IMG/VR virus record: IMGVR_UViG_3300033146_004198
Location: 1 to 31,372 of that record
Source of the DNA: a virus
Lineage: Duplodnaviria > Caudoviricetes
DNA length: 31,372 bases
Direction: 5' to 3' (one strand)
Shown: positions 1 to 31,372 of the stretch, in pieces
Layout of the letters: the number at the start of each line of letters is the position of its first letter
How positions within the stretch are numbered: position 1 is the first letter of the stretch
Program-made: the position numbers and the translations under genes
The notes under the pieces: model-generated
The model's input: the letters and a program-made list of their open reading frames with translations, nothing else
What the model was told of the DNA's origin: nothing
Databases searched by the model: none

Positions 1-114
1 TCAAAATATTTATTAAATTTAATATATTCTGTTAAAACAGATTCAGCACTTTTTAAATCTTCATTACTTAATTCAGGGATAGGTAAATAATTTATATCAT
101 TATTAAAGATAAGA
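1..114. repeat. Terminal direct repeat (circular assembly overlap), copy 1
   Basis: 1-114 is identical to 31259-31372, and an ORF reads in frame through the join. Confidence 0.97.
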
Positions 115-623
115 AGTTCTTTTTTTACCTTATTTGCTGTATTTTTACCAAAAAAATCAAATTTGAATCTTACATTTTCTATTACATTTAAATCCATTAT
201 TACATTTAGAGCTATTTGAGTATTACATAGAGATAAAGTAGTACTCATCCATTTGCCATTCTTACTTTTATGTTTATTTGCTTCATATACAGTTTCTGGG
301 TAATAAACATAATCTATTAATTTAGTCATATCCATTTTTGAGTAATATTTTATTTCATTTTTATTATCAGCAACATCAACTCTAATAAACATTCTAGCTT
401 TTGTATCATAATAAATTTTATCATACATATCTAATAATATTGTTTTTTGTTGTTCTTCTATTAATCCTATTTCACCATCTAAATCTGTAAATGTAGGTTC
501 TACATATCCCACTTTATCAAGATATTGTGTTTCAACAAATGTAATTTCATCTGTCTTTCTTTTAAAATAATCTTCTGTATTGTTATTTAATTCTGATAAA
601 AAACTTTTTATATCATTTTTCAT
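1..623 (-). CDS. 5' part of SF3/D5-like replicative helicase (joins 31258..30319; about 520 aa in total)
   Basis: ATG at 623 with an AAGGA RBS. Manual translation MKNDIKSFLSELNNNTEDYF...SAESVLTEYIKFNKYFD stays open to base 1 and continues as LFNKLIVASMFASSRK at 31257. Confidence 0.85.
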   Translation of the reverse strand, partial: MKNDIKSFLSELNNNTEDYFKRKTDEITFVETQYLDKVGYVEPTFTDLDGEIGLIEEQQKTILLDMYDKIYYDTKARMFIRVDVADNKNEIKYYSKMDMTKLIDYVYYPETVYEANKHKSKNGKWMSTTLSLCNTQIALNVIMDLNVIENVRFKFDFFGKNTANKVKKELLIFNNDINYLPIPELSNEDLKSAESVLTEYIKFNKYF

Positions 624-636
624 TTTATATCCTTTT

Positions 637-714
637 TTTGTTTTCTTATTCTTATTATACAACATTTTTTATTAATTTATTTTAATTTTCACTTTTTTTT
701 GAAATTCTTTTAAA
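637..714 (-). promoter_or_regulatory. Early promoter cassette of the helicase gene (TTGTATAAT -10), duplicated at 3074-3151
   Basis: 654-714 matches 3091-3151 with 1 mismatch. The minus strand reads ATGTTGTATAAT...AAGAAAACAAA followed by an RBS. Confidence 0.8.
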
Positions 715-1432
715 ATAAACTCTCTAAATTGTTATTTTTTACATAAATTTTTATTTTTTCTATAATTTCTTTAACTTCTTTACTAAATCTTTCTTCTTTA
801 TTGATAAATGATATTAATAAATTATACTCCTCTTTATTAATTATATTATTACAGTATAAATCATCTAAAAAATTTAAAAAGTCATTATTTTCTTCATTTG
901 TAGTATTTTTCATAATAAAATTATCAAAAACATTTTCTTCACTTTGAAAATCATTAATTATTTCTGATTCAAAAATTTGTTGTTTTTTAGTAATAATATT
1001 ATCAAGTTTTGCCTTTTTAAATAATTCTTCTGACTTTTTAACAGAGATTTCATTATTTAATACTTTTATATTTAACTCCTTTTTTATATTATCTACTTTA
1101 ATCTTATTATAACCATACTTTTCCCAAAATTTATTTATATAAGGTATATGTATAATATCATGATTCATTATAGTGAATTTATATAAATGTTCATTAATTG
1201 TTTTATATACAAAACTTGTTATACTCATGCCTTTTTCCTTTTTGAATGTTGTGTGGGCTATTATAACACCTATCCAACTCTCTTGAAAAATATCTCTAAA
1301 ATCTTGTTTAGATTTATTCTTAAATTTGAATGATAACTTATAACACATATTTACATATTGTTCATAAGGATCATAGTTAAATCTTTCTGTTATTTGTTTG
1401 TTTGTTAAATAAATTCTTTCTATCTTTTTCAT
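710..1432 (-). CDS. Phage sigma70-like factor (region 2)
   Basis: DIFQESWIGVIIAHTTFKKEKGMSITSFVYKTI..HDIIHIP resembles sigma region 2 (DLIQEGNIGLxxAVEKFDxxKGxKFSTYAxWWI..RTIRIP). Confidence 0.75.
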   Translation of the reverse strand: MKKIERIYLTNKQITERFNYDPYEQYVNMCYKLSFKFKNKSKQDFRDIFQESWIGVIIAHTTFKKEKGMSITSFVYKTINEHLYKFTIMNHDIIHIPYINKFWEKYGYNKIKVDNIKKELNIKVLNNEISVKKSEELFKKAKLDNIITKKQQIFESEIINDFQSEENVFDNFIMKNTTNEENNDFLNFLDDLYCNNIINKEEYNLLISFINKEERFSKEVKEIIEKIKIYVKNNNLESLF

Positions 1433-1455
1433 TTTAAACCTTATATTATGTTATT

Positions 1456-1477
1456 TTTCTTACCATAGTATAACATA
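1456..1477 (-). promoter_or_regulatory. Extended -10 promoter TATGTTATACTATGGTAAGAAA
   Basis: The identical 22-mer occurs at 13298, 14899 and 18249. It contains TGnTATACT and lies upstream of an RBS and ATG. Confidence 0.8.
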
Positions 1478-1515
1478 ATATAAATGTTTTTATTAGAACA
1501 ATATGCAAAAATTAT

Positions 1516-1821
1516 TTATATCTTTATATTTCTTATATCATTTATAGATTTTAAGCCTTTTTTATACTCTTTTAATATTAATAAATCACATATATTATCA
1601 ACATATTCTTTAATTATAAAATAGAAAGTGTTTTGATTTTTCTTTTTATTAACAACATAATCAAGTTCTAATAATCTTTTTAATACAATCATATCAACTA
1701 ATGAATACTCAATATTAACTAATGTCTTCATACAATCTTCATATTTTTTAGGAAAAGTTTTATTTAATTTATTCTCTTCAACTCTTAATTCTTCTAATAA
1801 CTTAATTACTGTATTTCTCAT
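1516..1821 (-). CDS. Hypothetical protein
   Basis: 101-aa ORF overlapping the HU stop, with an AAGGA RBS. Confidence 0.7.
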   Translation of the reverse strand: MRNTVIKLLEELRVEENKLNKTFPKKYEDCMKTLVNIEYSLVDMIVLKRLLELDYVVNKKKNQNTFYFIIKEYVDNICDLLILKEYKKGLKSINDIRNIKI

Positions 1822-2108
1822 TTTATATCCTTTTTTTTGTTAGCTGCTTTTTTTAGACCTAGACCAGCCTTAAATTTTGGTATTGTTTTTTCTGAAGTTT
1901 CTATGATTTCACCTGAACCTGGAATTCTTACCTTTCTTTTAGAACGAATTACTGTTGAAAAAGTTCCAAAATTTTTAAATGTAATAGAATCTTCTTTTTC
2001 CATTACTTTATTTATTTCATTTAAAAAAGCATCTACTATTTTTGATACTTCCACCTTTTTAACTCCTGTTTTTTTTACAATATTTGTAATAAACTCTACT
2101 TTTTTCAT
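1818..2108 (-). CDS. hup: HU/IHF-family histone-like DNA-binding protein
   Basis: Contains the HU signature ITFKNFGTFSTVIRSKRKVRIPGSGEIIETSEKTIPKFKAGLGLK. Confidence 0.95.
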   Translation of the reverse strand: MKKVEFITNIVKKTGVKKVEVSKIVDAFLNEINKVMEKEDSITFKNFGTFSTVIRSKRKVRIPGSGEIIETSEKTIPKFKAGLGLKKAANKKKDIK

Positions 2109-2172
2109 TTTTTATCCTTTTTTTGTTTGTAAATTAGTTAAAATATAAATTATCAGTTTATATTTTAACAAC

Positions 2173-2215
2173 TTCTTATAACATTATACAACTTAAATTA
2201 ATAAGTTGTTCTTAA
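2173..2215 (-). promoter_or_regulatory. Promoter of the HU gene (GTTGTATAAT, upstream AAGAACA)
   Basis: The minus strand reads AAGAACAACTTATTAATTTAAGTTGTATAATGTTATAAGAA, similar to the cassettes at 637, 3074 and 7920. Confidence 0.65.
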
Positions 2216-2769
2216 ATTTCAAATTTTTTCAATATTTCTAATATTTTTTTATTTATTTTTGTAACATTATTTACTTTTTTCTTCTGACTTTCAATATATA
2301 TCATTATTTTTTCTTTTTCTTTTTCATTAATATTACCTTTTTTTATATTAAAATTAATTAGTTTTAATAATTCTTCACTTGAGTATTCTAAACTTTCTGT
2401 TTCAATATCAATAGATTCAGTTAATTCTTCTACATACATAACATTACTTGTTTTTATATCTTTATTATAGTAGTAATGTCTTGTATTTTTTATTGTTTGT
2501 TTTTCAATTAAAACATTAAATAAATGTAAAGATAGATATTTATTAACATAACCAAATTCACTTGAATTTTTACCAATATTTCTATAATTTTTAATAAGGG
2601 AAATAGTTAATATATAACACTCATTAAATATATCATTAAAATCATAAGTATTGTTATAACTTGAATACTTATGAGATATTTTATAAAAAAGATTCTTATA
2701 CTTATTTAGTATACCTTCATTTATATTTTTGTTTGTATACCCTTTATCTTTATTATAATGACTACACAT
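2212..2769 (-). CDS. Second, divergent sigma70-like protein
   Basis: YKNLFYKISHKY..YDFNDIFNECYILTISLIKNY..FGYVNKYL fits the sigma region 2.1-2.4 pattern and resembles 710..1432. Confidence 0.6.
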   Translation of the reverse strand: MCSHYNKDKGYTNKNINEGILNKYKNLFYKISHKYSSYNNTYDFNDIFNECYILTISLIKNYRNIGKNSSEFGYVNKYLSLHLFNVLIEKQTIKNTRHYYYNKDIKTSNVMYVEELTESIDIETESLEYSSEELLKLINFNIKKGNINEKEKEKIMIYIESQKKKVNNVTKINKKILEILKKFEI

Positions 2770-3058
2770 ATCTAAATCCTACATTGTATTTTTCATCCAA
2801 TCTTCTTATTATAACTCTTTGTGCATGATTATCAATCTGTAATCCTTCAAGTTTATTTCCATTTTTGAATAAGTTAAAATATATATCATCTAGACTTATT
2901 TCTCTTTTTTCTTGAGGTTTATTTTTTTCTTTTTCTAACTCTTCTATTTCTAACTCTACTAATAGTATTTGTTTATGTGTTTTAACTTCTATTTTTTCAG
3001 CTCTCATATAAGCTAACCTATCTTGTTCTGTCATGTTGTTTGCATCTGTAATTGTCAT
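2762..3058 (-). CDS. Hypothetical early protein
   Basis: 98-aa ORF with an AAGGA RBS and a promoter at 3074-3103. Confidence 0.75.
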   Translation of the reverse strand: MTITDANNMTEQDRLAYMRAEKIEVKTHKQILLVELEIEELEKEKNKPQEKREISLDDIYFNLFKNGNKLEGLQIDNHAQRVIIRRLDEKYNVGFRYV

Positions 3059-3073
3059 CTCATTTCCTTTTTG

Positions 3074-3151
3074 TTTGTTTTCTTATACTCATTATACAAC
3101 ATTTTTTATTAATTTATTTTAATTTTCACTTTTTTTTCAAATTCTTTTAAA
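3074..3151 (-). promoter_or_regulatory. Early promoter cassette
   Basis: 3074-3103 is identical to 7920-7949, and 3091-3151 is nearly identical to 654-714. Confidence 0.8.
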
Positions 3152-3421
3152 TTTCCCCTCTTTTTAACACAACATCTTCTGCATATAATGGTTTTGTCGG
3201 CTGAAAATAGGGAGTTGAATGTAAATAAAACAAATAAGTATAAAATAACCAATGTTTGCACATTGTTGATTTTATATAGCAAGAAAACACAAGAAAACAA
3301 CAAAAAGGCTTTTTTTTCTCTCTGATAATAACAACAATTAACAAAAAGGTTTTTATTTATAATGTAAAATATTAATAATAAATGTGTATTTTTATATTTT
3401 ATGTTTTTTTAATACCATTAA

Positions 3422-3634
3422 TATTTATTTTTAATACCATTATTTCTCATAGAACAAACATATATATATAGATAATGTATTTATATGGTAGATAATGTTA
3501 CTGGTATTTATTTTTAATACCATTATTTCTCATAGAACAACAATATATATATATAGATAATGTATTTATATGGTAGATAATGTTACTGGTATTTATTTTT
3601 AATACCATTATTTCTCATAGAACAACAATATATA
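3422..3634. repeat. Tandem repeat, ~84-bp unit, 2.5 copies
   Basis: Units start at 3422, 3505 and 3590 (TATTTATTTTTAATACCATTATTTCTCATAGAACAA...) and differ mainly in a TA run. Confidence 0.95.
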
Positions 3635-3859
3635 TTGTAAATAAAAAAAATTGGAACGTAAATAAAAGAAATAACTGATGATAAAGAATTAACTGATAAA
3701 ACTGATAAAACTAACTAAATATAATAAAAAATTTTTAATTTTTTTGCTATATGAAAGAAATAAATAATTTTTGCATGTTGTTCTACTACATTTTTAACAA
3801 CAATAACAACAATCTTACTTTCTCTTTTTATTAAAATAGTAATTAATCATAAATTATCA

Positions 3860-4354
3860 AACATTACCTAAACCAAAGGTGAGGTCTTAAAGTCCCTGAT
3901 AGCAGTTAGAATAGCCATTATTGAAAAAAGCTTAGGTGAGGTCTTAGGTGAGGTCTTCAAATGCCTCTATATAGGGTCTAACAGCAACTTTTTCTTAAGA
4001 CCTCACCTAAAAAGTGTCCAACTTCTTATATATTTTATATTTTTTATCTTTTTTTTCTTTTTTTTAAACAGTTTAAGTAAAATATATAATTATTTAATAA
4101 AATAAAGTCTAAACCCCTCTCTATGAGATACTTTGAAGACCTCACCTAAGACCTCACCTAAGATTTTTCTTTTTCTCTTAAAATAGTGGCATAAAAGCCT
4201 ATACAATGGACATCTTAGGACATTACCTAAAACATTACCTAAAGCTCTTAAAAAAAAGAGAGAATTAGCCCTTATTTTTTTAAAAAAAGAGTAGTTGTAG
4301 TTGTAGCAGAGGGATTTGAGTAGAAAAAAAAGACATTACCTAGACCTCACCTAA
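3860..4354. other. Putative replication origin with 12-bp iterons GAC(C/A)T(C/T)ACCTAA
   Basis: About 11 copies: 3860, 3876(-), 3932(-), 3944(-), 3999, 4138, 4150, 4219, 4231, 4332, 4343. A 31-bp perfect inverted repeat (3931-3961/4132-4162) flanks an AT-rich core. Confidence 0.75.
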
Positions 4355-4545
4355 ATTTTAGCACCATTTTCAAACTCTTATAAAATTGCTAAATGGAGAA
4401 AATTAACAGTTTTGTAACAAAAAACCCATAATTTTAAAGCATCAACAAGATTTAAGCCATTTTTAGTTGAATTTTAACAGTTTTTATTTATATTATTAGC
4501 AAGAATAATAGCTTATTTTTGTTGTTAAAGTATAAAAATATTAAA

Positions 4546-4583
4546 CTTAAAATAACCTTAAGTTTTTCTTAATTTAATCTTAA
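4546..4583. promoter_or_regulatory. CTTAA x4 at exact 11-bp spacing (OmpR/PhoB-like direct-repeat geometry)
   Basis: CTTAA occurs at 4546, 4557, 4568 and 4579. Confidence 0.4.
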
Positions 4584-5024
4584 GTTTTAAAATTAAATTA
4601 TTACGTTCCAATTTTTTTTATTAAAGACATGCAAAAATTTTTTATCTCTTTTCTTGTTCCAATTTTTTTATTGTTGTTCCATGAGAAATAATCATATTGA
4701 AAAAAGATGTGCAAAAATTATTTATTTTATTAAGGGTTGTTGTTCCACCAAAAGACTTATTTGATTAATTGTTTGTTCTCATAAACAAAATAGCTTTTTT
4801 ATTAAACAAAATAATGATTAAAAAATAACCATTTTTATTAACTGTTGTTGTTCTCCCATATAAAAATTACTTTATTAATGTAATAGTATTAAATATAAAA
4901 ATAATTTTTATATATTGTTCTACTACAAAACAAAAACCCATTTACAAACTGATGATATAAATATATCAATAAAAACCTTTTTAAAATTAATACAATTATT
5001 TAAGTTATAAATAAAAACTGTTTT

Positions 5025-5043
5025 GATAGTGATAATCATTATC
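5025..5043. promoter_or_regulatory. Fur box 1
   Basis: GATAGTGATAATCATTATC, 18/19 match to the consensus GATAATGATAATCATTATC. Confidence 0.75.
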
Positions 5044-5494
5044 GAAGAATAATAGAAATAACATGTTGTGATTTCATATTTCAGTATATTTAAATAGCCT
5101 TTTAAAGAGCTTTTTTATTATTGTTACTAAAATACACACATAAAAAGTATTTTATTAACAATAAATTTAACAATAATAAAAACTGATTTTTAAGTATTAT
5201 TATAGAAATATAAAAATAAAAAGCTATTTAAGATAAGAATAAGCCCATTACAAGGCAAATACTATTTTATATATTAACTGCTGCCAGTTTCAAAAGAATA
5301 TTTGTTTAAGACCTTTATTCAAAAAAAAGCGTTTTATTTAGTATAATTATTATATTTAATAAAAAGATTTTTATTCTCTGATAATAAATGTAATAATAAA
5401 TACCTTTTTATTTAGTATAATTATTAGGTATAAAAAAAACACCTTTTTGTTAATGTAGTAATTTTGTAGTAATTTAATTTTTAAAAATCTATTT

Positions 5495-5513
5495 GATAAT
5501 AATAATCATTATC
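5495..5513. promoter_or_regulatory. Fur box 2
   Basis: GATAATAATAATCATTATC, 18/19 match. Confidence 0.75.
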
Positions 5514-5872
5514 GATAAAGATAAAACAGTTTTTATTCTATGATAGTATTAATAGTATTAAAAATCTTTTTATTTATATTAGTTATATTGTTTAAGAAAA
5601 AATTAAGTTTTATTGTGTTACATATTTACACATATTAAAAACCTTTTTATTTGTTGTAATAATATATGCAAAAATTATTTTTATATTCTGATGATATAAT
5701 ATTTGTATAGTTTCTTAAGCTAATATACTAATAATATATATTAAACAAAACTCTTTTTGTTTATGTTATAATTATCAGAGAATTAAATAGCAGTTTATTT
5801 AGTGTTAGTAATTACAGTAATTAAATATCTTTTTGTATAGTGAATATGAATAAGAATAAAATACTCTTTCTC

Positions 5873-5891
5873 GATAATGATTATTATTATC
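5873..5891. promoter_or_regulatory. Fur box 3
   Basis: GATAATGATTATTATTATC; reverse complement is an 18/19 match. Confidence 0.75.
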
Positions 5892-6157
5892 AATAAAGAA
5901 AAATATATTTGTTTATAGTAATTATATTAGATAATAAATAGGTTTTTATTCTGTGTTAATTATATGGTATAATAAATAGCATTTTATTTAGTATGAGAAC
6001 AACAACCCTTAAAAGCTTTTTTATTCTTATTGTTAAATGTATTAAATAAAAACCTTTTTGTTTATATATGTGAGAGATATGGAAGTTATATAACTAATTA
6101 AAAAGCTTTTTATTTAATATATATATTATTAGTAATAAATAACTTTTTTGTTGTAAC

Positions 6158-6176
6158 GATAATGATTATTATTATC
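6158..6176. promoter_or_regulatory. Fur box 4
   Basis: GATAATGATTATTATTATC; reverse complement is an 18/19 match. Confidence 0.75.
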
Positions 6177-6258
6177 AACAAACTTATTTAAAAAGATTTT
6201 TATTTAATATATTATCATGGTTAATTAAAAGCTTATTAAAAAGCTTATTTATTTAAAC

Positions 6259-6277
6259 GATAATAACAATCAATATC
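6259..6277. promoter_or_regulatory. Fur-like box 5
   Basis: GATAATAACAATCAATATC, 16/19 match. Confidence 0.6.
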
Positions 6278-6400
6278 AAATAGATATTTATTTATATATT
6301 AAGTATTAGAATTAATAAAAAGATTTTTTGTTTTGTAGTAGAACAATATGTTAAATAAATTTATTTTTTATGGGAACATAAACAGTTTATTAAAATCTTT

Positions 6401-6444
6401 TTTATTTATTATTTATTTATTATTTATTTATTATTTATTTATTG
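6401..6444. repeat. 11-bp tandem repeat (TTTATTTATTA)x4
   Basis: Units start at 6401, 6412, 6423 and 6434. Confidence 0.9.
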
Positions 6445-6762
6445 TTTAATTAAATAAGTTTTTGTTGAGTGTTAAGACTACCCCACCCTAGAAATAGTTT
6501 TTGGGTATGGGGAAATTAGCCAAAATATAATCTGAAGATTTTAAGTCCATATCCTTTTGGAGTATACAATAAATATTTATTTAATTATATACCCAGGAAT
6601 AACACAAGTAACTGTTATCAAACAAATATTTATTAAGTGAGTAATTAGTTGAATTAAACTTTTATTTGATTACAAGGCATTATAGAGGTATAAATAAATA
6701 GTATTTTTATTTAATTAATAGAACATCAAACAAGAAAGAACAAAAATCCTTATAATTTAAAC

Positions 6763-6781
6763 GATAATAACAATCAATATC
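6763..6781. promoter_or_regulatory. Fur-like box 6
   Basis: GATAATAACAATCAATATC, identical to box 5 including the upstream ATTTAAAC. Confidence 0.6.
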
Positions 6782-6836
6782 AATAAGAAAGAAAGATTTT
6801 ACATTATAAAGTATTAAAAAAGAATATATCTTTCTC

Positions 6837-6855
6837 GATAATGATTATTATTATC
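6837..6855. promoter_or_regulatory. Fur box 7
   Basis: GATAATGATTATTATTATC; shares the CTTTCTC and AATAAA flanks with box 3. Confidence 0.75.
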
Positions 6856-6928
6856 AATAAATAGTATTTTTATAATAAAAAGAAAGAAATAATTTTTGCA
6901 TATTGTTCTAAAAAGAAAAAAAAGAAGA

Positions 6929-6957
6929 ATGGTATAAAAAATAAGCTTTTATACCAT
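6929..6957 (-). terminator. Intrinsic terminator after the HNH gene
   Basis: 11-bp stem ATGGTATAAAA/TTTTATACCAT followed by a T-rich tract on the minus strand. Confidence 0.65.
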
Positions 6958-6980
6958 ATAAGTGATTAAATTTTAAACAA

Positions 6981-7901
6981 TTATATTTGTAATTCTTTTA
7001 AAACATATCTAACATACTCTATTTCTTTAAAAATTTGATTTGATTTAGCAATATTTTCTTCAATTATCATAGGAGCTAAATTTTTAAAATTAACAGCAAG
7101 TAGAAAATGTTTTTTCTTTGATAAATTTAACTTAGATAAAGGAAATGAGTGGTCTATATTCCAATATATACCATAGTTATCCCAGTTCATAAGATTATCA
7201 AATTGATTTTCTAAATGTTTTTTTAAATCAGATATAGAACATCCTAAATCTTCTATATGGCTGCCAATCTTTTCAATTTTTTTCTCTTGTATCATACTGT
7301 ATAATCTACTTCTTAAATTCATTTTAAGTTTAAAATTAACATTATCTTTATTTTTATGATAATACTCATTAGAATAATTAGAATTCTTTTTTAAAAATCT
7401 TCTTGTATTTTCTTTATATTTCTCTTTATTATTCTCATAGTAAGGTTTAGAATACCCTTTTCTACAATCTTTACAATAACAATGAAAACCATCTGAAGAT
7501 TTAATATTTGAATGAAAATTTAAAATAATTTTTTTATCTTTACACTTAGCACATAATTTAACAAATTTTTCTTCAAAATCTAATGGTTCTTCTATAATAA
7601 TTTTTTGATTAAACTCATTAAATATAAAAAAAGTTATTTCAGTATCATAATATTCATTATAATTAAACTCAACAAAAATAATATTATCTTGATAAGTTAA
7701 TTCACTCTTAACATATTTTATTATTTCAACTCTTTTATCTAACATTATTTCATATTCAGTTGTTTTTTTAATATCTTTAACATTATCATTATAATCAAAA
7801 CCAAAAATCTTATTTGTTAAACCTATTTCCTCTATAATTATAAAAGAAATCTTTTTTTGTTCTTGTTTCATTGCAAGATACTTATAGTTAGTCTGTGTCA
7901 T
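6981..7901 (-). CDS. HNH-type (EndoVII-like) endonuclease with a zinc ribbon
   Basis: CAKC..SDGFHCYCKDC zinc ribbon and NWDNYGIYWNIDHSFPLS..NFKNLAPM..ENIAKSN HNH core. Confidence 0.85.
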   Translation of the reverse strand: MTQTNYKYLAMKQEQKKISFIIIEEIGLTNKIFGFDYNDNVKDIKKTTEYEIMLDKRVEIIKYVKSELTYQDNIIFVEFNYNEYYDTEITFFIFNEFNQKIIIEEPLDFEEKFVKLCAKCKDKKIILNFHSNIKSSDGFHCYCKDCRKGYSKPYYENNKEKYKENTRRFLKKNSNYSNEYYHKNKDNVNFKLKMNLRSRLYSMIQEKKIEKIGSHIEDLGCSISDLKKHLENQFDNLMNWDNYGIYWNIDHSFPLSKLNLSKKKHFLLAVNFKNLAPMIIEENIAKSNQIFKEIEYVRYVLKELQI

Positions 7902-8014
7902 TTGTAATCCTTTGTTTTTTTTGTTTTCTTATACTCATTATACAACATTAAAAATAAAAGTGTTCTTAATTTTAAAAGAATTTGAAAAAAACTTAAAATA
8001 ATTAAAAAAAACAT
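7898..8014 (-). CDS. Small hydrophobic peptide, 38 aa (not in ORF track)
   Basis: MFFLIILSFFQILLKLRTLLFLMLYNEYKKTKKTKDYK. It has AAGGA 8 nt upstream, a TATAAT near 8047-8052, and a TGA overlapping the HNH ATG. Confidence 0.4.
   Translation of the reverse strand: MFFLIILSFFQILLKLRTLLFLMLYNEYKKTKKTKDYK
7920..7949 (-). promoter_or_regulatory. Early-type promoter of the HNH gene
   Basis: 30 bp identical to 3074-3103. Confidence 0.8.
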
Positions 8015-8149
8015 TTTATTTATCCTTTATATGTTATCATATTCCTATTATATAACATTTTTTAATAATTTATTTTAATTTTTAAAAAAACTTTTAATAA
8101 TATAATAAAATATTAATAATAATTATAAAAATCAACTGAAAGAGATAAA

Positions 8150-8638
8150 ATGAAAAAAATAAACTTATTAGATAAACTGGAAAAAGACAATTTAATGAAT
8201 ATTGCTAAAGAATATACAATAAATGGTTTTGATATCATAGAAGCATATAAACTTTTTGTTTCAAAAGTAGCATACAAAAATTTAGAAACAATAAGAAAAA
8301 GAACTAAAGAACTAATGAAAGATAAAGTTTTTATTAATATGATTGAGAATAATAAAATGAATGTTTCTGATTTATATAAAGAAACAACAATTAAATCTTT
8401 ATCTAAACTAAGGGAAATAGTGCTAAATGACTACTATATCAAGTATGATGTGATAAAAGATACAAAGACATTAGATTCATTAGAAATAACACATAAACAA
8501 AGTTATTCTGTAACAGATAAATTAAAAGCAATAGATAAACTTTTGGAAATTTCAAAATTAATTAAATATGAGGAAGATGAAAAATCAGTTGAAGATACTG
8601 GATTTAATTTAATTATAAAATCAATTAATAAAGAATAA
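8150..8638 (+). CDS. terS: Terminase small subunit (putative)
   Basis: Lies directly upstream of TerL and has the DKLKAIDKLLE motif typical of TerS. Confidence 0.75.
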   Translation: MKKINLLDKLEKDNLMNIAKEYTINGFDIIEAYKLFVSKVAYKNLETIRKRTKELMKDKVFINMIENNKMNVSDLYKETTIKSLSKLREIVLNDYYIKYDVIKDTKTLDSLEITHKQSYSVTDKLKAIDKLLEISKLIKYEEDEKSVEDTGFNLIIKSINKE

Positions 8639-8641
8639 TTC

Positions 8642-9913
8642 ATGAACAATGAAAATAAAACAGAAATTTTTCCATTATCTGAAATTTCAATAAAAGTATG
8701 GAACGAAAGAAATGATAATAAAATTTTATGTCTTCAAGGTGCAGTTAGAAGTTCAAAATCTTTTACTGCTAACCTTGTTTTTCTTGAAAAATTAAAAAAT
8801 AAAAGAGGAAATGTATTAATTAGTGGTTTTAGTGCTGATTCTGCTAAGAAAAATATAATTCCTGAACTTGAAACATTATTAAATACAGAATTTAGAAACC
8901 ATAATAGTGCAAAAGGTGAATATTTAACAATTCCTATTAAAGAATATAAACATATTAAGATATATGTAAAAGGTGCTGGTAAAAATGGAGATGAAAAGAA
9001 GATTCAAGGTATTACTCTATTAGCTTGGTATGCTGATGAACTTGCAACTTATTCAAAACTTTTTTTTGATATGACTTTAACAAGATTATCTTTAAAAAAT
9101 TCTTTTTCTATTTGGACTTTAAACCCTGAATCACCTTCTCATTGGTTAAAAAAATGGTTAGATAAAGAAGACCATCCTGATAAATTTATTAAAACATATA
9201 AATATACACTTGATGATAACCTTAGTTTAGATGAAAATTATAAAAATCAATTAAAAACTTCATTTAGTGGTCATTTTTATGATAGAATGGTATTAGGAAA
9301 ATGGGCTGTTGGTGAAGGTTTAATATTTAATGTTGATAAAATTAATTTTTTAACAGAAGAAGAATTAAATAATAAATTTTTGCACATCAGTAAATTTCTT
9401 TATGAAGATTATGTATCAATAGATTTTGGAACAACAAATTATACTGCTTTTTTACATATAAGAAAACTAATTCCTCAAGATATATACCTTGACCCTGATA
9501 AAAACAATGAAACTTATGCTGAATATTATGTTTTAGAAGAGTATTATAAGAACAAACGTTCTCCCAGTCAATATGTTGCTGATTTAAAAGAATTTATTAA
9601 AGATAAAGATATAAAAAGTATAATAATAGATCCTGCTTCTGCTCACTTTAGGCAAGAAGTACTTGTTGCTGGTATAAAAAACCTATTAAAGGCAAAAAAT
9701 GATGTAAAAAAAGGTATTTTATTAACACAAAGATTTATAGAAAATGGAAATGTATTTATTAGTCTTAAATGTAAAGAATTAAAAGATGAATTACATGGTT
9801 ATAGTTGGGATGAAAAGAAAATAGATACTCCAATAAAAGTAAATGACCATGCTTGTGATACTCTGAGGTATGGTATATTTACAACCTCTTCTTTTAGTTA
9901 TCAATCTTTATAA
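8642..9913 (+). CDS. terL: Terminase large subunit, PBSX-like
   Basis: Walker A GAVRSSKS, Walker B WYADE, TLNPESPSHW, and nuclease motifs IDFG, DPAS and NDHACDTLRY. Confidence 0.96.
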   Translation: MNNENKTEIFPLSEISIKVWNERNDNKILCLQGAVRSSKSFTANLVFLEKLKNKRGNVLISGFSADSAKKNIIPELETLLNTEFRNHNSAKGEYLTIPIKEYKHIKIYVKGAGKNGDEKKIQGITLLAWYADELATYSKLFFDMTLTRLSLKNSFSIWTLNPESPSHWLKKWLDKEDHPDKFIKTYKYTLDDNLSLDENYKNQLKTSFSGHFYDRMVLGKWAVGEGLIFNVDKINFLTEEELNNKFLHISKFLYEDYVSIDFGTTNYTAFLHIRKLIPQDIYLDPDKNNETYAEYYVLEEYYKNKRSPSQYVADLKEFIKDKDIKSIIIDPASAHFRQEVLVAGIKNLLKAKNDVKKGILLTQRFIENGNVFISLKCKELKDELHGYSWDEKKIDTPIKVNDHACDTLRYGIFTTSSFSYQSL

Positions 9914-9954
9914 CTTATAATACTATTTAATTAATAAAAATAAAAAGGAATAAA

Positions 9955-11337
9955 ATGAAAAATAAATCAATAAATAACTACAAAAGTTTATCAGAAAAAA
10001 TAATTAAAATATATAATGATGATGAATACTATAAAAATTATTTTAAAACTAATGTATTAGGGAAACATATTGTAAATAAAGATGGAGATGCTGATGAAAA
10101 AGAAATAGAAAGTATTCAAGTAATAACTTTACCTTTTTTAAAATTTGTTACAAATTCAATATCTCAACTATATTCAAAACCAGTTTTAAGATCTATTAAT
10201 TCAGATAATCAAGATTTATTAGATATACTTAAAGAAGTTACAACTTCATATGATGAAATAGCTGAAGAAGTAGATAAATATACATTTGCTGGTGGAATGA
10301 CTGCTTTGAAACCTCATTATGATGATGAAGATAGAACATTTGAATATGTTTTATATACAGCAAATATGATAGATTATACACCAAGAGCAGATGATTATTC
10401 TAAATTAAAAGAACTTTATTTAACTTTCTTTTATGATAATGTAAGACAAGAAGAAGTATGGAGTAAAGAAGAATATAATTATTTAAATGATGGTTCAAAT
10501 GTTGTATCAGAAGAAAATATTTATGGATTTATACCTTTTGAAATTTTTAGAAATAAAAAAATACCAAATTCTTTTTATTGTCCTCCAAGTTCTAACCTAT
10601 TAGATATACAAGATTATATTTCAAATCAAAACACACAATTAGGAAATAACTTTAAATTTCAAAGTATGGATATGATAGTTGTTAAGGGTGGTGCTGATCT
10701 AAAAGAAATGAATTTTGGTGCTAAAGCTGTTAATAAAGTTGATACAGAAGATGATATTAAATTTGTATCACCAAATACTGACCTTGAAAAATTAGTAAAT
10801 GTAATCAATGAACAAATATTTATTTTTGCTAGAATGAATGGTATTCCTGATAGTCTTATTTCAGCTGCTACAACTACAAGTGGTGTTTCTTTAATTATCT
10901 CACAAAAAGCATTAGATGATTATTTAAAAAATAGAGCAACTAAATTTAGAAAAACAGAAGAAAACTTACTTTTAAAGGGTATAAAGGTATTAGCATACCA
11001 CAGAGGAATAAATGTTCCAGAAGATTTAAAAGTGTCTTTAAACTATACTGCTGCTAATCAAATGAGCAAAATAACAGAAGATGAAATAAAAATGTGGGAA
11101 TTTTATTTAGAAAAAAATATTTTAACAAGAGTTGATTTAATGATTACTATGTTTCCAAATATGACTCGAAAAGAAGCAGAAGAAAAGATATTGGAAAATT
11201 TAGAACTTGATGAAATCATAAGTATGTTTAAAAAAGAAATAATTGGTGAAGAAGATACTGTTAATACTGAAAATATTAAGAAAATAGAAGATAAAAAAGT
11301 TATTGATATTAAAAAAGATACTGAAAAGGAAAAATAA
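9955..11337 (+). CDS. Portal protein (SPP1 gp6-like)
   Basis: Follows TerL, 460 aa, with ENIYGFIPF and TSGVSL motifs. Confidence 0.88.
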   Translation: MKNKSINNYKSLSEKIIKIYNDDEYYKNYFKTNVLGKHIVNKDGDADEKEIESIQVITLPFLKFVTNSISQLYSKPVLRSINSDNQDLLDILKEVTTSYDEIAEEVDKYTFAGGMTALKPHYDDEDRTFEYVLYTANMIDYTPRADDYSKLKELYLTFFYDNVRQEEVWSKEEYNYLNDGSNVVSEENIYGFIPFEIFRNKKIPNSFYCPPSSNLLDIQDYISNQNTQLGNNFKFQSMDMIVVKGGADLKEMNFGAKAVNKVDTEDDIKFVSPNTDLEKLVNVINEQIFIFARMNGIPDSLISAATTTSGVSLIISQKALDDYLKNRATKFRKTEENLLLKGIKVLAYHRGINVPEDLKVSLNYTAANQMSKITEDEIKMWEFYLEKNILTRVDLMITMFPNMTRKEAEEKILENLELDEIISMFKKEIIGEEDTVNTENIKKIEDKKVIDIKKDTEKEK

Positions 11338-11726
11338 TGAGTATATTATCAACAATAATTGAAAAATATAAATATGTGACTGATAGAAAAGTCACATTAC
11401 AAATAACAACTGAATTAGCAATAGCAAATGCCAATTATAATATATTGAATTTTGGTAGTGGAAAAACAAATAAAATTTCAGAAAATTATCAAATACTTGA
11501 AGAAGATAGAAATATATTTTTTACAAATATAGAAGATATAACAATTACACTTCCTGTTGCAGAAGATAATTTGATATTAAATTTAAAAAGAATTAATATT
11601 AATGGAAATGTTACTATTATACCTAATTCAACAGAAAAAATAGAAAATGATATAGATATAATCTTATTATCACAATATGAATCAGTAACATTATTAAGTG
11701 ATGGAACTGATTGGTATATAATATAA
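11337..11726 (+). CDS. Putative virion/decoration protein
   Basis: ITITLP..KRIN..VTIIP..YESVTLLSDGTDWYII is a beta module common in phage virion proteins. Confidence 0.6.
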   Translation: MSILSTIIEKYKYVTDRKVTLQITTELAIANANYNILNFGSGKTNKISENYQILEEDRNIFFTNIEDITITLPVAEDNLILNLKRININGNVTIIPNSTEKIENDIDIILLSQYESVTLLSDGTDWYII

Positions 11727-11751
11727 AAAATAAATAAAAAAAGGAAAAAAA

Positions 11752-12501
11752 ATGAGTTATCAACCAAATAGAGAGTTTTATCTTGAAATATCAAAAGGAA
11801 ATATAAAAGGTCATTCTATAATACATAAATTTGGAAAAAATGATAGTGTATCAACAAATTTTGAAGCACTTTGGAATGGAGAAAATTTTTACACTGGTTT
11901 TAATGCTATTGTTGCTGAAACTGTTACTGTTACTTCTGAAAGTGTATTAGATACAAATGGTGGAACTGGGGCTTGGACAATAGATTTACAAGGTTTAGAT
12001 GCAAATGGATTAATGCAATCAGAAATAGTTACATTAGATGGTGATAATTCAGTTACTTCTACTTTATCATATTTAAGACTACCAAGAGCAAAAATATTAA
12101 CTGCTGGTTCAACTGGAAAAAATCAAGGTGAAATAACAGTAAGACAAAGTATAACAACTGCTAATATTTTTTGTGTTATGCCAGCTGAATACAATAGTAC
12201 AATGATAACAGCTTTTACTATTCCTAAAAATTGTTATGGTTATTTAATATCTCAAGCAACTTCTATTTCAAATAAAAGAGCAGCCTCAGTTGATGTAAGA
12301 ATTCAAAAAAGAAAAGAAAATTCAGTTTTTCAAGTTGCAGGAGAAGCTTCAGTAAATTCAGTTGGGACAGGTAGAATAACACGTAACTTTGAAGTTCCAG
12401 TTAAACTTTCACCAATGACTGATATTTTTATGGAAGCAAGTGCCTCTGCTAGTGTAGCTGTTTCTGGTTCTTTTGATATAATATTAGTAGAAATTGAATA
12501 A
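11752..12501 (+). CDS. Putative virion structural protein (beta-rich)
   Basis: IHKFGKN..EALW and D..GGTGAWTI.LQGLDANG motifs recur in uncharacterised aquatic-phage proteins. Confidence 0.6.
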   Translation: MSYQPNREFYLEISKGNIKGHSIIHKFGKNDSVSTNFEALWNGENFYTGFNAIVAETVTVTSESVLDTNGGTGAWTIDLQGLDANGLMQSEIVTLDGDNSVTSTLSYLRLPRAKILTAGSTGKNQGEITVRQSITTANIFCVMPAEYNSTMITAFTIPKNCYGYLISQATSISNKRAASVDVRIQKRKENSVFQVAGEASVNSVGTGRITRNFEVPVKLSPMTDIFMEASASASVAVSGSFDIILVEIE

Positions 12502-12512
12502 AGGAAAATATA

Positions 12513-12875
12513 ATGAAAAAAGAAAAAATTTATTTTAAACAAACAGAATTTGAATGTAAATGTGGATGTGGACTTAATAATATAAGTCCTATATTATTTG
12601 AAATGATAAATAAAGCACGTCACTTAGCTGGAATACCTTTTATTGTTAATAGTTGTGTAAGATGTGAAAAACACAATAAAAATATAGGTGGAAGTAAAAC
12701 ATCTTCACATCTAACTGGTTTAGCAATTGATATTTCTGCAAAAGGTTATGAAACAAAATATTTAATAGTAGATTCACTTTTAAAAGTTGGTTTTAAAAGA
12801 ATATTAATGTATAAAACATTTATACATGTTGATATTGATTTAGCAAAAACAAATCCTATTTTAAAAGTAATGTAA
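12513..12875 (+). CDS. Peptidase M15A family (endolysin-like)
   Basis: EFECKCGCG, RCEKHNKNIGG...SSHLTGLAIDI, and FIHVD zinc-binding motifs. Confidence 0.92.
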   Translation: MKKEKIYFKQTEFECKCGCGLNNISPILFEMINKARHLAGIPFIVNSCVRCEKHNKNIGGSKTSSHLTGLAIDISAKGYETKYLIVDSLLKVGFKRILMYKTFIHVDIDLAKTNPILKVM

Positions 12876-13282
12876 TGAAAAAAATAACAGTAAATCACAC
12901 ACCAGTTTCAGCTTCAAGACCTAGAGTTACACAATATGGGACATTTTATTTAAAAAAATATAATGATTATAGAAAATTATTAAAAAAAGAATTTTCTTCT
13001 ATTAATTTTGATTGTGATAAAGAAAAGAAATATTTAAAATTAACAATAAAATTTTATATCCCTATTCCTAAATCATATACAAAAAAAAGAAGAGAAGAAA
13101 TAAAAGAGATAAAATATTTACATAATATTAAACCTGACCTTGATAACTTACTAAAAGCAATCCTGGATGGAATGAATGAAAACTATTATAAAGATGATGC
13201 TGAAATATGTATTTTAAACTCTGAAAAATATTATACAGAAGATTTAATTGGTAGAACTGAAATAGTAATTGAAGAAATTTAA
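12875..13282 (+). CDS. rusA: RusA-family Holliday junction resolvase
   Basis: SRPRVT and KPDLDNLLKAILDGMN..YKDDAEI motifs. Confidence 0.95.
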   Translation: MKKITVNHTPVSASRPRVTQYGTFYLKKYNDYRKLLKKEFSSINFDCDKEKKYLKLTIKFYIPIPKSYTKKRREEIKEIKYLHNIKPDLDNLLKAILDGMNENYYKDDAEICILNSEKYYTEDLIGRTEIVIEEI

Positions 13283-13297
13283 TCATTTTCTTGTTTT

Positions 13298-13319
13298 TAT
13301 GTTATACTATGGTAAGAAA
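13298..13319 (+). promoter_or_regulatory. Extended -10 promoter (22-bp conserved)
   Basis: TATGTTATACTATGGTAAGAAA upstream of the scaffold gene RBS. Confidence 0.8.
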
Positions 13320-13342
13320 ACAAAAAATAAAAGGAAAATAAA

Positions 13343-13909
13343 ATGACTGAAGAAGAATTAGCAGCTTTAAAAGAAGCTGAAAGAGTAGCAGCAGAGTTAG
13401 AAGCTGAAAAACTAAAAGCTCTTGAAATAGAAAAGAAAAAACTTGAAGATGAAAACAAGTTAAAAGCTGAACAAGAAGCTGAAAAACTAAAAAAAGAACA
13501 AGAAGATAAAGAAAAAGGTAATGAAGAAGTTTTATCAGATAGAATTATTTCATTAGAAAAAACAATTTTAGAGTTAAAAGAAACTTCTGAAAAAAATCAA
13601 GCAGAAAAGGAAGCTGAAAAAAAAGAAATACAAGATAAATATGAAGCAAAAGTTTATGAAGAATCAGGAACAGATGATATTGATTACTTAAAATATCTTG
13701 CTAATAAAAAAATAGATATGGGTAAAACACTTGAAGAATCATTAAAAGAAATAAAAGAGGAAAAACCTACTTTATTTATTTCTGAAAGAAAAGGACAAGG
13801 TAAAAAACCTAATGGAAATGGTTCCGGAAAAATACCTTATGAAGAATATTTAACATTATCAAAGGCTGAAAGGATAAAAGCAGTTAATGAAAAAAGAGTA
13901 GAGTTTTAA
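13343..13909 (+). CDS. Capsid scaffolding protein
   Basis: E/K-rich coiled coil with IKEEKPTLF, directly before the major capsid gene. Confidence 0.85.
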   Translation: MTEEELAALKEAERVAAELEAEKLKALEIEKKKLEDENKLKAEQEAEKLKKEQEDKEKGNEEVLSDRIISLEKTILELKETSEKNQAEKEAEKKEIQDKYEAKVYEESGTDDIDYLKYLANKKIDMGKTLEESLKEIKEEKPTLFISERKGQGKKPNGNGSGKIPYEEYLTLSKAERIKAVNEKRVEF

Positions 13910-13942
13910 AAAAATAATTTTTATAATATAATTATAATTAAG

Positions 13943-13965
13943 AAAAGGAGGTAAATTCTCCTTTT
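13943..13965 (+). other. Hairpin in the major capsid 5' leader
   Basis: AAAAGGAG-GTAAATT-CTCCTTTT. Confidence 0.55.
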
Positions 13966-13993
13966 AAAAAAACAAACAAAAAAAGGAAATAAA

Positions 13994-14803
13994 ATGGCAT
14001 TTAAAAAAACAATATGGTCTGATAAATTTGAGGCAAATTTATACGCAAAGAAACCTTTGATTCAAATAGTTAATCAAGATTTTGAAGGTGAAGTAAAAAT
14101 GGGTGAAACAGTTAAGGTTTATACTTATGGTCAAGCAGTAACAGTTTCAGATTATGATGGTGTAACACCAGTTGCAGCACAAAAGATGGCTCCAGATTCA
14201 GTTAGTCTATTAATTGATCAAGCAAAAACTTTCAGATTAAGAACTGATAGAGTTGATGAGCTACAAGGTGATCCAAATGCTATTGATAAATTTTTAACAT
14301 CAGCAGTGGATTCTGTAGGTAATGTTATTGAAAATTATATATATGCTTTAAAAGCAAGTTTAACTAATGATTTAGATAAAACTGGAACAGTTATGACTGC
14401 AGCTAATGCAATTTCTATCATAGAAGAAGCAGAAGTAGCATTAGATGATGAAAATGTATCAGAAGATAGATTTATGTATGTAACAAATTCAATTTATAGT
14501 ATGTTAAGACAAGCTAATTACTTAAATGTAACTCCTGCGGTAGATGATGGTAATGGTGGAACAAAAAATGTTTATAAAATGGGTAACTTTGAAATAGTTA
14601 AATCAACTAATATTAAAGATAATGGAACAATAGTTGAAATATTATTTGGTTCAAAAGATTGTATAAATTTTGTTGGTGCTTTAGAAGAAATAGAGTATGG
14701 AAAAGTTGAAGGGCTTTTTGGTAAAGCTGTATTTGGTCTATTTGTTTATGGTGCTGCTGTATTCAATGGTAAAAAAGGTGGAACACTTACTTTAAGTGTA
14801 TAA
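13994..14803 (+). CDS. Major capsid protein (P22-coat-like, HK97 fold)
   Basis: IWSDKF..VNQDFEGEVKMGETVKV, LDDENVSEDRF, and GLFVYGA motifs. Confidence 0.92.
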   Translation: MAFKKTIWSDKFEANLYAKKPLIQIVNQDFEGEVKMGETVKVYTYGQAVTVSDYDGVTPVAAQKMAPDSVSLLIDQAKTFRLRTDRVDELQGDPNAIDKFLTSAVDSVGNVIENYIYALKASLTNDLDKTGTVMTAANAISIIEEAEVALDDENVSEDRFMYVTNSIYSMLRQANYLNVTPAVDDGNGGTKNVYKMGNFEIVKSTNIKDNGTIVEILFGSKDCINFVGALEEIEYGKVEGLFGKAVFGLFVYGAAVFNGKKGGTLTLSV

Positions 14804-14808
14804 TAATT

Positions 14809-14842
14809 ATGAAATAGGTATTAAATTCAATACCTATTTCAT
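14809..14842 (+). terminator. Terminator hairpin after the capsid gene
   Basis: 14-bp perfect stem ATGAAATAGGTATT/AATACCTATTTCAT. Confidence 0.8.
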
Positions 14843-14898
14843 TTAATACTACAATATAATACAATATTTTTTAAAAATAAGAACACTTTTTATATTTT

Positions 14899-14920
14899 TA
14901 TGTTATACTATGGTAAGAAA
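14899..14920 (+). promoter_or_regulatory. Extended -10 promoter of the moron 14939-15326
   Basis: The conserved 22-mer, with an upstream AAGAACACTTTT also seen at the HNH promoter. Confidence 0.8.
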
Positions 14921-14938
14921 CATAAAAAAGGATAAAAA

Positions 14939-15187
14939 ATGATACCAACTAACACATATTTAATAGATATAAAAACACAAAAAATTTTCACAGTCCCACT
15001 TAAATTAGTTCCTTCTCTATTATCAAGTTATAAAGATTTCAGAATTTTACAAGATTATAAACACGAATTAGCAGAAAAAGTAAAAGAAAAATTTGAAGAA
15101 AAGAAACAAGCTGAACAAATTAAACCAAAGAGGAAATACACTAAAAGAAAAGATAAAATAAAACAAGGTTTAGAAAATGAAAAATAA
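14939..15187 (+). CDS. Hypothetical basic protein
   Basis: 82 aa with an AAGGA RBS and a KPKRKYTKRK basic tail. Confidence 0.75.
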   Translation: MIPTNTYLIDIKTQKIFTVPLKLVPSLLSSYKDFRILQDYKHELAEKVKEKFEEKKQAEQIKPKRKYTKRKDKIKQGLENEK

Positions 15188-15326
15188 AATATTAGAAAAA
15201 TTAAAAGATAAAAGAACAAGGTGTATAACATATACAAGAGTAATGGGATACCATAGACCAGTTGAAAGTTTTAATTTAGGGAAAACTGGTGAACACAAAG
15301 AAAGAAAACAATTTATAGAAAAATAA
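15177..15326 (+). CDS. nrdD: Stand-alone NrdD C-terminal glycyl-radical peptide, 49 aa (not in ORF track)
   Basis: MKNKILEKLKDKRTRCITYTRVMGYHRPVESFNLGKTGEHKERKQFIEK contains the RVxGY glycyl-radical motif and the FNxGKxxExxER tail. It has an AAGG RBS. Confidence 0.9.
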   Translation: MKNKILEKLKDKRTRCITYTRVMGYHRPVESFNLGKTGEHKERKQFIEK

Positions 15327-15364
15327 TAATATAATTAATTATAAATAATAAAAAGGAAATAAAA

Positions 15365-15745
15365 ATGTTAGTAATCACAGGAGAAGATGTAATTAATTTT
15401 ATGCCAGTTATAGAAGAATATTCAGGTTATGATAGAGATAATACAGTTTTTGATAAATATATAACTGCTACTTCAATAGAGTTAGGTAATTCACTATTAG
15501 TTGAAGGTATAGATTATTCAGAAGATATAATACAAGATAGTCCTTTATATAAAGAATTATATTTAAAAACATTAGTATGTAAATACTATAATGAAACTTC
15601 ATATAATGTAGAACCTGATGAAAGATTTATTAATTTTTTATGTAGTGAGCAAAAATCTTTTTTAAATTCATTTATTAAATCAGTAAAAGATGATGGAGAA
15701 CCATCTACATTTGATGGTCAAATTTCAGTTAGATTTTCAGGATAA
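15365..15745 (+). CDS. Head-tail adaptor (putative)
   Basis: Assigned from position, size and acidic composition. Confidence 0.55.
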   Translation: MLVITGEDVINFMPVIEEYSGYDRDNTVFDKYITATSIELGNSLLVEGIDYSEDIIQDSPLYKELYLKTLVCKYYNETSYNVEPDERFINFLCSEQKSFLNSFIKSVKDDGEPSTFDGQISVRFSG

Positions 15746-15754
15746 GGATAAAAA

Positions 15755-16108
15755 ATGGCTTTAAAATCTTCTGTATTAAAAAGACTTGAAAAAAATACTA
15801 AAAATTCAAATGTAAAGAAAAAAACATTAAATTTAATAGTAAAACAAATGAAAAAAAATATTAAAACAGAAAAAGATATAAATAATAAAAAATTTAAAAA
15901 AAGAAAAACTGATAGAGATAATAAGATTTTATATGATACTGGTAATTTATATAAAAATATTAAATTAAAATCAAATAGAATAACATTACCTTTATATGGT
16001 ATTTTTAATAATAATGGAACTAAAAATATAGATAAAAGAGAATTTATACCTACATCAGGTAGTAAAAATTTAAAAATAATAACACAAACATTAAAAAAAG
16101 GATTATAA
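15755..16108 (+). CDS. Virion morphogenesis / neck protein (Mu gpG-like)
   Basis: ILYDTGNL..YGIFNNNGTKNIDKREFI matches the LxDTGxL..YAxxHxxG...IPxRxF pattern. Confidence 0.8.
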   Translation: MALKSSVLKRLEKNTKNSNVKKKTLNLIVKQMKKNIKTEKDINNKKFKKRKTDRDNKILYDTGNLYKNIKLKSNRITLPLYGIFNNNGTKNIDKREFIPTSGSKNLKIITQTLKKGL

Positions 16109-16507
16109 ATGATAACAAGTTATTTAGAACAACTAATAATAGATTTTAAAGTAGATTACCCTGAATTTGATAAAATAAAAACAAGTGTTGGTTTAACTCA
16201 AGCATTAGAAAACAGAAAAAATTTTGCTGATTTACCAGCTATGATTATTGAAGACATTAATTTTTCTTCTGATAATGATTTATTAGAAGTATCAGGTGAT
16301 TTAACTTATAATATTTATTATGTAGATGTAGATAAACATAAAAATGGATATGTAAGATTAGAGGAAGAATTTTTAAATAAAATGGCTGCTTTTATAAAAT
16401 CAAAGAAAAATGAAATAAGAATAGAAAATATTGAATTTACCTTATCTGAAACAGATGATAATGAATTTTCAGTAATACTATCTCTATCATCTTCTATTAC
16501 TTTATAA
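16109..16507 (+). CDS. Tail terminator/completion protein (putative)
   Basis: Acidic, has an LPA motif and precedes the tail tube gene. Confidence 0.6.
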   Translation: MITSYLEQLIIDFKVDYPEFDKIKTSVGLTQALENRKNFADLPAMIIEDINFSSDNDLLEVSGDLTYNIYYVDVDKHKNGYVRLEEEFLNKMAAFIKSKKNEIRIENIEFTLSETDDNEFSVILSLSSSITL

Positions 16508-16555
16508 TTATAATATAATTTAATTAATTTAAAACAAATAAAAAAGGAAAATAAA

Positions 16556-17503
16556 ATGGCAATAGGTAAATCAAAAAAACAAATTTTAGTGACACAAAAA
16601 GAATATGATGTTACTGGTTTAGAAAGAATAGCAATACCAATGACTAATATAGTTGATATTAATCCAGCGGCAGAGGGTGAAGATATTGATATTGTAACAA
16701 CTGCTATGGGTTCAAAAAGAAATTATAAGGATAATTATCATACAACTGTTAATTTTAATGTAGAGGGTTATTTAACTGCTGATTTAGAAGATTTTGATAA
16801 TTTAGGTACACCTGAAGTTTATTCAAATATGGATTCATTATTACTTCAAGCTGGTCTAAAAAGAACACAATCAGCAACAGATGAAGTAACATATACACCT
16901 AATTCAGATGAAAATGGAGCATTAGCGTTAGATTTTTATAAAGAAGATATAAAAAGAACTATTGAAGGTGCAAAGAACAGTATGACGATTGCTGGTGAAG
17001 TTGGAAAACCAATTACAGTAACATTTAATATCTCTGCTTATACTGATTTAGAACCAACAGAATTAGCTTATAGTGGTAATTCTGCTGATTTAACTGATTT
17101 AGTTATAATCAATAAAGTTACAGGTTATACAGAAGGTGGTGGTACAATAAATATGCAATCTTTTACATTAAATCAAAATGCTGAATTACAAGATACATAT
17201 GCTATTGGTTTAAGCCAATTTGATTTAACAGATTTTGATCCTCAATTAGAAGTAACAGCATTAAAAATAAAAAATGATATTAGTTCTTGGGCTTCTTTTA
17301 AAACTGGTGCTTTAAGTGAAATAATCATAACTGCTATAACTTCTGATGGAAAAACATTAGAAATAAAAATCCCATTTGCTAAGATACTTACAAATGAAGA
17401 GGGTGATGATGCTGGAAGACAAACATTAGTTAGAAATTTTAGATGTGAAAATTCTGTTGGTGATGATAACTTTTCAATTAGAATTAATCAAACAGTAATA
17501 TAA
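16556..17503 (+). CDS. Major tail tube protein
   Basis: 315 aa with LLLQAGL..VTYTP and a C-terminal GDDNFSI; fits the tube position. Confidence 0.8.
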   Translation: MAIGKSKKQILVTQKEYDVTGLERIAIPMTNIVDINPAAEGEDIDIVTTAMGSKRNYKDNYHTTVNFNVEGYLTADLEDFDNLGTPEVYSNMDSLLLQAGLKRTQSATDEVTYTPNSDENGALALDFYKEDIKRTIEGAKNSMTIAGEVGKPITVTFNISAYTDLEPTELAYSGNSADLTDLVIINKVTGYTEGGGTINMQSFTLNQNAELQDTYAIGLSQFDLTDFDPQLEVTALKIKNDISSWASFKTGALSEIIITAITSDGKTLEIKIPFAKILTNEEGDDAGRQTLVRNFRCENSVGDDNFSIRINQTVI

Positions 17504-17516
17504 AAAAGGAAAAAAA

Positions 17517-17771
17517 ATGAAACAAATAATGGTAATATTAATGAGTATATTAGTTATGCTTACTTTTAGTGGTTGTGTAACAGATAAGGCATATTCTGTG
17601 GCAAAAATAGCCTATTCAGGTGGTGAAATTGTTGTAAAAGAATTAGATTTAAATAAAAATGGTAAATTTAATAAAATTGATAAAGTAGCAAAGACATATG
17701 ATAAAACAAGAACAGTTGTAAAAAAAGAATATGAAGTTATAAAAGAGCAAGAAATCAAAAAAAAAGAATAA
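17517..17771 (+). CDS. Lipoprotein
   Basis: Signal peptide II with lipobox (LTFSG-C). Confidence 0.85.
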   Translation: MKQIMVILMSILVMLTFSGCVTDKAYSVAKIAYSGGEIVVKELDLNKNGKFNKIDKVAKTYDKTRTVVKKEYEVIKEQEIKKKE

Positions 17772-17794
17772 CTTGTAATTATAAATATAAAAAT

Positions 17795-17824
17795 GAAGAA
17801 TATAAAAATATATTTATATTCTTC
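17795..17824 (+). terminator. Hairpin, possible terminator
   Basis: GAAGAATATAAA/TTTATATTCTTC 12-bp stem. Confidence 0.5.
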
Positions 17825-17857
17825 TACTGTAAATATTAAATAAAAAGGATTAAAAAA

Positions 17858-18217
17858 ATGAAAGAGTATTTATATATTCCTGAAAGTTTTAAAAAATTAA
17901 ATACAGAAGAAATAAATAAAATTTGTAATGGTTGTGGAGCAAAAGAAGGAATAAATGTTCCTGATACATTTTATGGTCTATCAATCACAGAGGCTTGTGA
18001 TATACACGATTATATGTATCATATGGGTAAAACTATCAAAGATAAAGAAGAAGCAGATAGAGTGTTCTTAAATAACTTATTAAGAATTGTAAATAAAGAA
18101 TCAAAATGTTGTGTTTTAAAATTTTTAAGAAGACGCAGAGCAAAAAAATATTATTTAGCAGTTAAGATATTAGGTGGTCCTGCTTATTGGGATAATAAAA
18201 TTAAACCTGAAAAATAA
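17858..18217 (+). CDS. Phospholipase A2-like / DUF1353-like protein
   Basis: CNGCG...ACDIHDYMY...ADRVFL contains the CxxHDxxY motif. Confidence 0.75.
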   Translation: MKEYLYIPESFKKLNTEEINKICNGCGAKEGINVPDTFYGLSITEACDIHDYMYHMGKTIKDKEEADRVFLNNLLRIVNKESKCCVLKFLRRRRAKKYYLAVKILGGPAYWDNKIKPEK

Positions 18218-18248
18218 AAATCACAAATTAAAACAAATTTCCTTTTTT

Positions 18249-18270
18249 TATGTTATACTATGGTAAGAAA
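18249..18270 (+). promoter_or_regulatory. Extended -10 promoter of the moron 18291-18969
   Basis: The conserved 22-mer TATGTTATACTATGGTAAGAAA. Confidence 0.8.
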
Positions 18271-18290
18271 ACAAATAAAAAAGGAAATTT

Positions 18291-18635
18291 ATGAAAAGCT
18301 TACAAGAAACATTAATTAAAATTATTGAAACAAATCATAGTTTTAAATCTAATGAATTCATAGGAAATTCTAATAAATGTAAAACTGTTAGAGTTGAATT
18401 TAAAAAATCTACTACAAAAAATAAAAAAGAATTAAATACTAAAACAAATTTATTTTTAAAAGATATTATGAAAAATTTTAAAAATATTAATATTGATATA
18501 AGAGATTATATATATTTTGAAATAGTTAATATTTGTGAAATACCTAATGAAAAAAATTATATGGAAGAAAATGTTGTTAGTGTAATAATTAGATTTTTTA
18601 ATAAAACAGAGGAGAGATATAGTGAAAAAGTTTAA
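18291..18635 (+). CDS. Hypothetical moron protein
   Basis: 114 aa with an RBS and its own promoter. Confidence 0.75.
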   Translation: MKSLQETLIKIIETNHSFKSNEFIGNSNKCKTVRVEFKKSTTKNKKELNTKTNLFLKDIMKNFKNINIDIRDYIYFEIVNICEIPNEKNYMEENVVSVIIRFFNKTEERYSEKV

Positions 18636-18969
18636 AAAAGTATTAATAAAAAGTATTAAAGAGAAATATGATTTAAAATATAGTAATAAAACAGAAAAAG
18701 GTAAAATGTTAGTTTCTCATTTAAATGATTCAATTAGAGAAGAAGATTATAAGGAGTATATAGATATTTTAATTAAACCTGAAATAGATAAACAATTAAA
18801 AGATGAATTTGATTATTTATTAATTGAACCTGAAATACATAAAGTAGAAAGATTCAATAAATTCAATGTTAAAATTGAAAAATTACATTCAGATGAATTT
18901 TGTTATGATGAAAAAAATAATTTTGTATATAAAGCAAATATTTATAGATTATCTATAAATTTATATTAA
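18622..18969 (+). CDS. Hypothetical moron protein
   Basis: 115 aa, GTG start, GAGGAG RBS. Confidence 0.7.
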   Translation: MKKFKKVLIKSIKEKYDLKYSNKTEKGKMLVSHLNDSIREEDYKEYIDILIKPEIDKQLKDEFDYLLIEPEIHKVERFNKFNVKIEKLHSDEFCYDEKNNFVYKANIYRLSINLY

Positions 18970-18984
18970 AAAAGGATAATTAAA

Positions 18985-19257
18985 ATGAAAAAATTAAGTT
19001 TTAAAACAAAAGAAAGTAAAAGACAAACAATAATAGAATTAGAAATAGATGAAAAAATATTAGAAGTTACTTTTACAACACCTACTATTAAAAATGTAGG
19101 TGGAGAGGCTCTTATTATAGATATGTTTAAAAGTATGTTAAGATTAGATAAAAATAAAAAAATTGTATTTGATAATCTTACACAAACATTAGATGTTGAA
19201 CAAATTATGGAAATAATTAGTGCTGTTAATGAAGAGTTATATTTAAAAAAAAAATAA
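18985..19257 (+). CDS. Tail assembly chaperone (gpG-like)
   Basis: Upstream of the tape measure gene and ends in the slippery T TTA AAA AAA AAA TAA. Confidence 0.8.
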   Translation: MKKLSFKTKESKRQTIIELEIDEKILEVTFTTPTIKNVGGEALIIDMFKSMLRLDKNKKIVFDNLTQTLDVEQIMEIISAVNEELYLKKK

Positions 19258-19595
19258 ATAAGCTTTTTAAATGGGTTGAGCAAAATTCTATTAATGATGG
19301 AAGTCTTAACCCATTAATTTTTGAACATAAAAAAGAATATTTAAAGTTAGATGAAGAACATGAAGATTATATTGAATTCTTAGAAAATGAACCTGAATTG
19401 TTAGAATTAGTTGAAATTTTTATGTTAATCCCTTGGACTTATTCTGATAGTGTTATCCTTGATAAAAATTATATAGCTATGAAAGATTTATTAAAATTAT
19501 ATGGTTATGACTTAAAAACTACTATTCCCCTTTTTATAAGACTTTCAAATATTTGGGCAAATAATAAAAGAAGAAAAATAAATGAAGAAAATTAA
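19254..19595 (+). CDS. Tail assembly chaperone -1 frameshift extension (gpT-like)
   Basis: The -1 frame is open from the slippery site (INKLFKWVEQN...) through the 19398..19595 ORF. Confidence 0.8.
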   Translation: MNKLFKWVEQNSINDGSLNPLIFEHKKEYLKLDEEHEDYIEFLENEPELLELVEIFMLIPWTYSDSVILDKNYIAMKDLLKLYGYDLKTTIPLFIRLSNIWANNKRRKINEEN

Positions 19596-19646
19596 AAATA
19601 AATTATAATAAAATTATATATATAATATATAAAAAAAGGTAATAAA

Positions 19647-21857
19647 ATGGCAAAGAATAATGAATTAATTAATTTAACAATAAATGTATCAGGTGATGGT
19701 AATTTAAAAATTAAACAAATGAATAAAGATTTGAATAATACAGAAGATAATGCACAAGACGCTTCAAAATCAGTTGGAAAAATAGGAGATAGTGCTTCTG
19801 ATTCAAAAAAACAAGTTTCAGGTTTATCAAGTTCTATGTCTGGAATGGTAGGAATTATTGGTGGTTTATCTCTTGGAGCATTAGCAGGAGAAATACTTCA
19901 GGTTAGTGCTGAATGGAATAAATTAAACGCTATAATTAGTGCTACTTCGAATAATGCTGAAAAAACACAAAAAGATTTTCAAACAATATTCAATTTTAAA
20001 GGTATTAGTAATTTTGCTAAAGAAGATATAGCAGAAGTTTATAATCTTCTACGTAGCCAGAATATAGGTTTTACAGAGGAAATATTTGCCACAATAGCTG
20101 ATACTTCACTTTCAACTTCTCAAAATATAGTTACAGTAGCGGAACAATATAGAGCTGTTTTAAATCTTGAACAAGGAACATTAGATGATTATTTTAAAAA
20201 AGTAACAAAAACATCTGAAGGTATGATAGTTCAATATACAGATAAATCAGGTGAATTAAAGACTATTTTACTAAAAGACCAAGAAGACTTAACTAATGCT
20301 TTAAATGACCAATATAAAGGTGTTTTAAAGAATATAAATGAAACTGCTTCAGGACAAGCAAAAATATTAAAAGAACAGTTTTTTAATGTTTTATCAGAAG
20401 AATTTGATGAATTATTTGTATCTACTGTTAAATTTTATCAAGCAAGTTATAATGAGATAAAAAAAACTTATGATGATATAAAAAATTTATTTTCTGATGG
20501 AGAAGAAGATAAAAAGACAAACTTATATGGTTTTTCTGATGAAGAAGTTACACAAATAAATAATGTTTTAAAGTTAGAAAAAGAAAGAGTTGAAGTTATT
20601 AAAAAAGAAACTGAATTAAATGTTAAAAATAATATTTCATTAGAAGCTAAAAATTCTCTTTTAAAAGATTATGAAAATAATTTAAAAAATGTTAATTCTG
20701 TTGAAGCATTAGGAATAGAACAAGAAAAACTTAAAGTAAAATTAAAAGAAGTTGGTTCTGGAAGTAATGAACAAATTTTAACAGATATAAAGAGAATAGA
20801 ATTATTAAAAAGACAAGAAATAGCAAAAGCAAATCAATTAATAATAGATGGTAAAATAGATGCTATTAATAAACAAATAGAAATTTTAACAGCCGGAGAA
20901 AATAAAAGATTAATAATTTTAAAAGAAAGTCAAAGGAAAGAGTTAGAAGGTATTATTAATCCTGAAATTATAAGTGCTATTAAAAATAAACATGATATAG
21001 AAATAGGTTTATTAGAAGATAAATTATTAAAAGAAGAAGAATTAATTAAACAAAGGGCAGCAAAAGAAAAACAAAATCAACTTAATACAGAAAAAAATGT
21101 ATTTCAATCTAAACTTTCTGATTTAGGTCCTGGTTTTGTTGATGATGAAGCATTAAATGAAAATGAAAGAAATCAAAGAAAATTAGAAGATATTGCTACA
21201 TATTATGATGATAAACAAGAGTTATTAACAGAAAGATTAGCAGCAGAATATTTAACAAAACAAGAACAAGTTGAATTAGAAGTTGAATTAGAACAAAGTA
21301 AAAGTGATAGAATATTAGCAATACAACAAGAAATGGCACAAAATAAAACAAATAATCTGCTTGAAATTCAAAATGGATTAGGAGCAATGCAGACTTTATT
21401 TTCAACTTTTGATCAAGCAATGGGTGGTCAATCAAAAAAAAGTTTTGAAGCTCAAAAAGTATTAGCAATAGCACAAGCTACAATTAATACATATATGGCA
21501 GCAAGTAATGCTTTGGCTACTGGTGGACCATTTTTAGGACCTGTTTTAGCTGGTATTTCAATTGCTACTGGTTTAGCACAAGTATCAACAATTGCTTCTC
21601 AACAATATACACCTAAATATCATGATGGTGGTATTATTAAAAATGGTGGTTCTTTATCTAATGAAATTGATGCTACTTTACAAACTGGTGAAGGAGTATT
21701 ATCAAGAAGAGGAATGGGAGCTTTAGATAAGCTTAATAGGGGTGAAAGTGGCTCAAATTCACCTCAAGAAATAATAATAGTATCAAATATGGAAGAAGCT
21801 ATAAAGAGCCAATTAACTTCAAGAAGTGGAAGAGCTTTAATTAAAGAAATTAAATAA
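19647..21857 (+). CDS. Tape measure protein
   Basis: 736-aa helical protein with Gly/Ala hydrophobic segments and KYHDGGII. Confidence 0.92.
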   Translation: MAKNNELINLTINVSGDGNLKIKQMNKDLNNTEDNAQDASKSVGKIGDSASDSKKQVSGLSSSMSGMVGIIGGLSLGALAGEILQVSAEWNKLNAIISATSNNAEKTQKDFQTIFNFKGISNFAKEDIAEVYNLLRSQNIGFTEEIFATIADTSLSTSQNIVTVAEQYRAVLNLEQGTLDDYFKKVTKTSEGMIVQYTDKSGELKTILLKDQEDLTNALNDQYKGVLKNINETASGQAKILKEQFFNVLSEEFDELFVSTVKFYQASYNEIKKTYDDIKNLFSDGEEDKKTNLYGFSDEEVTQINNVLKLEKERVEVIKKETELNVKNNISLEAKNSLLKDYENNLKNVNSVEALGIEQEKLKVKLKEVGSGSNEQILTDIKRIELLKRQEIAKANQLIIDGKIDAINKQIEILTAGENKRLIILKESQRKELEGIINPEIISAIKNKHDIEIGLLEDKLLKEEELIKQRAAKEKQNQLNTEKNVFQSKLSDLGPGFVDDEALNENERNQRKLEDIATYYDDKQELLTERLAAEYLTKQEQVELEVELEQSKSDRILAIQQEMAQNKTNNLLEIQNGLGAMQTLFSTFDQAMGGQSKKSFEAQKVLAIAQATINTYMAASNALATGGPFLGPVLAGISIATGLAQVSTIASQQYTPKYHDGGIIKNGGSLSNEIDATLQTGEGVLSRRGMGALDKLNRGESGSNSPQEIIIVSNMEEAIKSQLTSRSGRALIKEIK

Positions 21858-21923
21858 TTATTTATTTATTTAGTTAGTTAGTTATAATAATATAAATATA
21901 TATTAAATAAAATAGGAAAACAA

Positions 21924-22448
21924 ATGGAAGTAATAAATTATATATCAAAAAAAAATAGTATAAGAGAATATATTTCTTTAAGTTTTTCTACTTTTACTTC
22001 AAAAGAAAAATTTACAAGTAGAAAAAAAATTAATACAATACCTAAATTTAAGATATCAGAAACAATAGTAGGTAAAAATAGAACAGAAAGTGAAGAAATA
22101 GAAAAGTTTTTAAGTGATAATATAACAAAATTAGTTATATTTCCTTTGTTCTCAACAAAAACAATAGTTTCTTCTAATCAAATTAATGTTAATACAGTAT
22201 CAGGTGATTTTTTAGAACCTTTTACTAAACCAGGTGATTATTTATTATATGGTGATAATATTAAAAATCTTTCTTTTGTAGAAATAATAGAAGTTAATTC
22301 AAATGTAATAACATTATCAACAAATATAGATTTATATGAAAAACAAATAATAGCAACTGGAAAAATAATGACATTAGATAAAAAAATAAAAATAAATAAA
22401 ACTTCAAATGTTTATTGGGAGTTTGATATAATGGGGAGTGAATTATAA
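21924..22448 (+). CDS. Distal tail-like protein (putative)
   Basis: First gene after the tape measure; beta-rich. Confidence 0.55.
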   Translation: MEVINYISKKNSIREYISLSFSTFTSKEKFTSRKKINTIPKFKISETIVGKNRTESEEIEKFLSDNITKLVIFPLFSTKTIVSSNQINVNTVSGDFLEPFTKPGDYLLYGDNIKNLSFVEIIEVNSNVITLSTNIDLYEKQIIATGKIMTLDKKIKINKTSNVYWEFDIMGSEL

Positions 22449-24670
22449 TGAATATATATACAGATTTTAATATATTAGATGTAGAAACAATTACAAGTAT
22501 AAAAGAAACAATAAATAATGATTTTAATTTATTAGGTGAGGATTATAATAAAGTTGAAAAATATATAGATAGTGATAATACTTTTAACTTTGATATATCT
22601 TTTTTATTGAATAAAACAGAAAAATATAATTTATATAATCAAGTATCAGAAAGTTATTTTTGGATTAATATTTTTAAAGATAAATTTAAAATATTAAATT
22701 CAATTTCAGGTGAATATACAGTTAAAATAGAAAAAAATGAAGATTTAGTTTTATCTGATAATTCAGAATTGTTTTTAACTTTTAAATATAGTGGAAGTAA
22801 TGGAATATTCAAAGGAAAAGTTATTGAAATTGATAATACAGACCCATTATTTACCATATTAACTTTTGATGAAGAAATAGTGTATAGTATAAATAGTAAT
22901 ACTTATTTATCTATAATTAAACTTTGTTATTTAAATCAAACTGGTATAACTTTTAATATGATAAATGAAGATTTATATAAAACAGATATAAAAACTATTA
23001 CAACAACTGGAGCTTTGGATACAACAGATTTATTTCCATCTCCAATTTCTGAAATTATTGATATTGAAATAGTTGGAACACAAAAAACATATGGTGAAAG
23101 ATTTTTAGATGGTTGGGATTTTCAACCAACTTCAAGTAAGCCGCCTATTCAACATATGGTAAAAAGAAGATACTTTTATATTCATTCACAAACAGTTGAA
23201 AAAGATAATAAAATTTATACTTTTTCTGTTAATAAACATATAAAAGGAACTAATCTTAATATAAATATAAGAATGTTAACTTTTGATAAAGAAACACAAG
23301 AGATAGAAAGTAATGATATATTTTTTAATCATTATATATCTGAAAATAATGCTTATAATAACTTTATAGATACTTTTATTGTATCAGAGAATGAAGAAGA
23401 TTTTATAATACTTATAAAAGTAAAAAATACTGTTTTAATTAATCAACTTGTTAAAGGTGAAGATGAGAGTAGTTATATTTCTAAAAGATCTTATTTATTT
23501 GAAACATATATAGATGATAATTTTATCAGACCTACACAAGTTGATTACTATGATAACAAATGGATTAAATATCCAAATTTTGAAGGAATTCAGTCTGAAA
23601 ATTCAGTAATTAGAGTTGAAAATAATAATTTTGTTTTATATAGATTTGAATTAAATAAGATTAAAAAATTTACATTTTTTTCAAGTAATATTGATAAAAA
23701 AAATATATATAATGCAGTTTCTGAAACACAACCACTTATAATTTCTAATACTTTAACTAACTTAGAAAGTTTAGAATATAAATATTATAAAGAAGAAACT
23801 ATAATGGATAATATAGGTTATAATGAATATTATTTTTTTATTTCAAATACTTTTTATGATGGAAATGAACCAGCAGTAACTTATGAAGAATTTCAAGATT
23901 CAAATCAGCAAATGATTTCAAGAATGTTTATTTATAATAATAATATATATTTAATGTTTTTATATACAGATGAAACTGGTATAAATAAAAATTTTAAAAT
24001 AATAAATATTTCTACTAAATCAGTAATTTTTCAAGAAAGAATATTAAGTAATAATATAGGTGGAATTATATTTAAAGATCAAAGTTATGATATTTTTAAA
24101 TCATTTATAAAGGATGGTAATTTATATGTGAATCTTAATAAAAATGATGATAAAATTTATCAATTAACTTTAAAGATAGATAATTTTGAATCAGGTAGTA
24201 ATATTTTTTCTTTAATACAAGGAGTAGGTTTATTAAATAGTTCAATTGCTTCAACAACTGGTAGTATGACTTATTTATCTGATAGTTTAAATAATATATA
24301 TATTTATAATTGTAATTATAGGATAGAATATAGTCTTAGTTTACCTGATGTTAGTAATTTAATTAATCTATCAAGAAATAATATAGATGGAAGTAATATT
24401 AAATATATACAAATTGATACAAATATAGATAATGTTATTACATTAGAAGAAGATGTTAAGCCTGATATTTTTATTGGTTCACCTCCTAATGATGTTCCAG
24501 CTAGACAAGTTAAAATAACAACTAATAATGTATTAAAACATTCTGTTGTTAATTTAAATAATGATAATGTTATGTATATAATACCTTTATTTAAGAATAC
24601 AAAAGGGTATAATTATTTATATGTTATTCTTGATTCTAATTTTGCTATAATTGAAAAGTTTTATTTATAA
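22448..24670 (+). CDS. Tail protein with a long beta-rich extension
   Basis: 740 aa, between the distal-tail-like gene and the DUF2163 gene. Confidence 0.6.
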   Translation: MNIYTDFNILDVETITSIKETINNDFNLLGEDYNKVEKYIDSDNTFNFDISFLLNKTEKYNLYNQVSESYFWINIFKDKFKILNSISGEYTVKIEKNEDLVLSDNSELFLTFKYSGSNGIFKGKVIEIDNTDPLFTILTFDEEIVYSINSNTYLSIIKLCYLNQTGITFNMINEDLYKTDIKTITTTGALDTTDLFPSPISEIIDIEIVGTQKTYGERFLDGWDFQPTSSKPPIQHMVKRRYFYIHSQTVEKDNKIYTFSVNKHIKGTNLNINIRMLTFDKETQEIESNDIFFNHYISENNAYNNFIDTFIVSENEEDFIILIKVKNTVLINQLVKGEDESSYISKRSYLFETYIDDNFIRPTQVDYYDNKWIKYPNFEGIQSENSVIRVENNNFVLYRFELNKIKKFTFFSSNIDKKNIYNAVSETQPLIISNTLTNLESLEYKYYKEETIMDNIGYNEYYFFISNTFYDGNEPAVTYEEFQDSNQQMISRMFIYNNNIYLMFLYTDETGINKNFKIINISTKSVIFQERILSNNIGGIIFKDQSYDIFKSFIKDGNLYVNLNKNDDKIYQLTLKIDNFESGSNIFSLIQGVGLLNSSIASTTGSMTYLSDSLNNIYIYNCNYRIEYSLSLPDVSNLINLSRNNIDGSNIKYIQIDTNIDNVITLEEDVKPDIFIGSPPNDVPARQVKITTNNVLKHSVVNLNNDNVMYIIPLFKNTKGYNYLYVILDSNFAIIEKFYL

Positions 24671-24703
24671 TAAAATATAATTATAAATAAAAAAAGGAAT
24701 TTT

Positions 24704-25465
24704 ATGATAGAATTATATAGGTTTAAAAATGGAAACAGTGAATATTATTATACATCTTCTAATAATGAATTTACAGTTGATAATATTGATTCAGTTATGG
24801 ATAATGTCACCTTTTTACCCAGAGCAATTAAAAGAAAAGAATTAAATATAGATGGTGTTACAGAGGATAATTTTGAATTTATAGCACCAATTTCACTAAA
24901 ACCACTTGATGAATTTATATATATAAATCCTAATAATATTATATGGGTTTATTTATATAATGAAGATGGTAATTTACTGTATGTTGGTCAAATATCTGAT
25001 TTAAAATATAATTTAGATAAACATTCAATGAATGTAAAGGTTAATAATATTGTAGCTTTTTTATCTAATAATATACCTAAATATACTTATTCTAGTTCTT
25101 GTTCTTTTGATTTATTTGATGAAGATTGTTCTTTAAATAGAGAAAATTATAAAGTTGTTTTTGATAATCTTAATTATACAATAGATAGTAATCTTCAAAT
25201 AACAATAGTTAATACTGAAACAGTAGATTATTTTAATAATGGTTATTTAATAATTGATGGGCAAAATAACTTTATTATAAGTCATAATGATAATATAATA
25301 AAGTTATTGTATCCAATTAAAACTCAAGATTTTTCAGGTGATATAGAAATATATCCTGGTTGTAATAAAAATATAAATAATTGTTTAAATAAGTTTAATA
25401 ATTTAAAAAACTTTGGAGGATTTCCTTTTGTACCAAAAGCTAACCCTTTTCAGAATTTAACATAA
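24704..25465 (+). CDS. Tail hub protein, BR0599/DUF2163 family
   Basis: IELYRF, C..DLFDEDC, and YPGCNK....C.NKFNNLKNFGGFPFVP..NPF motifs. Confidence 0.92.
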   Translation: MIELYRFKNGNSEYYYTSSNNEFTVDNIDSVMDNVTFLPRAIKRKELNIDGVTEDNFEFIAPISLKPLDEFIYINPNNIIWVYLYNEDGNLLYVGQISDLKYNLDKHSMNVKVNNIVAFLSNNIPKYTYSSSCSFDLFDEDCSLNRENYKVVFDNLNYTIDSNLQITIVNTETVDYFNNGYLIIDGQNNFIISHNDNIIKLLYPIKTQDFSGDIEIYPGCNKNINNCLNKFNNLKNFGGFPFVPKANPFQNLT

Positions 25466-25479
25466 AAAAAGGATAAAAT

Positions 25480-25698
25480 ATGTTTATAATAGGATTAATT
25501 TTAGCAGTTGTTATAGCAGTTGTTTTTACTCCAACTCCACAGATGCCTCAAGCACAGATGCCAAATTTAGATAATTTTGTATCTCCAACAGCAGATGAAA
25601 GTAGAGTTGTACAAGAAGTATTTGGAACAACTCTAATTAGAGGGTCAAATTGCTTTTTCTTTGATAATTTAAGAAATGAAATAATTTATACAGGATAA
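25480..25698 (+). CDS. Small tail assembly protein
   Basis: Hydrophobic N-terminus plus PTADESR.VQEVFGT, typical of D3112/GTA-like tail modules. Confidence 0.8.
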   Translation: MFIIGLILAVVIAVVFTPTPQMPQAQMPNLDNFVSPTADESRVVQEVFGTTLIRGSNCFFFDNLRNEIIYTG

Positions 25699-25702
25699 AA
25701 AT

Positions 25703-27847
25703 ATGGGTAGTAAAAAATCAAGTAGTTCTCCAACTCCAGTAGGTCAAGCAGTTTTTGCAACATTTGCTCTTGGGGTAGCTTCAAAAATAGATAATTTTTT
25801 AGAATTATGGATTGGAGATAATAAAATTTCTGACTTTGGTGAAGAAAGTGATGTTTCTCTAATAAATACTGGTGTTAAAAGCAAACAATATCCAAGTAAT
25901 AGTGGTTTATCTAAAATTAATCATTTCTTTGGTGATAATATTTTATATAATACTTATATGTATTTTAAAACTGGAATAAAACTTAAATATAAAAAAGTAG
26001 CTTATTTATTTTTTGAAGATGCTTTTATTGGTGATAATGTTAATTCAGTACCAAATTACAGTATAAAAGTAAGAAGAACAAATATAATGGGATGGTCAAA
26101 AGATGGAATTTTATTAGATGAAATAAATGGAGAAGCGAATCCAGCTGTAGCACTCTATTATATATTAAATAAAATGGGTAAAATACCAGAAGAATTAATT
26201 AATAGAAATGATTTTGTAAAAGCAGCTTTAACATTAAAAGAGGAAAATTTTGGTATAAGTTTCTCTATAACAGATGCAGATGAAGCAAAAAAATGGATTG
26301 AAGAAATATTAAGACATATAGATGGAGCTTTATTCTTTGATACTATGGTTGGTCAGTATTCTATTAAATTGATAAGAGATGATTATGAAGTTAATAATTT
26401 AATATCTATTGATGAAACAAATAGTGATAAAATAGAGTTTAAAAAACCTACTTGGTCTTCATTAGCAACTTCTGTAACTTTACAATATACAAGTGCTGAA
26501 AATTTTAAGACTACAAGTATAAATAAGACTAATCAAACTACTAAAATATTAAGTAATAATGAAAAACATCAAGTAGTAAAATTATTAGCAATAACAAATC
26601 CAGAGGTAGCAAAGAAATCTTTAAATTCACAATTAAAGAAGTATACTTATCCTTTAAGTAGTGTTTCAATGATGATACCAAGAAATTTACATTTTAAACC
26701 TCTTGATGTTATTAAATTTTCTAATAAAACACTTGGTATAGAAAATATGATTTTAAGGATAATGGAAATAGGTGGAGATGAGTTTAATAAAAATTATTAT
26801 GAAGTTAAATGTATTGAAGATATATTTAATGCTGGTGATTTTAATTTAACAGATGTTCAACAACCATTAGATATTTTAGTAGATTATAATATTAATTATG
26901 ATGCACCTCTTATTAGCAATATTATTTTTTTAAATAATGATATGATAACAGAAGATATACCTGAAATAATTTTTGTAGATAATGCTGGTGATACTTCTAA
27001 TGTAACATTTGATACAATAACATCAGATGATGGTAAAATATACAGACAAGAAGTAGAAAAATTTACAGAATTAAAACAAGATTTATTATTTGAAAAAAAA
27101 TATGAAAATTCTTTTGTAGGTTATAATTTTATAGAAGATAGCATTTTATTAAATAGAAAAGAATGGATGAAAGAGAGAGAAATATCTGAAATAGAATATC
27201 AACAAGGTGTTTTTTCTGCATCTATAAATGGTGAATTAATATCATATAAAAGTATAACATTTGTAGATGAAACAACAGTTAGTATTAATAAATGTATAAG
27301 AAATATAAATAATATAAATATGAAATCACATAATACTAATGATACAATATTCTTTTTATCTAATAACTCTTCTACAATTAAATTTACTAATTATGAAGAA
27401 GGTGGAGAATTACAATTTGATTCAACTTTAAATAATAAATTCAATAGTAGTAATATATTTAATAATAAAACAGAAGATTATAATGATTTTTATATTAAAC
27501 CATATAAAGTTGAAAATGTTAAATGGGATAAATTAACTGGTGAAATTTCTTTTAGTCCAACTTATTTTAAAAAAGAAAATTCTGCAAGTTATCAAGACCC
27601 TGATTCTATTACTTTTAATTCTGAAAATGAAAATAAAGTAGAAGAAAATCAAATTTTTTATATAAAGGCAGAATATAAAATTTTATTAACTGATTTAGAA
27701 TATACTATTTATGAAAATTATTCACAAGATTTATCAGTTTTAACAACCATTTTAGGTAGTTATGAAGATATAAAAAGTTTTAATATATATAATATAATAA
27801 ATAATAAATTAAGCGAAGCAACTGATATATTAAATTTAGTTGATTAA
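25703..27847 (+). CDS. Tail tip / central fiber (gpJ/GTA-like)
   Basis: GEANPAVALY, F..AA.TL.EENFGIS, and ILRHIDG..KLIRDDY motifs. Confidence 0.9.
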   Translation: MGSKKSSSSPTPVGQAVFATFALGVASKIDNFLELWIGDNKISDFGEESDVSLINTGVKSKQYPSNSGLSKINHFFGDNILYNTYMYFKTGIKLKYKKVAYLFFEDAFIGDNVNSVPNYSIKVRRTNIMGWSKDGILLDEINGEANPAVALYYILNKMGKIPEELINRNDFVKAALTLKEENFGISFSITDADEAKKWIEEILRHIDGALFFDTMVGQYSIKLIRDDYEVNNLISIDETNSDKIEFKKPTWSSLATSVTLQYTSAENFKTTSINKTNQTTKILSNNEKHQVVKLLAITNPEVAKKSLNSQLKKYTYPLSSVSMMIPRNLHFKPLDVIKFSNKTLGIENMILRIMEIGGDEFNKNYYEVKCIEDIFNAGDFNLTDVQQPLDILVDYNINYDAPLISNIIFLNNDMITEDIPEIIFVDNAGDTSNVTFDTITSDDGKIYRQEVEKFTELKQDLLFEKKYENSFVGYNFIEDSILLNRKEWMKEREISEIEYQQGVFSASINGELISYKSITFVDETTVSINKCIRNINNINMKSHNTNDTIFFLSNNSSTIKFTNYEEGGELQFDSTLNNKFNSSNIFNNKTEDYNDFYIKPYKVENVKWDKLTGEISFSPTYFKKENSASYQDPDSITFNSENENKVEENQIFYIKAEYKILLTDLEYTIYENYSQDLSVLTTILGSYEDIKSFNIYNIINNKLSEATDILNLVD

Positions 27848-27873
27848 AAGTATTTTAAAAAAAGGTAAAAATA

Positions 27874-29286
27874 ATGGCAGCTTTAGCAAATGGATTACAA
27901 ACAATAGAACTTGGTAGTATAAATTGGAGATTAATATTCAACAGTAATATGCAGATTTTAGATTTAAGTGTTTTTCAAGTAGTTTTAGAAAGTGAATTAC
28001 CAACATCAAATTTTATTAATGGAAGAATTTTTTTAACAAGTGATTCAAATAATATTTATTTTGATAATGGTAGTGGAATTAAAAATATTACTGGAAATAG
28101 AACTGTTGTAGGTTTAGAAGCAGATAAAACAACTGGTTCAGTAGATACAGAATTTTATTTTGCTACTGATACTGGTGCTTTGTATTATAATGATAATGGA
28201 ACTTTCATTAATGCTGGTGGTGGTATTAAAAATGGATTAGATGCTGATAAATTAACTGAAACGATAGATGAACAAATTTACTATGCTACTGATACACAAA
28301 CTTTATATTATAATTCTGCTGGAACTATGATAGATATTAATAAACAAATAAAAGTTGGTTTAGATGCTGATAAATTAACTAAAACAATAGATGGTCAATT
28401 TTATTTTGCTACTGATACTGGTAGTTTTTATTACAATAGTAATAATACTATGGTAGAAGTTGGTGGTGGTGGTGGTAGTTCTTTTGACCCTTTATCTGTT
28501 AATTCAAATATAGTTCCTGATACTACTAATTCAAGATTATTAGGTAGTAATAGTAAGCAATGGTCTATTACTTATACTGGAAATGTATTTAGTAATGCTG
28601 CATTATATATAAATTCTCCTAATAGTTTTTTAAATTTGATGGCTAAAAATGGAGTAAATATTTCAGATAATTATAGTAATGTAGCTTCATTTAGTTATAG
28701 TGCAGGTAATAAATATTATTCGAATGCTTCTAGACCTCATACTTTTTATAAAGGAACTTCTACATTAGTATGTAGAATGGATACAGGACAATTTGGTATT
28801 CAATTTTGGAATTTTATAGCACCTGGTACTGATAATACTTATGATTTAGGGGCATCTAGTTTTAGATGGAAAGATATATATGCTTCAAATGCTGTTATAC
28901 AAACTTCTGATAAAAATATGAAAAAAGATATTTTAGATTTATCTGATGAATTAGTAGAAAAAATAATGGATAGATTAAGACCAGTTTCTTTTAAAATGTT
29001 AGAAGGTAAAAGAACTCATATAGGTCTTATAGCACAAGAAATTGAAGATATTCATGCAGAATTAGGTATAGATATTGCTTGGTTAATTAAATCACCTAAA
29101 ACAAAAGAAATGATTCTTAATAAAGGTAAAAAAAATGAAGAGATAAATAAAGAAATTATACCTAATGAATTTGTGTATGGTTTAAGATATGAAGAGTTCA
29201 CATCTTTAAATATGAAATATTCTCAAATATTAAATAAAAAATTAGAAAATTTAACTAAAAGAATTATTGCTCTTGAAAGTAAATAA
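27874..29286 (+). CDS. Tail fiber/spike with internal repeats and a C-terminal S74 intramolecular chaperone
   Basis: 41-aa repeats (YFATDTG..YYN) and IQTSDKNMKKDI..LRPVSF..HIGLIAQE..LRYEE. Confidence 0.92.
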   Translation: MAALANGLQTIELGSINWRLIFNSNMQILDLSVFQVVLESELPTSNFINGRIFLTSDSNNIYFDNGSGIKNITGNRTVVGLEADKTTGSVDTEFYFATDTGALYYNDNGTFINAGGGIKNGLDADKLTETIDEQIYYATDTQTLYYNSAGTMIDINKQIKVGLDADKLTKTIDGQFYFATDTGSFYYNSNNTMVEVGGGGGSSFDPLSVNSNIVPDTTNSRLLGSNSKQWSITYTGNVFSNAALYINSPNSFLNLMAKNGVNISDNYSNVASFSYSAGNKYYSNASRPHTFYKGTSTLVCRMDTGQFGIQFWNFIAPGTDNTYDLGASSFRWKDIYASNAVIQTSDKNMKKDILDLSDELVEKIMDRLRPVSFKMLEGKRTHIGLIAQEIEDIHAELGIDIAWLIKSPKTKEMILNKGKKNEEINKEIIPNEFVYGLRYEEFTSLNMKYSQILNKKLENLTKRIIALESK

Positions 29287-29287
29287 A

Positions 29288-29752
29288 ATGATTATTTTTA
29301 TTTTATTTAAAAATCCAAAGAAATGGTATCAAAAATTGATACTGTTTTTATTTGGTGTTAAGTATTTTCATTGTGAATTTGTATTAAAAACAAATAATAA
29401 AGAATATTTTTTAAGAACAAATTTTGAAGGAAATGAACTTAATGAAAATTATATTTCTTATAATTCAAAAGATATTGATATCATAAAATATAAAATTAAT
29501 TTAGAACAAGAGAAAAAAATATTAAATTATATGGTAGAAACACATAATAAAAAATATAATTATAAAGATATAATAAAAACTATACTTTTTAACCTAAATA
29601 ATGATAATAATTATAATACTATTAAACAAGAAAAAAGTTATAATTGTTTTCAAAATTTAAAGAATATTTTATTTATTATTAATAGAAAATTATATATAAA
29701 TTTGAAATCAAAAGAAAAATTTTACTTTAAAGAAGAGAAAAATGGAAATTGA
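29288..29752 (+). CDS. Permuted papain-like (YiiX/NlpC-P60) protein, putative
   Basis: His before Cys (YFHCEF..KKYNY..SYNCFQ). The likely start is ATG 29288. Confidence 0.6.
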   Translation: MIIFILFKNPKKWYQKLILFLFGVKYFHCEFVLKTNNKEYFLRTNFEGNELNENYISYNSKDIDIIKYKINLEQEKKILNYMVETHNKKYNYKDIIKTILFNLNNDNNYNTIKQEKSYNCFQNLKNILFIINRKLYINLKSKEKFYFKEEKNGN

Positions 29753-29918
29753 TAAAAAGATAAAAGATTTATTAAATAAAGAAAATTATGGTATTTCTAT
29801 ATCATTAGCAAAAAAATATAATTTTAATGTTAATGATATTTGGAGGCAAGATGCAATTTTTATTCACTCTAAAGAATTACAAAAAATAAAAAATAAAAGA
29901 GAGAGTATAAAATTATGA
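29742..29918 (+). CDS. Hypothetical 58-aa protein (not in ORF track)
   Basis: MEIDKKIKDLLNKENYGISISLAKKYNFNVNDIWRQDAIF... fills the intergenic gap, and its stop overlaps the next ATG (ATGA). Confidence 0.7.
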   Translation: MEIDKKIKDLLNKENYGISISLAKKYNFNVNDIWRQDAIFIHSKELQKIKNKRESIKL

Positions 29919-30301
29919 AAGATATAGAGGATGAAGTATTTAATTTAAAATTAACTCAAACTGCACAACAAGTAATGTTAGATAACATATCTCTTTCTTT
30001 AATAAGAATAACAGAGGTGTTAGAAACAATTACTAATATAGATAAAAATAACGCAGTAAATAGCAGTAAAATACAAGATAACTATAACAGAATACTAAAA
30101 CTTGAAGATAGAAATAAATGGCTTACAAGGGCTTTTATGGGTTCATTAATAGCTATCGTTTTACAATTTGGATATGATACTTATAAGAAAAATATAATAA
30201 TAACAGAAGATAATAAAAAAATTATAATAAATAATAAATTAAAAAAATCAGATAGTAAAAAATTTGAAAAAGAAAAAGAAGAATTATTTCTTTCTCCTTA
30301 A
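29915..30301 (+). CDS. XhlA-like/holin-like membrane protein
   Basis: Coiled coil followed by RILKLEDRNKWLTRAFMGSLIAIVL, a single transmembrane segment. Confidence 0.7.
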   Translation: MKDIEDEVFNLKLTQTAQQVMLDNISLSLIRITEVLETITNIDKNNAVNSSKIQDNYNRILKLEDRNKWLTRAFMGSLIAIVLQFGYDTYKKNIIITEDNKKIIINNKLKKSDSKKFEKEKEELFLSP

Positions 30302-30318
30302 TCTCTTCTATAATTATT

Positions 30319-31372
30319 TTAAAATATATCTATATAAGAAAAATCAATCTTCATACATTTTTTTGTCATCTTATATTTAGGGTGATACTGACTTTTAATT
30401 TTACATTCAAACAGTTCTTCAACCTTATCAGCTTTATATTGTGAAGTTTTCTTAAAGTTATTATCTTTACTTTCTTGAATTAATACTCTAAAAAGTTCTC
30501 CTGGTCTAACTATATATAAAAAACTATTATTATCTTGTACAGAAACATGAACAAAATCTGAATATCTTTTATCATAATCATTATTTAAAGAATCGATTGC
30601 TAACTCTTGTAATCTTTCTTTAAAAAACTCTTTAAGATTAGTCATTAAATCATTATTCATACCAATTCTATTTTCAGAATGAACTTTTATAAGAAAATTA
30701 TGTGCTTCAATATCACTTTTTCTTTTTCCCATTTCTTTGTATCTATTTATTTCTTTTTTTACCTGACTTAATATATAATGTTTTAATATATTAATATAAG
30801 AGTTAGCACCTATTTTTTTAAATTCAGGTAAATCATCTATTCTTTTTGCTTCAGGAAGTTCAAATATAGTTAATCTTTCTTGAATTTGAGAATCAACATA
30901 ACCAGTCACAGATGAACTTTTTTCAGCACTCAACATAATCTTAGCAAACATATCAATTTCAACATTCATTCTACCCTTTGGGTTAATTGAAGCATAATTT
31001 GTTATATCTTTCATTTCTGATTTAAATATTTTAAATTCATCTTCAAATAAAAACATTTTACCTACTAAATTTTCAGGAGTTACAGCAGATCTTGCTTCTA
31101 ACATTGAAGCAAAACTTGGAACTTTTGCAGCTAAACCAATATCTTTATAACAATCCATCCAAAAACTCTTTCCAAAGTTAGCAGGTAATATAAAATTAAA
31201 GAAACTTGTCTTTCTACTGGATGCAAACATACTTGCAACTATTAATTTATTAAATAAATCAAAATATTTATTAAATTTAATATATTCTGTTAAAACAGAT
31301 TCAGCACTTTTTAAATCTTCATTACTTAATTCAGGGATAGGTAAATAATTTATATCATTATTAAAGATAAGA
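30319..31372 (-). CDS. 3' part of the SF3/D5-like helicase (ATPase domain)
   Basis: Walker A-like LPANFGKS, Walker B MFLFEDE, motif B'-like INPKG and motif C-like KIMLSAE. In frame with 623..1. Confidence 0.8.
   Translation of the reverse strand, partial: LIFNNDINYLPIPELSNEDLKSAESVLTEYIKFNKYFDLFNKLIVASMFASSRKTSFFNFILPANFGKSFWMDCYKDIGLAAKVPSFASMLEARSAVTPENLVGKMFLFEDEFKIFKSEMKDITNYASINPKGRMNVEIDMFAKIMLSAEKSSSVTGYVDSQIQERLTIFELPEAKRIDDLPEFKKIGANSYINILKHYILSQVKKEINRYKEMGKRKSDIEAHNFLIKVHSENRIGMNNDLMTNLKEFFKERLQELAIDSLNNDYDKRYSDFVHVSVQDNNSFLYIVRPGELFRVLIQESKDNNFKKTSQYKADKVEELFECKIKSQYHPKYKMTKKCMKIDFSYIDIF
31259..31372. repeat. Terminal direct repeat (circular assembly overlap), copy 2
   Basis: Identical to 1-114. 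Confidence 0.97.

Follow-up and report, generated by a model that had tools for sequence, protein, structure and literature searches.

Seven near-consensus Fur boxes between the likely replication origin and the terminase genes of an uncultured tailed phage: probable host Fur sites and a possible iron-sensitive brake on late functions

The non-coding gap between the early and the virion genes of an uncultured tailed phage contains seven 19-mers that match the classical Fur box at 16 or 18 of 19 positions, and sequence comparison gives good support to the view that they are selected sites of host Fur. This view is based on the conservation of the boxes relative to their flanks, on the presence of Fur and of a like box in candidate hosts, and on the boxes of a close relative, which lie in otherwise unrelated DNA. 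The 19-mers are likely to be bound by the iron-loaded Fur of the host, and it is likely that this phage and its relative tie virion production to the iron state of the host. Tentatively, the boxes are proposed to form a brake, sensitive to iron and to copy number, with which host Fur would restrain the late and packaging programme and which would be lifted by iron loss or by titration.

The stretch of DNA that was analyzed, in the following called the window, comprises 31,372 nt and is the whole of the record IMGVR_UViG_3300033146_004198. A direct repeat of 114 bp is common to both ends, and because the window is also the entire record, it is a complete genome of an uncultured tailed phage. 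Its GC content is about 22%. Early and virion genes point away from each other on either side of a gap of 3.9 kb (3060-6980), which does not contain any ORF of more than 65 aa: the early block, with primase, two sigma-like proteins and HU, runs leftward, and the virion block, with the terminase, capsid, tail and lysis genes, runs rightward. Neither an integrase nor a repressor was found among the 35 ORFs of the window, and therefore timing signals must come from elsewhere. The primase gene crosses the window ends (1-622 and 30319-31258, - strand); in the relative it is a single ORF of 531 aa. A conserved promoter-like sequence with an extended -10 is present at 1475 (- strand), 13300, 14901 and 18251, upstream of a sigma-like gene and three late genes. 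The following Fur boxes were found:

5025..5043, + strand: Fur box 1, 18/19, made up of two 7-1-7 sites that overlap
5495..5513, + strand: Fur box 2, 18/19
5873..5891, - strand: Fur box 3, 18/19, flanks common to box 7 (short duplication)
6158..6176, - strand: Fur box 4, 18/19
6259..6277, + strand: Fur box 5, 16/19, flanks common to box 6
6763..6781, + strand: Fur box 6, 16/19, 448 bp from the terS start when the HNH ORF is left out
6837..6855, - strand: Fur box 7, 18/19, 374 bp from the terS start when the HNH ORF is left out

An earlier note on this DNA had reported seven such 19-mers, and it was verified that all of them are present at the coordinates and with the scores that it gave (five at 18/19, two at 16/19), and in both orientations. 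Sites of this kind do not occur at equal density in shuffled sequence: the Fur 19-mer had 13 strand-matches in the window, compared to 0.15 expected, none of 100 shuffles reached that count, and first-order resampling of the AT-rich gap yielded no Fur site in 60 trials. The enrichment was found only here, the sole other match with at most three mismatches in the window being located within an ORF at 29597; matches with four mismatches were not found outside the known set.

Among co-oriented copies the mean pairwise identity was 0.86 within the box and 0.43–0.47 in the flanks, with a value of 1.0 at the base that follows the box (a G), showing that the box is the conserved unit. All seven co-oriented boxes are preceded by TT and followed by G. 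Seven of the eight CG dinucleotides within 4950-6900 are box ends, in a genome in which CG is ninefold depleted (40 vs. 377 expected in the window; 55 vs. 354 in the relative). The gap contains four of the eight TCGA sites of the genome, all at Fur-box ends. The 19-bp consensus of Escherichia coli can be read as two overlapping 7-1-7 sites occupied by two dimers, according to the available text of PMC11353095. The half-sites of the window were nearer to the Fur 7-1-7 than to the PerR 7-1-7 in 14 of 14 comparisons, and the suggestion that PerR might be the binder is thus disfavoured.

It is very improbable that the boxes are bound by a Fur paralogue of the PerR type or by a phage protein, or that they are idle duplications. 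The candidate hosts have one to four Fur-family genes each, two pairs of boxes share flanks, and the terminal G is invariant despite the scarcity of CG, all of which would fit such readings; against them stand the half-site comparisons, the end of conservation at the box edge, and the recurrence of the motif in unrelated phages and in front of host feoAB. The asymmetric 22-mer of the window type did not have any match among viral contigs, and a blastn comparison of 4950-6900 with cultured phages gave short, weak matches only.

Two genes of the virion block were considered for the host and for possible users of iron:

15177..15326, + strand: NrdD C-terminal-like peptide of 49 aa, typical of Campylobacterota, a host marker
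24704..25465, + strand: baseplate hub of the BR0599 type, a candidate Fe-S protein with four Cys residues at 133, 142, 220 and 227

The 49-aa peptide stands alone and is 69–83% identical to small Campylobacterota genes; nearly all of its best 80 genome matches are from Sulfurospirillum, Sulfurimonas, Arcobacteraceae, Campylobacter and their kin. The endolysin is 56–57% identical to genes in two genomes of the candidate-host order of Campylobacterota, and on the basis of both genes the host is likely to be a Campylobacterota bacterium. A comparison of the HU gene did not lead to a host identification. The RVxGY of the peptide is presumably the glycyl-radical loop motif of the NrdD C-terminus, and the peptide may represent a spare-part radical domain for the class III ribonucleotide reductase of the host; a link to anaerobic dNTP synthesis is possible. 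The Fe-S reading of the hub is assumed by analogy to gpL.

Fur-family genes were detected in all five candidate-host genomes. In these genomes 23 loci had at most three mismatches to the box, six of which were scored as intergenic, and their neighbours included feoA-feoB, an ABC solute-binding gene together with an imelysin, and a HypB-like GTPase. A like box thus precedes feoAB, and another lies between the solute-binding gene and the imelysin. The family of Arcobacteraceae type around genome G002 was represented by 61 genomes, of which 13 had any site with at most two mismatches; a single site had one mismatch. Among the neighbours were COX1 and transport genes, and several further host sites stand in front of COX1 or of unassigned genes. 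Five phage boxes at 18/19 are therefore nearer to the consensus than nearly all host sites, as counted by mismatches and not by affinity. The terminal base is G in all seven phage boxes and mostly A in host-type sites (14 of 25 ends). The phage boxes are like the bacterial Fur box of PMC11353095 (available part) in their match of 16–18 of 19, their two-dimer architecture and their form, which is the same as before feoAB of a candidate-host genome; they differ in that seven copies are packed into 1.8 kb, none of them over the promoter of a protein gene, with an invariant terminal G and inside a 37-38-bp array.

The surroundings of the boxes contain additional features:

3422..3635: tandem repeat with 2.5 copies of an 85-bp unit
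3861..4353: iteron-like repeats of 12 bp, present in either orientation, the likely replication origin
4786..6405: about 35 degenerate palindromes of 18 bp, AATAAAAA-N2-TTTTTATT, arrayed with a period of 37-38 bp and with poorly conserved spacers
5692, 5764 and 5965 (5692..5973), + strand: extended -10-like sites TGnTATAAT in the array, directed at terS
6929..6957: 11-bp hairpin (z -4.7 and -6.3) separating the gap from the HNH gene, a likely two-way terminator
6981..7901, - strand: HNH/endonuclease VII-like gene between the boxes and terS, without counterpart in the relative
8114-8128, + strand: weak 7-1-7 site closely following a TATAAT and 21 nt upstream of the start codon of terS
8150..8638, + strand: presumed terminase small subunit gene (terS), so named because it precedes terL; it shares 49% identity with the gene of the relative and has no family match
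8642..9913, + strand: terminase large subunit gene (terL)

The minimum of the GC skew is near 4500-5000. The array, whose units were chosen by hand, is real, as its autocorrelation was 0.437 at a lag of 37, compared to a maximum of 0.405 in 200 shuffles. Its period corresponds to about 3.5 helical turns, and it adjoins the origin. Array and HU gene occur together in the window, and the relative has neither. The palindrome was not enriched in the five candidate-host genomes (three sites vs. three control sites), a second array was not found, and look-ups of two early proteins of 101 aa and 98 aa did not reveal a usable candidate for an array-binding protein. The repeat does not have the features of a CRISPR array; it consists of degenerate 18-bp dyads, and there is no cas gene among the 35 ORFs and no Rfam match. 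A second repeated motif, of 20 bp, is found at 1513 (-), 3766, 4719 (-), 4903, 5676 (-), 6358 (-) and 6891, with six copies in the gap and a single one ahead of a sigma-like gene. Five Fur boxes had been described as occupying spacer slots of the 38-bp array; they do lie inside it, but without a common register, starting 15, 18, 24, 24 and 61 bp past the start of the preceding palindrome.

The three -10-like sites and the terminator-like hairpin, together with the proximity of boxes and iteron region in both phages, could indicate that Fur controls a non-coding transcript, running from the array through boxes 3–7 to the hairpin, or initiation at the iterons 670 bp away. This was regarded as improbable. 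About one TGnTATAAT per strand is expected by chance from the base composition, so that three sites are a weak signal, sigma-70-like sites are not enriched (53 vs. 54.6), and one promoter cannot overlap seven boxes spread over 1.8 kb. A known structured ncRNA family was not found, Rfam having given no match at E<=1 across 3000-8200; the GC-richer stretch 6465-6610 showed only marginal folding (z -1.4 and -2.1), and larger z-scores within the gap are confounded by the DNA palindromes.

The boxes of the window genome are not classical operators. None of the seven lies over the -35/-10 region of a regulated gene or overlaps the promoter of a protein gene, and for the strong boxes the earlier observation that they avoid phage promoters thus holds. 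The weak site at 8114-8128 had been missed at that time; with P about 0.16 for such a site somewhere in the short intergenic regions it is within chance. The gene starts nearest to the boxes are those of terS, at 1.3 kb, and of the gene starting at 3058, at 2.0 kb; on the terS side the HNH gene and the likely terminator intervene. The boxes had been said to have no adjacent gene. This is true for the present arrangement, but the isolation is in part due to the HNH gene, which the relative does not have. When its ORF is left out, the last two boxes are 374 and 448 bp upstream of terS, compared to 293-374 bp in five other viral loci and 125 and 319 bp in the relative.

The relative (genome G001, locus L001) has a terL that is 73% identical to that of the window, and it is the sole close relative in the collections searched. 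Scans of viral and metagenome contigs with terL, a terL alignment and a primase alignment retrieved only this genome and one fragment of 1.3 kb, it alone matched the module pattern, and a terL profile did not have a hit in 184 Arcobacteraceae-family genomes. Three additional candidates (G363, G470 and G041) were rejected, because their apparent matches were an endolysin gene or AT-rich noise. The gap of the relative is unrelated in sequence to that of the window except for short AT-rich matches, and the NrdD-like peptide is also missing. Nevertheless, 19-mers at 18/19 are present at 4093 and 4287 (0.04 expected), and nine 7-1-7 boxes with at most one mismatch were found, three of them before terS and six in the virion operon:

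4092, 4286 and 4343 of the relative: boxes upstream of terS; the one at 4343 covers the -35 position of a promoter with a TATAAT
6356: box after terL
9124, 13510 and 16417: boxes ending 21-30 nt before late-gene start codons, just ahead of ribosome-binding sites
11361, 11850 and 13510: boxes in coding sequence, the first two inside the RusA and scaffold genes, 13510 in the end of the preceding ORF

At terS of the relative, one box thus has the position of a classical operator. In pairwise alignments the three orthologues of the window have gaps at or beside the boxes in the coding sequence. A 16-bp A/T-tract element precedes seven of the nine boxes at a fixed spacing, and most copies are co-oriented with late transcription. 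Some 20 copies of this element are found on the late strand between 3871 and 18626, before ribosome-binding sites and inside terL, terS, RusA, scaffold and one more gene, often fused to a Fur 7-1-7; it also stands alone, without a box, before and inside late genes. The layout suits cis-silencing by operators and roadblocks, and the coding insertions would also fit a position-free sink for Fur. The number of strong sites is alike in the two phages (seven and nine), and their positions are unlike.

The layout of the relative and the recurring position before terS both point at the late and packaging programme, and Fur sites read iron; for this reason a Fur brake on that programme is tentatively favoured. 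In an iron-replete cell Fur would occupy each box with two dimers, up to 14 per genome, and would shut the control region as long as one or a few genomes are present, perhaps spreading along the AT-rich array or compacting it. The brake would lift when iron falls, or once the replicated boxes exceed the Fur pool (700 boxes at 100 genomes, equivalent to up to 1400 dimers); because few dimers fit on one genome, titration can matter only after replication. As a by-product, host iron uptake would then be derepressed, a possible additional benefit that the layout does not require. In the window the boxes would need to exert their effect from afar, be it through compaction or looping, by blocking transcripts of the array, or via the weak terS site. 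The proposal is favoured by the fixed-spacing elements of the relative's seven sites, by the position of the boxes, which have the iteron repeats on one side and the terminase genes on the other, and by the similar distances to terS in other viral loci. It is opposed by several facts: no strong box of the window lies on a promoter, and the only site at a late promoter is weak and within chance; the virion region of the window, unlike that of the relative, is free of boxes; two sigma-like proteins could time the late genes without Fur; and there is only one close relative.

The earlier note had interpreted the boxes as a DNA sponge directed at the host, i.e., boxes without a target in cis that upon replication titrate Fur, derepress iron uptake and thereby feed ribonucleotide reductases and Fe-S proteins. 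As the main function this is unlikely on balance. It would agree with the absence of gene starts within 1.3 kb, the two orientations and irregular spacing, the similar number of strong sites in two phages with different box positions, the close match of the five 18/19 boxes to the consensus relative to the 61 host genomes, and the two candidate iron users encoded. That multicopy sites titrate Fur is established by the FURTA assay (PMC2189734, accessible part), and according to the available text of PMC8599769 modest numbers of decoys have been documented to titrate PhoB and can perturb a bacterial regulon. The likeness to FURTA and to synthetic decoys and sponges is that multicopy high-affinity sites titrate a repressor; those described in the accessible parts of both sources are laboratory constructs, whereas the phage boxes are natural, and titration is assumed here by analogy. 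Several points argue against a sponge. Binding by Fur requires that iron is sufficient in the first place, and the effect would be late, as an incoming genome holds at most 14 dimers. An E. coli cell contains thousands of copies of Fur. The relative has boxes without the NrdD-like peptide, some at operator-like places, and the terminal G of all seven boxes, at a position where host sites mostly have A, indicates that they are not simply sites of maximal affinity. Titration after replication thus follows from the FURTA logic, but iron uptake as its purpose is not favoured over control in cis, given the operator-like boxes and the missing peptide of the relative, the isolation created by the HNH gene, and the activity of Fur at sufficient iron.

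Near-consensus Fur patterns were also present in other viruses. They were found at 94 loci in viral contigs, compared to 33 loci for a reversed control pattern, and 67 of the 94 but none of the 33 lay outside ORFs of at least 70 aa. At least three sites within 1 kb were seen at 16 Fur loci and at none of the controls. The 94 loci are not independent and form 40 groups, one with 34 loci; 23 of the 40 groups have intergenic boxes. A terminase gene was present in the fetched flank of eight of these 23 groups, an uncontrolled count based on 101 of the neighbouring proteins; the flank of two groups was too short. The nearest box was 293–374 bp upstream of terS at five loci and 350–455 bp upstream of terL at three; one group had its boxes downstream of terS and one more than 2 kb upstream of terL. 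Three unrelated viral contigs have clusters: nine boxes in a tandem array with an 89-bp period (L052, 3001-3564), eight boxes in a 2-kb gap (L068, 2430-3060), and six boxes with at most three mismatches and a period of 55–66 bp (L109).

A comparison of the L052 array with cultured phages led to the injection-stop region of T5 and to phi92-like phages. In T5 (L123, AY587007.1) the copies of direct repeat C contain 7-1-7 sites with one to three mismatches, e.g., one mismatch at 9579 and two mismatches at 9620, and SP01 has a perfect site. It is tempting to speculate, although somewhat doubtful, that many unrelated tailed phages including T5 use Fur-box arrays as a timer driven by replication and at the same time as a DNA sponge: host Fur would check the first genome, and the multiplying copies would soak it up, freeing late genes and host iron uptake together. 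If true, such arrays would be a DNA sponge and timer of natural origin, protein-free and phage-borne, and a candidate host factor could be named for the injection-stop repeats, touching a question that has long been open, namely what brings T5 DNA to a halt at this signal. The recurrence in cultured phages (T5, phi92-like) makes the pattern testable in laboratory E. coli.

The T5 sites also bear on a role at DNA ends, in which abundant host Fur on the DNA that is packaged last and enters first would protect it, pull it, pause it or help the terminase. IHF has such a helping role for terminase at lambda cos, and in headful packaging from a site near terS the DNA just upstream of terS is packaged last, which would apply to the boxes of the window. 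The Fur-like sites in direct repeat C, the similar boxes of phi92-like phages, and the lack in the gap of any of the 36 GANTC and 11 GATC sites of the genome are in line with it. Such a role is nonetheless quite unlikely, because proximity to contig ends (within 500 bp) was not clearly above control (19 of 94 vs. 5 of 33 loci), the boxes within virion genes of the relative, up to 12 kb downstream, would be left unaccounted for, and an iron-dependent protein is an unreliable structural part.

Several known systems resemble parts of the proposed Fur brake. The genes nohA and nohB, which we take to be terminase small-subunit-like genes of cryptic prophages of E. coli K-12, have host Fur sites upstream. 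In the accessible part of PMC2189734 these sites are 233 bp (nohA, gel-shifted) and 133 bp (nohB) away; the likeness is a host Fur site a few hundred bp before a packaging gene, with binding shown for nohA, and the difference is that these are single clusters in defective lambdoid prophages, while here seven sites occur in an intact phage without integrase. At the arsRS promoter of Helicobacter pylori, a member of the likely host's phylum, Fur compacts DNA over several operators that are joined into an iron-dependent repressive complex, as described in the available text of PMC5007355; that region comprises about 200 bp, three operators and one promoter, in contrast to 1.8 kb, seven boxes and no close promoter in the window. 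The repeat region of the T5 injection-stop signal (Repeat Region 3) is alike in its long non-coding repeats, its clustered host-protein sites and its Fur-box-like direct repeat C. The accessible part of the T5 preprint (10.1101/866236) discusses DnaA boxes in this region and does not mention Fur, iron or LexA. Long terminal repeats and an injection in two steps are known features of T5. The stoperators of mycobacteriophage L5 bind the phage repressor in lysogeny. The sites of the relative, which are oriented and located within late genes or between them, resemble them as elongation roadblocks, yet the stoperators are sites of a phage repressor, and here the site belongs to a host metal sensor and no repressor or integrase was found. 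Phage Fur-box arrays, a natural phage Fur sponge or Fur at the T5 injection-stop signal did not turn up in the searched literature, which was thin on subscription journals. If host Fur gates phage DNA or is titrated by it, iron status would feed directly into the development of the phage, and its non-coding DNA would be a device of host takeover. The two phages form a natural experiment, with boxes beside origin and terminase in one and spread through virion genes in the other, even at the cost of protein insertions.

Minor observations concern T5 and its kin. A Fur-like site is present at 228 in the dmp gene near the left end of T5, and a near-perfect one at about 200 in an ORF at the corresponding place of two large viral contigs (L036, L083); these sites may reflect only amino-acid coding. 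Within the injection-stop region (9330-9640), Fur-like copies of direct repeat C, DnaA boxes and a palindrome that presumably corresponds to a LexA SOS box follow one another in series.

Follow-up and report, generated by a model that had tools for sequence, protein, structure and literature searches.

The window, the whole 31,372-nt stretch of viral DNA analysed here, carries a gene for a 49-residue peptide that corresponds to the glycyl-radical loop and C-terminal tail of the class III ribonucleotide reductase (RNR) NrdD. There is about an even chance, judging from sequence comparison, that this peptide is an optional extra radical-carrying subunit for the split anaerobic RNR of the host, and that its gene is host-derived. 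Related bacteria encode the radical tip of the enzyme separately, which makes it likely that the phage provides additional copies of the part that oxygen destroys. The gene, mini-nrdD (Table 1), is real: the open reading frame (ORF) claimed in an initial annotation, made from the DNA letters, is found on the + strand together with the stretch quoted from it.

Table 1. Coordinates of mini-nrdD and of the features around it in the window.
Feature	Position	Strand	Remarks
Major capsid protein gene, upstream context	13994..14803	+	
Hairpin after the capsid gene, likely terminator	14809..14842		-15.6 kcal/mol, z -4.4
Phage promoter-like 21-mer, extended -10 type	14900..14920	+	identical at 13299 (+), 18250 (+), 1456 (-)
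82-aa Lys-rich ORF, no known family	14939..15187	+	native to the phage group: collinear 75-aa ORF in L239
mini-nrdD, 49-aa stand-alone glycyl-radical loop and C-terminal tail of class III RNR	15177..15326	+	profile matches, alignment
188-nt segment: gene and 38-nt spacer, the latter holding the next gene's ribosome-binding site	15177..15364	+	absent from L239
Cys16 codon	15222..15224	+	near-invariant in stand-alone peptides; Thr in 5/7 one-chain relatives
Gly24 codon, predicted radical site	15246..15248	+	aligns with Gly711 of P. copri NrdD via one-chain relative P0124
126-aa ORF, no family match, head-completion protein by position	15365..15745	+	downstream, same predicted transcript

The peptide matches Pfam family PF13597 (NRDD) at model positions 533-562 of 562 (E 3.4e-6), its 26.4 bits lying only just above the cut-off of 26.2, and TIGR02487 at 550-580 of 581; its PHROG match is phrog_4132, of unknown function. 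It covers the last ~31 positions of NrdD. The RxxGY glycyl-radical loop is present as RVMGY (residues 21-25), within the pattern R-x-x-C...TRVMGYHRP...FN.GK..E that stand-alone mini-NrdD proteins share, in an ORF of 45-70 aa with an N-terminal helix. The 10-stranded barrel of whole NrdD with its finger-loop cysteine is absent from the peptide, and the window contains no body; the Zn ribbon that precedes the radical loop is absent too, and is located at the end of the host body. Of the initial label, an unannotated glycyl-radical domain, the radical loop stands; 'domain' is overstated, as the ribbon stays in the host protein, and 'unannotated' holds in part, databases labelling relatives as NrdD or hypothetical.

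A word-index search (E<=0.001) returned 711 related proteins of 26-86 aa, the best 120 of them 73-91% identical to the peptide, and a profile search with the peptide gave 990 representatives at E<=1e-10, of which the 150 listed are 49-109 aa long. Gly24 is kept in all 119 near matches and in all 147 parsed representatives (149 examined), Cys16 in 119/119 and 144/147 of these stand-alone peptides. The role of Cys16 may be guessed to be that of a tether, perhaps located at the Zn site. The subfamily also has one-chain members (P0124-P0131), and 7 of the 11 longer matches are one-chain forms. An alignment via P0124 places Gly24 at the radical glycine region of NrdD from P. copri and T. maritima; the available text of PMC11226230 names Gly711 and Tyr712 for the P. 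copri enzyme. An AlphaFold model of the peptide alone, of low confidence (pLDDT 66, pTM 0.33), consists of a helix and then a hairpin turning at residues 23-24; a fold search with it returned nothing at E<=0.001. The tail of the natural one-chain relative P0124 is modelled with pLDDT <50, and a PDB sequence search with the peptide gave 0 matches. The GC3 of mini-nrdD, 0.12, is near that of the phage genes (0.05-0.12) and below that of six host copies (0.18-0.40).

Campylobacterota encode a split class III reductase, with a body, a separate peptide and NrdG2. In the best 80 genome loci, nearly all titled Campylobacterota and taken from at least 496 relatives among 600 stretches, the peptide is 69-83% identical to the phage copy; a body motif lies upstream in 75 and is fused to the peptide in none, and an NrdG motif is found in 73. 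Three host bodies tested are NF006126/TIGR02487 members that end at model position 549-555 of 581, right after the Zn motif, and the peptide spans 549/550-580, the very part they lack. One host activase tested is an NrdG2. These loci confirm the small separate NrdD C-terminal proteins that the initial annotation had named for Campylobacterota, and they answer its proposed check of the hosts: nrdD is split there.

Co-occurrence of body and peptide was assessed in a sample of 301 genomes from the class around G001: both parts are present in 146, one (G166) has a body fragment only, and 154 have neither in these searches. In eight genomes the peptide gene and nrdG are distant from the body or located on a different contig, beside a redoxin gene; at these unlinked loci (L206, L207, L211, L214, L218-L221) the adjoining gene is thiol-peroxidase-like, an oxidative-stress context. 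Because the two parts are unlinked there, the host peptide is a separate protein. Fusion to the body by frameshift or readthrough was rejected: the frame is variable, 38-916 nt separate the body stop from the motif, genes intervene in 5 of the 80 loci, and the same eight genomes have the parts unlinked. At L070:4157-4967 two genes, one of them SufU/IscU-like, separate the peptide gene from the nrdD body; similar gaps occur in L046, L052, L056 and L090. The peptide was also found by tblastn on 161 plasmid records, among which the body/peptide/NrdG layout was checked for pHG1 only. On this plasmid, Cupriavidus necator H16 has a split enzyme with a 676-aa body, a 66-aa peptide and NrdG (H16_RS32680/32675/32670); the body (L240:13618-15648) is without RxxGY, which occurs in the downstream 66-aa gene.

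As first annotated, mini-nrdD lies between the capsid and neck genes, the Neck1-like gene being at 15755-16108, and its first 11 nt overlap the upstream ORF. The promoter-like 21-mer at 14900-14920 has four identical copies in the phage against 0.01 expected, the other three lying upstream of the scaffold gene, of an ORF at 18291 and of the sigma-like gene. A generic sigma-70 scan missed this promoter, and the short pattern TGNTATAMT barely exceeds chance (14 against 9). A second class of near-identical promoter-like elements occurs at 642-664, 3079-3101 and 7925-7947 (-).

The closest relative found, L239, shares 73% identity in the terminase, 69% in the capsid protein and 58% in the 126-aa ORF. 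Its gene order is capsid, a 75-aa ORF collinear with the 82-aa ORF of the window, then directly the 126-aa ORF. The two small ORFs match weakly as proteins (blastp E 0.015), and collinearity of the DNA extends from the promoter region as far as the next start. The peptide profile has no match in the whole L239 record. Scans of viral contigs with the capsid protein and the 82-aa ORF found no relatives, and Atlas matches of the latter are all <0.9, leads at most. Because L239 has the collinear upstream ORF and is without the 49-aa gene only, the comparison identifies mini-nrdD as an insertion of one gene into a native structural operon; its absence from the corresponding L239 site holds for this single gene and for one relative compared. 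We infer from the cellular origin of the gene that the event was a gain; two genomes cannot root it. The initial description, a two-gene moron with its own promoter, has to be abandoned: the promoter is one of the four identical phage copies, common to native operons, L239 keeps the upstream ORF, and no terminator-like fold follows mini-nrdD (z +0.98).

The window is that of a tailed phage, with terminase, scaffold, capsid, neck, tube, tape measure and tail genes. The record has a 114-nt terminal repeat and a CheckV completeness of 42%; L239, 30,852 bp long, likewise has a terminal repeat and an equal 42%, so ~31 kb is probably full length. A primase/helicase-like gene runs over the terminal repeat (30319-31372 and 1-665), consistent with a circular assembly. 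In a tblastn search of the record, two host bodies and two NrdG as queries produced one match only, at E 0.44, and a PF13597 search of the whole record had no match at E<=0.001; the earlier statement that the genome holds neither an NrdD body nor NrdG agrees with both searches. No integrase match was found among the window proteins scanned, and Rfam and tRNA scans found nothing. The host is likely a member of the Campylobacterota, judged solely by the relatives of the peptide and by low GC.

Viral copies were collected by a single query (41 loci) and by profile (382 stretches, of which 80 were taken); the two sets overlap. The flanks of the 41 loci hold no body or NrdG motif. The peptide is intact in 79 of these 80 stretches, the exception, L147, being without the Cys and adjoining a body, and a body is absent from 9/9 viral records searched whole, two of them >170 kb. 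Selection was estimated on a 35-codon core from 38 of the 41 loci that could be parsed (36 unique sequences), leaving out the broken L041 as well as L011 and L015, in which a Val is changed to Cys. All 630 viral pairs have pN<pS, and dN/dS is 0.105 over 23 unsaturated pairs, an estimate biased by the word-seeded retrieval, which favours conserved copies. By this measure the phage copies are under purifying selection, with Gly24 kept. The initial annotation had set this outcome against erosion beforehand, and a dN/dS of ~0.1 speaks for selection. We rejected the reading of mini-nrdD as an eroded nrdD fragment on account of the selection and the kept residues.

A poorly resolved tree (138 columns; 95 rows left after thinning 173) requires 13 label changes, and a single viral clade is rejected (AU p 0.0015); it is consistent with repeated capture of the peptide gene by phages. 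Once captured, the gene persists in phages, since 56 of 64 phage copies have another phage copy as nearest. Extra copies outside the operon, 19 in number, were found in 16 of the 146 genomes with peptide and body, all in a prophage-like context, and none in the 154 genomes without both parts (Fisher p 6e-6, uncorrected for kinship). Fourteen of the 19 are intact and five broken; 15 stand beside lysis-type genes (holin-like, GH108 or DUF5675, the last of which we take to be an endolysin), three in Mu-like early regions and one near tail genes. An attP-type replacement copy was rejected, as the prophage copies are located within late or early operons and the hosts have intact copies at other sites. 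Among 26 hand-picked contexts, 24 have a same-strand ORF within 40 nt of the peptide gene and ten a PHROG lysis match within two ORFs (88 of 139 neighbours scanned). Endolysin-homolog loci of body-positive genomes have the peptide gene alongside in only 15 of 71 cases, and the 14 body-negative genomes with endolysin homologs in none.

Some copies carry distinct lesions. In prophage copies L229, L230 and L231 (about 1480-1760) a short palindromic, repeat-like element breaks the gene at the glycine codon, probably through one event, and L227 has a nonsense codon. Phage copies L228:1400-1700 and L041:4975-5200 have an identical 7-nt insertion just before the glycine codon. At L032:3726-4724 a reverse transcriptase gene (PHROG match) lies just upstream of the peptide gene, and L033:2888-4159 is similar by eye; the arrangement looks like a diversity-generating retroelement.

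In one-chain NrdD, the activase puts the radical on a C-terminal glycine, and O2 cuts the chain there. By analogy, host NrdG2 would activate Gly24 of the phage peptide, which would dock in the barrel beside the MCCR finger loop. Oxygen would then destroy the peptide only and spare the body, which would make the peptide the consumable part. Co-transcription with the structural genes would replenish it during ongoing phage DNA copying in a low-oxygen host. The word 'repair' used at first needs nuance: in these hosts the peptide would be the ordinary radical subunit rather than a reserve part for a one-chain enzyme that has been cleaved.

Several results support a spare subunit. The peptide is exactly the part that host bodies lack, and body and peptide co-occur; Gly24 is kept under purifying selection; a single insertion placed the gene downstream of a native phage promoter; and the extra copies follow the two-part enzyme, although the genomes are not phylogenetically independent. 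A precedent for pyruvate formate-lyase (PFL), namely YfiD and T4 Y06I, points the same way in the available text of PMC13450708. Other results count against it: five of 19 prophage copies, plus L041, are broken; the gene is missing from L239 and from most endolysin loci; no match occurs among 50,697 cultured phage records; and the usual late or lysis-operon position is unexpected for DNA-precursor genes. The gene is optional for the phage. The radical reported for the C. necator body also weighs against a radical-carrying peptide.

That radical, in the work of Siedow et al. 1999, was reportedly assigned to G650 of C. necator NrdD, with loss of function in G650A; it is the main published conflict with a radical on the peptide. 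In the corresponding alternative, the host body holds its own radical glycine, that of HGY, and the peptide is merely accessory or regulatory. We consider this highly improbable. G650 sits within a C-x-x-H-G-Y...C-x-x-C motif, which by alignment is the Zn site position of solved NrdD structures (PMC4493059, available text), so G650A may have damaged the Zn site; moreover, the C. necator body is without RxxGY, and it is the glycine of the peptide that aligns with the known radical glycine. An inhibitor or decoy, whereby excess late peptide titrates NrdG or fills the barrel unproductively and halts host dNTP synthesis, would suit the late or lysis-operon position and a phage that supplies neither body nor activase. 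It is decidedly unlikely, given that phage copies keep the invariant residues of host copies, including the glycine that a decoy could drop, and about 80% identity to the host subunit.

The gene could otherwise be a weakly selected passenger, a compact sequence repeatedly picked up at insertion-tolerant late-operon sites and kept by intermittent benefit only, for instance as an extra radical subunit in the lysogen. Its presence or absence between close phages, the broken prophage copies and the many related lysis cassettes without it speak for this, against which stand the low dN/dS with synonymous sites near-saturated among phage copies, the prevalence of phage copies as nearest neighbours, the lack of an integrase match among the window proteins scanned and the lack of a promoter of its own here; we hold it unlikely. 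Quite improbable is a lysis-linked role, such as redox-timed lysis together with holin and endolysin and apart from dNTP supply: the lysis-type neighbours of 15/19 prophage copies and of ten hand-picked contexts suggest it, but lysis cassettes move as modules, so these counts are not independent, no such cassette surrounds the gene in this phage or in the three Mu-like prophages, and the gene is absent from all 14 body-negative genomes with endolysin homologs.

As a spare subunit, mini-NrdD would resemble GrcA/YfiD of E. coli and Y06I of phage T4, autonomous glycyl-radical cofactors of PFL (PMC13450708, available text): small stand-alone proteins that bear a glycyl-radical enzyme's radical glycine and of which a phage copy is known. 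The likeness drawn initially is supported in principle, and the peptide is indeed separate from the catalytic body. In contrast to these cofactors, it belongs to the NrdD family (PF13597, its only Pfam match, with none to the PFL-type Gly_radical; no GrcA model of NCBIfam matches), has 49 aa and is known from sequence alone; its partner body in no case encodes a radical loop itself, so that the peptide would be a normal subunit and not a back-up. With one-chain NrdD and NrdG (P. copri 8p23, T. maritima 4coi/4u3e, T4 1h78; the NrdD compared is of the NF006126/PRK08270 type, with the MCCR finger loop) it shares the RxxGY loop and tail, aligned with their C-terminus, but it is without barrel, ATP cone and Zn ribbon and adds the N-terminal helix and conserved Cys16. 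Cellular nrdD(body)-mini-nrdG2 operons (Campylobacterota and pHG1, known from database entries) encode the same peptide, from which the phage copy differs in standing alone in a structural operon. Two-part RNR genes also include the class II NrdJa/NrdJb of Pseudomonas aeruginosa (PMC4520616) and phage nrdD genes split by introns or inteins (PMC3653736); the former are of a different class, the latter are due to mobile elements with both parts in one genome, and the available text of neither describes a radical-loop peptide. Mini-NrdD may thus be seen as a variant of the autonomous glycyl-radical-cofactor idea, neither a GrcA member nor a whole NrdD, with a putative function in the phage.

A split class III RNR whose radical peptide is a separate protein, or a phage copy of that peptide, is not described in the text available from PMC9669993, PMC13450708, PMC3653736, PMC4390871, PMC5645315, PMC11226230, PMC12662201, PMC4520616, PMC2795772, 10.1101/2025.01.15.633287, PMC4493059, PMC3019208 and PMC2864759; most subscription papers fall outside this search, and supplements might list split nrdD genes. 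According to the available text of a 2026 review, spare parts are known for formate lyases only, and their existence for non-PFL glycyl-radical enzymes is yet to be determined (PMC13450708). With a two-piece class III RNR that question becomes open to direct test; such an enzyme could also account for the way in which microaerophiles retain an O2-cleavable protein, and it would put the radical site of C. necator H16, the one split enzyme studied genetically, in a new light. The broader picture, which we judge as probable as its contrary, is a widespread class III RNR with a detachable, Cys-tethered radical cartridge of ~50 residues, captured alone and repeatedly by phages as a 150-bp metabolic gene that is often placed in holin-endolysin or structural operons. 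Such a cartridge would be the first radical part known to be replaceable in a glycyl-radical enzyme that is not PFL, and for phage biology its gene would be a very small auxiliary metabolic gene. In viromes, 'nrdD' calls can mean a 50-residue peptide and not an enzyme.

Other features of the phage concern its regulation and replication. It encodes a sigma-70 region 2 protein (710-1432) and HU (1818-2108). A Fur-box-like pattern has 13 strand matches in the window against 0.15 expected, with seven sites at 5025-6855, within a 3.9-kb stretch without long ORFs. Two such sites likewise occur in the matching region of L239, and other short degenerate repeat families are present in the 5025-6855 region; the cluster is possibly a regulator-binding or decoy array. 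At 3860-4354, a 12-nt iteron-like repeat occurs in ten copies and both orientations (0.36 expected), and this array is a likely replication origin.
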